A stretch of 64,000 bases of DNA, from assembly GCA_964576275.1 (NCBI GenBank), contig CAZNUN010000004.1:121779-185778 (forward strand), given 5' to 3'. A program made the position numbers and the translations under genes. Numbering within the stretch: position 1 is the first letter of the stretch; each line of letters opens with the position of its first letter. Positions 1 to 64,000 of this stretch are shown here, in pieces. The DNA comes from an uncultured bacterium (GTDB lineage Bacteria; Fidelibacterota; UBA2242). The notes under the pieces are model-generated. The model did no database searches. It had not been told where the DNA came from and saw only the letters and a list, made by a program, of their open reading frames with translations.

Positions 1-612
1 ATCATTGGTCATCTCAACGAAAAAGTCGAACTTCCCGATCCGGCGACGCTCGAGATAATTGAGCGCTGGTGTCCGACCATGCCGCCGGCCGAATACAAAC
101 CCTATCAGATGACCGATTCAGATATCCCGCCGATGGCGAATTTCGGCGCCGGCTACCGTTACCATGTCACCGGCCTGGCGCACGACGAAACCGGTTTTCC
201 GACCAACGATCCCGTCAAGATCGAACAGCAGCTGTTGCGGATCAACCGTAAGATTGAACGTTACCGTGACCTGATCGTCGAAACGGAAGAATATGAGACT
301 GCGGACATGGATATTCTGGTGATCGCTTACGGCGCGACCGCGCGCTCGGCCCGGAAAGCCGTCAGTCTGGCGCGCGAATCCGGAATAAAAGCCGGTCTGC
401 TGAAACTAAAAACACTTTGGCCGTTTCCCGATAAAGAAATAGAGGCGTTGTATCCGCTGGTGCGAAAAATTATCGTACCGGAGCTCAATCTGGGTCAGAT
501 CGCTCATGAGGTCGAATGGGCCGTGCGACGCGAGAAGCCGGTGGTGCGGGTCAATCGCATTAACGGCGAACCGATTACACCGACCGAAATTCTGACGGCC
601 ATTGCCGAATAG
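1..612 (+). CDS. korA: 2-oxoacid:ferredoxin oxidoreductase, alpha subunit (3' fragment; gene starts upstream of the window)
   Basis: Frame 1 is open from nt 1 (IIGHLNEKVELPDP... precedes the first Met at 79). HVTGLAHDETGFPTNDP, DILVIAYGATARSARKAV and LKLKTLWPFP are typical of OFOR alpha subunits. Beta and gamma subunit genes follow directly. Confidence 0.8.
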   Translation: MIGHLNEKVELPDPATLEIIERWCPTMPPAEYKPYQMTDSDIPPMANFGAGYRYHVTGLAHDETGFPTNDPVKIEQQLLRINRKIERYRDLIVETEEYETADMDILVIAYGATARSARKAVSLARESGIKAGLLKLKTLWPFPDKEIEALYPLVRKIIVPELNLGQIAHEVEWAVRREKPVVRVNRINGEPITPTEILTAIAE

Positions 613-623
613 AGGAAAAACCT

Positions 624-1439
624 ATGAACTATTTACAGTATTTACGCCGGGATAAAATGCCGCACATCTGGTGTGACGGTTGCGGCCATGGCATCGTGCT
701 GAAATCGATCCTGCGCGTCATCGATAAAATCGGTTGGGATAAGAACGATATCGCCCTGGTATCGGGGATTGGTTGTTCGAGTCGCACACCCGGCTACGTT
801 GATTTCAATACGCTGCACACCACTCACGGCCGGGCGCTGGCTTTCGCTACGGGTCTGAAAATCGCTAATCCCAAACTGCATGTGATCGTCGTTTCCGGCG
901 ATGGTGACGCCACCGCGATCGGAGGCAACCATTTTATCCATTCCGCCCGGCGCAATCTCGACATCACGATGATCATTTTCAATAATAACATTTATGGAAT
1001 GACCGGCGGACAGGTTTCGCCGACCACTCCGACCGGCAAACGGGCTTCGACGGCCCCGTATGGCAATCCAGATGCGCCTTTCGATATCAGTCGCTTGGCC
1101 GCGGCGGCCGGCGCAACTTATGTTGCCCGCACAACGGTATTTCATTTTGCCCGCATGGATAAATATATCGAGCAGGCGCTGACCCGCAAGGGTTTTACGG
1201 TCGTGGAAGCGCTCTCGCCCTGTCCAACCTCTTACGGCCGAATGAACAAGGAAGGCGCCGGCGTCGATATGTTGCTATATCAGAAAGACAATACGGTGAC
1301 TCTGGAGAAAGCCGCGAATATGCCGGCAGAGGAACTGCAGGGCAAATTGATCGTCGGCGTTTTCGTTGACCGGGAACAAGCCGACTATCAGGAGCATTAT
1401 CAGGAAGTCGTCAGGAAAGCCTGTGCGGCGGCTAAATAA
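624..1439 (+). CDS. korB: 2-oxoacid:ferredoxin oxidoreductase, beta (thiamine-diphosphate binding) subunit
   Basis: N-terminal WCDGCGHG motif. ThDP/Mg motif GDGDATAIGGNHFIHSARRNLDITMIIFNNNIYGMTGGQ. GAGGA RBS just upstream of the ATG. Confidence 0.9.
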   Translation: MNYLQYLRRDKMPHIWCDGCGHGIVLKSILRVIDKIGWDKNDIALVSGIGCSSRTPGYVDFNTLHTTHGRALAFATGLKIANPKLHVIVVSGDGDATAIGGNHFIHSARRNLDITMIIFNNNIYGMTGGQVSPTTPTGKRASTAPYGNPDAPFDISRLAAAAGATYVARTTVFHFARMDKYIEQALTRKGFTVVEALSPCPTSYGRMNKEGAGVDMLLYQKDNTVTLEKAANMPAEELQGKLIVGVFVDREQADYQEHYQEVVRKACAAAK

Positions 1440-1451
1440 AGGAGAATTAGA

Positions 1452-2012
1452 ATGGCATTTCGATATGAAATCAGATTGAGCGGCGCTGGCGGACAAGGCT
1501 TGATCCTGGTGGGTAAAGTTCTGGCCGAAGCCGCCGCAATATATGACGGGCTTAACGCTACTCAAAGTCAATCCTACGGGCCGGAAGCCCGGGGCGGCGC
1601 CAGCCGCAGCGAAGTCATTATCGCCGACGGGGACATTGATTATCCCAAAGCCGAGAACATCGATCTGATGCTCGCACTTACCCAGGAAGCCTGCGATAAA
1701 TATATTGCCGACCTGAAGCCGAATGGCATTTTACTGGTGGACTCTCAGATGGTCACGAGACTTCCGGCGGGCAAATTCAAAATCGTTTCTCTGCCGATCA
1801 TCCAATCAGCCGTCGAGCGGCTGGGCAAATTTCTCGTATCGAACATCATTGCTCTCGGTGTGCTGTACAAATTGTCGGGCGTAGTCTCCGAAGACGCCGT
1901 CAAGCATGCCATTCGGGCGCGTGTGCCCAAAGGCACCGAAGAGCTGAATCTGAAAGCCTTCCAAACCGGCATTGACCTGGCAGAGGAGTGGCTGAAGGAA
2001 CATGCCAAATAG
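1452..2012 (+). CDS. korC: 2-oxoacid:ferredoxin oxidoreductase, gamma subunit
   Basis: IRLSGAGGQGLILVGKVLAEAA... and SYGPEARGGASRSEVIIADGDIDYP are the hallmark of the OFOR gamma domain. AAGGAG RBS. 12-nt gap to korB. Confidence 0.85.
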   Translation: MAFRYEIRLSGAGGQGLILVGKVLAEAAAIYDGLNATQSQSYGPEARGGASRSEVIIADGDIDYPKAENIDLMLALTQEACDKYIADLKPNGILLVDSQMVTRLPAGKFKIVSLPIIQSAVERLGKFLVSNIIALGVLYKLSGVVSEDAVKHAIRARVPKGTEELNLKAFQTGIDLAEEWLKEHAK

Positions 2013-2033
2013 GCTCCTTAAAAGGATGGGCGG

Positions 2034-5024
2034 ATGAAATCGGCGATTCATTATTCTCTGACCGATCTGCTCAACCGCGCCGGAGAACTCGGCAACCATC
2101 ACCAGAAGTATATCCGGAATATCGAGAAAAATTTCGACAGTCTGTTTGCACTGATTGACGCCAAACACCTGACCGATCAGTTTCATTTATTGCGCTTTTC
2201 ACCTCATCCCGGCCACGAGATGAGGCTGATCGCCGAATCGCTCGCCGACCGCGAAACCCTGCTGGAAATGCTGGGCTGTTACTATTCGATGCAATTCTTG
2301 CTGCTGAACTTCAAGGCGCTGGACGTTCTCCAGATGAAGCTTAGCACTTCCACCGATCGGCATGCCATTTTTCAGGCGTTTCTGCAGCGCACCGGGAATG
2401 ATTTCCGTCTGCTGACAGCCGCCTACATGACGACTCTGCTGGATCTGTTTCTGCCACGGAACAAGCGGCCGGATTTCGTGATCTGCGGAGTCGGTACACG
2501 CGTAGATCAGGATGACATTGATCTGGGAATCGTGGACACTGGTCCGCAGGACCGGACAGTTCTGACCAATGCTTTTGGCGCGATGAGTAACGAGATGCTC
2601 AAATATGCCTGCTCTTTACATTATCATCTTTCGGAGCATGTCGGGACTCAGGGTTATTCGGCCTCGATTGATGATTATCATTGTCTGCTGGATGAAAAAA
2701 TTCAGGATTTTGTGCTGATCAGCGAGATGGTCAATGCCGTCCCGATCCTCGGCCGGCGCGAGTTATACGATCAGTTCCGCAATGAAATTCTCGATCGCTA
2801 CTATTACTCTCCGGGACGCGATAACAAATATCATGAGGGTTTTCTGCGGGGACTGCTAGGCGAGATTCGTGATCTGATGTATAAGGAACCACCCGAAAAC
2901 CTGCTGAATCCCAAACGGGACGGTTTGCGGATGTTGAAAGCCCTGCTCTTTGCCCTGAAGACCTGGAAGCGCATTGACGCCAATACATCCCTGGAAGTAT
3001 TGGATATACTTTTGAAAAAAGAACCGGTCCAGCACGAGAGTTATTATCAGGTATTCCAGGCTCTGACCTTTCTGGAATCATTCCGTTTCCTGTATCAGAT
3101 TTTCATAGTGCAGGAAGAGGAAGTGCATCTCGACAACGAAGACGTTCGCCGGAATTTACAGCGCGTGGCCAATGCCATGGGCTATGAGGATAAAAGTCAG
3201 ACCCCGGCCACTACTCAGATGTTGACCCATTACTTCGATCATCACAAGTTAGCCCGTCGCGGAGCCGACCGCCTGCTGGACGGCGTCACCGAACATCTGC
3301 GGAAGAATACAATCTTCTATTCGATTACGCATGTCAGATCGCATCAATCCGGTCGTACATTGCTACCGGAAAACATTCCGGTCGATTTCATCCGTAAGTC
3401 GCGTTTTTTCCAGGGAGTGCGATTCTGGGACGATCTGCTGACCAGTCTCGATAATCCTAATCAGGTTCTGCTGAAACGTTTTCTGGCCGATTTTCAGAAA
3501 CTGCCCGCCGACCGCCGGGAAGCGCTTATGCGGACTTTCGTTAAATGGGGGGGGCAGTCACCATTTGCCCTGATCTCGCTGTTCAGTATTATTGCCAATC
3601 GTCAGCCGAAAGTCGTGGACACAAAATTTTTTCAGGAATTCGTACGGAACTTCATTGATAATCTTGAACCAACCCTGGAAAACATCAGCCGCCTCTGCCA
3701 GTCTTTGAATCTAGCGCCTCAGATGATGAACAATTTTCTGTCAATTCTGCCGACCGGATTGCTCCACCAGTTGATCGTTATGCTCGAGAAACCCTACTGG
3801 AAGCCGGAGATCGTCGCTCTGCGTAATACCCTGCTGATGTTATGCCGGATTTACTTTAACAACAGTTATTATTTCAAGCGTTTTGTCCAAAGGGTTTTCA
3901 ATACTTACGCCGAATACATCACTTCGCTTAATAACCAGCCTAAGCTGAATCAGCTGGCGGAAGGACTGTTCAGAAACATTGACAATTTCGATTCGCTCGA
4001 TGAAAAATTTGCGCGTTTGGGTGATTATTACGATTTTGAGTTTATGCGGGTTGGGATCAGTCTGATCGACGGTGCGCCATTCGAGAAAGTCAACCGCGAA
4101 TTCACGCATTTTTCTGATAACTATTTGCAAATGCTATTCGAACTCTGTCGCGAACAGGTGGCGTCGGCCGATCCGCAGCGCGAGCCGGAGATGCATGATC
4201 TGCTGGCGATTTTCACGGCCGGCGGTCATGCCCGCGGACAGGCTTTCGATGATGATTACGATCTGATCGTGCTGGTCAATTCGGAAGACCCGGAGATTTT
4301 GGATTTCTGCGATAAAGTCCTTCAGAAAATGAACAAACGCATTATCCGGCGTTCGATCATTCCGCAGTTTCGCTTCGCTGACCGCTTCCGGCACTTCGTC
4401 ACGACGTTCGACGATCTGCGCGGTTTGTTCGAAAAACCGGACGAAGACAGTTTTATAGACCAATCGCAACTCCTGGGCGCCCGAATGGTCGTCGGCAGCG
4501 CCCACTTCCTGGACGTTTTTCAGCAGGAGATCATCGCGCCTTACATTTTTCGTCGGAAATCTGAATTTATCTGCGCCATGCAGAATGAAATCCGCGCCCG
4601 TCACGAATATAGCGCCGCCGCCGAAGTGCCGGATATTAAAGAAGGACGGGGCGGACTGCGCGATTTCGAGAACTTCATTTTTATTCTCAAAGCCCAATTC
4701 GAGTGGCCGGAGCCTCTCAATATGACTCTTTATAACCGTATTGCGGAGACAATGGCGGAACCCACGCACCAGTTTGCTAAACTGGTCGATGATTATCATC
4801 TGCTGAAGCATATTCGCGATCTGTACCGCCTGATTGTCTCGCACGACGATCATTTACAGCCGGCTCAGATGGAAAACCTGATCAAGCCGCTAAGTCTGTC
4901 CCGTGGTCTGGATCTTCAGAATGGCAATGACCTGACTGAGTTAATCCGCTCCACCATGCACGCCAATGCCGAAAGAATCGATGCCCTCAGCGCTCTGGTA
5001 TCGCTGCCGGAACCGATCCGATAA
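2034..5024 (+). CDS. GlnE-like protein with two nucleotidyltransferase domains (putative adenylyl/uridylyl-transferase; target unknown)
   Basis: There are two pol-beta-type NTase motifs: ICGVGTRVDQDDIDLGIVD (N-terminal half) and FTAGGHARGQAFDDDYDLIVLV (C-terminal half). The second is followed by KEGRGGLRDFENFIFILKAQ, which resembles the K-x-G-x-GG-hRD-hE motif of GlnE/GlnD. The length (996 aa) is similar to GlnE. No HD or ACT domains were seen, which argues against GlnD. Confidence 0.55.
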   Translation: MKSAIHYSLTDLLNRAGELGNHHQKYIRNIEKNFDSLFALIDAKHLTDQFHLLRFSPHPGHEMRLIAESLADRETLLEMLGCYYSMQFLLLNFKALDVLQMKLSTSTDRHAIFQAFLQRTGNDFRLLTAAYMTTLLDLFLPRNKRPDFVICGVGTRVDQDDIDLGIVDTGPQDRTVLTNAFGAMSNEMLKYACSLHYHLSEHVGTQGYSASIDDYHCLLDEKIQDFVLISEMVNAVPILGRRELYDQFRNEILDRYYYSPGRDNKYHEGFLRGLLGEIRDLMYKEPPENLLNPKRDGLRMLKALLFALKTWKRIDANTSLEVLDILLKKEPVQHESYYQVFQALTFLESFRFLYQIFIVQEEEVHLDNEDVRRNLQRVANAMGYEDKSQTPATTQMLTHYFDHHKLARRGADRLLDGVTEHLRKNTIFYSITHVRSHQSGRTLLPENIPVDFIRKSRFFQGVRFWDDLLTSLDNPNQVLLKRFLADFQKLPADRREALMRTFVKWGGQSPFALISLFSIIANRQPKVVDTKFFQEFVRNFIDNLEPTLENISRLCQSLNLAPQMMNNFLSILPTGLLHQLIVMLEKPYWKPEIVALRNTLLMLCRIYFNNSYYFKRFVQRVFNTYAEYITSLNNQPKLNQLAEGLFRNIDNFDSLDEKFARLGDYYDFEFMRVGISLIDGAPFEKVNREFTHFSDNYLQMLFELCREQVASADPQREPEMHDLLAIFTAGGHARGQAFDDDYDLIVLVNSEDPEILDFCDKVLQKMNKRIIRRSIIPQFRFADRFRHFVTTFDDLRGLFEKPDEDSFIDQSQLLGARMVVGSAHFLDVFQQEIIAPYIFRRKSEFICAMQNEIRARHEYSAAAEVPDIKEGRGGLRDFENFIFILKAQFEWPEPLNMTLYNRIAETMAEPTHQFAKLVDDYHLLKHIRDLYRLIVSHDDHLQPAQMENLIKPLSLSRGLDLQNGNDLTELIRSTMHANAERIDALSALVSLPEPIR

Positions 5025-5187
5025 TTAAAACCAAAAACTCACTATTACAGCCGCGATATTTTCTCCTTCATAAAAAACCGCCGGGTTAGTATATTCAAAA
5101 CCGTGAGGTAACGGACGCAACATTCTATTATTCTGTGGTTCGCGATCCAGTCTGATACGGTTTTTTCTATTCAATTAAAGGCTTTAT

Positions 5188-6177
5188 ATGTTCAGAACTA
5201 ATTTGATGAAAATTTGTGTTGGGCTAGCTCTAGCCGCTGTTGTGGGTTTAGCACAGAGCAATCTGAAAAAGGCCACTTTTATTCCGCACTGGTCACCGCA
5301 AGCCCAGTTTGCCGGTTACTATTATGCCTATGAAAATGGAATTTATCGAAAGCACGGCATCGATTTGGAAATCCTGACCGGCGGTCCGAATAACCCGGCT
5401 TCGGCTTTATTGGAAAGCGGGGAAGTCGATTTCGCTTCGCTCTGGCTGACTAACGCGATCCAGATGCGGGCGGGCGGGACTCCGGTTCTGCACCTGGGCC
5501 AGGTTGTCAATCGCTCCGCCCTGATGCTGGTTGCCAAGAAAACCAGCCGGATCGAAAAACCGGAAGATATGCAGGGACGCAAAGTCGGAATTTGGGGCGG
5601 CGATTTTCAGATCCAGCCGATGGCCTTTTTCGAAAAATATGATCTGAAGGTGCGCGTCATCCCCCAGGGCGGTTCGATCAATCTATTTTTGACTGATGCC
5701 ATTGATGTGACTTCTGCCATGTGGTACAACGAGTACCACACGATTCTAAACTCCGGATTGAATCCCGAAGAGCTGACGACCTTTTTCTTTTCCGATTACG
5801 GCCTCAATTTTCCGGAAGAGGGGCTTTACTGTCTGGAAAAGACCTGGGCGCGCGATCCGGAACTTTGCCGGGATTTTATCAGGGCTTCCTATGAAGGCTG
5901 GATCGGAGCATTCGATCATCCGGACGAAGCTCTGGAAATTGTCCTGAAATATATGAAAGACGCCAAACTGGCCGCTAACCGGGCGCATCAACGCTGGATG
6001 CTAAATCGCATGAAAGACCTGGTTTTCCCCAAAGGTCGGACGCCTAATTTTCAGCCATTGACCGAAAGCGACTATCGTTTTGTAGCCCGGAAATTAGTCG
6101 AGAACGGTTCCATAAAAACCATTCCGGATTGTCACCAGTTCTGTCCGGCTGGACATCAGTTAAGCAGCGAAGAATAG
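5188..6177 (+). CDS. periplasmic substrate-binding protein, NMT1/THI5 (SsuA/TauA-like) family
   Basis: Signal peptide MKICVGLALAAVVGLAQS. ATFIPHWSPQAQFAGYYYAYENGIYRKHGIDLEILTGGP...SGEVDFASLW matches the NMT1-like type-2 binding-protein fold. Sits immediately upstream of a Cache kinase. Confidence 0.7.
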   Translation: MFRTNLMKICVGLALAAVVGLAQSNLKKATFIPHWSPQAQFAGYYYAYENGIYRKHGIDLEILTGGPNNPASALLESGEVDFASLWLTNAIQMRAGGTPVLHLGQVVNRSALMLVAKKTSRIEKPEDMQGRKVGIWGGDFQIQPMAFFEKYDLKVRVIPQGGSINLFLTDAIDVTSAMWYNEYHTILNSGLNPEELTTFFFSDYGLNFPEEGLYCLEKTWARDPELCRDFIRASYEGWIGAFDHPDEALEIVLKYMKDAKLAANRAHQRWMLNRMKDLVFPKGRTPNFQPLTESDYRFVARKLVENGSIKTIPDCHQFCPAGHQLSSEE

Positions 6178-6187
6178 GAGGTAATAG

Positions 6188-8806
6188 ATGTTAGAAAGAC
6201 TTCGCCAGCGCGGACTGACCTTCAAACTGATCGTTTATATTTTCAGCAGTATCGCCATCATTATGACCATCATCCTGGTAGTCAATTATAAATATTCCGA
6301 AAAGATGCTCCAAAAAAATATCGAGGAGAGCGCCCGCAACCTGAATCAAAGCATCGTCAACCGGGTGGAAATCATCTTAACCTCGGTGGAGAAATTGCCC
6401 CGCGCGGTGGCACATTTAGTCGAGCACGGCCAGTACACTCCGGAGCGCCTCATGAACGTCATTCGTTTACTGGTCGAAAATAATCCCGAAATCTACGGTA
6501 TGACGATCGCCTTTGAACCCTACGCTTTCGATAAATCACAAAAATTCTTTGCCCCCTATTACTATAAATCCGAAGGCCAGGTCAAATTCACCTGGCTGGG
6601 AAGCGAATCTTATGACTACATGTATCTGGACTGGTATCTGATTCCGAAGGAACTCGGACATGAACACTGGAGCGAACCCTATTACGACGAAGGCGGCGGC
6701 AACATCATCATGTCGACTTTTTCCGTGCCGATCTATAAAACCATTGACGGACGGCGCCGTTTCATCGGCATCATCACCGCCGACATGTCGCTGGAATGGC
6801 TGCAAACCATTGTCAATTCAATTAAAGTCCTGGAAACCGGTTATGGCTTTACGCTTACGACGACTGGACAGTTTATTACCCATCCGTTGCCGGAAGTGAT
6901 CATGAACGAGACCATCTTCAGCATCGCCGAAGAGCGCAATTATCCCTCCTTGCGCGAAATCGGCCGGCGAATGATCCGGGGCGAAAGCGGCTTTACCAAA
7001 CCGGACTATAAAAGTCTGAAAGGCGGCAAAGCCAGTTGGATTTCTTATGCTCCGATCCCTATGAACGGGTGGTCGGTCGGCATCGTCTATCCTCTCACCG
7101 AATTGCTCAGCGACGTACGGCGTCTGACCATCGCAATGTTGATCATCGGTCTGGGAGGCCTCTCGTTCATTGCTTTTATCATTACCCTGATATCCGACTC
7201 GATCACTAAACCTCTGCGCCGCTTAGCCGCCGCTTCCAATGAACTGGCGGCGGGCAATTTTGACGTCGAACTGCCGCATATCGAAAGCAAAGATGAAATC
7301 GGGAAGCTCAATCAGTCCTTCATCGCCATGCAGAGCGCTCTGCGTGAAACCATCGAAAAACTCAAGGACGCCAACGAATCCCTCGAGGACTACAGCCGCA
7401 CATTGGAGGAAAAAGTCGCCCAGCGCACTCACGAACTGAGCGAAAAAAATAAAGAATTGGACGCTTCCTTCCAGAACGTTAAAACCCTGAGCGACATCGG
7501 TCAAAAAATCACCTCCACTCTCAACATGGAGCTGATTTTCAATATGGTTTATGAAAATGTCAATCATCTGCTGGATGCCACTACTTTCCTGATCATGATT
7601 CACAATGAAAAAGGACAACAGCTCGAATGCCGTCTGGCTATAAAAAAAGGCGAACGTCTGCCGCTCTATATCCAGCCGCTAAACGATAAAAATAAACTGA
7701 GCGTCTGGTGCGCTGAACATCGCGAACCGATCTTTATGAACGATGTCGCCAGTGAGTCCACCAAATATGTGACCTTTGAGGAACGGGAGGCGGCGGCAGA
7801 AACTATCTCATCAATTATCTACCTCCCGCTGGTAGTCGAGCAACGTCTGCTCGGCGTGATCTCCGTCCAAAGTTACAAGAAAAATGCCTACACCCGCTAT
7901 CACTTCGACATCCTGCAGAACCTGGCAACTTATACCGCAATCGCTCTGGATAATGCCTTTGCCTATGAAGCCATTAACCGGGCTAATAAGGAACTGAAAG
8001 AGGCGCAGGCGCAATTGGTTCAATCCGAGAAGATGGCTTCGCTCGGTCAGCTGACCGCCGGTATCGCGCATGAGATCAAGAATCCGCTTAACTTCGTCAA
8101 TAATTTCTCGGAGCTGTCAGTTGATCTGACCAAGGAACTCACCGAGGAACTCGACCGCTTCCAGGATAAATTCGAACCCAAGACAATGGATTATTTCCAT
8201 GAAATACTCGGCGACCTGGAACATAACGTTCGTAAGATTAACGAACATGGCAAACGCGCCGACAGCATCGTGAAAGGCATGCTCCTGCATTCGCGCGGCA
8301 AGCCGGGTGAAATGCAGAAAACCGACCTCAACAACCTCGTTCAGGAATATTTGAACTTAGCCTATCACGGCTTCCGCGCGCAGGATTCAACCTTCAATGT
8401 CAAACTGGAAACGAACTATGACGCCGCCATCGCACCGATCAACATCGTGCCGCAGAATCTCAGCCGCGTTTTCCTGAACATTATCAACAACGCCTGCTAT
8501 TCCGTAAATGAGAAAAAGAAAGAACAGGGCGAGAAATTCGCCCCGGTCGTCTCCGTAGTCACCAAAAATCTCGGCGATAAAGTCGAAGTGACCATTCGCG
8601 ACAATGGCAAAGGCATTCCGCAGGATATCATCGACAAGATCTTCAACCCGTTCTTTACGACCAAACCGACCGGCAAAGGCACCGGACTGGGACTTTCGAT
8701 GAGTTACGATATCGTCGTACAGGAGCACAAAGGCGAACTAAAAGTCACCTCCGAAGTCGGTGAATGGGCAGAATTTCGTATCACGATTCCGAAAAACCTT
8801 GTTTAA
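6188..8806 (+). CDS. sensor histidine kinase (TM-Cache-TM-HAMP-coiled coil-GAF-HisKA-HATPase)
   Basis: Cache-like periplasmic region ([10 protein letters not shown]...[23 protein letters not shown]). HAMP ([26 protein letters not shown]...EIGKLNQSF). H-box [21 protein letters not shown]-boxes [35 protein letters not shown]. Confidence 0.9.
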
Positions 8807-8818
8807 CTGAGGAGTATT

Positions 8819-9217
8819 ATGATGAAAATAATGATCGTGGACGACGAGACCGACATCGAGCCATTGTTCAAACAACGCTTCCGCCGCGAAATCCGTGACG
8901 GAATACTCGAATGCCATTTCTGCTTTTCGGCTGAATGTGCCCTCGAGTACCTGAATTCGGCCCGGGCGACTGACATCGTCCTGATCCTCTCCGACATCAA
9001 CATGCCCGGCATGAACGGTCTGGAACTCTTACGCATCCTGAAGGAGAAGTATTCGCATTTGACCGTTTTCATGGTCACAGCCTACGACGACGAAGAAAAA
9101 TATAAGAAAGCCCTCGAATATGGCGCCGACCGGTATCTGACCAAGCCGATCGATTTCGAAAAACTGAAAGCCGAAGTCTTGGATTTTTCTCAAAAGACAA
9201 GGAGTGACAATGCCTGA
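8819..9217 (+). CDS. single-domain response regulator (CheY-like receiver)
   Basis: IMIVDDETD acidic pocket, phospho-acceptor context LILSDINMPGMNGLELL and YLTKPIDFEKL. 132 aa with no output domain. Confidence 0.9.
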   Translation: MMKIMIVDDETDIEPLFKQRFRREIRDGILECHFCFSAECALEYLNSARATDIVLILSDINMPGMNGLELLRILKEKYSHLTVFMVTAYDDEEKYKKALEYGADRYLTKPIDFEKLKAEVLDFSQKTRSDNA

Positions 9218-10373
9218 AAAAATTATGGTAGTTGACGACGAGCCGGATCTCGAATCGCTTATTCGTCAGCGTTTCAGAAGACAAATCCGCGACGGCGAAT
9301 ATGATTTCGTTTTCGCTTATAATGGCCTGGAGGCTTTGTCGCGCCTACTGGAATTTCCCGATATTAATCTCATTCTTTCCGATATTAATATGCCGGAAAT
9401 GGACGGCCTGACCCTGCTTGCCAAAATCAATGAACTGAAGAATCCGGCTTTGAAAACCGTGATCGTCTCGGCATACGGCGATATGGACAATATCCGCACC
9501 GCCATGAACCGCGGCGCATTTGACTTTGTCACCAAACCGGTGGACTTTACCGACCTGGAAACCACGATCAATAAAACTATCCGCGAACTTAAAATCCTGC
9601 GCCAGGCGCAACAGGAACACGATCAGCTTATCGCTCTGCATCAGGATTTAATCGTTGCCCGTAATATTCAGCAGTCAATCCTGCCGAAAACCTTTCCGCC
9701 TTTTCCGGAACGCCACGACTTCGATATCTTCGCCGGGATGAATGCCGCTAAGGAAGTCGGCGGCGATTTCTACGACTTTTTTCTGATTGATAAAGACCGT
9801 CTCGGGCTGGTGATCGGCGACGTTTCCGGTAAAGGCGTCCCGGCGGCAATCTTCATGGCGGTCAGCCGCACGTTGCTCAAAGCCACCGCCCTGAAAGGAC
9901 TGCCGGCCGGTGAATGTCTGGCCAGCGTCAACAATCTGCTCTGCCTGGAAAGTACGGCTTCCATGTTCGTAACGATCTTCTATGGTATTTTCAACACCGC
10001 TACCGGCGAACTCGACTACGCCAACGGCGGCCATAATCCGCCCTATCTACTGAAAGCCGACGGCAGTGTTAAAATGCTGGATACCACCAACGGTATAGCG
10101 CTTGGCGTGATGGAAGAAATGGATTATAATGTCAAACACACCTTACTGCAACCGGGCGAAGGGCTGTTTCTGTACACCGATGGCGTCACGGAAGCGTTCA
10201 ATGCCGCCGGCGCAATGTATACCGACCAGCAACTGGCGCAGCTCCTGACCAATCTGAACACCGAACCGATTAAGGAGGTAGTGGAAAAAGTCTTTCAGAG
10301 CGTGAATGAATTTTCCACCGGCATTGATCAGTCGGATGACATCACGATTCTGGCCATGCGGCGCACGGCCTGA
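9210..10373 (+). CDS. response regulator with PP2C/SpoIIE-type Ser/Thr phosphatase output (RsbU-like)
   Basis: Receiver (IMVVDDEPD, LILSDINMPEMDGLTLL, FVTKPVDF) followed by SpoIIE-type motifs (GGDFYDFF, GDVSGKGVPAAIFMAVS, LYTDGVTEA, DDITILAM). The ATG at 9210 sits 5 nt after AAGGAG. The ORF track begins at the GTG at 9204. It overlaps the preceding gene by 8 nt. Confidence 0.9.
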   Translation: MPEKIMVVDDEPDLESLIRQRFRRQIRDGEYDFVFAYNGLEALSRLLEFPDINLILSDINMPEMDGLTLLAKINELKNPALKTVIVSAYGDMDNIRTAMNRGAFDFVTKPVDFTDLETTINKTIRELKILRQAQQEHDQLIALHQDLIVARNIQQSILPKTFPPFPERHDFDIFAGMNAAKEVGGDFYDFFLIDKDRLGLVIGDVSGKGVPAAIFMAVSRTLLKATALKGLPAGECLASVNNLLCLESTASMFVTIFYGIFNTATGELDYANGGHNPPYLLKADGSVKMLDTTNGIALGVMEEMDYNVKHTLLQPGEGLFLYTDGVTEAFNAAGAMYTDQQLAQLLTNLNTEPIKEVVEKVFQSVNEFSTGIDQSDDITILAMRRTA

Positions 10374-10399
10374 AAGGTGGTAACGGGTAAATTCGTCAG

Positions 10400-10484
10400 G
10401 CGTAAGGCGTAAAGCGTGATGAGTAACTGTAAACTCTTAAACTCGGAACACGCAACCCGTAACTCGTAACCCGTAACTCACAAT
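10400..10484. repeat. degenerate tandem heptamer array (consensus nCGTAAC), about 12 units
   Basis: Reads GCGTAAG GCGTAAA GCGTGAT GAGTAAC TGTAAAC TCTTAAAC TCGGAAC ACGCAACC CGTAACT CGTAACC CGTAACT CACAAT. The last three full units (10458-10478) are near-perfect. Intergenic, between the RR-PP2C gene and the methyltransferase gene. Confidence 0.7.
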
Positions 10485-10520
10485 AGAAACTGCAATAAAC
10501 TTTTTGGGGTAGCGTTAAAA

Positions 10521-11339
10521 ATGAATAACCAGGGTAAAGTTGACTTAGGCAAGGTGCAGGAGACCCTGCTTTTGCCCCTGTGGGGACGGGCGGTAGAGAC
10601 AAAAAAACCGCGGCCGCTGCTAATTGATGAAAAAGCCGTCGGGGTGGTTGAAAATATTGCTTATGACTTCAGTGTAATTGCGAAAAACGTAAGCAAGATT
10701 ACCCAGGCTTCCTGGGTTGCCCGCAGTATTTTCTTCGATAATAAAATAAAAGCCTTTATTGAATTGTATCCCGCGGCGACTGTTGTGAATATCGGTTGCG
10801 GACTGGATACGACCTTCGACCGAGTTGACAACGGGACAATCCAGTGGATTGATTTGGATTTACCTGATGCGATTGCCTTGCGCAGACGGTATAATCCCGA
10901 AACCATCCGCAGCCAATTCGTGGCCGCATCAGTCTTCGACACCGAATGGTATGCGCGGATCACGAACCGCGAACATGTATTGCTCCTGATTGCAGGCGTG
11001 CTTTATTACTTTGATGAAGCCGGGATTAAACAGCTGTTCCACGATATCCATACGTTTATTCCGGGAACCGAGATCATTTTCGATTACAGTTCAAAACTGG
11101 GCGTAAAGATTGCCAATAAAAAGGTCATTGAGGGCGGCGGAATGCATGAATCAGCTTGCCTGAAATGGAGTCTCGAAAATATCTATGACATCGAAAAATG
11201 GGACAGCTATATCAGGGTCATTACCAGTATGCCGATGTTCCGGGAATACAAGAAAAACTACCCGTTCCACAGGCGCATCGGGATGAATATTTCCGATCTG
11301 CTAAAGGTGATGTCGCTGGCGCATATAAAAATTAACTGA
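10521..11339 (+). CDS. class I SAM-dependent methyltransferase, LCM/TcmP-like (O-methyltransferase family)
   Basis: VVNIGCGLDTTFDRVD (SAM motif I) then WIDLDLPDAIALRR and LLIAGVLYYF, the arrangement seen in leucine-carboxyl / polyketide O-methyltransferase-like proteins. Confidence 0.65.
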   Translation: MNNQGKVDLGKVQETLLLPLWGRAVETKKPRPLLIDEKAVGVVENIAYDFSVIAKNVSKITQASWVARSIFFDNKIKAFIELYPAATVVNIGCGLDTTFDRVDNGTIQWIDLDLPDAIALRRRYNPETIRSQFVAASVFDTEWYARITNREHVLLLIAGVLYYFDEAGIKQLFHDIHTFIPGTEIIFDYSSKLGVKIANKKVIEGGGMHESACLKWSLENIYDIEKWDSYIRVITSMPMFREYKKNYPFHRRIGMNISDLLKVMSLAHIKIN

Positions 11340-11345
11340 AAAAAT

Positions 11346-11810
11346 ATGCCGCAGTTAAGTAAGGGCGGAAAATTCGTTTTTGGTTGGTCAGTAATCAATG
11401 CTGACCGGAAGGTTAAATTACCACATCAGACGGTTGATGAATATAAACTCCGGGATCCGGACAAACTGATTGTATTCTCAGGCAGTAAGGCGACCGGCGG
11501 ATTCTGCGTCTCCACCCCTGATTTTATTATGAACTCACCTCTCCGGGGACTGTTCGGGCAGTATCCCGATCTGTATAATTGTAAAATTCAAGCAGGCGAT
11601 TTTGTGAAGTATAAAGGACGCTTGTATGGCTGGATTAGTTTAAACGATCATATCATCAAACTGACTCCGTCTATGTTGACGATTCTTGATCTGAAGGTCG
11701 GAGACAGATTGCTCTCAATCCGGGGCAGTAACCTCGCCTTTGTGATGGGCGTAAAAGGTCCGCTGATCGAAATGGCCAACCAGACCGACCAAGTAATTGA
11801 AATCTTCTGA
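11346..11810 (+). CDS. hypothetical protein with an internal duplication (possible double SpoVT/AbrB-like swapped-hairpin fold)
   Basis: N-half GKFVFGWSVINADRKVKLPHQTVDEYKLRDPDKLIVFSGSK aligns by eye with C-half GRLYGWISLNDHIIKLTPSMLTILDLKVGDRLLSIRGSN. No family recognised with certainty. Confidence 0.45.
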   Translation: MPQLSKGGKFVFGWSVINADRKVKLPHQTVDEYKLRDPDKLIVFSGSKATGGFCVSTPDFIMNSPLRGLFGQYPDLYNCKIQAGDFVKYKGRLYGWISLNDHIIKLTPSMLTILDLKVGDRLLSIRGSNLAFVMGVKGPLIEMANQTDQVIEIF

Positions 11811-12067
11811 ATTAATAATTTTCATTTAATCTCGTCGGAGAGCATTACTCTTTACAGAATAATGCCCCGGTTCGTAGCGAAATGATGCAGATTCTTCCGC
11901 CAATTAAGGAAAATCTTGAGCCCACATCTGGGTCTAACTAATTTAGACAAATAGCTAAAGAAACCAGAATTCGTACCGATAATAGAAAGGAAGGATAATT
12001 GGTTCGATTTTTATGATCTGAATCTGAAGAGTAATGCGGCGGATAGGAAGCTACGATATTCTGAAAA

Positions 12068-13201
12068 GTGCATCGTGAAATGAATAAAGCCTGCGAAAAC
12101 GAAAAAGAGTACGCCATCCTGACTCAGGCGATCCGGCAGGTGGCCGAAGCGATCGTCGTTACGGATTTACACGATCACATCATCTTTGTGAATAATGCGT
12201 TTTTGAATCTCTATGGCTACACCAGAGAAGAACTGATCGGGAAAAATATTCAGTTCCTGTGGTCACAAAACACATTACCTGAAACCCTGATGAATGTACA
12301 CAGGGCTACTTTAGAGGGAAGCTGGCAGGGTGAACTTATTAACCGGCGGAAAAACGGTGAAGACTTCCCAATTGCACTGTCCACTTCAGTAGTGTACAAC
12401 GATCAGCATGAACCCGTTGCCCTGATAGGGATTATCAGCGACATAACCAAACAGAAACTGAAAGAACGCGATCGCAAAGTCAGTGAAGAGACAATTAGAC
12501 GCCAGCAGCGTCTGGAGTCTATTGGAACACTGGCGGGTGGTATTGCCCACGAGATCAACAATCCCTTGACCGGAATTATCAATTATGCGCAGATTATTTA
12601 TGAACGTTTGTCGGATGAGACACTCAGGGAATTTGCCCGCGGAATTATCGATGAAGGCGAACGGGTCGCGGGCATTATCCGCAATTTACTGACTTTTTCA
12701 CGTCAGGAGCAGGAAGGCATGACTCTCGAAAAGATGAGTGATATTGTCCAGACCGCCCTTTTGCTGGTTGACAATCTGATCCATAAAGATTTAATTAATC
12801 TGACGGCTGTCGTACTGGAGGATTTACCCAAAATAAACTGTCACCGTCAACAGATCACCCAGGTTATTGTTAACCTGATTATGAATGCCCGCGATGCCCT
12901 GAATGCCAAATTCAGTGGTTACGATGAAGAAAAATTAATCGAAATTAAGTCGTACCGAATCGAACGCGAAGATCAATGCTGGTTAAGAACCGAAATCCTC
13001 GATCATGGGATCGGTATAGATGAAGATACTTCCGGCAGCATCTTCGATCCGTTCTTTACGACTAAACCTCGCACGGATCGTTCCGGCATGGGGCTTTCGG
13101 TTTGCTTTGGCATTATCAAGGAACATGGCGGCGAAATTTTCATGGAAACCGAGCCCGGCCAATACACGCGGGTTTACTTTGATTTGCCCTGCCTGAAATA
13201 A
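12068..13201 (+). CDS. PAS-domain sensor histidine kinase (cytoplasmic)
   Basis: PAS (VVTDLHDHIIFVNNAFLNLYGYTREELIGKN...). H-box LAGGIAHEINNPLTGI. ATPase DHGIGIDEDTSGSIFDPFFTTKP...GMGLSVCFGIIKEHGG. GTG at 12068, alternative ATG at 12080. Confidence 0.85.
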   Translation: MHREMNKACENEKEYAILTQAIRQVAEAIVVTDLHDHIIFVNNAFLNLYGYTREELIGKNIQFLWSQNTLPETLMNVHRATLEGSWQGELINRRKNGEDFPIALSTSVVYNDQHEPVALIGIISDITKQKLKERDRKVSEETIRRQQRLESIGTLAGGIAHEINNPLTGIINYAQIIYERLSDETLREFARGIIDEGERVAGIIRNLLTFSRQEQEGMTLEKMSDIVQTALLLVDNLIHKDLINLTAVVLEDLPKINCHRQQITQVIVNLIMNARDALNAKFSGYDEEKLIEIKSYRIEREDQCWLRTEILDHGIGIDEDTSGSIFDPFFTTKPRTDRSGMGLSVCFGIIKEHGGEIFMETEPGQYTRVYFDLPCLK

Positions 13202-13216
13202 ACTCTGAAAAAAATA

Positions 13217-13246
13217 TTGACTCGCAATCCAAAAATGATTTATATT
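13217..13246 (+). promoter_or_regulatory. sigma70-like promoter candidate for the ilv-leu operon leader
   Basis: TTGACT (13217-13222), 18-nt spacer, TATATT (13241-13246). Located about 25 nt upstream of the leader ORF. Confidence 0.5.
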
Positions 13247-13269
13247 AATACCGATTTTGAAATGAAATT

Positions 13270-13353
13270 ATGAATCAGTTTAAAAACATATTAAGCGTTG
13301 TAGTAATCCTGGGCATCATTATTATCCTAATAGGAGGCGAAGGGGTTTTTTAG
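13270..13353 (+). CDS. ilv/leu operon leader peptide (27 aa, MNQFKNILSVVVILGIIIILIGGEGVF)
   Basis: 14 of 27 codons encode Ile (7), Val (4) or Leu (3). Codons 7-21 read ILSVVVILGIIIILI. The stop codon is embedded in the first copy of a 15-nt repeat that competes with the downstream terminator. No obvious Shine-Dalgarno sequence. Confidence 0.7.
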   Translation: MNQFKNILSVVVILGIIIILIGGEGVF

Positions 13354-13376
13354 ACGCACACCACTAAATAATTCTT

Positions 13377-13407
13377 AAAAACCCCTTCCGAAAAGAAGGG
13401 GTTTTTT
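13377..13407 (+). terminator. attenuator (rho-independent terminator) of the ilv-leu leader
   Basis: AAAAACCCCTTC (13377-13388), loop CGAAAA, GAAGGGGTTTTTT (13395-13407). This gives a 12-bp stem ending in a six-T run, 40 nt upstream of the ilvD start. Confidence 0.85.
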
Positions 13408-13447
13408 AGTTACAGAGGCGAATAAATATGAAAAGGAATGTATAATT

Positions 13448-15145
13448 ATGCAGAGCGATCAGGTAAAAAGGGGCGTCGAAAGAGCGCCGCACCGCTCCCT
13501 TTTGCGGGCGGCCGGAGTTGCCGAGGAAGATTTTGGGAGACCATTCATTGGCATCGCCAATTCTTACAATGACATTGTTCCTGGCCATGTAAAACTGGAC
13601 GTCGTCGGCGAAATGGTAAAGAAAGCCGTCATTCGAGCCGGCGGCCGGCCTTTCGTATTTAATACGATCGGCGTTTGCGACGGAATTGCGATGGGGCATG
13701 CCGGGATGCGCTACAGTCTGCAAAGCCGCGAACTGATCGCCGACTCCGTGGAAACAATGGTAAAGGCTCATTGTTTCGATGGCTTGGTGTGCATACCGAA
13801 CTGCGATAAAATCATTCCCGGTATGCTGATGGCGGCTGTACGACTGGACATTCCGACGATCTTCGTTTCCGGCGGCCCGATGAGAGCCGGCCGGGCAAAC
13901 GGCAGAAAAGCCCTCGATTTGATTTCGGTCTTTGAAGGGATTGGCGCTTATCAGGAAGGGCTGATTGACGAAGCTGAATTGACCGAAATCGAGCGCCGCG
14001 CCTGTCCCGGCTGGGGCAGTTGCTCGGGTCTGTTCACCGCCAATTCGATGAATTGTCTGTGTGAGGCGCTGGGGATCGCTCTCCCCGGCAACGGCACGAT
14101 TCTGGCCGAAGACAAACGCCGGCAGAAGTTGTACCGGGAAGCCGGGAAACGGATCATGGAATTAGTGCAAAAAGAGGTTCGTCCGTCGCAAATCATTACC
14201 CGCGATTCGCTGGACAATGCCATTGCGCTCGATATGGCCATGGGCGGTTCGACCAATACCGTTTTACATCTAATGGCGGTGGCTAATGAAGCCGGCATTA
14301 AATATTCGCTTACCAGAATTGATGAAATTTCACGTGGTACGCCGACGCTTTGTAAAGTAGCGCCTTCTTCTCAATATCATATGGAAGACGTCGAGGCGGC
14401 CGGCGGTATGAGCGCTTTGCTCAACGAACTTTTCCGGAATAATACTTTTATCAATAAAGATTGTCCGACTGTAACCGGCAAGACTATCGCTGAAAATGTC
14501 GCCGGGAAGCGGATACTTAACGAAACCGTCATTCACCCTCTCGAAAAAGCTTACGCTCCGACTGGCGGCCTAGCCATTTTAACCGGCAATCTGGCTCCGG
14601 AAGGAAGTGTGGTGAAATACGCCGGAGTATCGGAAAAAATGAAGGTATTTGAAGGTCCGGCTGTTATCTTCGAGAGTCAGGAAGAAGCCTGCGAAGGAAT
14701 TTTGGCCGGTGATGTCAAGGCTGGTGATGTCGTCGTAATCCGCTACGAAGGCCCACGCGGCGGCCCCGGTATGCAGGAAATGCTTTCGCCGACTTCCTAT
14801 ATCATGGGACGCGGATTGGGCGAAAGCGTAGCCCTGATTACCGATGGGCGATTCTCAGGTGGAACGCGCGGAGCCTGTATTGGCCACGTCGCCCCGGAGG
14901 CGGCCGCCGGAGGGCCGATCGGCCTTCTGAAAAACGGCGACCGCATCCAGATTGATATTCCAAAGAAAAGATTAGAAGTGCGCTTGTCGCCGGAAGAATT
15001 GAATGCCCGCCGCGCGCAGTCGCAACCGCGTCCGCCGCGGATCACTCACGGTGTCATGGCCCGTTACGCCGAGATGGTTTCCTCGGCCAGCGATGGCGCC
15101 GTTTTGAAATATAATTTCCGTAAGGAGAAAGGAGCCGGTCAATGA
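13448..15145 (+). CDS. ilvD: dihydroxy-acid dehydratase
   Basis: [56 protein letters not shown]. 565 aa. Confidence 0.95.
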
Positions 15146-16878
15146 AAGGTGCTGAAATATTGATTGACGCTTTGATGAATGAAGGCGTTGACACCGTTTT
15201 CGGTTATCCGGGAGGCGTCGTTATCCCGATTTTCGACGTGCTTTATGATAACAGGAAAATCAAGTTTGTGTTGACCCGCCATGAACAGGGCGCTACACAC
15301 GCCGCCGATGGCTACGCCCGGGCTACCGGCAGAGTGGGAGTCTGTTTAGTCACCTCCGGACCAGGCGCTACCAATACTATAACCGGCATCGCCAACGCGA
15401 AAATGGACTCTGTACCGATCGTTGTGATCAGCGGCCAGGTGGCCACCACCAATATCGGCACGGATGCCTTTCAGGAAACCGATATGGTCGGTCTGACCCG
15501 TTCGATTAGCAAGCATAATTATTTAGTTAAAAATGTGGAAGAATTGCCAAAGATACTGAAAGAAGCTTTTTTCATAGCCCGGAGTGGGCGTCCGGGTCCG
15601 GTGGCCGTTGATATACCCGTCAATGTCTCCAATGGATTTCTGAAAAATTATAAGTATCCGACAGACATTTCTCTACCCGGATACAAACCGGTCACCAACG
15701 GCAACCAGAAGCAGATTGAAAAGCTGGCCGAAGCCATAAAAACCGCAAAAAAACCACTGCTCTTTACCGGCGGTGGAATAATCTCCGCCAATGCTTCGGA
15801 AGATTTGTTGGCCTTGCTCAATAAAACTAACATTCCGATCGTGATTACTCTGATGGGATTGGGCTCGGTGCCGGTCGATTATCCCACTTTTCTTGGTATG
15901 CCCGGAATGCACGGCACAATGGCGGCCAATCTGGCGCTGGCCGAATGCGACTTGCTGATTGGTATTGGGGTGCGCTTTGACGACCGGGTCACCGGTCAGC
16001 GCGAGCAGTTTGCCACACAGGCCAAAGTCGCGCATATTGATATTGATCCGGCGGAAATCGGCAAGGTTATCAAGCCCGATATTCCGGTCGTCGGCGATGC
16101 CCGGAAAATTCTTCAGGAATTGGTCAGTAAAGTCCATCCGCGCTCCAGGGATGAATGGAACAAACGCACGGAATCCTGGAAGACTCAGTATCCGATAACC
16201 TACGATCAGTCCAATGAATCTGAAATTTTACCGCAATATGTCATCGACCGCCTGAATGCGGTTGCCCCGGAAGACAGCATCATCGTTACCGATGTCGGTC
16301 AGCATCAGATGTGGGCCGCCCATTATTATCTGCACCGTCATCCGCGCGCATTCATATCATCCAGCGGACTGGGGACGATGGGATTCGGCCTGCCGGCGGC
16401 CATGGGCGCGGCGGTAGGTTGCCCCGAACGCACCGTGATCGCCATATCCGGCGACGGCAGTATTCAAATGAATATTCAGGAATTCGCCACCTGCTCTATT
16501 AATAAAATTCCAGTGAAAGCAATCATTCTGAACAATTCCTATCTCGGTATGGTGCGCCAGTGGCAGGAATTATTTTGGAATAAACGCTACTCGGCAACCT
16601 GTCTGAAGTACGGCTATAATTGTCCGCCGGAGGGCGACAATTCGCCAGAAAATTATCCGTCGGATTATATCCCGGATTTTCTGAAAACCGCCGAAGCCAA
16701 CCGTATAAAAGGCTTCCGCGCCATCAAGCCGTCTGAAGTGGACGACGTTCTGCGGGAAGGCATTCGCCAACCCGGTCCGGTCATCATGGAGTTCGTGGTC
16801 AAGAGCGGTGAAAATGTATATCCAATGGTGCCGTCAGGCAAACCGGTTTCCGCCGCTCTGCTTGGGAGGTCGTCATGA
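15142..16878 (+). CDS. ilvB: acetolactate synthase, large (catalytic) subunit
   Basis: [64 protein letters not shown]...[16 protein letters not shown] overlap with ilvD. Confidence 0.95.
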
Positions 16879-17363
16879 AAGAGAAACACACCATAATCGT
16901 GACCGTCACCAACCGCGTCGGCATTCTGGCCCGGATCACCGGTTTGCTGGCCCAGCGCGGTTACAATATCGAGAGCGCCATCGCCGCCCCGACCGAAGAC
17001 CCGGATGTTTACAAAATCATTCTGGTAGTCATGGAAAGCGACGAGAACGTGGAGCAGATTACCAAGCAGCTCAATAAACTCATTGATACGATCAAAGTCA
17101 CCGATATTTCGCATAAAAATAACTATATCGTGCGCGAATACATCATCGTAAAAGTGTCGGTCACGCCCCGCACGCGCGTCGAAATCCTGGAACTCGTAAG
17201 GATTTTCGAAGCCCGCCCGATTGATCTGGCCACCGATCACCTGATCGTGGAACTGACCGGGCACGTGCGCAAAATTGACCGCTTTATCGAATTGCTCAAG
17301 CCCTTTGGCATCAAGGAGTATGTACGCAGCGGCGAGTTCGCCATGACCGAATATAATCAATAA
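16875..17363 (+). CDS. ilvN: acetolactate synthase, small (regulatory, ACT-domain) subunit
   Basis: HTIIVTVTNRVGILARITGLLAQRGYNIESA (ACT). 162 aa. ATGA overlap with ilvB. Confidence 0.9.
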   Translation: MKEKHTIIVTVTNRVGILARITGLLAQRGYNIESAIAAPTEDPDVYKIILVVMESDENVEQITKQLNKLIDTIKVTDISHKNNYIVREYIIVKVSVTPRTRVEILELVRIFEARPIDLATDHLIVELTGHVRKIDRFIELLKPFGIKEYVRSGEFAMTEYNQ

Positions 17364-17380
17364 AATAAAAGGAGTTTCGA

Positions 17381-18382
17381 ATGTCAGTCAAGTTGTATTA
17401 TGACAAAGATGTTACCAGCAGTGCCCTGAAAAATAAAACCATCGCCGTGATCGGATACGGCAGTCAGGGGCATGCGCAATCACAAAACCTGCGGGAAAGC
17501 GGCTATAAAGTCATCATTGCCGAGCGGCCGGATTCACCGAATTTCGCGCTGGCCGTCAAGCATGGTTTTACGCCGGTCAGCGCCGCTGAAGCCGCCCGAC
17601 AGGCGGACGTTATCCAGATTCTGACGCCGGACGAGGTCCAGAAACGCGTCTTTGAGCAGGAAGTCAGGCAGTATCTTACCAAGGGCAAAGCTCTGGTGTT
17701 TTCCCACGGCTTTAACATTCATTTCAAACAGATCGTGCCGCCGGCCGATGTGGACGTTTATATGGTCGCTCCGAAAGGGCCTGGTCATCTGGTGCGCCGT
17801 CAGTATGAAATCGGCGCCGGCGTGCCTTCGCTTTTCGCAGTCTATCAGGATGTCAGCGGACAGGCCCGCAATCTGGCGATGGAACACGCCTGCGGCATTG
17901 GCGCCGGGAGAGCCGGAATTATCGAAACGACTTTCCGCGAAGAGACCGAGACCGACCTTTTCGGCGAACAGGCCGTGCTGTGCGGCGGCGTATCGGAATT
18001 GATCAAGGCCGGATTCCAGACCCTGGTCGAGGCCGGCTACCAGCCCGAGATCGCTTATTTTGAATGCTGTCACGAGCTGAAACTGATCGTTGATCTAATT
18101 TACGAAGGCGGTCTGGCCGGAATGTATTATTCCGTCAGCGATACGGCCGAATTCGGCGGAATGACCCGTGGCCCGCAGATTATTGACAGCGCTACCAAAC
18201 AGCGCATGAAAACCATGCTACGCGCCATTCAGACCGGCGAATTCGCCAAAGACTGGATTCTGGAAAATCAGGCCGGGCGCCCAACCCTGAACGCCTATCG
18301 TCAGGAACACCAGGAATTGTTGTTGGAAAAAGTAGGCCGGGAATTGCGGGATATGATGCCCTGGCTCAAGAAAAAAGGATAA
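17381..18382 (+). CDS. ilvC: ketol-acid reductoisomerase (class I)
   Basis: [21 protein letters not shown] Rossmann motif, [26 protein letters not shown]. 333 aa. Confidence 0.95.
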
Positions 18383-18385
18383 AAT

Positions 18386-19981
18386 ATGAATCGCAAAATC
18401 CGGATTTTCGACACGACCCTGCGGGACGGGACCCAAGCCGAGACCATCAGCTTTTCGGCGGAAGATAAACTGCATATCGCTAAACGTCTGGACGAGTTCG
18501 GAATTGATTACATCGAAGGGGGCTGGCCGGGTTCGAATCCGAAAGACATGGCTTTTTTCCAGTTAGCCCGTGAGACGCAATTCAGACACGCCCGCATCGT
18601 GGCTTTCGGCTCCACCAAGCGCGCCAGAAACACCGTCGAAGACGATCAGAATATCCGCTTCCTGCTCGAAGCCGAAACGCCGGTCGTGACCATTTTTGGA
18701 AAATCCTGGATTCTGCATGTCGAAAAGGCTCTGCGCATCACCACCACCCAAAATCTTGAATTGATCCACGACAGCGTCGCTTATCTGAAAAGCAAAGGTA
18801 AGGAAGTGATTTACGACGCCGAGCATTTTTTCGACGGCTATAAGGATAACGCCGCCTATGCGGTCGAAACTCTGGCTGCCGCGCAGGCGGCTGGCGCCGA
18901 CCTGATAACCTTGTGCGATACCAACGGCGGCACACTGCCGTCAGAAGTCTCGCGCATCGTCGCGGCTGTCCGTCAAAAGATCAGCCTGCCGCTCGGTATT
19001 CATACCCATAATGACAGCGGTCTGGCAGTGGCCAATAGCCTGACGGCCGTCGAGGCCGGATGTGTTCTCGTCCAGGGTACGATTAATGGTTACGGCGAAC
19101 GCACCGGAAACGCCGACCTGTGTTCGGTGATCCCGAATCTGCAGTTAAAGGCCGGCTATCAGTGCATCCCGCCGGAGAATCTGACGCAATTGACCTCCGT
19201 ATCGCATTACGTCAGTGAAATCGCCAACCTGTCTCACCCGAACGGTTTGCCCTTTACCGGGAGAAGCGCCTTCGCCCACAAAGGCGGAGTGCATGTCAGT
19301 GCTGTGATGAAAGACCCGCACAGTTACGAGCATATCGAGCCAGAACTCGTCGGTAACAGCCGGCGGGTTCTGGTCTCCGATCTCTCCGGGCAGAGCAACA
19401 TCGTTTTCAAAGCCCGGGAACTCAATATTGACCTCAACCGTCACCAGGATAAAATTCCCGAAATAGTAAATCGTCTGAAAGAACTTGAGAATCTTGGCTA
19501 TCAATATGAAGCCGCCGAAGGTTCTCTTGAGCTTTTAATCAGTAAAATCAAATCCGAATACCGCGAGTTTTTCAATCTGAAAGGATTCAGGATTTTGATC
19601 GAGAAAAATGAAGACGGCGAACAACGTTCCGAGGCCACGATCCGCATGGAAGTGGACAATCAGGTCGAACACGCCGCGGCGGAAGGCGACGGCCCGGTCA
19701 ATGCTTTGGACAACGCCCTGCGCAAAGCCCTGACCAAATTTTACCCGGAGATAAACGCAATGAAGCTTTCCGATTATAAAGTCCGGGTGCTGAACGCCCG
19801 GGATGCCACGGCGGCCAAAGTCCGCGTTCTGATCGAATCCACTTCCGATGGCGATTCCTGGGGCACGATCGGAGTTTCCGAAAATATCATCGAAGCCAGC
19901 TGGCAGGCACTGACGGAGAGCATTTCCTATTTTTTAATGCAGAAATATAAATCCAAAACGGCGGAGGCTCAGCATGTCTAA
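18386..19981 (+). CDS. cimA: (R)-citramalate synthase (LeuA-family, CimA clade)
   Basis: [55 protein letters not shown] matches the N-terminus I remember for the Geobacter/Leptospira-type CimA clade (GGWPG-NPKD). [14 protein letters not shown]-terminal LeuA-dimer regulatory domain. A canonical leuA lies immediately downstream. Confidence 0.75.
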
Positions 19982-21518
19982 ACGCATCATTCTCTTTGAC
20001 ACAACCCTGCGCGACGGCGAACAAAGTCCGGGCGCGTCTCTGAAAGTCACCGAAAAACTCATTATCGCCCGTCAGCTCGCCAACCTGGGAGTGGATGTGA
20101 TCGAAGCCGGTTTCCCGATTGCCTCGGAGGGCGATTTTGAAGCGGTCAAACAGGTCGCTCAAAATATTTCCGGACCGAAGATCTGCGGCCTGGCGCGCAC
20201 TCACGAAGCCGATATTGATCGCTGCTGGGAAGCCGTCAAATTTTCCGCCAAACCGCGCATCCATACCTTCATCGCCACTTCCACCATTCACTTGGAAAAG
20301 AAACTGCGCAAGACCGAAGCCGAAGTTATCGAACTGGCTTACAAGGCCGTCCGGCATGCCAGAAAATACTGCGACGACGTAGAATTTTCTCCCGAAGACG
20401 CCGCCCGCACCAATCTCGATTACATGTGCGCCGTTGTCCAGGCCGCCCTGGAAGCCGGCGCCACTACGATCAACATTCCCGATACGGTGGGTTACGCCGA
20501 GCCGGATGAATTCGCCGGACGGATTCGCTACCTAATCGAGAAAGTTCCGGCAATAAAGCAAGCCATTATCAGCGTACATTGCCATAATGATCTCGGCAAT
20601 GCCGTGGCCAATTCACTGGCGGCGGTGCGCGCCGGTGCGAATCAGATTGAAGGCTGTATCAACGGCATCGGCGAACGAGCCGGAAATGCCTCCCTGGAAG
20701 AAATCATCATGAATCTGGTAACACGCAAGGATTTCTTCAATGCCGAAATCGGCGTCAATACCCGTGAGATTTACAAGACCAGCCGGCTGGTTTCCAATCT
20801 GACCGGTTTGAGCGTCCAGCGCAACAAGGCAATTGTCGGCCAGAATGCCTTTTCGCACGAGGCGGGAATTCATCAGCACGGCGTCCTGAGTAGTAAAAGC
20901 ACCTACGAAATCATGACCCCCGAAGAGGTCGGCTGGGAAGGCGAGAATCTGGTGATCGGCAAACACTCCGGCAAACATGCCGTGTCGGCCTTGCTGGAAG
21001 AAGAGGGCTTTCGTCTCGACCAGGACCAACTCAATCAGATCACCAACAAAGTCAAAGATCTGGCCGACAAACAGAAACAGGTTGCCGCCGAAGACATTCT
21101 GGCTATCGCCCGCGATGTCACCCTGCAATTGCCCGAAAAGGAACAGCGCATCCATCTGGAAGAATTTACTGTGACCACCGGCAGTGGTCTGACGCCGACT
21201 GCCTCGGTGCGCCTGACAGTTGACGGTGAAAAAAAGATCGGCGCCGCGATCGGCGATGGGCCGATTGACGCCATCAGTAACGCCATCTGGAGCATCATCG
21301 GGCCTTCCCTGCAGTTGGTGGACTATAATTTAAAGGCTATCACCGGCGGTACAAACGCTCTGGCGGACGTCTCGATTAAATTAGCCGATCGAAGCGGCAA
21401 TCTCTTCACCGCTCGGGCGGTGGATGAAGATGTCATCAAGGCCAGCGCTTTGGGCATTATCAAAGGCATCAATAAAGCCTTCGGCACCGAGCAAAAAATC
21501 CATCCGCATGCGATCTAA
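19974..21518 (+). CDS. leuA: 2-isopropylmalate synthase
   Basis: [50 protein letters not shown]-terminal regulatory domain. 8-nt overlap with cimA. Confidence 0.9.
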
Positions 21519-21540
21519 AATATTATCACAGGAGCACAAA

Positions 21541-22803
21541 TTGGGCTTAACCATAACCGAAAAAATCCTCGCCGTCCACAGTGGACGCGAGAGCGTCGCG
21601 CCAGGCGAGCTGATTGATTGTGAAATTGACACCATCATGTGCCACGACGTGACTACGACGCCGGCGATCGAAATGCTGGAAAGATACGCCATCCCGAAAA
21701 TCTTCGATCCGGAACGTGTCGTCATTATGCCGGATCATTTCGTGCCGAACAAGGACATCAAATCGGCTGAAATGGTTGCCAAAATCCGGCGCTGGGCGCA
21801 GACGCAGGGAATCACGCGTTTTTATGATATCGGACGCCACGGCGTCTGTCATGCTTTGCTGCCGGAACAGGGCTTTGTCACACCCGGGAAAACTATCGTC
21901 TGCGGCGACAGTCACACTACCACGCACGGCGCGCTGGGCGCCTTTTCAACCGGCATTGGCAGCACCGACCTGGCGGCCGCTCTGGCGACCGGTAAACTCT
22001 GGTTCAAAGTGCCGGAATCCATGCTGTTCGTCCTTTCGGGGAAATTGCCGGAAGGCGTTTTTGCCAAAGACCTGATCCTGAAAATCATCGGACTGATCGG
22101 CGTTGACGGAGCGCTCTACCGCGCTATGGAATTTACCGGAGAAGTCATCGAAGAACTTTCGGTCGAAGGACGCATGACGGTCTGCAATATGGCGATTGAA
22201 GCCGGCGGAAAATCCGGCATTATCAATCCGGATGAAAAAACTTTGGAATACGTCAATAATCATAGCCATGAGCCCTTCACCGTTTACCGCAGTGATCCGG
22301 ACGCCGACTATTGCCGGACAATGGGAATTGATGTCAGCGGACTGGAGCCGGTGGTGGCTCTGCCGCATTTGCCGAGCAATGTCAGATTCGTTCGTGAAGT
22401 CCAGGACGTGCGCATTGACCAGGCCTATCTCGGCAGTTGCACCAACGGTCGGATCGAAGATTTACGCATCGCGGCCCAGATCATACAAAACCGGACGGTG
22501 GCGCACGGAACCCGTATGATCGTCGTCCCGGCGACCACCGAAATCTGGAAACAGGCTAATCACGAAGGGCTGCTGGATATTTTCATGTCTGCCGGAGCGA
22601 CCGTCAGCACGCCGACCTGCGGCGCCTGTCTCGGCGGACACATGGGAATTCTGGCCGCCGGCGAACGCTGTATCAGCTCGACCAACCGCAACTTTGTCGG
22701 CCGCATGGGCAGTCCGAAATCGGAAGTTTTTCTGGCCAGTCCGGCAACCGTGGCGGCTTCGGCTGTCACCGGGAAAATCACCGACCCGCGTCAATTTTTA
22801 TAG
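21541..22803 (+). CDS. leuC: 3-isopropylmalate dehydratase, large subunit
   Basis: [26 protein letters not shown] and PTCGACLGG (Fe-S Cys ligands). Start chosen at the TTG at 21541, 4 nt after AGGAGCA. The ORF track's 21424 start would overlap leuA by 95 nt. An ATG at 21508 is an alternative. Confidence 0.9.
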
Positions 22804-22812
22804 GAGTTTATC

Positions 22813-23301
22813 GTGCAGGGAAACGCTCACGTTTATCAAAAAAACCACATCAACACCGACGAAATCATCCCGGCGCGCTACTTAGTTTCCGACCAGGAAG
22901 CCGAGCTGGCCGGACATGCCATGGAAGACCTGGATGTCAATTTTGTCAAGAAGGTACAAACCGGTGATTTTATTGTCAGCGGCGACGACTTCGGCTGTGG
23001 CAGTTCGCGCGAACATGCCGTCTGGGCTCTGCGCGGAGCCGGCGTCCGGGCTGTGATCGCCAACTCGTTCGCCCGCATCTTTTACCGCAATTGTATCAAT
23101 AACGGCTTTTTGGCGATCGAATGTAAAGGCGCAGTTTCCCGGATTCAGTCCGGCGACCGGCTGGAAATTGATCTGGCAGCTGGCAAGATCATCAATCTGA
23201 CTCGTCAGGAATCTTACGTATTTCAACCTTTTCCGGAATTTGCCCGTGAAATTATCGAATCCGGCGGTCTGATGGAAAAAATAAAAAAGGAGTTGACCTG
23301 A
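22813..23301 (+). CDS. leuD: 3-isopropylmalate dehydratase, small subunit
   Basis: [17 protein letters not shown]. 162 aa. GTG start after AGGAG. Confidence 0.9.
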
Positions 23302-24402
23302 ATGGAAACTAAAAAGATCGCCATACTGGCCGGGGATGGCATCGGCCCGGAAATCATGGCAGAAGCCCTGAAAGTACTGGACATCGTGCAGAAGAAAGGC
23401 GGAATGCGATTCGAATTTCGGGAAGCCCTGGTAGGCGGCGCGGCCTGGGAAAAATATCAGCGGCATTTGCCGGAAGAAACTGTGCGCGTTTGCCGTAAAA
23501 GTGACGCGATTTTGTTCGGCGCGGTCGGCGGGCCGGTGCAGGAACAGCTCACTCCCAAATGGTGCGGCGTTGAGGTCAATGCTCTCCTCGGTTTGCGGAA
23601 AGCCTTCGATTTATACGCCAATCTGCGCCCCTCAAAATTATATCCCGCGCTGGTTTTCGCCTCGCCGTTGCGAAAAGACATTGCCGAAAAGGGGTTTGAC
23701 ATCCTCGTAGTCCGCGAACTGACCGGCGGAATTTATTTCGGCCAGCCGAAAGGCCGCAGAGGCGCGGGCGACGATGAGGCAGCTTTCGACACTATGATTT
23801 ATACGCGGCGGGAAATCGAACGCATCGCGCATGTGGCTTTCAAGGCCGCGCGCCGGCGGCGCCGAAAAGTCACCTGTATCGACAAGGCTAATGTGCTGAC
23901 CACTATGGTTTTCTGGCGCGAAGTCGTATCCGAAGTCGCCAAACAGTATCCGGATGTAGTCTGGGAGCCGATGTATGTGGACAACGCCTCGATCCAATTA
24001 GTAAAAAATCCGGGTCAGTTCGACGTTATGCTGTGCGGCAATATGTTCGGCGACATCCTTTCGGATGAAGCCGCGGCCATCGCGGGCAGTCTGGGTATGT
24101 TACCCAGCGCCAGTCTGGCGGAAGGCAGTTTTGGTTTGTATGAACCGGGCGGCGGTTCGGCGCCTGATATCGCCGGACAAAATATCGCCAATCCGATTGC
24201 CCAGATTCTGAGCGCCGCAATGATGCTGACCTATTCATTCGATCTGCCTGAGGCGGCTGACGCCATTGAAAAAGCCGTGGCCAATGTTCTGCAGGCCGGA
24301 TACCGCACGGCCGATATTATTGACGAAGGTTGTGTTAAAGTCGGCACCAATGAAATGGGCGACCGTATCGCGGCCGAATTGCAGAAAATTTTAAAAGAGT
24401 AG
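23302..24402 (+). CDS. leuB: 3-isopropylmalate dehydrogenase
   Basis: [50 protein letters not shown]. Confidence 0.95.
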
Positions 24403-24415
24403 GTGAGTTAATAAC

Positions 24416-24447
24416 AGCCGCACTTTCGGGATATTTTTAGTGCGGCT
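24416..24447 (+). terminator. possible operon-end hairpin after leuB
   Basis: AGCCGCACT (24416-24424) and AGTGCGGCT (24439-24447) form a 9-bp stem with a 14-nt loop. No clean T-tract follows, so the terminator call is weak. Confidence 0.35.
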
Positions 24448-24505
24448 CGCTGTCCGTTTGTCGTAAATCCCGGCGGATGGTAAAAAGAAAAATGAGAGGA
24501 AATTG

Positions 24506-26794
24506 ATGACCACAGGAAATACCGATTTCCCGGAGGATATATTTTATGAACAATTCTATCACGAATTCGCCATTCGCCTGACACAGGTGAGAAACAGATT
24601 GGCGCGGCCGCTGACCTTTACCGAAAAAATCCTGTTTACCCATCTTTGGAACAATGCTGAGAGCGCTCCGGATTTGTCGGCCGTCGATTTCCTGAATCTG
24701 CGTCCAGACCGCGTCGCCCTGCAGGACGCGACTGGCCAGATGGCGCTCTTGCAAATATTAAGTTCCGGCCGCGATAAAATCCAGACGCCGACCACTCTAC
24801 ACTGCGACCATCTGATAACCGCCCGGGAAAACGCGGAGGATGACCTCCGGCGCGCTCTTGAAGATAATCGCGAGATTTACACTTTTCTGAAATCCGCCGC
24901 CGCCAGATTCGGCATTGGATACTGGGAACCCGGCGCTGGCATAATTCACCAAATTTTGCTGGAAAATTACGCCTTCCCCGGCGGGCTGTTAATCGGCACA
25001 GATTCCCACACGCCGAACGCCGGCGGGCTCGGTATGCTCGGCGTCGGAGTCGGCGGCGCCGAAGCTGTGGACGCAATGCTCGGTTTGCCCTGGGAATTGT
25101 CGAACCCGGCCGTGATCGGGATCGAACTGACCGGCAGCCTGTCCGGTTGGGCTTCGCCGAAGGATGTCATCCTGAAATTGGCCGGGATTCTTACTACCAA
25201 AGGCGCAACTGGGTGCGTTCTGGAATATTTCGGTTCCGGCACAGCGCAGATTTCATGTACCGGAAAAGCCACCATCTGCAATATGGGCGCCGAACTGGGG
25301 GCGACGGCCTCGCTTTTCCCCTTCGATCACGAGATGGCGGCTTATCTTAAGGCCACCGGCCGGAAAACGGTCACGGAACAGGCGGAACAATTACAGACTG
25401 ATTTGCGCGCCGATCCGGAAATTGCCCGATCGCCGGAACGCTTTTATGCGCAGGTAATCCGGATTGATTTAGACACTCTGGAGCCCCATATCAACGGTCC
25501 GGCCTCGCCCGATAAGGCTGTGCCGCTTTCGCAATTTGCCGATTATTTAAAGAAGAATGATTTTCCGACGCAATTGTCCGCCGGACTGATCGGCTCCTGT
25601 ACCAATTCCTCTTATGAAGACCTGGCTTACGCGGCGTCCATAGCCCGGCAAGCCAATCGCCACAAAATCACTCCCCGTGCGGAACTGCTAATTAATCCCG
25701 GCTCTCAGTGGATTCGCGATATCTGTAGTAAAAGCGGAATTTGGGATGAATTTCGCCACATAAACGCCCGTATTTTGGCTAATGCCTGCGGCCCATGCAT
25801 CGGCCAATGGGAACGCCCGGGAGCGGAGCGGCAGATCACCAACGCGATCATGACCACCTACAACCGCAATTTCACCGGGCGCAATGATGAGAATCCCCGG
25901 ACTCTCACATTTCTGGCTTCGCCGGCCATTGTCATGGCGATGGTGCTGAGTGGTGATCTGAGATTCAATCCCATGAAAGATCCTTTGTTTAACGCGAAGG
26001 GTGAAAAAATATTCCTGAAGCCTCCGACCGGAAAAGCGTTGCCTGAAGGCAATTTCAAAACCACGGCGCTGCCCTTGCAGATTCAGGCGGATGAAAAAGT
26101 TGCGGTCATAATCAAACCCGGCTCGGAAAGACTCCAATTGTTGCGGCCTTTTGCGGCGCCGGACATGCCGGCTTTCCAGGACTTGTTTTTACTTATTAAA
26201 GTCAAAGGCAAATGCACGACCGATCATATTTCGCCGGCGGGAAAATGGCTGAAGTACCGCGGCCATCTGGATAAGATTTCCGACAATCTCCTCCTGGGAG
26301 CCCGCAATGCCTTTACAGACAGATGCGGCGAGACCCTGAACTGCTTGACGGGACGATATGGCGTCGTCTCAGCAGTTGCCCGTCATTATAAAGCCCTGGG
26401 AAAAATGTCGCTGATCGTAGCCGATCAAAATTACGGCGAAGGCTCGTCGCGCGAACAGGCCGCCATGGAACCGCGCCACCTGGGGGTCGCGGCGGTCGTT
26501 GCCCGTTCGTTCGCCCGCATTCACGAGACGAATTTGAAGAAACAGGGCGTGCTGGCCTTGACTTTCGAACATCCGGAAGATTACGAATGCATTGGCGAAC
26601 GCGATGAATTCGGGATCGGCGGGCTTGACGATTTCAAACCCGGGCGGCCACTCTGCCTGAAGATTTTACACCCGGACGGATCCGGTGAAACTATTAATTT
26701 GTTGCATAACTACAACCAGTCCCAGATCGAATGCTTTTGGGCTGGCGGCGCTCTGAACATTTTACGAATGCAAAATCAACAGCAATGCTCTTAA
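24506..26794 (+). CDS. acn: aconitate hydratase (about 760 aa, mitochondrial-like/short type)
   Basis: LTFTEKILFTHL, GTDSHTPNAGGLG, IGSCTNSSYEDL, ANACGPCIGQW, NRNFTGRN, YGEGSSREQAA. ATG at 24506 after GAGAGGA. Confidence 0.9.
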   Translation: MTTGNTDFPEDIFYEQFYHEFAIRLTQVRNRLARPLTFTEKILFTHLWNNAESAPDLSAVDFLNLRPDRVALQDATGQMALLQILSSGRDKIQTPTTLHCDHLITARENAEDDLRRALEDNREIYTFLKSAAARFGIGYWEPGAGIIHQILLENYAFPGGLLIGTDSHTPNAGGLGMLGVGVGGAEAVDAMLGLPWELSNPAVIGIELTGSLSGWASPKDVILKLAGILTTKGATGCVLEYFGSGTAQISCTGKATICNMGAELGATASLFPFDHEMAAYLKATGRKTVTEQAEQLQTDLRADPEIARSPERFYAQVIRIDLDTLEPHINGPASPDKAVPLSQFADYLKKNDFPTQLSAGLIGSCTNSSYEDLAYAASIARQANRHKITPRAELLINPGSQWIRDICSKSGIWDEFRHINARILANACGPCIGQWERPGAERQITNAIMTTYNRNFTGRNDENPRTLTFLASPAIVMAMVLSGDLRFNPMKDPLFNAKGEKIFLKPPTGKALPEGNFKTTALPLQIQADEKVAVIIKPGSERLQLLRPFAAPDMPAFQDLFLLIKVKGKCTTDHISPAGKWLKYRGHLDKISDNLLLGARNAFTDRCGETLNCLTGRYGVVSAVARHYKALGKMSLIVADQNYGEGSSREQAAMEPRHLGVAAVVARSFARIHETNLKKQGVLALTFEHPEDYECIGERDEFGIGGLDDFKPGRPLCLKILHPDGSGETINLLHNYNQSQIECFWAGGALNILRMQNQQQCS

Positions 26795-26807
26795 TGTGGA
26801 GGAAAAT

Positions 26808-28049
26808 ATGTCGCACGATCAAATAATTTTTGTCAATGGCTCGCTGCAGGTGCCCGACTTTCCCATGATCCCGTTTATCGAGGGTGACGGAATCGGTGCC
26901 GAAATCTGTCCGCCGACCATGAACCTGATTAACGCCGCCGTCAACCGCGCTTACGGCTCCCGCCGCCAAATTATCTGGCGGGAGATTCTGGCGGGTGAGA
27001 AAGCCTTTCAACAATGTGGCGAATGGCTGCCGGTTGCTACACTCCAGGAATTGAATCAGTACGTCATCGGCCTGAAAGGGCCTCTGCGCACGCCGGTGGG
27101 CGAAGGGCGGCGCTCCCTGAATGTCACGTTGCGCCAGACTCTCGACCTGTACGCCTGTGTGCGGCCGCTTCGCTGGTTTCCGGGAATTCCGGCGCCGGTT
27201 ACGCATCCGGAACAGCTTAATGTCGTCATCTTCCGCGAAAATACCGAAGACCTTTATACAGGAATTGAATATATGCGCGGTTCGCTGGAGGCTGGCCTGC
27301 TGGAAGATTTCCTCACAGAAAAACTGAGCGCACCGCATTTCCGTTTTCCGGGCGAGACCTCGCTGGGTGTCAAACCGGTTTCCAAGCCCGGCTCCGAGCG
27401 TCTGATCCGTTCAGCCATCAAATATGCGATCCGGTATCAACTGCCGTCGGTGACTCTGGTGCATAAAGGCAATATCATGAAATTTACCGAAGGCGCCTTC
27501 CGCAACTGGGGCTTTGATCTCACAGAGAGAGAGTTTGCCGAAAATTGCGTCACCAGCCGGCAAATCTCCGCCGGGACAAGTCCTGACGGTAAAATTGTTG
27601 TCAAAGACATGATCACGGACGCTTTCATACAGGATATTTTGCTCAATCCGGCCAGACACGCGGTGATCGCGACACTGAATCTGAACGGCGACTACCTTTC
27701 GGATCTGGCCGCGGCTATGATTGGCGGAATCGGTCTGGCGCCCGGAGCGAATATTAATTTTGAGACCGGACGGGCGGTTTTTGAATCTACGCACGGTACG
27801 GCGCCCGATATTGCCGGGCGCGGCGTCGCCAACCCGTCTTCGCTGATCCTTTCCGGCGTCATGATGCTGGAATATATGGGTTGGACAGAAGCCGCCGCAG
27901 TTCTGCAAAAAGCCGTGGCTAATTTATTCGTCAGGCATGTCGGGACGGTAGATATTTTCGGGGCGGTTCCCGGAGCGCACCGGGTGGGAACTTCTGAATT
28001 CGCCGAACTCTTACAGACCGAAATTCTGAAAATTGACACCGGGCAATAA
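26808..28049 (+). CDS. icd: isocitrate dehydrogenase (NADP-dependent, homodimeric prokaryotic type)
   Basis: LKGPLRTPVGEGRRSLNVTLRQTLDLYACVRP, NLNGDYLSDLAAAMIGGIGLAPGANI, FESTHGTAPDIAG. ATG at 26808 after GGAGGA. The ORF track's GTG at 26796 is probably too early. Confidence 0.9.
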   Translation: MSHDQIIFVNGSLQVPDFPMIPFIEGDGIGAEICPPTMNLINAAVNRAYGSRRQIIWREILAGEKAFQQCGEWLPVATLQELNQYVIGLKGPLRTPVGEGRRSLNVTLRQTLDLYACVRPLRWFPGIPAPVTHPEQLNVVIFRENTEDLYTGIEYMRGSLEAGLLEDFLTEKLSAPHFRFPGETSLGVKPVSKPGSERLIRSAIKYAIRYQLPSVTLVHKGNIMKFTEGAFRNWGFDLTEREFAENCVTSRQISAGTSPDGKIVVKDMITDAFIQDILLNPARHAVIATLNLNGDYLSDLAAAMIGGIGLAPGANINFETGRAVFESTHGTAPDIAGRGVANPSSLILSGVMMLEYMGWTEAAAVLQKAVANLFVRHVGTVDIFGAVPGAHRVGTSEFAELLQTEILKIDTGQ

Positions 28050-28059
28050 CGGAGGAGTT

Positions 28060-29409
28060 ATGTCTGAAACCATGTTGCAGGCCATTTGCCGGAAAATGCA
28101 GAACGCCTGCCAGATAGATCCGCTTTTATTTGAAAAATATAATGTCAAACGCGGTTTGCGCAATCCGGATCATACCGGCGTGCTGGTAGGTTTGACCAGC
28201 ATTGGCGACGTGGTCGGTTATCGCACCGAAAAGGGTCGCATCGTTCCAATCGAAGGAGAATTATTTTACCGTGGTTACCGCCTGGATGATCTGGTCGCGG
28301 GCTTTCAGAGTGGGAACCGTCACGGATACGAGGAAATCTGTTACCTGCTTCTGGCAGGCGAATTACCCAACCAGGCCGAACTGCAATATTTTTCCGGGTA
28401 TTTAGCCGCGCAGCGCGACCTGCCGGAAAATTTCACCAATCAGTTCCTTCTCAGTCTGGTCGGAAAAGACCTGATGAATATGCTGGCCAGGGCGGTGCTG
28501 GTGCTGTACACGAACGATCCGAAACCGGAAGATCGCAGTGAAGAAAACATCATCAGCCAATCGCTTGACCTGATCGCCCGTTTTCCGACTATTGTGGCAT
28601 ATTCGTACAATGCCTACCGGCACGCCTTTCAGCATAAGACACTCTCGATCCGGCATCCGCGTAAGAACCTAAGCATTGCCGAAAATTTTCTGTATATGCT
28701 GAAGGGCGAACGCTATACCAAACTGGAAGCCGATCTGCTCGATCTGGCCCTGGTCACGCACGCCGAACATGGCGGCGGCAATAATTCGACTTTCACTCTG
28801 CGGGTCACCAGCTCGGCGGGCACCGACACCTATTCGGCAATTGCGTCCGCTATCGGTTCCCTGAAAGGTCCCTATCACGGCGGAGCGAATCTGAAAGTTC
28901 TGGAAATGATGACGGATATGAAGAAGAATCTGAGCAACTGGAACGATCAAGACGCCGTGGCGGATTATCTTCTGAAAATCCTAAATAGGGAAGTCGGCGA
29001 CCGCACCGGCAAGATTTATGGCATCGGACATGCCGTTTATACGTATTCCGACCCCAGAGTGCGAATCCTGAAAGGCAAGGCCGCGGAACTGGCCGCCGCA
29101 AAAAACCGGCTCGATGAATTTAACCTGTATAATCTGGTCGAGAAACTGGCGCCGCAGGTTTTTGCGGATTTCAAGGGGCATGAAAAATCCAAGATCGTCT
29201 GCGCCAACGTTGATTTTTATTCGGGGTTCGTCTACTCCTGTATCGGCATTTCACCGGAGTTGTACACTCCTATTTTTGCGATTGGAAGACTGGCCGGCTG
29301 GTGTGCGCATCGCCTGGAAGAACTGAATCACCAGTCGCGCCGCATCATCCGTCCGGCCTATAAAAACGTCACGCCGCCGCGCGAGTATGTTGACCTGGCG
29401 GCCCGGTAA
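28060..29409 (+). CDS. gltA: citrate synthase (Si-type citrate/2-methylcitrate synthase family)
   Basis: HAEHGGGNNSTF, GIGHAVY and NVDFYSG catalytic His/Asp contexts. ATG at 28060 after GGAGGAG. Confidence 0.85.
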   Translation: MSETMLQAICRKMQNACQIDPLLFEKYNVKRGLRNPDHTGVLVGLTSIGDVVGYRTEKGRIVPIEGELFYRGYRLDDLVAGFQSGNRHGYEEICYLLLAGELPNQAELQYFSGYLAAQRDLPENFTNQFLLSLVGKDLMNMLARAVLVLYTNDPKPEDRSEENIISQSLDLIARFPTIVAYSYNAYRHAFQHKTLSIRHPRKNLSIAENFLYMLKGERYTKLEADLLDLALVTHAEHGGGNNSTFTLRVTSSAGTDTYSAIASAIGSLKGPYHGGANLKVLEMMTDMKKNLSNWNDQDAVADYLLKILNREVGDRTGKIYGIGHAVYTYSDPRVRILKGKAAELAAAKNRLDEFNLYNLVEKLAPQVFADFKGHEKSKIVCANVDFYSGFVYSCIGISPELYTPIFAIGRLAGWCAHRLEELNHQSRRIIRPAYKNVTPPREYVDLAAR

Positions 29410-29428
29410 AAAAGTGCGGCATACAATG

Positions 29429-29565
29429 GTCATACGATAGTCATTAGTCGCTGCGCGGCGTCATTCATAGTCATTCGGTAGTCATTCAGTAGTCAGGAAT
29501 TGTCAGGGATGGTCAATAAGGCATTAGGGCATTCATGCAATCAATCATTCAATCAGTCATGCAAC
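29429..29565. repeat. phased degenerate repeat array (GTCATTC-type core every 10-11 bp, decaying to GCATT/CAATCA units)
   Basis: GTCA(T) cores start at 29429, 29440, 29460, 29470, 29481, 29492, 29502 and 29512, then GCATTAGG, GCATTCAT and CAATCATTCAATCAGTCATGCAAC. GTCATTCGGTA (29470-29480) recurs exactly at 39061-39071. Confidence 0.7.
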
Positions 29566-29760
29566 AATGTAATTTGAAATTTTCCATTTGAATTCTGCCC
29601 CGAAGGGGCTTCGCCGGAGAAATCTCCCCGCCTGACGGGTAACGGGTCGAATTTTACATCGAGCTTACGTATTGACAGTTACTGTCGGACGATAAGCCCG
29701 GTCTTTTTCCCTTGCGGATTTCGCATTATCATATCTAAATCAGGTCAGCCCTGACAGATA

Positions 29761-31260
29761 TTAATCCGAGCTGAAAAGATTATCCAGCAGATCGCGGACT
29801 TCAGCCGGGTTGGTCAGATGTATATTGTCGGCTCTGACCTGGTAGTTGAAGGCCGCGATTTTATCCTGATTGGAAAATTTTGGCAAAGGGCTTTTGTTGG
29901 TCGTGGCTATATGATTGCCGTTGTCATCGGTGATAATCAATGAAGGCTGAAAAACTCCCGGGCGGCCGATGAATTTCTCCATCAGAGTGATAGCGGCGTC
30001 GTATTCAGATTGGGTGGTGCGTCCGAGTGCTTCGTAATTGTCAATGATCTTATCGTCCCAGGTATAGATCGTCGCGGTACTTTCGGAGATAATCTCTTCC
30101 AGATTATATCCGGTGTGCATGGTGTCATGGCCGGAAGGCATCAGGATGACCTTCCCACCGCCGCCTTCGACATTTGCGGCGTAAACCGGTCGGGCCATAC
30201 CGCTTAACCAACCCTGTAGATTTTTAATAAGGATTTTACCGATTTGAATTGGTGTGATGAAGTGTACCAGACCTCTTTCACGATGACATTGCAAAAGATA
30301 ATAGGGTTCGACACCCGCCCAGAGCATCCGACGACAGGTTTCAGCCAGTGAACACAGATTATCATTCACATGTTTTAATAACACCGTCTGGTTGCGTACT
30401 GAATAACCATGTTTGTGGATGCGATCAATAGCGGCCTTAAACTCCTGAGTGATTTCATGATAATGGTTTATATGGGTCATGAAGTAAACATATTTGCCGG
30501 ATCCGACGGTGGCTCTATCAATAAGTGTAAGCAGATCTTCCGTAACAGCTATCGGAAGAGTCACCGGCACGCGGGTGGCGATCCGGATGATCCGCAGATG
30601 TTCGATTTTGGATAGGCGGTTCAGAACATATTCGAGCCGTTCGTAGCTGATCATCAGGGCATCTCCGCCGGTTACCAGGACTTCGTCAATGTTTGGGTTC
30701 CAGGCAATGTAGAACAGCCCTTTTTCAATGTCCTCGCGGTGGATAGCCGTGCTGCTATCGAGCGATTTGGCGCGTTGACAGTGTGTACAGTACGAGGCGC
30801 AGCTGGTATTTTCGGCGACGAAAAGCGCGACCCGATTTGGATAGCGCTGATAGACCGCTCCGTAACTGCGGTTTTCCTCACTCATGGAATCTTCTCGGCC
30901 GGTTTTTAGAAATAATCTATGGGCTGGGGTTGGTACAGATTCCCAGAAGACCGGATCGAGACGATTAATAGGGTCTTCGCCGGGTAACAGATCAGGATGA
31001 AATGGATTTTCAGCAATCAATGTAGCATAGTAGGGCGTAATCCGCATCGGTTCTTTGCCTTCCGCCCGCATCTCGTTTATCGTGCGAGTAATTTCGCTCC
31101 GCTGATAATCGCTGAGTCGGATTACCTGGCTGAGTTCATTCACATTACGAATGGCATTTTTACTCTGCCAGAGCGGGTCGCGCCATTGCTCGCTGCTGAT
31201 ATTCTGCCAGAGTGGAATCGAATGAAAATCGCGGGGTTGGTGTAAGTAGCTGATCGGCAT
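29761..31260 (-). CDS. KamA-family radical-SAM aminomutase (lysine 2,3-aminomutase-like)
   Basis: CASYCTHCQR (CxxxCxxC). KamA-type N-terminus (WQNISSEQWRDPLWQSKNAIRNVNEL). VLVTGGDALM. AGGAG RBS. 499 aa, so longer than the roughly 416-aa clostridial enzyme. Confidence 0.85.
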   Translation of the reverse strand: MPISYLHQPRDFHSIPLWQNISSEQWRDPLWQSKNAIRNVNELSQVIRLSDYQRSEITRTINEMRAEGKEPMRITPYYATLIAENPFHPDLLPGEDPINRLDPVFWESVPTPAHRLFLKTGREDSMSEENRSYGAVYQRYPNRVALFVAENTSCASYCTHCQRAKSLDSSTAIHREDIEKGLFYIAWNPNIDEVLVTGGDALMISYERLEYVLNRLSKIEHLRIIRIATRVPVTLPIAVTEDLLTLIDRATVGSGKYVYFMTHINHYHEITQEFKAAIDRIHKHGYSVRNQTVLLKHVNDNLCSLAETCRRMLWAGVEPYYLLQCHRERGLVHFITPIQIGKILIKNLQGWLSGMARPVYAANVEGGGGKVILMPSGHDTMHTGYNLEEIISESTATIYTWDDKIIDNYEALGRTTQSEYDAAITLMEKFIGRPGVFQPSLIITDDNGNHIATTNKSPLPKFSNQDKIAAFNYQVRADNIHLTNPAEVRDLLDNLFSSD

Positions 31261-31603
31261 CTTTTTTTCTCCTGATTCTTAAACGTAAACGGTTCGGATT
31301 CCGGATTGTTTCAAAAGAGGGAATTCTCGTCGGAAGAATGGACTTGAAAGAGAACTCGTCTCCACTGATCCCGCACGGTCGCGCTGCATCCATTGTTTGT
31401 CATTACGATTCAGAGACAATCAGACTCCTGTTCGCTCAGATTTGATTATAATGGGTGTAATATGTAAAATAATCGCGTTAAGATTTGAATAATCGAAGAG
31501 GTAAAAACAGATCATGGAAAAAACCCCGGGAAATGAAATGTCATACGATGCCTTGAGGAATCTAATCAAAAGAACATATTGAACCTGCTAAAGGAGAATT
31601 TCT

Positions 31604-31843
31604 ATGGAGTACGACCAAAACAAAGTTGACGAGATGATCCTGGCGCTGTTGTTTTTGACGACTACCAGCGACAAATACGGAACGCGCGCCTGGAAAGGTT
31701 TTGACTGGGAGGCGCTGAACCGGCTCCACGCCAAAGGTTATATCGGCGATCCGCAGGGAAAATCCGCCTCCGTGGAAATGTCCGAAACCGGCGCGAACTT
31801 GTCCAGAGAACTGTTTTACAAATATTTCGGCAAAGATGTGTGA
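31604..31843 (+). CDS. small conserved hypothetical protein (79 aa)
   Basis: Strong AAGGAG RBS. VDEMILALLFL...AWKGFDWEALNRLHAKGYIGDPQGKSASVEMSETG resembles, from memory, the small DUF6429-type family. Not verified. Confidence 0.5.
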   Translation: MEYDQNKVDEMILALLFLTTTSDKYGTRAWKGFDWEALNRLHAKGYIGDPQGKSASVEMSETGANLSRELFYKYFGKDV

Positions 31844-31949
31844 ATCTTGACCGCTGGTCCGCTTTCTCCGGCGTCTGAAATGATTGGCAAATTGATCTGA
31901 AAGTCTTAGATTCCCGACGTTTTCAGATTTTGAATCAGGATGAAGAGGT

Positions 31950-32942
31950 ATGGAACAGTTTAACGACGTCGAATTACTGACGGCTTTAACCGAAGCCCGC
32001 CGGAGGTTAAATTCGGAGATTGGACAAGTCATAATCGGTCAGCGGGAGATTATTGACCAGATATTAATTGCATTGCTTTCGCAGGGACATTGCCTGCTGA
32101 TCGGTGTGCCCGGTCTGGCAAAAACCCTGATGATCAAGACTCTGGCGCAGGCGCTCGATCTGCAGTTTCGCCGGATTCAGTTCACGCCCGACCTGATGCC
32201 GTCCGATATTACCGGAACGGAGGTCATCGAAGAAGACCGGGCTACTGGCACGCGCGCTTTTAAGTTTTTCAAAGGCCCGGTTTTCGGCAATATCATTTTA
32301 GCCGACGAGATCAACCGCACTCCGCCCAAAACCCAGGCGGCGTTGTTGGAAGCCATGCAGGAACATCGGGTCACGGCCGCCGGGCAAACCTATCAGCTGG
32401 AAGAACCGTTTTTCGTGCTGGCGACCCAAAATCCGATTGAGCAGGAAGGCACGTATCCGCTACCAGAAGCGCAGTTGGACCGTTTCATGTTCAGCCTGAA
32501 AGTCGCTTACCCGACTTTTCAGGAAGAACTCGAAATAGTCAAATCTACAACAGCTGATATCGAGGGGAATCCGGCGGCGGTGATCAGTCGGGATGAGATC
32601 TGCAGTTTCCAGCATCTGGTGAGGCGGGTTCCGGTGGCCCAGAATGTAATCGAGTTCGCTGTCAGGTTGGTCACGGCGACGCGGCCGGGAGGCGATCAGG
32701 CGCCCGATTTTGTACAGAAATGGGTAGAATGGGGCGCTGGTCCACGCGCCAGCCAGTACCTGATCCTGGGAGCTAAAACCAATGCCATTCTAGAAGGCAG
32801 ACCGACGCCGGCGATAGACGATGTGGTGAAAATGGCCGGTCCGGTGCTGCGACATCGCATCATTCCTAATTTCAATGCTGAAGCGGAGGGAATCGATACT
32901 GATACAATTACCAGTAAACTGCTCGAAACAATTGGCAGATAA
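31950..32942 (+). CDS. MoxR-family AAA+ ATPase
   Basis: Walker A GVPGLAKT. ILADEINRTPPKTQAALLEAMQE. ATQNPIEQEGTYPLPEAQLDRF. Confidence 0.9.
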   Translation: MEQFNDVELLTALTEARRRLNSEIGQVIIGQREIIDQILIALLSQGHCLLIGVPGLAKTLMIKTLAQALDLQFRRIQFTPDLMPSDITGTEVIEEDRATGTRAFKFFKGPVFGNIILADEINRTPPKTQAALLEAMQEHRVTAAGQTYQLEEPFFVLATQNPIEQEGTYPLPEAQLDRFMFSLKVAYPTFQEELEIVKSTTADIEGNPAAVISRDEICSFQHLVRRVPVAQNVIEFAVRLVTATRPGGDQAPDFVQKWVEWGAGPRASQYLILGAKTNAILEGRPTPAIDDVVKMAGPVLRHRIIPNFNAEAEGIDTDTITSKLLETIGR

Positions 32943-32958
32943 ATCCACCAGGCGGTAA

Positions 32959-33864
32959 ATGAACGATGGACGCTTAGACAAACGCCATTATCTCGATCCG
33001 GCAGTCATTGCCCGCCTGGATAATATGTCTTTACGCGCCCGGCTGGTCGTTGAAGGTTTTATCATCGGTCTGCATCGCAGTCCCTATCACGGCTTTTCGA
33101 TTGAGTTCGCCGAGCACCGTCCTTATATGCCGGGCGACGAGATCAAGCATATCGACTGGAAACTCTACGGCAAGACCGACCGGTTCTATATCAAGCAATT
33201 TGAGGAAGAAACCAACCTCAAATCCTATATTCTTTTAGATAAAAGCGGATCGATGAACTATAAATCCGGGGCGGTCTCGAAACTGGACTACGGCAGTTAT
33301 CTGGCGGCTGCGCTTGGCTATCTTTTACTCAAGCAGCAGGATGCGGTTAGCCTGACATTGTTCGATACGGATATTCGTTCCTATCTTCCGCCGAGCGCCA
33401 AAAAAAGCCACCTGAATTTAGTGCTCGCCGCCTTGGAAAAGACCGCAGCCGGAGCCGAAACATCCATCGCGCCACTTTTACATGCCTCCGCCGAAAAAAT
33501 CCGGAAGCGCGGATTGATCATCCTGATTTCAGACTTGTTTGACGATCCCGAAAATGTCATTCGGGCTCTGAAGCATTTTCGTCACAGACGTCATGAAGTA
33601 ATCGTTTTTCAAATCCTCGATCCTCAGGAAATAGAATTCGGTTTCCGCCGTCAGACCAAATTTATCGATCTGGAAAACCACGATTCACTCCTGACCGAAC
33701 CTGGTCAGGTGCGCCGGGCTTACCAGCAGGCGATGCGCCAGTTTGTCGAGAATTATAAGACTCAGTGCCGTACAAATAATATTGATCACGTCCTGCTGAC
33801 CACCGATCGGCCACTGGATTTGGCACTGACCGAATATCTCAATAAACGCGCCCGGATCGGTTGA
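32959..33864 (+). CDS. DUF58 (vWA-like) protein, MoxR partner
   Basis: HRSPYHGFSIEFAEHRPYMPGDEIKHIDWK is the DUF58 hallmark. Sits directly downstream of MoxR, as in Bat-type operons. Confidence 0.85.
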   Translation: MNDGRLDKRHYLDPAVIARLDNMSLRARLVVEGFIIGLHRSPYHGFSIEFAEHRPYMPGDEIKHIDWKLYGKTDRFYIKQFEEETNLKSYILLDKSGSMNYKSGAVSKLDYGSYLAAALGYLLLKQQDAVSLTLFDTDIRSYLPPSAKKSHLNLVLAALEKTAAGAETSIAPLLHASAEKIRKRGLIILISDLFDDPENVIRALKHFRHRRHEVIVFQILDPQEIEFGFRRQTKFIDLENHDSLLTEPGQVRRAYQQAMRQFVENYKTQCRTNNIDHVLLTTDRPLDLALTEYLNKRARIG

Positions 33865-33874
33865 TCGTAAAATT

Positions 33875-33902
33875 AAAAAGCCGGACGCAAATCCGGCTTT
33901 TT
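33875..33902. terminator. bidirectional rho-independent terminator between convergent genes
   Basis: AAAAAGCCGGA cgcaaa TCCGGCTTTTT: a 7-bp GC-rich stem flanked by an A5 run and a T5 run. Confidence 0.8.
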
Positions 33903-33922
33903 AAATCTTATGGAATATTTGG

Positions 33923-34972
33923 CTATTCCAGCGATTTCTGGATAGAACGGTATTTTTCGGCTTCTTCGATATTGCCCTGATTGTAAAGTGATTTCCAGAG
34001 AATTTCGTAGCCGAAAATATTATTGGCGTCTATTTCGATGATCTTGCGGGCGTAGTCCTCGGCTTCCATCCAATCCTTGTTTCTAAAGACGGCTTCGGCA
34101 ACCTTGGAGAGCAGCTCCAGATTCTGGGGATCGCTGGCGACCACTTTCTGATACTGATATTTGGCGTCTTCATATTTGCCCAGCTTGGTCAGTAATTGCG
34201 CCGCGATGTAAATGATATCAAGATTATACGGATCTTTCTCGAGCATTTTATTAGTGGCCTCCAGAGCCTCTTCATTCCGGTTTAACTCGGCGAGAAACTG
34301 AACTTTTTCGATTTGCAGATCGGTAACATCCGGGTGGGCGAGGATCATTTCATCCAGCTGCGCTAGGACCTGATCGTGCGGTGTGGTTTTCCAGATTATC
34401 TGCAGGTAGTAATTAACCACGTCTTTATCGAAAAGGTTTTTCTCGAGCATCAGTTTACCGTATTTCTCGACATTAACCGAGTCTTCGAGAATATAATAAG
34501 CTTTTATCAAACCATTATAGGTTAAAATTTCGTCGGATTTAAACTCTAGGGCGCGCGCAAAACTCTTGGTGGCCAGCTCAAGCAGAGAATCCTTCTCCAT
34601 CGGCAGGAAGGCTTTCAGGGCGCTGTTAAAATAATTGGCGCCGTCAGTATGAATTTCAGCCCAGATGCCTTTGATATTATCATCAACCTCTTTGGCTTTG
34701 GTTGGATCGAGTTGTTTGGCCTTTAAGAGCATCTCACGGGCTTCATCAAAGCGCTTGGACGGACGGTAGATCAGAGTGCCCAACAGCATATAAGCCTGGC
34801 TGTTATCCGGATATTTCTCTATGGCTAATTTCAATTGTTCTTCAGCAGCCTGAGAATTATTTTGCTGCAGATAAACCTTCGCCGAAGTTATTTCAGGCGG
34901 ATCGCAAGCGTCCAGGAAAAACAAACCAGCCAGGACAAGAACGAGCAGGACTGTAATTTTTTTCGAACTCAT
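33923..34972 (-). CDS. TPR-repeat lipoprotein
   Basis: Signal peptide plus lipobox (LVLAGLFFLDAC). Repeated TPR-like helices (AYMLLGTLIY..., DAKYQYQKVVASDPQN..., AEDYARKIIEIDANN...). Confidence 0.8.
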   Translation of the reverse strand: MSSKKITVLLVLVLAGLFFLDACDPPEITSAKVYLQQNNSQAAEEQLKLAIEKYPDNSQAYMLLGTLIYRPSKRFDEAREMLLKAKQLDPTKAKEVDDNIKGIWAEIHTDGANYFNSALKAFLPMEKDSLLELATKSFARALEFKSDEILTYNGLIKAYYILEDSVNVEKYGKLMLEKNLFDKDVVNYYLQIIWKTTPHDQVLAQLDEMILAHPDVTDLQIEKVQFLAELNRNEEALEATNKMLEKDPYNLDIIYIAAQLLTKLGKYEDAKYQYQKVVASDPQNLELLSKVAEAVFRNKDWMEAEDYARKIIEIDANNIFGYEILWKSLYNQGNIEEAEKYRSIQKSLE

Positions 34973-35051
34973 TGTATATTCTCCTTAACAATCAGTATTA
35001 AAATGCAAAATAACGGCGCAATTTACAAAAACGGCTTGAAAATTCAACCAA

Positions 35052-36071
35052 TTATTCTGTGAACTTATATGGCGGTTGGAATATGCCTCTTTCCGTGATT
35101 ATAGCCGTAATCAGATCCGCCGGCGTCACATCGAAAGACGGTGAAATCGCGGAACAACCCGCGGGCGCGATCCTTTGCCGGGCACATACTCTAACCTCTT
35201 CACCGTCTCTCTCTTCGATTTTAATGCCGGCTCCGGACTTGATCGCCAAATCGATGCTTGAAGATGGCGCCGCTACGTAGAACGGGATTTTGTGATGCCG
35301 GGCGGCAATGGCCAGCATGTAGGTGCCGATTTTATTGGCAAGGTCGCCATTGGCGGCGATCCGGTCGGCGCCAACGAAAACGGCCGTAATCTTTCTGTTG
35401 GCCATGACGTAAGCGGCCATGTTGTCGCTAATCAGAGTGAAGGGTACTTTTTCGTAATTCAATTCCCAGGCGGTCAGGCGGGATCCCTGTAAAAGCGGTC
35501 GGGTCTCATCCACAAAAACATGGATTCTTTTTCCCTGATGATGGGCGTGGATCAGAATTCCCAGAGCGGTGCCGAGACGGCCGGTCGCCAGACCGCCGGT
35601 ATTGCAATGGGTGATGACGCTGGCTTCATCCGGTAGCAGCTCGAGACCGTTGGCGGCGATCCGCTGGCACATGCGGATGTCTTCTTCGTGGATGCGTCGG
35701 GCTTCGCTTAGCAGATATTCATATATTTTCGCGACAGAGCAATGGCGCACCTCCGCGGCTTTAGCGCCCATTCGTTTGAGTGCCCAGCCCAGGTTGACAG
35801 CTGTCGGTCGGGTTTCATAAAGCAGGGTGGAAATGATCTCGATCTGCCGAAAGAATTCGGTGTGATTGGTGTTAATGTATGGTTTCAGGCCGAGCACCAA
35901 TCCGAAAGCCCCGGCAATACCAATAGCCGGAGCGCCGCGGATAGCCAGGCGGCGTATAGCATTTGCCATTTCCAGATGATCTTGAATTTCGATGAGTTTA
36001 TATTCGTTCGGCAGGAGCGTCTGATCGACGATCAGCAGGCGTTCGGTTTCCCAGTAGAGCGGTTGAATCAT
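35052..36071 (-). CDS. mtnA: S-methyl-5-thioribose-1-phosphate isomerase (eIF-2B alpha/beta/delta-like family)
   Basis: LLIVDQTLLPNEY, IRGAPAIGIAGAFG, CNTGGLAT, VGADRIAANGDLANKIGTY. Confidence 0.8.
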   Translation of the reverse strand: MIQPLYWETERLLIVDQTLLPNEYKLIEIQDHLEMANAIRRLAIRGAPAIGIAGAFGLVLGLKPYINTNHTEFFRQIEIISTLLYETRPTAVNLGWALKRMGAKAAEVRHCSVAKIYEYLLSEARRIHEEDIRMCQRIAANGLELLPDEASVITHCNTGGLATGRLGTALGILIHAHHQGKRIHVFVDETRPLLQGSRLTAWELNYEKVPFTLISDNMAAYVMANRKITAVFVGADRIAANGDLANKIGTYMLAIAARHHKIPFYVAAPSSSIDLAIKSGAGIKIEERDGEEVRVCARQRIAPAGCSAISPSFDVTPADLITAIITERGIFQPPYKFTE

Positions 36072-36088
36072 AACCGTCGGCGCGCCTG

Positions 36089-36994
36089 TTAATACTTCAC
36101 CATTGCCCGCAGCTGCCGGTAACGTGCGTTGATCTTCTGGCGATTGAGATTCAGCATTCCATCCACACTGAAGTTTTCTACGCAGAACGAGCCCAGGACG
36201 CTGCCAAAAACGACCGCTTTCTTCAAACTCCGCGGGTCAATCCTGTCGCAAACGCCGAGATAACCGACCAGACCGCCGGCGTAGCTGTCGCCGGCACCGG
36301 TCGGATCGATAGCTTTATCGACCGGGAAAGCCGGAGTATAAAATAAACCCTCTGGCGAGCTCAGGACGGAACCATATTCGCCACGCTTGACGACGATGTA
36401 TTGCGGTCCGAGCTGGTGCAGATCTTTTAAAGCATTGAGTAAACTGTCAGAACCGCTCAGCTCGGCCAGTTCACTGTCATTGATGACGAGCAGATTGATT
36501 CTGCGGATGACAGCGGTCAGAGCCGGACGAGTAGTATTGATCCAGAGATTCATGGTGTCCAGAACGACAAATTCCACCGCACTCATCTGGTTTAGTACGT
36601 CCATTTGTAAATCGGGCTGAATGTTTCCAAGAAACAGGATGGGGGTTGTGCGGTACGAAGCCGGAATTTTGGGACTAAAACTGGCAAACACATTCAAATG
36701 AGTATAAAGCGTATCGCGCTGGTTTAAATCCTGATGATAATGTCCGCCCCAGCGGAAAGTCAGTCCATCGGAAATTTCCAGTCCGGCAGTGTCAATGCCG
36801 TGCCGGTGCAGCATCCGGATGGCTTCCGGCGGATAATCGTTGCCCGCCACACCGACCAGATTGATCCGGGTAAAATGGGAAGCGGCCAGACTGAAGAAAA
36901 CCGCCGAACCGCCCAGGGCATTAAGACGTTTCCCGTAAGGAGTCTCGACATCATCAAAAGCGACGCTACCGACCGCCAGAATTGGTTTTTTCAA
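36089..36994 (-). CDS. PfkB-family (ribokinase-like) sugar/nucleoside kinase
   Basis: LNALGGSAVFFSLAA N-terminal motif and the DPTGAGDSYAGG signature. 17-nt gap to mtnA. Confidence 0.85.
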   Translation of the reverse strand: MKKPILAVGSVAFDDVETPYGKRLNALGGSAVFFSLAASHFTRINLVGVAGNDYPPEAIRMLHRHGIDTAGLEISDGLTFRWGGHYHQDLNQRDTLYTHLNVFASFSPKIPASYRTTPILFLGNIQPDLQMDVLNQMSAVEFVVLDTMNLWINTTRPALTAVIRRINLLVINDSELAELSGSDSLLNALKDLHQLGPQYIVVKRGEYGSVLSSPEGLFYTPAFPVDKAIDPTGAGDSYAGGLVGYLGVCDRIDPRSLKKAVVFGSVLGSFCVENFSVDGMLNLNRQKINARYRQLRAMVKY

Positions 36995-37073
36995 AGTGAA
37001 GTCCTCAGCTAATTCTCAAATTGCGGGTAAAAGTACAAATACTTTCGCTCGATTGCAATAATGGTTTGCAGTT

Positions 37074-37877
37074 TTACCGTAAACGCCAGGCGTTTTGTTC
37101 CGGCAGACCGGCGGCGATTATCAGGTCAATGGTGCGTTCAACATCGTAAGCGACCCACCTGACCGTCAATTCATCCGTTTTATCGTCGAAGATCACGTAT
37201 TTCGAAAGATTATTGCGATCGCGCGGCTGGCCAACGCTGCCGACGTTGATGATATATTTTTGAGAGCGTTTTAATTGCCGCCGGCCTTTTTTCAATACGC
37301 TGATGGTGATTTCACTATCGTTATATTCGTATATTCCAAGCATATGGGTGTGACCGACGAAGGTCAACCATTCCGGAGTGAATTTGAAAGCATTTTGTAA
37401 CTCGTATTGCCGGCAATAGGTGATATAATCGTAAATTGAATCCGGCGGTACTCCGTGCACAAAACGACAATCGCCTTCACTTATGAAAACCGGCAGGGTT
37501 TTAATTTGCGCGATTGTCTCCACTGTCACTAAACGACGGGTAATTAATATTGAATTATAGGCGTCGGTGGTAAAGGAATTCAGGATGGCGTCATCGATCA
37601 GAGCAATTTCATGGTTGCCAAGCACCGATGGAATCCTGCGATTACGCAAAATCTGGGCGACTGCTTCCGGCTCTGGCCCATAACCGATAAAGTCACCGAG
37701 ATTGACGAGATGATCGATTTCTTGTGTTGAGAGATCTTCTAAGACCGCCTGAAAAGCGCTTAAATTGCCATGGATGTCGGCAGTTATCGCAGTGCGCACA
37801 AATTTCTCACGGTTTGAAAAACAGCTGGAGGGGAGAGGACATTCGCCGGCTCCAGGCGGTTTCATGATGAGGCGCAT
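37074..37877 (-). CDS. metallophosphoesterase (YfcE/MJ0936-like)
   Basis: ADIHGN, GDFIGYGPEP, GNHE and GHTH metal-ligand motifs. The start is uncertain. The longest ORF overlaps the upstream gene by 71 nt. A GTG at 37799 (VRTAITADIHGN) would remove the overlap. Confidence 0.8.
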   Translation of the reverse strand: MRLIMKPPGAGECPLPSSCFSNREKFVRTAITADIHGNLSAFQAVLEDLSTQEIDHLVNLGDFIGYGPEPEAVAQILRNRRIPSVLGNHEIALIDDAILNSFTTDAYNSILITRRLVTVETIAQIKTLPVFISEGDCRFVHGVPPDSIYDYITYCRQYELQNAFKFTPEWLTFVGHTHMLGIYEYNDSEITISVLKKGRRQLKRSQKYIINVGSVGQPRDRNNLSKYVIFDDKTDELTVRWVAYDVERTIDLIIAAGLPEQNAWRLR

Positions 37878-38970
37878 CCGGATCTTTGATCCAAAAATAA
37901 TCCTGATCCCGGCGGTAACCTTTTTCCGCCAGAGCGCTCAGCAGAGCATCGATTCCCGGTTGCAGTTCGTTCTCGAGACCGATACCGCGATTATCGAGGT
38001 AGATCGTAATTCCGGGCGGTGGAGCGGAAGAATTTTTCACAATGTCCACATAATCGAGATTGTCAATATTCGTTACCCGTCCGGCGGCCTGTGAGCCGGT
38101 GAAAATTGCGGGTGACATGCAGATGGCTCCTGAAAATATTTCCGGGTTTTCCCAAAGCAGAATAAAGGCGACCAATCCGCCCATGGAAGAACCGCCGGTA
38201 ACGGTATATTTTTGGTCGGGGAGAGTGCGGTATTTTTTATCAATAAAAGGTTTGATTTTATGAACTACAAAATCGCGGTAGCGGCGGCCGATATTGCCGT
38301 TGGCGTATTCCAGATTGCGATCGCCGGTGTTGAATATACCGACGATTATCAGCGGGCGGATAAGGCCGGCCGTGATCAGGCTGTCGGCGATTTCATCTAA
38401 TCGCCATTCCGCGCCAAATCCGGCCGTGTGGGCTGAGAAAAGATTTTGGCCGTCGTGCATATAGAGTACCGGATAACGTTCAGATCGGTTGATATGATAA
38501 CCGGACGGTAACCAGACTACAAGATCGCGTGGTTGCAAACCTGGGGTGGAAATGTGGTGGTGATACCGAATCTGACCGACAATGTGTTCGGAGGCCGTCT
38601 GATTGGAGCGCGGTCCCCATTTTTCGATAGTATAGACCAGAACAGTGTCGCCGCGGACGGTCAGCCGGAAATTCGGAAAGATATGACCGTCTCTGTCCTG
38701 GGCTTCCTGTTCCCAGCTGCCAAGCGTGAATTTGTATTCAAGGTAGACATCGCCCGGGAAAGTCAACGTTGCCGTCCAGGCTCCGTTTTCCGGATTCAGA
38801 AGCATTCCGGATGGAGCCCAGTTGCCTAACTCATTCTGGTTGCCGGTGATAAAGACATTTGAACGGGCCGGTAAAAATGGTGATCTGACGATGAACTTTA
38901 CGGTATACAGATCGGCGGCTTTCAGTGCGCTTCCCAGTAAAAGAAAAAATAATAAGCGGCTAAAATTCAT
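37807..38970 (-). CDS. secreted alpha/beta-hydrolase (putative esterase family) with N-terminal CBM20/48-like beta-sandwich
   Basis: Signal peptide. VFITGNQNELGNWAPSGMLL...WTATLTFPGDVYLEYKF (starch/glycogen-binding-module pattern). YPVLYMHDGQNLF and GGSSMGG (nucleophile elbow). Confidence 0.7.
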   Translation of the reverse strand: MNFSRLLFFLLLGSALKAADLYTVKFIVRSPFLPARSNVFITGNQNELGNWAPSGMLLNPENGAWTATLTFPGDVYLEYKFTLGSWEQEAQDRDGHIFPNFRLTVRGDTVLVYTIEKWGPRSNQTASEHIVGQIRYHHHISTPGLQPRDLVVWLPSGYHINRSERYPVLYMHDGQNLFSAHTAGFGAEWRLDEIADSLITAGLIRPLIIVGIFNTGDRNLEYANGNIGRRYRDFVVHKIKPFIDKKYRTLPDQKYTVTGGSSMGGLVAFILLWENPEIFSGAICMSPAIFTGSQAAGRVTNIDNLDYVDIVKNSSAPPPGITIYLDNRGIGLENELQPGIDALLSALAEKGYRRDQDYFWIKDPDAPHHETAWSRRMSSPLQLFFKP

Positions 38971-39049
38971 ATCAAAATTATATCACCTTTTAAACATAAA
39001 GGCAAGGGGGGAATTCATAACCATTTATGGCCATTGATGGTGATTAGTT

Positions 39050-39129
39050 GTCATTCCAAGGTCATTCGGTATCTGAACATAGCGAAGTATTTATGGATCG
39101 GGTTCATGCGTCACTCGTTACCGGTCACT
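39050..39129. repeat. short GTCATTC/GTCAC repeat cluster related to the 29.4-kb array
   Basis: GTCATTCCAAG and GTCATTCGGTA in tandem (39050-39071, 11-bp phase), then GTCACTC (39110) and GTCACTG (39124). The exact 11-mer GTCATTCGGTA is shared with 29470-29480. Confidence 0.5.
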
Positions 39130-39150
39130 GAGGGAGCGCCGCGAAATCCG

Positions 39151-40236
39151 TCACTGTCGGATTTTGTAGAGTAGGTAAGCGCCGGCGATCAGGAAGAGAA
39201 GATTGCCAAGCCAGACTGAAATCAGCGGACTGAGAATCCCTTTGTAACCTAATACCTGGCCGAATTTAATAAAACCGTAGTAGATGAAAATCACGAGCAA
39301 ACTCATTCCGGCGCCAAAGGCAATCCCTTTACGCGGTTTGACGGCTGCCAGAGGAATACCAAATAAAATGACGATAAAATTGGTGAAAGGAAAGGCCAAT
39401 TTAAAATGCCTGTTTACTTCCCATTTGCGGGTCTCGTTGCCGCTTTCGCGCAGCCGCCGGATGAAATAAGCGAGTTCCCGGTAAGTCATAGTTTCGGGAT
39501 CCAGATCGGTTTTTATGATGTCTTCCGGATGTAAATTCAACACGATCAGGGTATCGCGACCGGTCGGATGAACGTTTTCGGTTCCGGATTCGTTGAATGT
39601 CCGGATTTTGTAGTCGGAAAGCCGCCAGGCCGAACTATCTGCTACCCAGACCATTTTCCGGGCGTCAATCCGGCACTGTAATTTTTGGTGTTCGTTATAC
39701 TGAATGGTGACCGAATTGGCGGTATAGTTACGGGTCGTGAAGACAGAGATGACGATGTTGCAGGTCGGCGAATCTTGGAACATTACATTGGTGAAGACCG
39801 TTTTTTCGGCATATTTGCGCCGGTGCATGTTGTTGAATTCGATCTCGATGCGTTGCCGGGTGGCCGGAATGACGACGTAATCGTCAAAGAAATAGGCACC
39901 GATACTAAGTAGAATCCCGGTCAGCAGAAGCGGGATCGAAACCCGGTACAGACTTATTCCGGAAGATTTAATGGCCGCCAATTCATTGTGTTTGGCCAGC
40001 AGACCGATGGTAAAAACTGCTGCCAGGAGAAGGGACTCCGGGAGCGCGACATTGAGGTAATACGGCAGTTGATAAAGGTAAAAACGGGCGATCAGGCTGA
40101 CCGACATCTGATTCTTGAGAAATTTATCGAGTTTCTCGATCAGATCGACGATATTGAAAATGACTAAGAAAGCCAGTAGCGACAGGATGAAAATTGACAG
40201 AAATTTCTTCAGGACGTAGCGGTCGATTAACTTCAC
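39151..40236 (-). CDS. LptF/LptG-family (YjgP/YjgQ) LPS export permease
   Basis: MKLIDRYVLKKFL N-terminus, six predicted TM segments and a central periplasmic beta-jellyroll region. Confidence 0.85.
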   Translation of the reverse strand: MKLIDRYVLKKFLSIFILSLLAFLVIFNIVDLIEKLDKFLKNQMSVSLIARFYLYQLPYYLNVALPESLLLAAVFTIGLLAKHNELAAIKSSGISLYRVSIPLLLTGILLSIGAYFFDDYVVIPATRQRIEIEFNNMHRRKYAEKTVFTNVMFQDSPTCNIVISVFTTRNYTANSVTIQYNEHQKLQCRIDARKMVWVADSSAWRLSDYKIRTFNESGTENVHPTGRDTLIVLNLHPEDIIKTDLDPETMTYRELAYFIRRLRESGNETRKWEVNRHFKLAFPFTNFIVILFGIPLAAVKPRKGIAFGAGMSLLVIFIYYGFIKFGQVLGYKGILSPLISVWLGNLLFLIAGAYLLYKIRQ

Positions 40237-40366
40237 AGAAAACTCCGGCAGAAATTATCACCGGACGGCTGGTTTATCAAAGTTTTTCTTTTTGTCTGAA
40301 GGATAAATATCTTAGATTCGCCCGTCAAAGCCCTATCGGATTGAATTTTGAAGGATTGGAGTACTG

Positions 40367-41773
40367 ATGAAACCGAATTCATCCCATCGCATGACATTGG
40401 GATTAGCCTTGATTCCAATTGCCTGGCTGATCGTCAGTCTGGTTGCCACTCTGCGCTTTTTTAACGGCGATCCGCATCTCCCGATCCTTTCCGCGGCGGT
40501 GATCGGGGCATTTGTGGCGGCCGTGAATGGTCAGAGGTGGGAAACGATCGAGCAGGGAATCATCAGGACGATCAGCATGTCGATGAACGCCATTCTGATC
40601 CTGCTGGTGGTCGGTATGATCATCGGCACCTGGATTTTGGCGGGTATTGTGCCGACAATGATTTACTATGGGTTGAAATTAATCTCGCCGGGCTTTTTTT
40701 TGGTAGCGGCGACTCTGATCTGCGCGATCGTTTCGCTGGCAACCGGCAGTTCCTGGACGACGGCCGGAACGGTGGGCATCGCCCTGATTGGGGTTGGACA
40801 GGGATTCAATATTCCATTGCCGATGGCGGCCGGGGCGATCATCTCCGGCGCTTACTTTGGCGATAAAATGTCGCCGCTTTCCGATACGACCAATCTGGCG
40901 CCGAGCATGGCAGGCGCGAAACTTTTCGATCATGTTCGTCACATGACTTATACCACCGGGCCAAGTTTGGTGATCGCCCTGGTGATCTATGCGATGATCG
41001 GTCGTAGATATGCCGTCAGCGATTTCGATCTGGGGGGCGTTCAGGTCATTATGGATAATCTGACCTTGCAATTTCGGATTAATCCGCTCCTGTTGTTGCC
41101 GCCGCTGCTGGTCATTGTTATGGTCGTTTTACGAACTCCGGCGATTCCGGGCTTAATCGGTGGCGCTTTTTTAGGCGGACTTTTCGCTTGGCTTTTTCAG
41201 GGCGCCGGGATGACGGCGATCATTAAATCGGCGCATTACGGTTATTTCTCTGAGACCGGTTTGAAAGCGGTCGACGATCTGCTGACGCGCGGCGGATTGG
41301 ACAGCATGATGTGGACGGTTTCGTTGATTCTGTGCGCTTTGAGCCTTGCCGGGGTTCTGGAAGGTACCGGTATGCTGAATGTCATTTCAGTCGCCATAAC
41401 CAAACTGGCGCGTAGCACCGGTTCACTGATTTTCGCAACGCTTTGCACTTGTGTGGGAGTGAATTTTATTGCCGGCGATCAGTATTTATCAATTGTTATT
41501 CCCGGCCGGATTTTCAAGGATTTGTATGCTGAACGCGGCCTCCATCCGAAAAATCTTTCGCGGGCTTTAGAAGACGCCGGCACGCTGACCTCTCCTTTAG
41601 TGCCGTGGAATACCTGCGGCGCGTTCATGTTCACGACCCTGGGGATCAGTCCGTTGGTCTATGCGCCGTATGCCTTTCTGAATCTGATCAATCCGGTCAT
41701 TTCAGCTATTTACGGTTATACCGGCCTGACGATCGCGAAGATCGCTTCTGGCGAATCCGCGCACGATAATTAA
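40367..41773 (+). CDS. nhaC: Na+/H+ antiporter, NhaC family
   Basis: About 12 TM helices. GSSWTTAGTVGIALIG, YFGDKMSPLSDTTNLA and LVPWNTCGAFM are characteristic of NhaC. Confidence 0.85.
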   Translation: MKPNSSHRMTLGLALIPIAWLIVSLVATLRFFNGDPHLPILSAAVIGAFVAAVNGQRWETIEQGIIRTISMSMNAILILLVVGMIIGTWILAGIVPTMIYYGLKLISPGFFLVAATLICAIVSLATGSSWTTAGTVGIALIGVGQGFNIPLPMAAGAIISGAYFGDKMSPLSDTTNLAPSMAGAKLFDHVRHMTYTTGPSLVIALVIYAMIGRRYAVSDFDLGGVQVIMDNLTLQFRINPLLLLPPLLVIVMVVLRTPAIPGLIGGAFLGGLFAWLFQGAGMTAIIKSAHYGYFSETGLKAVDDLLTRGGLDSMMWTVSLILCALSLAGVLEGTGMLNVISVAITKLARSTGSLIFATLCTCVGVNFIAGDQYLSIVIPGRIFKDLYAERGLHPKNLSRALEDAGTLTSPLVPWNTCGAFMFTTLGISPLVYAPYAFLNLINPVISAIYGYTGLTIAKIASGESAHDN

Positions 41774-42115
41774 TTATTGGTTCACATATCCGGCGACTTT
41801 CTTCATCTTGCGCTCGATGCAGATGTTGATCGCCCGGACATAGCCGCCCTCACGGAAAGCGTCACGTAAAAACGCAATCAGATCGTCAAGAGTCGTAAAA
41901 CCGGCCGGGTCGGTTTGTTCAAGGATGCGATTGAAGGATTGCACTCCCAGTAATTCGTGCCGGAAAAGGGCTTGATTTTCCAAGAAAACATAATCGGTAA
42001 TGGTGCCAGCTTCTTTTTTACGCTGATTTTCGGCGAGGAGCAGTTCGATATCGGCCGCTAGGTCTTCGATCTCGACTTTCAGAATCATAAGGAAATTTTT
42101 GATGATATTGCGCAT
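41774..42115 (-). CDS. hypothetical protein (113 aa, helical)
   Basis: Clean ORF with a GGAGGA RBS. No recognisable motif. Its stop codon abuts the nhaC stop codon. Confidence 0.45.
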   Translation of the reverse strand: MRNIIKNFLMILKVEIEDLAADIELLLAENQRKKEAGTITDYVFLENQALFRHELLGVQSFNRILEQTDPAGFTTLDDLIAFLRDAFREGGYVRAINICIERKMKKVAGYVNQ

Positions 42116-42212
42116 AAATCCTCCGGCTTTGAAAAAACTCTCTGATGGAATTTATATTCCGGCGCGCTAATTGTAAACCGATATTTGTTTTTCGGTGCTG
42201 AAATCAGGAGGT

Positions 42213-43637
42213 TCAGAGAGCCAGCTTCAGGGCTAAGGGGCGATGATCGGAAACGGTCACGGCGTAAGTATTCCAGCCGCCGCTGATGAAATTTTCTATC
42301 AGGAGTGGAGTGATCGCTGAGCCGCTGTTGGCGAAAGCTGGGAACAACTCGTCGGTAATCAGAATGTGATCGATATGGCTGGGATAGGTGGGATATGACC
42401 AGAAATAAGCGTCGCCGGTGGCGATCCTGTAATCCGTAAATTTATATTTGTCGGTTTGACTGAGGAACGGCCAGAAAACATTTACGGATTGGACATCGGT
42501 CAGCTCGTCGTTGAGATCGCCAAGCACAATGACTTTTACGTCCGGAAGATTGGTACGGATGTATTCCTCCAGCTGGGTGCTGGCGCTCAGGCGGCGGCTC
42601 TCATTCTCTTCACCGCTGGAAGCCTTATAATGATTATTAATTACATATATCGTATCGGAATTATAAATCAACTCGGCTACAAGCGGCGGACGGGGAAATG
42701 CCCTCCAGTCGTTGTCCAGAATCTCATAGATCCGGTTGACTGAGATCGTTGCTGGATTGTAAACAAAGCCAAGGTTGATGTCATAAGCGGCGCTGTTGGC
42801 GCGGAAGCCCTGCCAGGTGCCAAGCGAGTCAAGTAAGTCTTCAAAACCGGCCCGACTGACCATTTCCTGCAATCCGACGATATCAGGGTTTAGGGCTTTC
42901 AGCGCCTGGCTCACCACGCTAATCGTGCTGCCATTCATGCGCGGAAAATCCTCAAGGTTCCAAGTCATGACATCGAAAGTTTCCGGCGTTCCGAAAAACA
43001 GACTGGCAAGCGTGAGTGTGCCGGAAGCTGTATGACTGGAAGAAACACCGGAATAGGCCGCGACGCGGTAAGCCACCGAGCTGGTGGTTGGCGGATCGCT
43101 GTCGATAAATTCGGTTCCGTTGGCGGCACATTCGGCGTATCCGTTTGTCCAGGAGCCCTGGTTGATCTGACGGTCGATACGAAAGCCGCTTTCGCCGATC
43201 GAGTGATCCTTCCAGGTGATGCGTAACCCGGAATCGGCTGTTTGCCTGATGAAAACATCGGTCGGATCGCTATTTCCCGGGAAATAGGCACTCGTCGCGG
43301 AAACCTCCGAAGTATCCTTATTTCGGAGCGCGCGCAGACGGTAAGCGAAAACTGTGTCAGAATTGGCAGTCAACAGCGTATCCACGTACGCAAAATGGCG
43401 GGCGGAAGCGACGGCAAAATCATTCTGCCAAGAATTTTCGCCGGCCTTGCGGGCGATCAGCATCAGATCGTGTTCCCGGAAAGATCCGTCCCAACTGACC
43501 GTCAGATTACCATCCTCGAGAACCTGCAATTGAATATTGGTCGGTGCCTCTGGGGTATCCGAACCGGTGGGAACCGAGCAGCTCAGGAAGATTGCGATGA
43601 CCGGGATTAAGGGAAATAATAGCCGTTGGAATGTCAT
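42213..43637 (-). CDS. endonuclease/exonuclease/phosphatase (EEP) family lipoprotein with N-terminal FN3-like repeats
   Basis: Lipobox IAIFLSCS. Two FN3-like segments (NLTVSWDG..., GLRITWKD...). EEP motifs DVMTWNLEDFP, GLQEM and VSDHRPL. The ATG at 43637 forms an ATGA overlap with the upstream stop codon. Confidence 0.75.
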   Translation of the reverse strand: MTFQRLLFPLIPVIAIFLSCSVPTGSDTPEAPTNIQLQVLEDGNLTVSWDGSFREHDLMLIARKAGENSWQNDFAVASARHFAYVDTLLTANSDTVFAYRLRALRNKDTSEVSATSAYFPGNSDPTDVFIRQTADSGLRITWKDHSIGESGFRIDRQINQGSWTNGYAECAANGTEFIDSDPPTTSSVAYRVAAYSGVSSSHTASGTLTLASLFFGTPETFDVMTWNLEDFPRMNGSTISVVSQALKALNPDIVGLQEMVSRAGFEDLLDSLGTWQGFRANSAAYDINLGFVYNPATISVNRIYEILDNDWRAFPRPPLVAELIYNSDTIYVINNHYKASSGEENESRRLSASTQLEEYIRTNLPDVKVIVLGDLNDELTDVQSVNVFWPFLSQTDKYKFTDYRIATGDAYFWSYPTYPSHIDHILITDELFPAFANSGSAITPLLIENFISGGWNTYAVTVSDHRPLALKLAL

Positions 43638-44590
43638 TGAACACCTGGCGGCCATAATTTATAGAGATATCCGCCGTAAAGCAGCAGCAGGATTAAACCC
43701 TCGAGACGGTTGATGCGTCGTCCGGTAATAATGATCGGGAGAATCACGAGCGACACAATGACCATCACAATAATGTCGAAGGATTTAATCCCGATGCCAT
43801 CGATCGGAGCAATCAGTCCGGCGATTCCCAGAATACAAAAAACATTAAAAATATTCGAGCCGATAATATTCCCGATTGCGATTTCGGATTGCTTCTTGAT
43901 TGCCGCGACGACGGAAGTTGCCAGTTCCGGCAGGCTTGTTCCGAGGGCGACTATCGTCAAACCGATGACGGCCTCTGAAATGTTCAGACGGGTTGCCAGA
44001 TCAATTGCGCCGCGTACAAAGGTCCGCGAACCGACTACCAGCAGAGTAATACCGCTTACGATATAAGTGATTTCGAAGAACATATTACGGGCGCGCTGTG
44101 GAATGGATTCTTCTATAACATGTTCGATTTCGTCCAGGATATGTTTTCTGGCAAGAATGTAGTTACCGATCGTGTAGGCGACGATTCCCAGAAAGAGGAT
44201 TCCGGCTTCGATCTGGCTGATGCGGAAATCGCGGAAGAAAATGACAAATATTACGGTTGCACTGATCATTATGGGGGTATCGATCCGGATCAGCTGTCGT
44301 TTAACCGGCATCGGGCTGATGAGAGCTGCCAGACCGAGTATTACCGCAATATTGAAGATATTCGAGCCGACGACATTGCCAATGGCAATGGAGCCCTGAT
44401 GCGCCAGGTTAGTCTTGACGCTGACGACTAATTCCGGAGAACTGGTGCCGAATGCGACGATCGTCAGCCCGATAATCAGCGGCGGGACTCCCAGTCGGGC
44501 AGCTAAGGAAGAGGCTCCTTTAATGAGCCCCTCGGCTCCCAGATAGAGCAATAGAATTCCGAGAGTCAGGAGACCAATTATCAGCAGCAT
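43634..44590 (-). CDS. Ca2+/cation antiporter (CaCA, YrbG-like)
   Basis: Two alpha-repeats, GTSSPELVVS...GNVVGSNIFNI and GTSLPELATS...GNIIGSNIFNV. Confidence 0.9.
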   Translation of the reverse strand: MLLIIGLLTLGILLLYLGAEGLIKGASSLAARLGVPPLIIGLTIVAFGTSSPELVVSVKTNLAHQGSIAIGNVVGSNIFNIAVILGLAALISPMPVKRQLIRIDTPIMISATVIFVIFFRDFRISQIEAGILFLGIVAYTIGNYILARKHILDEIEHVIEESIPQRARNMFFEITYIVSGITLLVVGSRTFVRGAIDLATRLNISEAVIGLTIVALGTSLPELATSVVAAIKKQSEIAIGNIIGSNIFNVFCILGIAGLIAPIDGIGIKSFDIIVMVIVSLVILPIIITGRRINRLEGLILLLLYGGYLYKLWPPGVQ

Positions 44591-44696
44591 GAATTCGCCC
44601 TGGTTGTCATTGGAGAATCAGGTTCAATTTTCTTGCGATTTCCTACGAACGGAGTTGTCTGGAAACGACCGAGCCTTGTGAATTGAATCATTTAGA

Positions 44697-47084
44697 TTAC
44701 AGGTTTTCGGTGCTCTTACGCAGTTCCATTGAATGCTGATAAAATTCCTTGGGTGTCAGTTCTTTAATAAACACCAGCCCATGCGCCGCCCGCAGGCGGG
44801 GATGATCATGCTTAATGAAGAAATCCCGGCCGAGACAGGTTTTGATTTTCAGATACTGATCGACCTGAATTTTACGCGCCAGGCGGCAGAACGGGCCGTC
44901 GAATTCCCAGCTGGGGAAACTGGCGGATTTCTGCGAACCAAAACTTTCCATGAAAGCGTTTTCCATGATGGCCATGGAATTCAGACTGACGGGAATGTAG
45001 ATATTGGCGCTGGCCGGGTGAAAGCGGAACCAGACATTCCGGTAACCCCAGATGCGCAGATTACTGATGTCATGGTCTTTTTCGTAGAGTTTGAGGGCTT
45101 CGGTGATTGATTGCAGCACTTTGTAATGCGTGTCCGGGCCGCTGCCTTCCGGATCGAGCGCTACCGTTATGATGGTTGGCTTGATCTTTTCCATAGTCCG
45201 GTAGACTGGCAGGACATCCCGATTGAAAGTCGGCTCCTCGGAGAATATATCGCCTTTGTAAAAACCGAGCCGCAGATGCAGAACATTTTGGCTGTTGAAT
45301 CCAAAATAACCCCAGAGCACGTCGGCTTCCCATTCGCGGATCATGCCTTTAAGTTTCTGGACATGTGCGATATCCTTTTTCCCGGGATATTGAGTCGTGA
45401 AATAATTGATCAGTTCGTTGATCCGGTCCTTTAAATAGATGATGTTACTCTCTTCGTAGATTTCGGTCAGGATCGAGAGCAGGCGGCGTGATTCGGCTTC
45501 ATTCTTGCGTTTGATATCGTAATTCGCTACGCCGTCGAGATAAAGATTGACATCGCGGTTCCGCGCGGCGACATTGGCCGGATCGAAATAATTGTCTTCC
45601 ATCAGGGTTGAAAAGCGTGCACTGTCGACAATCTCGTTCAAATTTTGCATGCGTTCCAAAACGTATGAATTGGTGACGGCGTTGAAACCGCTGGTCAGGT
45701 AGGTGAAATAATGTTTATTGTTAGGATTGCGGACGAGATGGACGATATAGGGCAGATAACCGAGCATTTCATCATCGTGATGCGGGGAAGTGTGCATGAA
45801 GACTTCGTTATCCAGGTTTACCATGCCGCGTTCGATACGGTCGATGATCGTCTGGCGCAGACTGGCGCTGATATCGCTATGGGAGCGCTTGGTGCGCTGC
45901 ATGATAAGTTTGGTAAAACGATCCGAGTTGTAATCTTCGATGGTCAGATCTTCGAGTTTTTTATTTTGGGCCAAAGCCAGATTGAAGACGGATTTTTCGA
46001 TGGTTTTTGCGTCAAGTTCAGGCGCTTTCTGGACATTTTCATACCATCTTTCAATTAATTTGATCGCCGCGCCTTCCGTCAGATAAAACCGGGCGTTGGG
46101 CAGTTTTTGCAGAACGGTGGCCGGATACTGAATCGTCGGCGGATTCTGGATTGAATCCCGGACGATATTGGATTTAGCCTGGCCGGCGGCAATGATGATG
46201 GCGGTGGTGTCCGGATTGAACGTGATCGTATCCAGACCGATAGTGATCACCAACCGTTTGCGGGCGACTTCAATGCCGCCCAGGTCGCCGGCGGCGGCTG
46301 CCTGGGTCTCGTAGTTAGTTTCGATCAGACGGGTCGTGGAGAAATGATCGCTGCCCCGGATATTAAAACCGATATGACCGTCCGGTCCGATGCCACCCAG
46401 GAAGAATCCAATGCCGCCCAGGGCGCGGATTTTGCGTTCGTAGTCTACGCAGAACTGGTCGGTACGGGCAATGGTTTCCTTTTGCAGCTCTTCGAGGGGA
46501 GTCTTGGCCCAGCGCACCCGCAGGGAAAGATCGACTTTCTCGTCGCCAAATATTTTTTCGATACTGAAATTATTAGCCGTTCCGATTTCATAAAGGTTGA
46601 TCAGAAGGGCTTTCTTGGGATCGAGGCCAAAATTTTTGAGATAGTATTTTTGAATGTAATAGTAAAAGCTGTTCTGCTGATTGGGATCGATCGGATAAAA
46701 TTCGTCAATCTGAACGAAGTGCAGGCGGGACATATCGGGCTTGCGCGCCGGATCGATGCCAACCTCTTCGAGTTCCTTAACGGCTGCCGGTGTATGCCAA
46801 TTAGCCAGATAATGCTTGACCCACGTAATAAAATGCTCCGGAGTCTTGCCGGTGGGCAGTGAAATGACTCCATCGGGATTAGCCTGTACCCATTCCAGAA
46901 AGCGAAAGGCGGCCAGTTTACCGAGCATGGGAAAATTTGCCACCTGGATGATTGGAATTTTTTCAGTCGGCGGATAGATGATTTTTTTACCGGATAATTC
47001 AAGGTAATATTTCTCGACATTTGAAGCCGGAAGTTGTCGGTTAAGACTGTTTTTACCTGAAATTTTGGCTTTTTGAGTGGACAT
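44697..47084 (-). CDS. fusion protein: glucosamine-6-phosphate deaminase/6-phosphogluconolactonase-like (NagB fold) N-domain plus PIG-L/LmbE-like deacetylase C-region
   Basis: N-terminal VISLPTGKTPE...GGIGPDGHIGFN (NagB/Pgl family). Around residue 435, HTSPHHDDEMLGYLPYI (PIG-L AHPDDE-type motif). 795 aa. Confidence 0.65.
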   Translation of the reverse strand: MSTQKAKISGKNSLNRQLPASNVEKYYLELSGKKIIYPPTEKIPIIQVANFPMLGKLAAFRFLEWVQANPDGVISLPTGKTPEHFITWVKHYLANWHTPAAVKELEEVGIDPARKPDMSRLHFVQIDEFYPIDPNQQNSFYYYIQKYYLKNFGLDPKKALLINLYEIGTANNFSIEKIFGDEKVDLSLRVRWAKTPLEELQKETIARTDQFCVDYERKIRALGGIGFFLGGIGPDGHIGFNIRGSDHFSTTRLIETNYETQAAAAGDLGGIEVARKRLVITIGLDTITFNPDTTAIIIAAGQAKSNIVRDSIQNPPTIQYPATVLQKLPNARFYLTEGAAIKLIERWYENVQKAPELDAKTIEKSVFNLALAQNKKLEDLTIEDYNSDRFTKLIMQRTKRSHSDISASLRQTIIDRIERGMVNLDNEVFMHTSPHHDDEMLGYLPYIVHLVRNPNNKHYFTYLTSGFNAVTNSYVLERMQNLNEIVDSARFSTLMEDNYFDPANVAARNRDVNLYLDGVANYDIKRKNEAESRRLLSILTEIYEESNIIYLKDRINELINYFTTQYPGKKDIAHVQKLKGMIREWEADVLWGYFGFNSQNVLHLRLGFYKGDIFSEEPTFNRDVLPVYRTMEKIKPTIITVALDPEGSGPDTHYKVLQSITEALKLYEKDHDISNLRIWGYRNVWFRFHPASANIYIPVSLNSMAIMENAFMESFGSQKSASFPSWEFDGPFCRLARKIQVDQYLKIKTCLGRDFFIKHDHPRLRAAHGLVFIKELTPKEFYQHSMELRKSTENL

Positions 47085-47325
47085 TTTAAAGATCCTTTTT
47101 ATGTATTTAATACTGATATTCGCAATTTCAACCGGGAAATTTACCCTATTTTTTCGGCTTTGCCAACGATAACCCGTAAAATCTTATACCCAGGAAAAAG
47201 CGAAGCGCTGGGACGTATTCAGGGATACAGAAAGAACGCGGGAGGATATAAAGTTTGTTTATTCAATTAAAAAAACCGTAAATTCGCCCGTTGTTATTTG
47301 TTATGGTTAAGGATCGATTGATACG

Positions 47326-47787
47326 ATGAGAGAAAGACGAGCCGCGCGCGAATTAGCCCTGCAGGCTTTGTACGCAGAAGAGCTGACCGAATATCCTTTA
47401 GCTCAAGTCATTGACGATGTGATTGGTAATTCTGATCTGGCCCAGGAACTGAAAGATTTTGCCAGAGATTTATTCATGGCGGCAGCCCTGCACCGGGACG
47501 AGTTGGATAAGTTCATCCAGGACAAGTCCGAAAACTGGGATTTTGAACGTATCGCGGTTCTCGATCGTCTGATAATTCGCATGGCGATCTGTGAGTTCAA
47601 GTATTTTAACGATATTCCCCCCAAAGTTTCGATCTCGGAAGCCATCGAGATCGCCAAACGTTATTCTACCGATGACAGCAGCGCTTTTGTAAATGGCATT
47701 TTAGACGCCGTGCTGCATCAGATCGGCGAAACTCTCATCCATAAAACCAAACGGATTGAAGCTAATCCGGAAACAGACAATGAATAA
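47326..47787 (+). CDS. nusB: transcription antitermination factor NusB
   Basis: RRAARELALQALY and ISEAIEIAKRYSTDDSSAFVNGILD. Confidence 0.9.
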   Translation: MRERRAARELALQALYAEELTEYPLAQVIDDVIGNSDLAQELKDFARDLFMAAALHRDELDKFIQDKSENWDFERIAVLDRLIIRMAICEFKYFNDIPPKVSISEAIEIAKRYSTDDSSAFVNGILDAVLHQIGETLIHKTKRIEANPETDNE

Positions 47788-47873
47788 TCCCGGTCCCGCC
47801 GGAACAATTGGATATATTCTGATATAACTGATTGATTATGTCTGCAACATTGAGTCAATTTCGATAGGATCAA

Positions 47874-50800
47874 ATGGGAATAATAAAGTATTTAACCTCG
47901 ATATTCGGCACCTCCTCAGAGCGGGAGATTAAGAAAATCATGCCGTTAGTGGCTGAGATCAACCGGATCTATGCCACCCTTGCGGATAAACCCATCGAAA
48001 AATTACGGGAACGCACCGCCGAGTTGAAAACCCTGGTTCAAACGGCTCGCGCCCAGGCTTGCACCGAAGGCGAGGAATCCGGACTGCCTGCGGACGAATT
48101 AAAAAAATATATGCTGGAAGCCGAACGTGCGGCTCTCGACGAAATCCTGCCGGAAGCTTTTGCCATGGTCAAAGATGTCTGCCGGCGCTTAGTCGGCCAG
48201 GAATGGATTGTCACCGAACATAAAGTTGTCTGGGATATGATTCCGTACGATGTACAGCTGATCGGCGGAATCGTCCTCCATCAGGGGAAAATTGCCGAGA
48301 TGAAAACCGGCGAAGGCAAAACTCTGGTCGCGACCATGCCGGTCTATTTGAACGCCCTGACCGGGCGCGGCGTGCATGTAGTTACCGTCAATGACTATCT
48401 GGCTCAACGTGACAGCGAATGGATGGGAAAAATCTATACGGAACTAGGTCTGACGGTCGGCTGTATCCTGAATTCGATGAGTCCGGAAGAGCGCAAGGAA
48501 ATCTATTCCTGCGATATTACCTATGGCACCAATAACGAATTCGGTTTCGATTATCTGCGCGATAATATGGCTCTTTCTGCCAGCGAACAGGTGCAAAGGG
48601 AATATTTCTATGCGATCGTCGATGAAGTCGATAACATTCTAATTGACGAAGCCCGCACGCCATTGATCATTTCGGGACCGGTGCAGAGTTCGCGGCACGA
48701 GAAATTCGACGAACTCAATCCGGCGGTTGGTACCGTTGTGCGTTACCAGCGTGAGAAAGTGACGGATATACTGGGGCGTTTCCCGGATTCACCGGATGCC
48801 ATTCCGGAGAAAGAAACGGTTGATTTTGCCCGCCAGATCTACATCGCCTCCCAGGGCATGCCCAAGAACCGACGCCTGCGTAAATTACTGGAGGAGCCGG
48901 GCTATCAGAAACTTTTACAGAGCGGTGAAAAGGAATTTCTACTGCTGACCAATGCCAAGACCGGCACCTCGATCAGCCAGGACGAATTTTTTAAAGACCT
49001 TTATTACTTTATCGATGAAAAAAATCACAGCATTACTCTGACGCCCTCAGGCGAAGAAAAGTTGGCGACTCTGCTGGGAGTCGGCGTCAATGAGTTGGTC
49101 ATTCCAGATCTGGCGGAAGAATTCGTCAAAATCGACGAAAATCCGGACCTCGACGCCCTCGAAAAAGAAAAACGCAAAATGGAACTCGACAGCCGGCACT
49201 CCGAAATCTCCGACCGCTATCATAATATTTCGCAACTGCTGCGGGCTTATACACTCTATGAGAAGGATGTCGAGTATGTGATCCAGGATGGCAAAGTTCT
49301 GATCGTGGACGAGTTTACCGGAAGAATTCTGCCGGGTCGGCGTTACAGCGACGGATTACATCAGGCCATCGAAGCCAAGGAGAAGGTCAAGGTCGAGGCC
49401 GAGACACAGACTTTCGCGACGATCACGCTGCAGAATTATTTCCGGATGTACGATAAATTGGCCGGCATGACCGGCACTGCCGCTACCGAATCGGCCGAGT
49501 TCGCCGATATTTACAAATTAGACGTCGTCGTCATTCCGACCAATAAAACCTGCATTCGTAAAGACCACGAAGATCAGGTCTATAAAACGCGGCGCGAGAA
49601 GTACAATGCCATTATTGCCGAGATCGAGAATGCTTTTCAACGGGGACAACCGGTGCTGGTTGGTACGATCAGCGTCGAAGTGTCCGAAACCATCAGCCGG
49701 ATGCTGAAACGACGCGGTATTCCGCATAATGTATTAAACGCCAAACATCACAAGCGCGAAGCCGAAATTGTTGCCCGGGCGGGCGAACGCAGCGCAGTGA
49801 CGATCGCGACCAATATGGCCGGCCGCGGTACCGACATTAAACTCGGCAAAGATGTTGTCGGACTGGGCGGCCTGTATATCATCGGAACAGAACGACACGA
49901 GTCCCGCCGCATTGACCTGCAGTTGCGCGGCCGCAGCGGCCGGCAGGGTGATCCGGGCGCTTCGCGGTTTTTTCTTTCGCTAGAAGACGACCTCATGCGT
50001 CTGTTTAACAGTGAAAGAATTGCAGCCATCATGGACCGGATTGGTCTCGAAGAAGGTCAGGTCATCACTCATTCAATGGTCACTCATTCGATTGAACGCG
50101 CTCAGAAGCGGGTTGAGGAACGTAATTTCGGCATCCGTAAACATCTGCTGGAATATGACGACGTGATGAATCATCAACGCGAAATAGTCTATGACCGGCG
50201 CAATTATGCCCTTAAAGGTGCTAATACGAAAGGCGAACTGTTTGACGTACTCGACGAATGGGTCGATGGTTTGATCGAAAAGTATGGCAATCAGGCGAAA
50301 AATGCCGAAGATTGGATGTGGCCGGAATTGCGCATGGAATTGACTACTAATCTCGGTATCGATCTGCTTTCCGACGAACTCACCGACTATACGGCCAATG
50401 ACGTCAAGTCCGCCATAATATCACGCGCGAAACAGTATTACGAGCGTAAGGAAAATATCTATGGTGCTGAGCAAATCCGTTTTCTGGAACGGTTTATCAT
50501 GTTACGCACCATCGACGAGAAATGGCGCGATCATCTCTATGCCATGGATCAGCTGAAAGAAGGAATCAACTGGCGGGCGTACGGTCAGAAAGATCCCTTG
50601 CTGGAATATAAAGGCGAGGCTTTTAAAGCCTTTGTCGAAATGGTCAGCGATATGAATCAGCAAACCCTGCGGCTCTGTTTCCGGACGCAGATCGGCGGAC
50701 CGCAACCAGAGACCCGCGCGATTCGCCGGCCGGCATCTATACGAATGACTCACCAGGAATCCGACGGCATGGGATTTTTACCCGGAATGAAACCAGAAGC

Positions 50801-50942
50801 CGCTGAGCGACCGCAATTTATGACTAATAACGGCCAGCCGCCAAAAATCCGTCCGATTCACGTTGAAGCAAAAGTCGGTCGCAACGATCCCTGTCCCTGC
50901 GGCAGCGGTAAAAAATACAAACACTGCCACGGCGCCCGATAG
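47874..50942 (+). CDS. secA: preprotein translocase ATPase SecA
   Basis: MKTGEGKTLVATMP, DEVDNILIDEARTPLIISG and TNMAGRGTDIKLG. C-terminal zinc finger CPCGSGKKYKHCHG. Confidence 0.97.
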   Translation: MGIIKYLTSIFGTSSEREIKKIMPLVAEINRIYATLADKPIEKLRERTAELKTLVQTARAQACTEGEESGLPADELKKYMLEAERAALDEILPEAFAMVKDVCRRLVGQEWIVTEHKVVWDMIPYDVQLIGGIVLHQGKIAEMKTGEGKTLVATMPVYLNALTGRGVHVVTVNDYLAQRDSEWMGKIYTELGLTVGCILNSMSPEERKEIYSCDITYGTNNEFGFDYLRDNMALSASEQVQREYFYAIVDEVDNILIDEARTPLIISGPVQSSRHEKFDELNPAVGTVVRYQREKVTDILGRFPDSPDAIPEKETVDFARQIYIASQGMPKNRRLRKLLEEPGYQKLLQSGEKEFLLLTNAKTGTSISQDEFFKDLYYFIDEKNHSITLTPSGEEKLATLLGVGVNELVIPDLAEEFVKIDENPDLDALEKEKRKMELDSRHSEISDRYHNISQLLRAYTLYEKDVEYVIQDGKVLIVDEFTGRILPGRRYSDGLHQAIEAKEKVKVEAETQTFATITLQNYFRMYDKLAGMTGTAATESAEFADIYKLDVVVIPTNKTCIRKDHEDQVYKTRREKYNAIIAEIENAFQRGQPVLVGTISVEVSETISRMLKRRGIPHNVLNAKHHKREAEIVARAGERSAVTIATNMAGRGTDIKLGKDVVGLGGLYIIGTERHESRRIDLQLRGRSGRQGDPGASRFFLSLEDDLMRLFNSERIAAIMDRIGLEEGQVITHSMVTHSIERAQKRVEERNFGIRKHLLEYDDVMNHQREIVYDRRNYALKGANTKGELFDVLDEWVDGLIEKYGNQAKNAEDWMWPELRMELTTNLGIDLLSDELTDYTANDVKSAIISRAKQYYERKENIYGAEQIRFLERFIMLRTIDEKWRDHLYAMDQLKEGINWRAYGQKDPLLEYKGEAFKAFVEMVSDMNQQTLRLCFRTQIGGPQPETRAIRRPASIRMTHQESDGMGFLPGMKPEAAERPQFMTNNGQPPKIRPIHVEAKVGRNDPCPCGSGKKYKHCHGAR

Positions 50943-50954
50943 CGGAGCGATCCG

Positions 50955-52199
50955 GTGAATTTTCATAAGACTAAGCATAAAATTCTGGCCGAAAACGCCG
51001 GATTGTTAATTGCATATTTTTTCTGGTTGTCTAACGTTGGATTTGCCGATAGCGGCGTGATCCTGAAATGTGATGATGTTTTCTGTTCGCCGGGAGATTC
51101 GGTCGATTATGTCAGCGTCGGTTTAAAGTATGAATACTCCACCTTGGTCGCCGGTTTTCAGTTTGATCTTTCCGCTGATCCGCGCTATTTCACGCCGTTA
51201 AAGTGTACGCCTTTATACCGGGATGGCATATATAATTGGTTGGAATTTTCATCTTTTCCGAACGATTCTACCGTGAGGCTGATTACAGTAGATACCTCTT
51301 TGGCGCAACCATCCTGGCAGGCGAATTTTTACTACTATTACCATGTTAACGTCAATACGCCACCCGGCTTTTATGAGATCGAAGCGCGGAATGCTGTGGT
51401 TACCAATCGGTCGGGTGGCAGTCTGGCCTGTGAGCTGCAATCCGGAACAATAATTGTCGCCAACGGCGACGCCTATATAAAAATTGAAGACGATACCGTC
51501 CGAGTTGGGCAGGAATCTGTCATTATTCCAATTACTTTTGTGGCAAAGGAAGGCGCCCGCACGATCAGCTTTGCAATTGCTGATTCCGCCGGAATTTTCA
51601 GTTTCCGGGGAATGTGGATGGCCCTAACTTCCGACTGGACCCTAACGTCGGATTGGGATTCGGCCGGTACGATCACTTTTTATGCGCATTGCGAGGCGCC
51701 TTTGAGACCGGGTTGTCCAATCGCGCCGAATGAAATCCGTACGATTAGCCTGCTCGTGGATATTAACCGGAATATCGCCCCAGGTAATTATGCACTTGTA
51801 ATCCGGGAACCGTTCGTCGAAGACGCCTTAAGTTCAGGCGCGAGTTCGGTTGACGCGATCGCCGGTTGTCTCACGGTAATTGATTCGACGTCGGGGTTGG
51901 GAACTGATCCGGTTATTCCGCATGAGATGCTTTTATCCCAGAATTATCCGAATCCGTTTAACCTCTGCACTACGATTGGTTTTGCGGTGTCACAGACCGG
52001 TGAGGTGAAACTTGAGATTTTCAATTTGCTCGGCCAGCTTGTAAAAACCCTGATCTGTGGGGAATTTACTCCGGGAAAATATATGGTGGTTTGGGAAGGG
52101 CGATCGGATAACGGTTTGGCGGTCGAATCCGGTATCTATTTTCTGCGTTTGAGCGCTGAAGAGCGCGTCATAACGCGCAAGATGCTTTTGATCAAATAA
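50955..52199 (+). CDS. secreted protein with cohesin-like domains and a T9SS C-terminal sorting domain
   Basis: VAGFQFDLSADP (cohesin-like). C-terminus NYPNPFNLCTTIGFAV...EIFNLLGQLVKTL...GIYFLRLSA matches the type-A T9SS CTD pattern. GTG start 12 nt after the secA stop. Confidence 0.7.
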   Translation: MNFHKTKHKILAENAGLLIAYFFWLSNVGFADSGVILKCDDVFCSPGDSVDYVSVGLKYEYSTLVAGFQFDLSADPRYFTPLKCTPLYRDGIYNWLEFSSFPNDSTVRLITVDTSLAQPSWQANFYYYYHVNVNTPPGFYEIEARNAVVTNRSGGSLACELQSGTIIVANGDAYIKIEDDTVRVGQESVIIPITFVAKEGARTISFAIADSAGIFSFRGMWMALTSDWTLTSDWDSAGTITFYAHCEAPLRPGCPIAPNEIRTISLLVDINRNIAPGNYALVIREPFVEDALSSGASSVDAIAGCLTVIDSTSGLGTDPVIPHEMLLSQNYPNPFNLCTTIGFAVSQTGEVKLEIFNLLGQLVKTLICGEFTPGKYMVVWEGRSDNGLAVESGIYFLRLSAEERVITRKMLLIK

Positions 52200-52283
52200 A
52201 TGTAACGCCCGGTTTTTAACCTTTTTAGGCTGTCATTCGCTTTGAAAATCGCGACGCGGCGGTTAAATTTGTAAGTTTTTTGA

Positions 52284-52364
52284 GCCGCGGTGGCGGAATT
52301 GGCAGACGCGCTGGACTTAGGATCCAGTCCTTATGGGGTGCGAGTTCAAATCTCGCCCGCGGCA
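52284..52364 (+). tRNA. tRNA-Leu (anticodon UAG), type II with long variable arm
   Basis: Hand-folded cloverleaf: acceptor GCCGCGG/CCGCGGC, anticodon stem CTGGA/TCCAG with loop CTTAGGA, variable arm TCCTTATGGGGT, T-arm GCGAG-TTCAAAT-CTCGC, discriminator A. No encoded CCA. Confidence 0.9.
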
Positions 52365-52396
52365 CATGTAATTATTGATGTAAATAAGGAAAAAGA

Positions 52397-53668
52397 ATGA
52401 AAGCAGAAATAATCAATAGCGGAGCGATCGAAAAGACCGTCAAAGTTAATCTCGAATGGGAGGAGATCGCCGGTGATTACCAGAGAATGTTTGACGATTT
52501 ACGCAAGAATCTGAAAATTGACGGTTTCCGCCGTGGTAAAGTTCCCGAGGGCCTGGCCAAGCGCCTCCTGAAGCCGGATGTCTTTATGAAATTCAGCAAT
52601 CAGGTAATTGACAAGACCCATCAGGAAGCCATGCAAATGGCCGGAGTCGGTGAATTTCTGGATATGCACATTGTGGATTTGGATTTTGACGAGAACAAAC
52701 CGTTCAGTTACACGGCCAAGGTGGAGATCGATCCGGAGATTAAACTGCCCGATTATAAAAAAGGTTATAAAGTTACCCATAAGGAATATATTCTTGATCC
52801 GGAGACGGTTGAGCGATACATCGCCGATTTTCTGGAATCCCATGCGGAAGTTCAGGAAGTATTTGACGGCGCTCAGGCGGGTCATTTCATTTTGGGCGAT
52901 TTGCAGGCCTTGGATGAGAATGGCAATCCTCAGATTGGCAAGCGTTTACCGGATCGGCTGATAAAAGTCGGCGAAGGCATTTTCGGCGATCCAAAAACGG
53001 CGGATTTTACCGGAGCAAAGGCCGGAGACCAGGTCAATCTGAATATAAAATCCTCGACTGGCGAATCACTTAAATACGCACTGGACGTCAAACGGGTGGA
53101 GAAACACACACCGCCTGAACTGACGGATGATTTTGTAAAAAGTCAGATGAAGGATGTCGCCACCGCCGCCGAATTCCGTCAAAAAATTAGCGATAATCTG
53201 ACGCAGAAATGGAAGCAACAGACTGTAAACGAATATGATCAGTCAATAATCAGTTATTTCGTTGAAAATACGAAGTTCGATATTCCGCAGTATCGTCTCA
53301 ATTTCTATCTTGACCGGGTGATTTCAGATCTAAAAAATTCTGCCAAAGGCAAGACAATCGATGAGGACAAATTGCGGGAGGAATATCGGCCACTGGCAGA
53401 GCGGAATATCCGCTGGTATTTGATCCAAAAAGCGATCATAATTCAGGAGAATATCGCTGTGAGTGAAGAAGAGTTTCAAGCTGCGATTGATACAGTATTG
53501 GCTAATTATCCGGAAGCCCAGAAGGAACAGGTGGTAAAATACTATCAACAGGCCAAAAACAAGATGGACATTCGGATGGATCTTTTGGATCGCAAAGTTC
53601 TGGAGCACCTGAAAGAATTCGCTAAGATAAAGAAAGAAATACTTCACACTGAATCGCTCCAGCAGTAG
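52397..53668 (+). CDS. tig: trigger factor
   Basis: N-terminal ribosome-binding motif GFRRGKVP. 423 aa. Located upstream of clpP, the conserved tig-clpP arrangement. Confidence 0.9.
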   Translation: MKAEIINSGAIEKTVKVNLEWEEIAGDYQRMFDDLRKNLKIDGFRRGKVPEGLAKRLLKPDVFMKFSNQVIDKTHQEAMQMAGVGEFLDMHIVDLDFDENKPFSYTAKVEIDPEIKLPDYKKGYKVTHKEYILDPETVERYIADFLESHAEVQEVFDGAQAGHFILGDLQALDENGNPQIGKRLPDRLIKVGEGIFGDPKTADFTGAKAGDQVNLNIKSSTGESLKYALDVKRVEKHTPPELTDDFVKSQMKDVATAAEFRQKISDNLTQKWKQQTVNEYDQSIISYFVENTKFDIPQYRLNFYLDRVISDLKNSAKGKTIDEDKLREEYRPLAERNIRWYLIQKAIIIQENIAVSEEEFQAAIDTVLANYPEAQKEQVVKYYQQAKNKMDIRMDLLDRKVLEHLKEFAKIKKEILHTESLQQ

Positions 53669-53677
53669 GAGGGCATA

Positions 53678-54283
53678 ATGGAAAGCAAGAATCAGGCCTT
53701 TATCCCGTTTGTAATCGAGCAGACCGGGCGCGGCGAACGCTCATACGATATATATTCGCGTTTGTTGAAGGAACGCATCATTTTTCTGGGTTCGCCGATT
53801 GACGACCATGTAGCCAACCTGATAATTGCGCAGTTGCTCTTTCTGGCGGCTGAGGATGCCAATAAGGACATCTTCTTATATATAAATAGTCCGGGTGGGT
53901 CGATCACAGCCGGCATGGCAATCTTGGACACGATGAATTACATCCAGCCGAAAATGGCTACGATCTGTTTGGGAATGGCCGCCAGTATGGGAGCCATTCT
54001 GCTGGCCAGCGGAGCAAAAGGCAAGCGATCGGCTTTGCCGAATTCCCGCATTATGATTCACCAGCCGCTGGGCGGTGTCGAAGGTCAAGCCAGTGATATC
54101 GAGATTCATGCCCGTGAAATAATTCGACTGAAAGAAAACACCAATAAACTTCTGGCCGAGCTAACCGGCCAGCCACTTGATAAAATCGTTCGGGACACCG
54201 ACCGCAATCATTTTATGTCGAGTGAAGAAGCCTTGAAATACGGTTTGATTGATGAAATCTTGCCCGCCCGGGTGAAAAAATAG
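53678..54283 (+). CDS. clpP: ATP-dependent Clp protease proteolytic subunit
   Basis: [33 protein letters not shown] (Ser), MIHQPLGG (His), [10 protein letters not shown] (Asp). Confidence 0.95.
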
Positions 54284-54302
54284 GCTCTCTCGATAAAAAA
54301 GC

Positions 54303-54339
54303 TTGACATTGCTAAAAAAAAATCTTTACATTAGCAATG
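54303..54339 (+). promoter_or_regulatory. promoter-like TTGACA overlapping a 9-bp perfect inverted repeat (possible operator)
   Basis: TTGACA at 54303-54308. CATTGCTAA (54307-54315) and TTAGCAATG (54331-54339) are separated by the A-rich 15-mer AAAAAAATCTTTACA. Lies about 60 nt upstream of the TBDR-like gene. Confidence 0.4.
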
Positions 54340-54396
54340 CAGTGAGGATTTTTTAGTGTGAGTAAGTCTTAATTTTCTTAAAAAAGGAGGAAGAGT

Positions 54397-57375
54397 ATGG
54401 CACGTCGTGTAGCGATATGTCTCTTAGCAATGTTGCTACCTATTGTTCTCTTTGCAGGAACCTCAGGTAAAATCGCAGGAGCGATTATTGACAAGAAATC
54501 AGGTAGTCCCCTGGCCGGTGTGAATGTAATCGTCACCGGTGGTGGTTACAATCTTGGTGCGGCCACCGATGTAGATGGCTATTATAGCATCATCAATGTT
54601 CCCGTAGGCACTTATACAGTAAGGGCCAGTTACATTGGCTATAAAGAGACAGTATATAGCAATGTTGTCGTGTCACTCGATTTAACGACCGAGTTGAATT
54701 TCGAGTTGGATCAAACGACATTAGCATTTGAAGAGGTTATGGTAACCGCAGAAAAACCGATGATTCGGAAAGATGCCACCAACACCAACATCATTAAATC
54801 GGCAGAGGAAATTGAGAATATGCCTATGCGGGGTATGCAGGAACTTGCCGCAAGTACTGCTGGTGTTGTTAAGGCCGAAAACAGTACTACCATGAATATT
54901 CGTGGAGGTCGAGGAGCCGAGACGGCTATGTACATTGATGGCGTTTTGGTAAATGATCCCTACAATAATGCGGTTTACACTTATTTACCGAATGAGGCCA
55001 TCGAGGAAATGAGTGTGCAGACCGGTGGTTTCAATGCTGAATACGGCGATGCTATGTCAGGAATTGTAGCGATTACAACAAATGCGGGAACCGAAAAATA
55101 CACAGGTTCGGTGCAAGCGATAACCGATGGCTTTCTGAAAGCCGATAAAAAAATATTAGGAGCCTATGGTTACGGTTATAATGAATATATCGCTTCGCTT
55201 GGCGGTCCGCTTATTCCCAAGACCAATCACACATTTTTTGTAAGCATGACGCGTAAATATTGTTCTGATGCATGGCCTTCATATGGATGGGCTGAGAACC
55301 CTGACAGATTGAGCAGTATGACGTTTATTGAGACAAATGAATGGTATGACGATACCGGTGGCGTTTTTATTGATACAACTACACATAATTATAAGTTTAA
55401 CGCCAGGATTCCGGGAAATTCGACTTCGGATTGGTCATGGAATGGGAAATTGAAATTTCAGTTGGGTAAAAACATAACCTTAAAAGCAAGTTATGTTTCA
55501 ACTAACCGTGTGCTAAATGCTGTGACTCCGATTGATATCTTTAATGTTGACCACATGGGAGAAGAAAGCCGGTATTCGCATTCATTTAACACTACCCTGA
55601 CACAGACAATCGGTAAGGGTACATATTACGATTTAAAATTTAATTGGTTTGATACACAGAGAAAGATCTACGATGCAACGTTTGGTGATGATCTGGAAAA
55701 ATATGGTGATCCGTGGTTGAATCCCTGGCCAGATGACAGTGCTTACGTTGGAGTAGCTTACACCAAACGTATTGGACCCGATTACTTCGAACCAGGCAGT
55801 CAATATGATGATTATTTCAAGAACAGGACCACTTATTGGGGAATTGATTTTGATATAGTTCATCAGATGGGTAAGAATCATACATTTAAATCAGGTTTTG
55901 AATATAAATATCACACTCTGAGAGAATATCGGGTTCTGTCGCCGGTTTATATGGCCAAGACGAACTTATCTGATGTTGAGAAATATCAGTCCGCGGATGT
56001 ACGTTTCTACGGATATGATATTGATGGGAATGAAATAGATGAGGGTGATTACTTGGAAGATGCCGTGTATGATGCTTCTGGTAACCTGATTGATGGCTAT
56101 CAGAACCAAGCGCCCTATCATCCGATTATTATGAGCGGTTATATTCAGGATAAAATTGAATTTAAAGATATGATATTGAATCTTGGATTAAGATATGACC
56201 GCATTGATCCGAATGCTTGGCAATTCAAGCAACTAGATGCTGAATGGGCAGCTGATGGCAGTTATATTCCCGGAACAGGTATGTTTGGTGGCAATGAGCA
56301 ATTCGATAAAGATGATGTCGAAAAATCGGATGTGCATGCTTATATGAGCCCGCGTTTAGGAGTGAGTTTCCCAGTTACCGACCAAACAGTTTTTCATGCT
56401 CAATATGGGCAGTTTTATCAGGCTCCGAGTTTGTCAGATTTGTATCTGAGTCCGTTTTATCTGGATGCATTTGTGAGCAGAGGCGGATATTTTACTACTC
56501 TGGATAATCCCAATCTGGAGCCGCCCAAGACCACTTCTTATGAAATTGGTTTTAAACAGATGCTGGGTAATATTGCCAGTATACAATTAACCGCTTTTTA
56601 TAAAGAGACTGAAGATTTGATACAGGTTCTGAATGTGACTACTGATGTTACTAACATTGCATTCAGTCGCAACGGCGATTTTGGAACTATCAAAGGATTG
56701 GATGTTATCTTTAATCTGAGACGTTTTAAGAATCTATCGGCCTCTTTCAATTATGAATTACAGTATGCCAATGGTACCGGTTCGGCGACAACCTCGAACT
56801 TCAATATTGCCTGGCAGGGTGGCGCGCGGGGTAATTTCCCGGAATTTGCGATGCCGCTGGATTATGAGCAGAGACATACCGGTAGCCTAAATCTTGATTA
56901 TCGTTTCGGGAAAACTGACGGACCCACTTTTCTGCATAATACCGGAGCAAACCTGATGCTCAATTTTAATTCAGGTCAGCCTTATACACTAATGCAGACT
57001 TTTCCGACCATGCCATTTACAGGCCGGTATGACAATACCAATGTATCTGAAACCCCAATATCGGCAGTGAATTCACAGACAACCCCTTGGGTATTTAAGG
57101 TGGATTTAAAGCTGGATAAAAAATTCTACATTGGTAACTTTCAGTTGACAGCCTATGCCTGGGTATTGAATCTGCTTAATACCGAAAACGTCTCGGATAT
57201 CTGGATAACAACCGGCTTACCGGATGATACTGGATATTTGGGGACAGCGGCTGGTCGAACATATTGGAACAATTTAACCGACGAACAGAAGAGTCTGTAT
57301 AAGATGCGTGAGATGGATTATAATAATTACGGCTCGCCTCGTCAGATTCGCCTGGGACTGATGCTTGAATTATAA
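54397..57375 (+). CDS. TonB-dependent-receptor-like outer-membrane barrel with N-terminal carboxypeptidase-regulatory-like domain
   Basis: Signal peptide. GKIAGAIIDKKSGSPLAGVNVIV...DGYYSIINVPVGTYTVRASYIGY (CarboxypepD_reg). Plug (NIRGGRGAETAMYIDGVLVNDP). Long beta-barrel rich in alternating aromatic residues. Confidence 0.85.
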   Translation: MARRVAICLLAMLLPIVLFAGTSGKIAGAIIDKKSGSPLAGVNVIVTGGGYNLGAATDVDGYYSIINVPVGTYTVRASYIGYKETVYSNVVVSLDLTTELNFELDQTTLAFEEVMVTAEKPMIRKDATNTNIIKSAEEIENMPMRGMQELAASTAGVVKAENSTTMNIRGGRGAETAMYIDGVLVNDPYNNAVYTYLPNEAIEEMSVQTGGFNAEYGDAMSGIVAITTNAGTEKYTGSVQAITDGFLKADKKILGAYGYGYNEYIASLGGPLIPKTNHTFFVSMTRKYCSDAWPSYGWAENPDRLSSMTFIETNEWYDDTGGVFIDTTTHNYKFNARIPGNSTSDWSWNGKLKFQLGKNITLKASYVSTNRVLNAVTPIDIFNVDHMGEESRYSHSFNTTLTQTIGKGTYYDLKFNWFDTQRKIYDATFGDDLEKYGDPWLNPWPDDSAYVGVAYTKRIGPDYFEPGSQYDDYFKNRTTYWGIDFDIVHQMGKNHTFKSGFEYKYHTLREYRVLSPVYMAKTNLSDVEKYQSADVRFYGYDIDGNEIDEGDYLEDAVYDASGNLIDGYQNQAPYHPIIMSGYIQDKIEFKDMILNLGLRYDRIDPNAWQFKQLDAEWAADGSYIPGTGMFGGNEQFDKDDVEKSDVHAYMSPRLGVSFPVTDQTVFHAQYGQFYQAPSLSDLYLSPFYLDAFVSRGGYFTTLDNPNLEPPKTTSYEIGFKQMLGNIASIQLTAFYKETEDLIQVLNVTTDVTNIAFSRNGDFGTIKGLDVIFNLRRFKNLSASFNYELQYANGTGSATTSNFNIAWQGGARGNFPEFAMPLDYEQRHTGSLNLDYRFGKTDGPTFLHNTGANLMLNFNSGQPYTLMQTFPTMPFTGRYDNTNVSETPISAVNSQTTPWVFKVDLKLDKKFYIGNFQLTAYAWVLNLLNTENVSDIWITTGLPDDTGYLGTAAGRTYWNNLTDEQKSLYKMREMDYNNYGSPRQIRLGLMLEL

Positions 57376-57421
57376 AGAGTGTAAAATGAAAGTAAATACT
57401 GACTCGAACGGAGGAACATAT

Positions 57422-60400
57422 ATGAAAAAAATATTATCAGTAATAATGATAGTATTGACAGTTTCGGCGCTTGTTTTTGGCGCTGAAAATATTACCAAGC
57501 CCCAGGTATTTGAAAAAGCAGCTGTTACCAGCGATGTCTGGATGAATGCAAATCGCATGAACGGTGTTTTTAGAAATAATGGCACCTGGTTCTATGACAA
57601 TGTATTAGGCGATTGGGGCCTGGAATGGCCGAAAGGCAGTGGACTCAGTCCAATTTTCGGTGCTGGACAATATATCGGGGCCAAAATCGACGGTGAAATT
57701 CGCGTCGCTGGTGTACAACACTCCGCGACTGAATTTCAACCCGGATTAATTTTATCAACAGATGTGGCGGGTAATAAAGCTGACGCCGCGTATCGTTGGT
57801 ATGAATTAAGACCAAATGGTGTTGGCGATTGGGCTACCTGGCCTACCGATCAGGGAGCGCCGGTAGATGCTACTGGTAATCCACTTCTGATTGGTGACCA
57901 GACAATCTATAGTGTCTGGAATGACTTGGCCAACCACGCTGAATATGGTACTAACAAGTTAAATGCCGAAGTCCATCAAATGGCCTGGGCGTTCGATCGC
58001 GCCAATGTCATGGGCGATATGATTTTTATCAAATGGACGCTAGTCAATAAAAGCGGTAAAAACTGGGAAGATACTTACTTCGTTATCTGGTCTGATCCGG
58101 ACTTAGGAAATGCCGGTGATGATCAGGTGGGTTGTGATACCACTCTCGGTCTCGGTTATTGCTGGAATGCGACCGATAACGATCAGAACTATGGCGGTGC
58201 TCCGCCGGCGGTTGGAATCGACTTCTTTCAGGGACCGATTGTGGATGGAGCCACAACGGATACCGTGACTTTACCGGATGGATCTGAATTCCCAGGTAAG
58301 AAAATGCTCAAAATGACATCCTTTATTTACTACAACAATGATGATTCTCCCCAAGGCAATCCAAGTAGTGGTATGGATGTCTATAATTACATGAGCGGTT
58401 TCTGGAGAGATGGTTCTCCGATTACCGAAGGTGGAGTAGGTACTAATCCGGCTAATCCACCAACCAAGTTCATGTTCTCAGGCGATCCGGAAACAGCCAG
58501 CGGTTGGTTAGATTCCAATCCGGCTGATCGCCGGTTCTTCATGACCACCGGTCCATTCACAATGGAAACATGGGTTGATTCAGACGGTGATGGTGTGGCT
58601 GAGTTTGGTGAACCCGGTGTGCAGGAAATCGTGGCCGGTTGCTTGGTGGCGCGCGGCTCGAATAATCTTAACAGTGTAACTTATCTGAAAGCTGTCGATG
58701 AAATTGCTCAGATAGCTTACGATATTAATTTTGAATTGCCACCGGCGCCAAAGACACCGATCGTTAGTGTAAGTGAATTACCCAATGAAGTTATTTTGAC
58801 CTGGGATGAACGCTCGGAATATAACGATGACGGCTCAGCTTATGAACAGGAAGACTTGGTAGCCAATGGTCTTATAGGTCAAAAAATGGTTGTCGGTACT
58901 GAATATAAAGAAGTCACTGACGGCACCTTTAATTTTACCGGTTACACCGTCTATCAGTATTCTGACGCTTCCGGAGCCGATCCGGTTGAATACCAAAAGT
59001 TTGGAGTAGATGAAATTGAATCGGCAGAAGATTATACTGGGCCTCGATATATCAGACTTCTGATTAATAAAAATCCGAAGGTCGCGAATGTAGGTGATCC
59101 GTTAGTGAATGGTAAAACATATTATTTTGGCGTGCAAGCTCGATCCTACTGCGAATTCGCTATTCCACAGGAGTTCCCGAGCTCGGTTACAATACTATCA
59201 GTTACCCCCCAGAATCATCCTGGCGAACGATATAGCTCAGTAACCGATAGTGCCTTGACGGTTAAGTACGCCCCGATAAATACTTCGGCTCCGGCCGGTG
59301 ATGGTTCCTGCGAGGTTACAGTTGTTGACCCATCCAAGACGACCGGTAAGTACTATCGGGTTAGTTTCAATGCTGATGCTACCTGGAATTTGTTATCTAG
59401 TGCGACAGACTCCAATGTTGTCACAGGAATAGACACGGTCTTAAAGAATCAGTCTAATCAGGCTGGAGATGATGCCTACAATGTCGTTGATGGTATGCTG
59501 GTAAAGGTCATTGGTCCTGCGGCTGGAATTAAGAAAATCTGTGAATTAAATCCAATTACTTTAGCGATCGCTGATGCCAACCTGTGGGGCAGTTTAAACA
59601 ATTACGGTCGCTCGCAACATTGGCCGGTATTTGTACTATCTGAAACTGCCGGAACAGATTTAACCCGGGTCGATCGGTTTGGGTTAATGACGCCCAAAGA
59701 CTATGATATTATCTTTACCGACACTGACAGTACCTTAGCTTGGGATTACACTTCTGATTTAGTATTAAAAGATACCCTGACTGGTTTGCCATCGTATGTT
59801 CCTTTTACAGTCTGGAGAATAGACCTTGACGGAACCAGGACCCGTTTGCCTGTTTGTGTATATGATCTGGATGGCGAAGGAACTTGGAGTCGTTCTTATG
59901 AAGGGGCGGTTTATGGTCCATCCTTCGACTGGCTTTATATTTATGACAATGCAGAGTATGATCCGGCCAATGTAGCCAATTATATCTCGACAAACGATGG
60001 AACGGTTGCTCCTGGATATGGACCCTGGGGGGTTACATATCCGGCTATTAACCGCTTTAACATCAATATGTATTCTGATGTAGATGGCTATGCCCAGGCG
60101 GGGGATCTGGATTCTGATGGATATTTCTATGGCCCGCCGCATGCCGGTGAATATATTCGGATTTATACGAATAAACCGAATACTACAAACGACCAGTTTA
60201 TCTTTAAAGCTCCGGATGCTAAGACTATGAACTTAGCCGATAAAAAAGTCGACTTAAAGAAAATTAACGTCGTTCCGAATCCCTATTACGGCTATCACAC
60301 TGATGAAATGAATATTTTCGAACGCTGGGTACGGTTTACGAACTTACCGGAAAAATGCACAGTCAAGGTGTTTGATCTGTCGGGACATTTGGTACGTGAA

Positions 60401-60571
60401 TTGGATAAAAACGATGCCACTACCACTTTTATGGACTGGGATTTGAAAAACCATTATGGACTTCCAGTGGCTAGTAGTGTTTATGTTTATCATGTGGATG
60501 TACCAGGTGTTGGTGAAAAGGTCGGCAAATTAGCGGTCTTTACGCCTAACGAAAGATTAGACACTTATTAA
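57422..60571 (+). CDS. large (about 1050 aa) uncharacterised secreted protein with T9SS-type C-terminal domain
   Basis: Signal peptide MKKILSVIMIVLTVSALVFGA after a GGAGGA RBS. The C-terminal roughly 100 aa (NVVPNPYYGYHTD...CTVKVFDLSGHLVREL...SSVYVYHVDVPGVG) look like a T9SS/FlgD-Ig-like sorting domain. No catalytic motif was recognised in the body. Confidence 0.65.
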   Translation: MKKILSVIMIVLTVSALVFGAENITKPQVFEKAAVTSDVWMNANRMNGVFRNNGTWFYDNVLGDWGLEWPKGSGLSPIFGAGQYIGAKIDGEIRVAGVQHSATEFQPGLILSTDVAGNKADAAYRWYELRPNGVGDWATWPTDQGAPVDATGNPLLIGDQTIYSVWNDLANHAEYGTNKLNAEVHQMAWAFDRANVMGDMIFIKWTLVNKSGKNWEDTYFVIWSDPDLGNAGDDQVGCDTTLGLGYCWNATDNDQNYGGAPPAVGIDFFQGPIVDGATTDTVTLPDGSEFPGKKMLKMTSFIYYNNDDSPQGNPSSGMDVYNYMSGFWRDGSPITEGGVGTNPANPPTKFMFSGDPETASGWLDSNPADRRFFMTTGPFTMETWVDSDGDGVAEFGEPGVQEIVAGCLVARGSNNLNSVTYLKAVDEIAQIAYDINFELPPAPKTPIVSVSELPNEVILTWDERSEYNDDGSAYEQEDLVANGLIGQKMVVGTEYKEVTDGTFNFTGYTVYQYSDASGADPVEYQKFGVDEIESAEDYTGPRYIRLLINKNPKVANVGDPLVNGKTYYFGVQARSYCEFAIPQEFPSSVTILSVTPQNHPGERYSSVTDSALTVKYAPINTSAPAGDGSCEVTVVDPSKTTGKYYRVSFNADATWNLLSSATDSNVVTGIDTVLKNQSNQAGDDAYNVVDGMLVKVIGPAAGIKKICELNPITLAIADANLWGSLNNYGRSQHWPVFVLSETAGTDLTRVDRFGLMTPKDYDIIFTDTDSTLAWDYTSDLVLKDTLTGLPSYVPFTVWRIDLDGTRTRLPVCVYDLDGEGTWSRSYEGAVYGPSFDWLYIYDNAEYDPANVANYISTNDGTVAPGYGPWGVTYPAINRFNINMYSDVDGYAQAGDLDSDGYFYGPPHAGEYIRIYTNKPNTTNDQFIFKAPDAKTMNLADKKVDLKKINVVPNPYYGYHTDEMNIFERWVRFTNLPEKCTVKVFDLSGHLVRELDKNDATTTFMDWDLKNHYGLPVASSVYVYHVDVPGVGEKVGKLAVFTPNERLDTY

Positions 60572-60606
60572 GCTGTGAATGTATCATGGACTTTAAAGGA
60601 GATAAT

Positions 60607-61641
60607 ATGAAAAACAAATATTTCGTAATTGGGCTAATAATGTTGCTCATTGTCTGTTCTCACAGCGTCTTTGCAAGTGCTCCAAAAATAGGTACGGCCG
60701 GTGCCGCTGAGCTCTTGATCCCGATGGGAGCCAAAAATGTCGCTATGAGTGGAGCAAACGTAGCTAATATTTCCGGAACAGATGCCATCTACTGGAATCC
60801 GGCTGGATTGGCTAATATCACTACCGGTGAAGCCACCTTCACTCAAATGAGTTACTTTGCCGACATGAAAGTGAGCTACCTCGCAGCCGGCGCAAATGCT
60901 GGCAAACTGGGTGCGTTCGGCGTTAGTGCACAGATTCTTAACATCGGAGATATTCCGGTTACGACAAGAAATATGCCTGAAGGTACAGGTGAAGTATTAC
61001 AACCGGATTACCTGACCCTAAGTGCAACTTATGCCAAGCGCTTCACCGACCGAATTCTTTTTGGTGCCAACACCAAGATTATTAGTGAGAAGATCGGCAC
61101 AATGAGTGCTTCGGCAGTCGGTTTTGATCTGGGATTACAGTACATTTCACAGACAGGACTGGCTTTTGGGGTTACTATGAAAAATATCGGTAGTAAAATC
61201 AAGTTTGATGGAACCAGTATCGAATTTGATGCGGATATCCCGTTTGCCAATCCTAGTGCAACAACCAGAAAGACTAAACTTGATATGGCTTCACACGAGC
61301 TGCCAGCCAGCATGAATTTAGGTATGGCTTATACCTATAATCTGGCCGGTCTCGGCAAGATTAATTTCTGCGGTACATATAACAACTATAGTTACTCCTA
61401 TGATGAAATATCTGCCGGAGCAGAATTTGCGTTAAAAGAGCTGTTGTTTGCACGGGCTGGTTACGTGATGCCTCTCTATCCCAGCGACTGGGAATATGAC
61501 GAAACTTCGGAATTTGGTTTATCGCTTGGTTTCGGAATTAACCTGAAGATGGCAGGCACAAACCTGATGTTTGATTATGCCTTCCGTCCGATGGCTACCT
61601 TCGATGCTAATCAGTACTTCTCGATGACTCTCGGTTTCTAA
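60607..61641 (+). CDS. PorV/PorQ-like outer-membrane beta-barrel
   Basis: Signal peptide. GTAGAAELLIPMGAKNVAMSGANVANISGTDAIYWNPAGLANI resembles the conserved N-terminus of PorV/PorQ (FadL-like) T9SS shuttle proteins. Ends in aromatic F. ATG at 60607 after AAGGAG. Confidence 0.6.
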   Translation: MKNKYFVIGLIMLLIVCSHSVFASAPKIGTAGAAELLIPMGAKNVAMSGANVANISGTDAIYWNPAGLANITTGEATFTQMSYFADMKVSYLAAGANAGKLGAFGVSAQILNIGDIPVTTRNMPEGTGEVLQPDYLTLSATYAKRFTDRILFGANTKIISEKIGTMSASAVGFDLGLQYISQTGLAFGVTMKNIGSKIKFDGTSIEFDADIPFANPSATTRKTKLDMASHELPASMNLGMAYTYNLAGLGKINFCGTYNNYSYSYDEISAGAEFALKELLFARAGYVMPLYPSDWEYDETSEFGLSLGFGINLKMAGTNLMFDYAFRPMATFDANQYFSMTLGF

Positions 61642-61665
61642 CCGGAACTGATCAATAGCGTTGTG

Positions 61666-61701
61666 AAAACGGCAGTCATAAATGACTGCCGTTTTCTTTT
61701 T
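61666..61701 (+). terminator. rho-independent terminator ending the TBDR-cargo-PorV-like locus
   Basis: AAAACGGCAGTCAT / ATGACTGCCGTTTT perfect 12-14 bp stem followed by TTTTCTTTTT. Confidence 0.85.
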
Positions 61702-61795
61702 AGGTGAATATAAACCCTTTTCCTGACTTAATCCGCGGTCGGATATAAAGTCCCGCTTTACAATTTATTTTCGAGGTCAGAAGCCGTACGCCGGC

Positions 61796-63937
61796 TCATT
61801 GGGCGTTATTTTGGAAATGCTCGAGGAAACCATTGAATATAGCCTGGGCGATTCTACCCAAACCGTCATCACCGGAAAACATCTTAGCGTCGTCAGCATG
61901 TAAGTGCAGATCAATGGAAATCGCCGCCCGATTCGTAAGTCTGATTTCCGGTTCATTTGACACTTCGATTTGAGTTTTATCGATTAATCCGGCGACGATC
62001 GCCTGTTTGGCAACCGCCTCCAGAAGCTTCCGGCCCGACTCGCTGCCGGCATAATAACCACCTTTAAACAGCATAGCCGATTGTCCGGCCGTATCGACAT
62101 TCAGTCTCAGGTAATAACCACCCTCCGGCATCTGGTTACAGAGTTTGATACGCTGGTCTTTTGTGAGAGTAATGTCCTTATCTCTAATCAGAAACACATG
62201 TGCTCCGGCTTCCTCGAATAAAGTGCGTAGCAGTGTGGCTAATTTCAAATTTGCCTGAGCCGAATTCAGCTGATCGGTGACTTTCCTTCCTGGTTCCAGA
62301 CCGCCGTACCGCGGGTCGATTACCAGGATAAAATCATGCAAAACGCCGGAATAGAGTGACTGCATCTGCATAGTGTCGATATTACTGATTCCGTCACGAA
62401 CAGTTGCCTGCAAACGCTGAGATGCGTAGCCGTTGCGCGAGAAAAGCAGTTCATGGTCACCAACCGCGACTTGCGGATAATAGTAAATACCTTGTGCATT
62501 GGTCAGTTGAATTAGGGAATCGGGTAAAAGAGTGACCCGGACGTTTTCGAGGGGGCGATCATCTCCCGCGTCGTGACAGAAACCGGCGATCAGAGTTATG
62601 TCTTTGTCAGCGAAGGAAATTTTAAGATTGGTCTTAGCGCGTCCGGACGAAAAATTCATGGTTGCCGTTCCCGGTTGCGTATCAGCCTGTACGATAAAAG
62701 ACGCCAGGCCATGCGAGGTGCCGGCTTTTGTTGGGCTGAGACAACCCCGATCGGTCATGCCCGTAACGCTATCATCATCGGCTACAGCCAGACTATCCGC
62801 ATCCAGCGCCATGACGTCGATTCCGGTGAAGGCTTTTCCATCTGCCGGCAGGCGGTCGTTCCAGCAGCTGGCGGAGATCAACCCAGCAGGCGGCGCAATA
62901 CGGAAACGCGCCGGACGCGGCAGGTTATGATTGCCGAGATAATTGGTAACCTCGGCGTCAACCGTGTGCCAGCCATTGGTCATTGGTTTATCGGGTGTGT
63001 GCATTAACAGGTTTTGATCGCGGTCTAAGATAAATGGTGCGATCGAATCGTCCAGAAAAAACGTTACCTGACGGCTGAAATATTGCTCGCGCGAAAGCAT
63101 CCAGCTGCCTTTACGTTCATGCAGACCGTCCTTGATCTTCATGTAGATGGTCGGTTGTTTGTTAGTAATGGTCGTATCGGGATGCGGTTCCACCAGAACG
63201 ACTTTGGGAATGCCGGCCGCTGCCCAACGAACGATTCCGAGATAAATCGCGTAGGCTTCCATACGGTTATAGGATGGCATATCCAGTAATTTTTCTTCCC
63301 GTGGATCGCTGAAAAAGGACGATTCCAATAAAATTCCAGGAACTTTTAGATGACGTAAAACCCCAAAACCATCCGGATACATCAGAAAATCCGAAAGCAA
63401 CCCGGTTGGCAACTGATCCGGAAGGCGCAGATTATCTTCCAGACTATGCTGAATATAGCGCGCCAGATCGAGGCTGACCGGCGAAAAGTCCGCATCGCCA
63501 TGATACCAGGTCGAAGCATAATTCGTTTTCGGATTATTGCACGCATTATGATGCAGAGAGATGAACATATCGACCTGATTGAGATTCGCGATGGCGGCGC
63601 GGCTCTTCAGATCGACGTCATCGTCGCCATAGCGGGTCAGAATCACCGTTGCGCCCGATTTTTCCAGAAATTCCTGCAGGTAAAAAGCCACCCGCAGGTT
63701 CATTTCGGCTTCCCGCACTCCGGTTGGTCCGCGTTTGTAATTCGGGATGTGGGCGTCGCCGCCGTGGCCTGGATCGAGACAGAACTTTAAACCTTTCAGA
63801 TATTGCGCCTGCGGCGGAACGGTGTAATCCGGTTTGGGAATGCGATGCCATTCGGTCGGTCCGCGCTGACGACCGTAGAAACCACAGGATTGAAAGATCA
63901 AAAAGCCCGAAAGAATTATTAATGGTAGTTTTTGCAT
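61796..63937 (-). CDS. N-acetylmuramoyl-L-alanine amidase (Amidase_3) with central Ig/CarboxypepD_reg-like region and a degenerate second Amidase_3-like domain
   Basis: N-domain CLDPGHGGDA...VREAEMNLRVAFYL...MFISLHHNA (Zn ligands intact). C-domain VIDPRYGG...SAQANLKLATLL...YYLRLNVD has the same spacing but with ligand positions substituted. Signal peptide/lipobox-like LIFQSCG. Confidence 0.8.
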   Translation of the reverse strand: MQKLPLIILSGFLIFQSCGFYGRQRGPTEWHRIPKPDYTVPPQAQYLKGLKFCLDPGHGGDAHIPNYKRGPTGVREAEMNLRVAFYLQEFLEKSGATVILTRYGDDDVDLKSRAAIANLNQVDMFISLHHNACNNPKTNYASTWYHGDADFSPVSLDLARYIQHSLEDNLRLPDQLPTGLLSDFLMYPDGFGVLRHLKVPGILLESSFFSDPREEKLLDMPSYNRMEAYAIYLGIVRWAAAGIPKVVLVEPHPDTTITNKQPTIYMKIKDGLHERKGSWMLSREQYFSRQVTFFLDDSIAPFILDRDQNLLMHTPDKPMTNGWHTVDAEVTNYLGNHNLPRPARFRIAPPAGLISASCWNDRLPADGKAFTGIDVMALDADSLAVADDDSVTGMTDRGCLSPTKAGTSHGLASFIVQADTQPGTATMNFSSGRAKTNLKISFADKDITLIAGFCHDAGDDRPLENVRVTLLPDSLIQLTNAQGIYYYPQVAVGDHELLFSRNGYASQRLQATVRDGISNIDTMQMQSLYSGVLHDFILVIDPRYGGLEPGRKVTDQLNSAQANLKLATLLRTLFEEAGAHVFLIRDKDITLTKDQRIKLCNQMPEGGYYLRLNVDTAGQSAMLFKGGYYAGSESGRKLLEAVAKQAIVAGLIDKTQIEVSNEPEIRLTNRAAISIDLHLHADDAKMFSGDDGLGRIAQAIFNGFLEHFQNNAQ

Positions 63938-64000
63938 CTCTGTCCTAATTTTTTCAGATAACGCCGGGAAATTAGAAATGAATTACTCTAAAGACAAAAT

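Follow-up and report, generated by a model that had tools for sequence, protein, structure and literature searches.

A candidate leader-peptide transcription attenuator upstream of the ilvDBNC-cimA-leuACDB gene cluster in Fidelibacterota

The enterobacterial ilvGMEDA, ilvBN, and leu operons carry, between the promoter and the genes for the biosynthesis of branched-chain amino acids (BCAAs), a short open reading frame (ORF) with Ile, Val, and Leu codons, namely ilvL, ivbL, and leuL, respectively. The ilv-leu operon of Bacillus subtilis is preceded by a T-box, a large structured leader that senses uncharged tRNA directly and does not include an ORF. Candidate attenuators have reportedly been recognized in Bacteroidetes/Chlorobi as well, by Vitreschak and colleagues in 2004.

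Two other described systems resemble the locus analyzed here. In the ilvD leader of Staphylococcus aureus, which encodes a “leucine-rich attenuator peptide,” the ORF follows a ribosome-binding site at a distance of 9 nt, and the terminator is located 52 nt past the stop codon; the antiterminator acts by sequestering the poly-U tail and not the 5′ arm of the terminator, and the leader, whose role is backed by suppressor mutations, acts jointly with CodY (Kaiser et al. 2018, PMC5794164). In actinobacteria, ilvB is preceded by short ORFs with runs of Ile, Val, and Leu codons, which lie 5′ of a terminator hairpin or overlap with it (Seliverstov et al. 2005, PMC1262725; for the Corynebacterium ilvBNC upstream ORF, PMC10272879). 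The mechanism in this case is disputed, codon substitutions in S. coelicolor having been without effect (PMC1262725; PMC10272879).

The window analyzed here is a stretch of 64,000 nt from an uncultured bacterium, in which the original prediction, made from the sequence alone, placed an Ile/Leu/Val leader peptide and an attenuator in front of a nine-gene ilv-cimA-leu operon and suggested an FCB-type genome. The host indeed belongs to the FCB group, to the phylum Fidelibacterota (Marinimicrobia/SAR406, the same as “Candidatus Neomarinimicrobiota”). All features described below are on the forward (+) strand. Between the stop codon of a PAS kinase gene (13201) and ilvD, a sigma-70-type promoter is found at 13217 to 13246, just as anticipated, with the −35 element TTGACT (13217 to 13222) and the −10 element TATATT (13241 to 13246) separated by an 18-nt spacer and 10 of 12 consensus positions matched. 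Transcription would start at ∼13253, leaving a 5′ untranslated region (UTR) of ∼16 nt. The nine downstream genes, ilvD, ilvB, ilvN, ilvC, cimA, leuA, leuC, leuD, and leuB (13448 to 24402), were identified as predicted, each scoring above its NCBIfam cutoff or having a clear best match. The junctions between them range from overlaps of 4 to 8 nt to gaps of up to ∼30 nt, and this spacing suggests that the cluster is cotranscribed, in which case one switch would gate all nine genes. A Shine-Dalgarno sequence, AAGGAA (13433 to 13438), is located 9 nt upstream of the ilvD start codon.

The predicted leader ORF was recovered to the base as a 27-codon frame at 13270 to 13353, encoding MNQFKNILSVVVILGIIIILIGGEGVF and ending with a UAG stop codon (13351 to 13353). 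Thirteen of its 15 central residues are Ile, Leu, or Val, which makes it the single outlier among the 465 small ATG-initiated ORFs of the window, the runner-up having 9 such residues. Judging by the coordinates, the putative sensing codons are codons 7 to 19 (13288 to 13326), which read I L S V V V I L G I I I I. The start of this ORF lacks a Shine-Dalgarno sequence, a caveat already raised in the original prediction, whereas AGGA/GGAG-type sites precede 8 of the 9 operon genes checked. Given this absence in the window and a 5′ UTR that would be only ∼5 nt long in three relatives, translation of the ORF is an assumption.

The last four sense codons of the ORF together with its stop codon, GAAGGGGTTTTTTAG at 13339 to 13353, recur with 100% identity at 13395 to 13409. 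The segment between the copies is, as had been proposed, complementary to both of them: its 12-nt core, AAAAACCCCTTC (13377 to 13388), pairs perfectly with each copy, and the longer match starting at 13373/4 and ending at 13388 spans 16 nt against copy 1 (94% complementary, 18-nt loop), compared with 15 nt against copy 2 (93% complementary, 6-nt loop). The leader can be described by three segments, numbered 2 to 4. Segment 2, GAAGGGGUUUUUUAG (13337 to 13354), contains repeat copy 1 and represents the 5′ arm of the putative antiterminator; segment 3, UCUUAAAAACCCCUUCC (13373 to 13389), is the shared strand, which could serve either as the 3′ arm of the antiterminator or as the 5′ arm of the terminator; and segment 4 (13395 to 13409) is repeat copy 2, in which 13395 to 13406 form the 3′ arm of the terminator and 13402 to 13407 the U-run. 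In mononucleotide shuffles of the intergenic region, the 15-nt direct repeat never appeared (0 of 5,000), and a three-way repeat and complement of only 8 nt was seen in 23 of 5,000. A chance origin of the ORF composition and of the repeat can be excluded.

The terminator hairpin (13377 to 13406) has the 12-bp stem and six-U run that had been predicted, with a 6-nt loop and a folding energy of −16.2 to −17.1 kcal/mol in ViennaRNA; the competing 2:3 hairpin is at −17 to −18 kcal/mol. A generic terminator scan returned no terminator at this hairpin. This miss was not counted against the terminator, since five of the six U residues pair with the 5′ A-run and are therefore part of the stem. The U-run ends 40 nt before the ilvD start codon (13448), which leaves no space for a separate promoter plus a UTR. 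As the sole recognizable promoter at the locus is located 5′ of the leader ORF, the operon must be transcribed through the terminator.

Thermodynamic folding of the window transcript reproduced the predicted alternation of structures for a truncated RNA only. An RNA that ends before segment 4 folds as 2:3, and a ribosome mask placed on the stop codon yields the 3:4 fold, but equilibrium folds of the full leader prefer the terminator even with a ribosome masked over the Ile codons. Because the equilibrium always favors the terminator, the switch must be kinetic, and the model presented below would rely on cotranscriptional kinetics.

Relatives of this locus were fetched by similarity of the ilvD protein only, so that conservation of the leader was ascertained independently of the leader itself. 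Closer relatives were obtained through a search for homologous proteins and then for the contigs encoding them. The search produced 19 further loci with 20 further leader units, which come from Fidelibacterota/Neomarinimicrobiota (L001 to L004, L006, and L161 to L171), Raymondbacteria (L005), and unclassified metagenome-assembled genomes (L018 and L081). All 19 loci follow the general layout of promoter, BCAA-rich small ORF, segment 2 overlapping its stop codon, terminator, and ilvD; the small ORF and the alternative pairing, on whose conservation the original prediction depended, are thus kept in every Fidelibacterota, Raymondbacteria, or unclassified relative sampled in this way. A promoter of the pattern TTGA[CT]N-16..19-TAnnnT is found 12 to 47 nt upstream of the leader ATG in 17 of the 21 leaders, and among the 20 units located immediately in front of ilvD, 18 have their terminator U-run 17 to 69 nt from this gene. 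The gene upstream varies (PAS kinase, response regulator, threonine synthase, thymidine kinase, or ArgR), and the leader stays with ilvD. One locus, L003, carries two complete leader units in tandem (L003a and L003b), an arrangement typical of attenuators and not of a protein-coding gene. The leader was absent from ∼150 loci of Planctomycetota, PVC, Chloroflexota, Cytophagia, Gemmatimonadales, and other groups. A scan of metagenomic contigs with ilvD retrieved relatives of at most 69% identity, mostly from other phyla, and added one new leader, L081. The covariance model R1 matched neither a further site in the 64-kb window nor any of the ∼150 loci of other phyla, and within the window and the sampled loci there was no evidence of a wider regulon.

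The leader ORFs of the 20 further units are homologous to the one in the window and consist of 21 to 34 codons. The ATG and the open frame are kept in all 21 leaders, indels are frame preserving, and the ATTATT run is always in frame as Ile-Ile; the N terminus of the peptide is not conserved, and all three stop codons are in use. Among the critical 12 codons of the 21 leaders, Ile accounts for 41%, Leu for 22%, and Val for 11%, jointly 74%, compared with only 1.6% for Ala, Phe, and Met taken together, which indicates specificity for BCAAs and not general hydrophobicity. Ile can accordingly be predicted to be the dominant signal in the family, with contributions from Leu and Val. Sensing of all three amino acids would fit an operon that makes all three.

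Both hairpins can be formed in each of the 21 leaders, with energies of −13.6 to −24.4 kcal/mol for 2:3 and −14.7 to −30.1 kcal/mol for 3:4. Their position relative to the ORF is also maintained: in every one of the 21 leaders, the core of segment 2 begins 9 to 15 nt 5′ of the final base of the stop codon; the stop codon is inside segment 2 or no more than 11 nt from it, and 13 nt or more separate the end of the Ile run from segment 2. Assuming that a ribosome covers ∼12 to 15 nt of mRNA 3′ of its A/P site, one with its A site on codons 7 to 19 would end 5′ of segment 2, whereas a ribosome at the stop codon would occlude that segment. The perfect 15-nt repeat, which the original prediction took as the basis of the device, is real in the window but is found only in this genome; what is conserved in the family is a core of 7 to 9 nt (GAAGGGG).

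This GAAGGGG core is nearly invariant and is decoded in two reading frames, as E-G in 11 leaders and as the K-G type in 10, which means that segment 2 is constrained as RNA. Compensatory changes are seen in both helices of the relatives, above shuffled and slid controls, in agreement with the covarying stems expected from the original prediction. For the antiterminator, both partners have changed in 8 of the 16 pairs; such double changes amount to 22 cells, compared with 8.4 ± 2.4 in shuffles (0 of 500), and the covariation score is 0.205, compared with at most 0.147 in slid controls, these counts referring to an alignment fitted to the antiterminator by the covariance model and to sequences related by descent. 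The covariation extends to the stop codon, whose third base forms A:U with its partner in 9 leaders and G:C in 5. In the terminator, 3 pairs are compensatory, and 94.5% of the cells in an alignment of 20 sequences are paired. In L003a and L003b, one position is altered in all three segments together (G>A, C>U, and G>A). Since there is almost no variation in the core of any of the three segments, the covariation comes from a minority of the sequences and from the helix ends.

The conservation, covariation, and geometry of these elements in the relatives support the proposed leader-peptide attenuation, and the locus is best explained, with a probability of roughly 85%, as a ribosome-mediated transcription attenuator of the Fidelibacterota ilvDBNC-cimA-leuACDB cluster. 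According to this model, RNA synthesis would start ∼16 nt 5′ of the 27-codon ORF, and the first ribosome would be translating the Ile, Leu, and Val codons 7 to 19 while the polymerase makes the next ∼90 nt. When charged tRNA-Ile, tRNA-Leu, and tRNA-Val are ample, the ribosome would reach the UAG codon and cover segment 2 (13337 to 13354), allowing segment 3 (13373 to 13389) to pair with segment 4 (13395 to 13406) in the 12-bp hairpin that forms the terminator together with the U-run, and transcription would end ∼40 nt 5′ of ilvD. A ribosome stalled on the BCAA codons would leave segment 2 bare to pair with segment 3 as soon as the latter emerges; this 2:3 antiterminator would consist of 12 + 3 bp, including the stop codon. 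Segment 4 would then be left without a partner, and the polymerase would read through into the operon.

The structure 5′ of segment 2 bears on whether this attenuator is the minimal three-segment device of the original prediction. It could also be, at least in this genome, a classical four-segment attenuator, a subvariant of the same explanation in which an untranslated leader would terminate and a 1:2 hairpin would pause the polymerase. A candidate segment 1 at 13295 to 13311, seen only in the window and in its closest relative, L162, which shares the same pairing partner, can pair with 13341 to 13357; in the window, the resulting hairpin (13295 to 13357) has an energy of −17.6 kcal/mol and a z-score of −2.7 against codon shuffles. 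RNAalifold of the seven closest leaders produced an invariant 8-bp pairing, AUUAUCCU:GGGGUAAU (also given as AUUAUCCU:GGGGU), in which AUUAUCCU corresponds to Ile codons at 13320 to 13327, and segment 2, being purine rich, has an intrinsic complementarity to pyrimidine-rich Ile and Leu codons. However, the helix of this clade amounts to only −3.7 kcal/mol and shows no covariation. Across the family, the position of the partner varies, and the codon-shuffle z-scores scatter around 0, from −2.7 to +2.3. RNAalifold of 20 sequences returned 0 consensus pairs 5′ of segment 2, and in the presence of segment 3, the fold of lowest energy is 2:3 and not 1:2. Neither the codon-shuffle folds nor RNAalifold revealed a conserved pause or protector hairpin that would synchronize the ribosome and the polymerase. 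With no conserved segment 1 detected among the relatives, a three-segment description is appropriate for the family as a whole, even though the sequence of the window, taken by itself, is able to form a 1:2 hairpin. The four-segment variant is regarded as rather unlikely, even for this genome.

Several features of the attenuator might jointly define a stripped-down family, which is proposed tentatively, the odds being somewhat against the full combination. Such a family would use three RNA segments without a protector or pause hairpin, so that an untranslated leader would lead to read-through, and would have the stop codon within the antiterminator stem, so that the terminating ribosome would act as the off-switch. 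Its ORF would be translated from a 5′ UTR of ∼5 to 25 nt without a Shine-Dalgarno sequence, in a phylum whose ordinary genes use such sequences, and it would represent the ancestral BCAA regulator of Fidelibacterota, shared with Raymondbacteria.

The same data weigh on explanations that do without attenuation by a translating ribosome. The missing Shine-Dalgarno sequence, the T-box of the Bacillus ilv-leu operon, and a purine-rich GGAGG-GAAGGGG tract that could bind a protein would all be compatible with a translation-independent RNA switch, set by a protein, a tRNA, or a small molecule, with the ORF being a by-product of AU-rich sequence. Such a switch is improbable, as there is no match to a T-box or riboswitch at the Rfam gathering threshold in the window or the 19 related loci and no conserved structure 5′ of segment 2 to act as an aptamer, and a by-product would not be expected to stay open across indels in 21 of 21 leaders, with ATTATT read as Ile-Ile, a stop codon at or near segment 2, and covariation of that stop codon within the helix. 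Still less probable is that the ORF encodes a real hydrophobic membrane peptide of 27 residues, served by a promoter and a terminator of its own and located in front of ilvD only incidentally, with the ilv genes being expressed by terminator leakage or from another promoter. The ILSVVVILGIIIILIGG stretch does resemble a single transmembrane helix, and the ORF is neatly bracketed by a promoter and a terminator. However, membrane helices are expected to contain a substantial share of Ala, Phe, and Met, which make up 1.6% of this BCAA-specific core; the N terminus is not conserved, and the C terminus is conserved as nucleotides, in two frames. Furthermore, the ORF remains attached to ilvD whatever the upstream gene, its end covaries with the 5′ arm of the terminator, it is duplicated in tandem in one genome (L003), and the 17 to 69 nt from the U-run to the ilvD start codon offer no space for a promoter.

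Least credible is the assumption that the hairpin merely serves the upstream PAS kinase gene as a (bidirectional) terminator, everything else being coincidence. The kinase gene, which has the same orientation and its end at 13201, has no other terminator detected, and the hairpin has a 5′ A-run and a 3′ U-run, as bidirectional terminators do. Nevertheless, a conserved promoter separates the kinase stop codon from the hairpin, the upstream gene is different or divergently oriented in most relatives while the hairpin and the ORF are still there, and the three-way complementarity and the covariation would be left unexplained.

Database searches did not connect the leader to a described family. 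No Rfam family, including the curated leader families Leu_leader, Thr_leader, His_leader, Trp_leader, and Phe_leader, reached its gathering threshold in the window or in the 19 related loci; the best leader family for the window was Phe_leader, whose 19.8 bits (E value of 0.57) fell short of the threshold of 55, and the T-box had no Rfam match in the region from 13150 to 13500 even at E values of ≤10. BTnc231 (RF04180), an abundant ∼200-nt intergenic small RNA of Bacteroides thetaiotaomicron with its own start site and terminator and with no small ORF recorded, was considered as a relative. It resembles the leader in having its own start and terminator and in its FCB host, and the subthreshold alignment is full length, from the predicted start to the terminator (13250 to 13407). 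However, the score was 26.8 bits against a gathering threshold of 80.4 and came mostly from the terminator, and this RNA was treated as unrelated.

Among the described systems, the proposed attenuator shares its logic with the enterobacterial ones, in which a terminator likewise competes with a mutually exclusive antiterminator and the position of the ribosome makes the choice; the multivalent mix of Ile, Leu, and Val codons is similar to that in ilvL. There is no similarity to these leaders in sequence or by covariance model, the Rfam leader families being unmatched. The leader described here differs from them in lacking a Shine-Dalgarno sequence and a conserved 1:2 protector or pause hairpin and in having the stop codon inside the antiterminator stem. 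The operon differs as well, with ilvD as the first gene, cimA included, and ilv and leu genes fused in one cluster, and it belongs to another phylum. The B. subtilis ilv-leu T-box shares with it the competition between terminator and antiterminator upstream of ilv-leu genes and the tRNA-charging input. The size and position of the S. aureus ilvD leader are almost identical to those found here (PMC5794164). The actinobacterial ilvB leaders have similar codon runs, but there the ORF overlaps the terminator itself (PMC1262725; PMC10272879), whereas the Fidelibacterota leader has a distinct, covarying antiterminator.

A literature search for leader peptides in Marinimicrobia found none. The proposed mechanism is a textbook one and changes no concept; what is most likely new is its conservation in a phylum for which it has not been described before. 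Fidelibacterota are abundant and almost entirely uncultured bacteria of the ocean and sediments, and to our knowledge, next to nothing has been learned about their gene regulation. Conservation of the leader across the phylum would imply that these bacteria synthesize their own Ile, Leu, and Val and adjust this synthesis to tRNA charging, as in the classical systems. It would also extend the documented range of attenuation to another deep lineage, the mechanism having been known chiefly from Proteobacteria, Actinobacteria, and some Firmicutes. The covariance model is ready for use in annotating such genomes, for which no Rfam family exists. The compact, apparently three-segment design without a Shine-Dalgarno sequence may offer a minimal case for studying the coordination of ribosome and polymerase without a pause hairpin. 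As a marker in metatranscriptomes, coverage of the leader relative to that of ilvD would report BCAA limitation of these organisms in situ.

The 246-nt gap (13202-13447) between the PAS histidine kinase gene (stop codon at 13201) and ilvD (ATG at 13448) very probably holds a leader-peptide attenuator responsive to Ile, Leu, and Val, the amino acids with branched chains (BCAAs) (probability of about 0.85), with leader translation, ribosome stalling, termination, and read-through all as predicted steps. This interpretation, put forward in the original prediction, is supported by a conserved open reading frame (ORF), two alternative covarying helices, and linkage to ilvD. The individual elements were all located as predicted: a promoter-like site, TTGACT-18-TATATT (13217-13246); a leader ORF encoding MNQFKNILSVVVILGIIIILIGGEGVF (13270-13353); a direct repeat of the 15-mer GAAGGGGTTTTTTAG (13339-13353 and 13395-13409); and a middle segment with a perfect 12-nt core, AAAAACCCCTTC, complementary to both copies. 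Pairing of the middle segment (segment 3) with the upstream copy (segment 2) forms an antiterminator with 16-nt arms (13339-13354/13373-13388, 94% complementary), and its pairing with the downstream copy (segment 4) forms a terminator with 15-nt arms (13374-13388/13395-13409, 93% complementary). Among the 465 small ATG-initiated ORFs of the window, the leader is the sole outlier, with 13 Ile, Leu, or Val residues out of 15 versus 9 in the runner-up, and none of 5,000 shuffles of the gap reproduced the 15-nt repeat.

Related loci were gathered by ilvD protein similarity alone, so that the sample is unbiased towards leader presence; it comprised 80 loci from species-representative genomes, 80 from metagenomes, and 11 more taken at decreasing identity (90% to 71%) from among the closest ilvD proteins. 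In the one-genome-per-species collection, the closest ilvD loci come from Candidatus Neomarinimicrobiota MAGs (83% and 71% identity), followed by those from Fidelibacterota and Candidatus Raymondbacteria. Neomarinimicrobiota is a synonym of Fidelibacterota, an FCB-group phylum in the NCBI taxonomy, which bears out the earlier guess of an FCB-type genome; Raymondbacteria is a separate candidate phylum. Just upstream of ilvD, a small Ile-rich ORF is accompanied by a terminator at every Fidelibacterota/Neomarinimicrobiota locus (L001 to L004, L006, and L161 to L171), as well as at the Raymondbacteria locus L005 and the unclassified loci L018 and L081. By both the ILV-run criterion and R1, the covariance model of the leader family, the leader is absent from ∼150 loci of other lineages (Planctomycetota, PVC bacteria, Chloroflexota, Armatimonadota, one Cytophagia MAG, and one Gemmatimonadales MAG). 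The BCAA-rich ORF, alternative pairing, and terminator expected in relatives are therefore retained in Fidelibacterota. Upstream of the leader, different loci have different genes (PAS kinase, divergent response regulator, threonine synthase, thymidine kinase, or divergent ArgR), so the element goes with ilvD and not with this neighbor.

The Neomarinimicrobiota locus L003 carries two complete ORF/antiterminator/terminator units in tandem upstream of ilvD (2668-2813 and 2841-2979). At the unclassified locus L018 (2719-2848), an Ile/Val-rich leader, MQKFNLNIVVNIIILLGRVNVQ, is wired differently: here UUGCACG, located in the terminator's loop and 5' arm, is the pairing partner of the ORF end, ACGUGCAA, and a 152-nt stretch separates the unit from ilvD. 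This locus, which was outside the R1 training set, was matched by R1 with an E value of 0.008.

The 21 leaders (that of the window and 20 further units from 19 loci) share a common anatomy. A TTGA[CT]N-16..19-TAnnnT promoter is found 12 to 47 nt upstream of the leader ATG in 17 of them, and the ORF is 21 to 34 codons long. Segment 2, with the purine-rich core GAAGGGG (or GAAGAGG, GAAAGGG, or GAGAGGG), begins 9 to 15 nt ahead of the stop-codon end and is followed by an unconserved spacer, segment 3 (ACCCCUUC plus flanks), a short loop, segment 4, and a U-run. Of the 20 units placed immediately ahead of ilvD, 18 have its ATG 17 to 69 nt past the U-run, a distance too short for a second promoter and UTR, so that operon transcription must cross the hairpin. 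A clear Shine-Dalgarno sequence is present at ilvD in every case and at none of the leaders, as had been noted for the window. In L161, L164, and L005, the -10 box ends just 12 nt ahead of the leader ATG, implying a putative 5' UTR of ∼5 nt and near-leaderless translation. Most family members, while devoid of such a site at the leader start, contain a Shine-Dalgarno-like AGGAGG/GGAGG tract inside the ORF, immediately upstream of segment 2 (AGGAGG at 13332-13337 in the window); it could reflect mere Gly-Gly coding, extension of the purine strand, or ribosome slowing.

Both hairpins are available, with similar strength, in every leader (-13.6 to -24.4 kcal/mol for the antiterminator and -14.7 to -30.1 kcal/mol for the terminator). 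In the R1 alignment, 81.8% of the antiterminator cells are paired, and both partners have changed in 8 of its 16 pairs. Doubly changed cells number 22 versus 8.4 ± 2.4 in column shuffles (none of 500 reached 22), and the covariation score is 0.205 versus at most 0.147 with the 3' partners slid by 1 to 3 columns, values to be read in light of a near-invariant core, relatedness of the sequences by descent, and an alignment fitted to the antiterminator. Variation is greatest at the pair between segment 3 and the third stop-codon base (A:U in 9 leaders, G:C in 5, G:U in 3, and U:A in 2); UAA and UAG thus each have a suitable partner, with the stop codon inside the stem. RNAalifold recovered the terminator unaided; 94.5% of its cells are paired, and 3 of its pairs are compensatory. 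Both L003 units have the variant core GAAGAGGC/GCCUCUUC/GAAGAGGC in segments 2/3/4, so that one position is altered in all three segments, as would follow from a requirement for segment 3 to pair with both of the others.

The make-up of the ORF points to BCAAs and not to hydrophobicity in general. Twelve codons per leader (252 in total), placed so that a decoding ribosome leaves segment 2 uncovered, are 41% Ile, 22% Leu, and 11% Val; Ala, Phe, and Met, which membrane helices use freely, together make up 1.6%. The N-terminal third of the peptide is unconserved, and the block conserved at the C terminus corresponds to the RNA motif GAAGGGG. Because this motif is kept while being read as Glu-Gly in 11 leaders and, one base shifted, as Lys-Gly (or Arg-Gly) in 10, with all three stop codons (UAA, UAG, and UGA) in use, selection on the block is judged from these sequences to act on the RNA and not on the peptide. 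Evidence for selection on translation also comes from the ATG-initiated frame, which remains open across 13-codon length differences, and from the invariant ATTATT, always read as Ile-Ile.

The proposed switch was reproduced by folding in part. The minimum-energy fold of a transcript cut at 13394, ahead of segment 4, is the antiterminator, and masking 13336-13363 (a ribosome at the UAG) yields the terminator; however, at equilibrium the full-length RNA keeps its preference for the terminator when Ile16-Ile19 is masked. The decision must therefore be kinetic, as in textbook systems: the first available partner of segment 3 would win. Given the general dimensions of the ribosome footprint, a ribosome with Ile19 (13324-13326) in the A site would extend to ∼13338, leaving segment 2 free, and one at Ile21 would already cover its G-rich half, so codons 7 to 19 would be the effective sensing codons.

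The claim of a minimal three-segment design holds for the family, although the window itself can fold a further hairpin (13295-13357, -17.6 kcal/mol, versus -17.0 to -18.1 for the antiterminator and -17.1 for the terminator alone). Compared with codon shuffles, pairing of 13295-13311 (segment 1) with segment 2 has a z-score of -2.7 in the window and -1.1 in L162, its nearest relative; across the family, the upstream partner shifts, with z-scores from -2.7 to +2.3. In an RNAalifold analysis of 20 sequences, the stretch from the predicted start to segment 2 gave no consensus pairs; in the 7 closest, the sole result was an invariant -3.7 kcal/mol helix formed by GGGGU and the Ile codons AUUAUCCU. 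Since the segment 1 partner is unconserved, the conserved device is, on this comparative evidence, one of three segments. A leader lacking segment 1 would be expected, when untranslated, to give read-through and not termination.

All nine genes of the predicted ilv-cimA-leu set were identified downstream (ilvD, ilvB, ilvN, ilvC, cimA, leuA, leuC, leuD, and leuB), with junctions ranging from small overlaps to ∼30-nt gaps. The mechanical leuC start at 21424 gives a 95-nt overlap with leuA; because homology begins only at residue 43, a position near 21547-21550 is the more probable start. The leuB stop codon (24402) is followed by a hairpin, GCCGCACU...AGUGCGGC (24416-24448), whose loop measures 14 nt and whose U tail is weak; the next same-strand ORF begins ∼55 nt later, so these sequences do not fix where the operon ends. 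Further downstream, a 351-nt gap, from 29409 to a convergent gene ending at 29761, holds ∼3 copies of the 12-nt unit TCATGCAATCAA (29533-29568).

In Enterobacteria, control of ilv and leu operons by leader-peptide attenuation is a classical mechanism, and Vitreschak et al. reportedly described candidate attenuators in Bacteroidetes/Chlorobi in 2004. At the time of a 2010 survey, such leaders were still thought to be confined to Proteobacteria and Actinobacteria; the survey added Firmicutes. Actinobacteria have BCAA-rich leaders ahead of ilvB (PMC1262725, PMC10272879). In Staphylococcus aureus, a genetically supported 26-codon Ile/Leu-rich leader with a terminator lies directly upstream of ilvD (PMC5794164), an arrangement similar to the one described here. 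For Marinimicrobia, a full-text literature search yielded no reports of leader peptides, and no Rfam family reached threshold on any of 20 loci. A sub-threshold full-length alignment of 13250-13407 to BTnc231, an abundant intergenic sRNA of Bacteroides thetaiotaomicron (NC_004663.1, 5366995-5367200), scored 26.8 bits versus a threshold of 80.4; this match is weak and terminator-driven, and kinship was set aside. By sequence, the element is no relative of any curated family. It shares the structural features of classical attenuators and is predicted to work alike, but differs from them in having neither a Shine-Dalgarno sequence nor a conserved segment 1. It is a new and well-conserved example of a familiar class, from a phylum that has received little study: not surprising, but of use in annotation and as a compact model.
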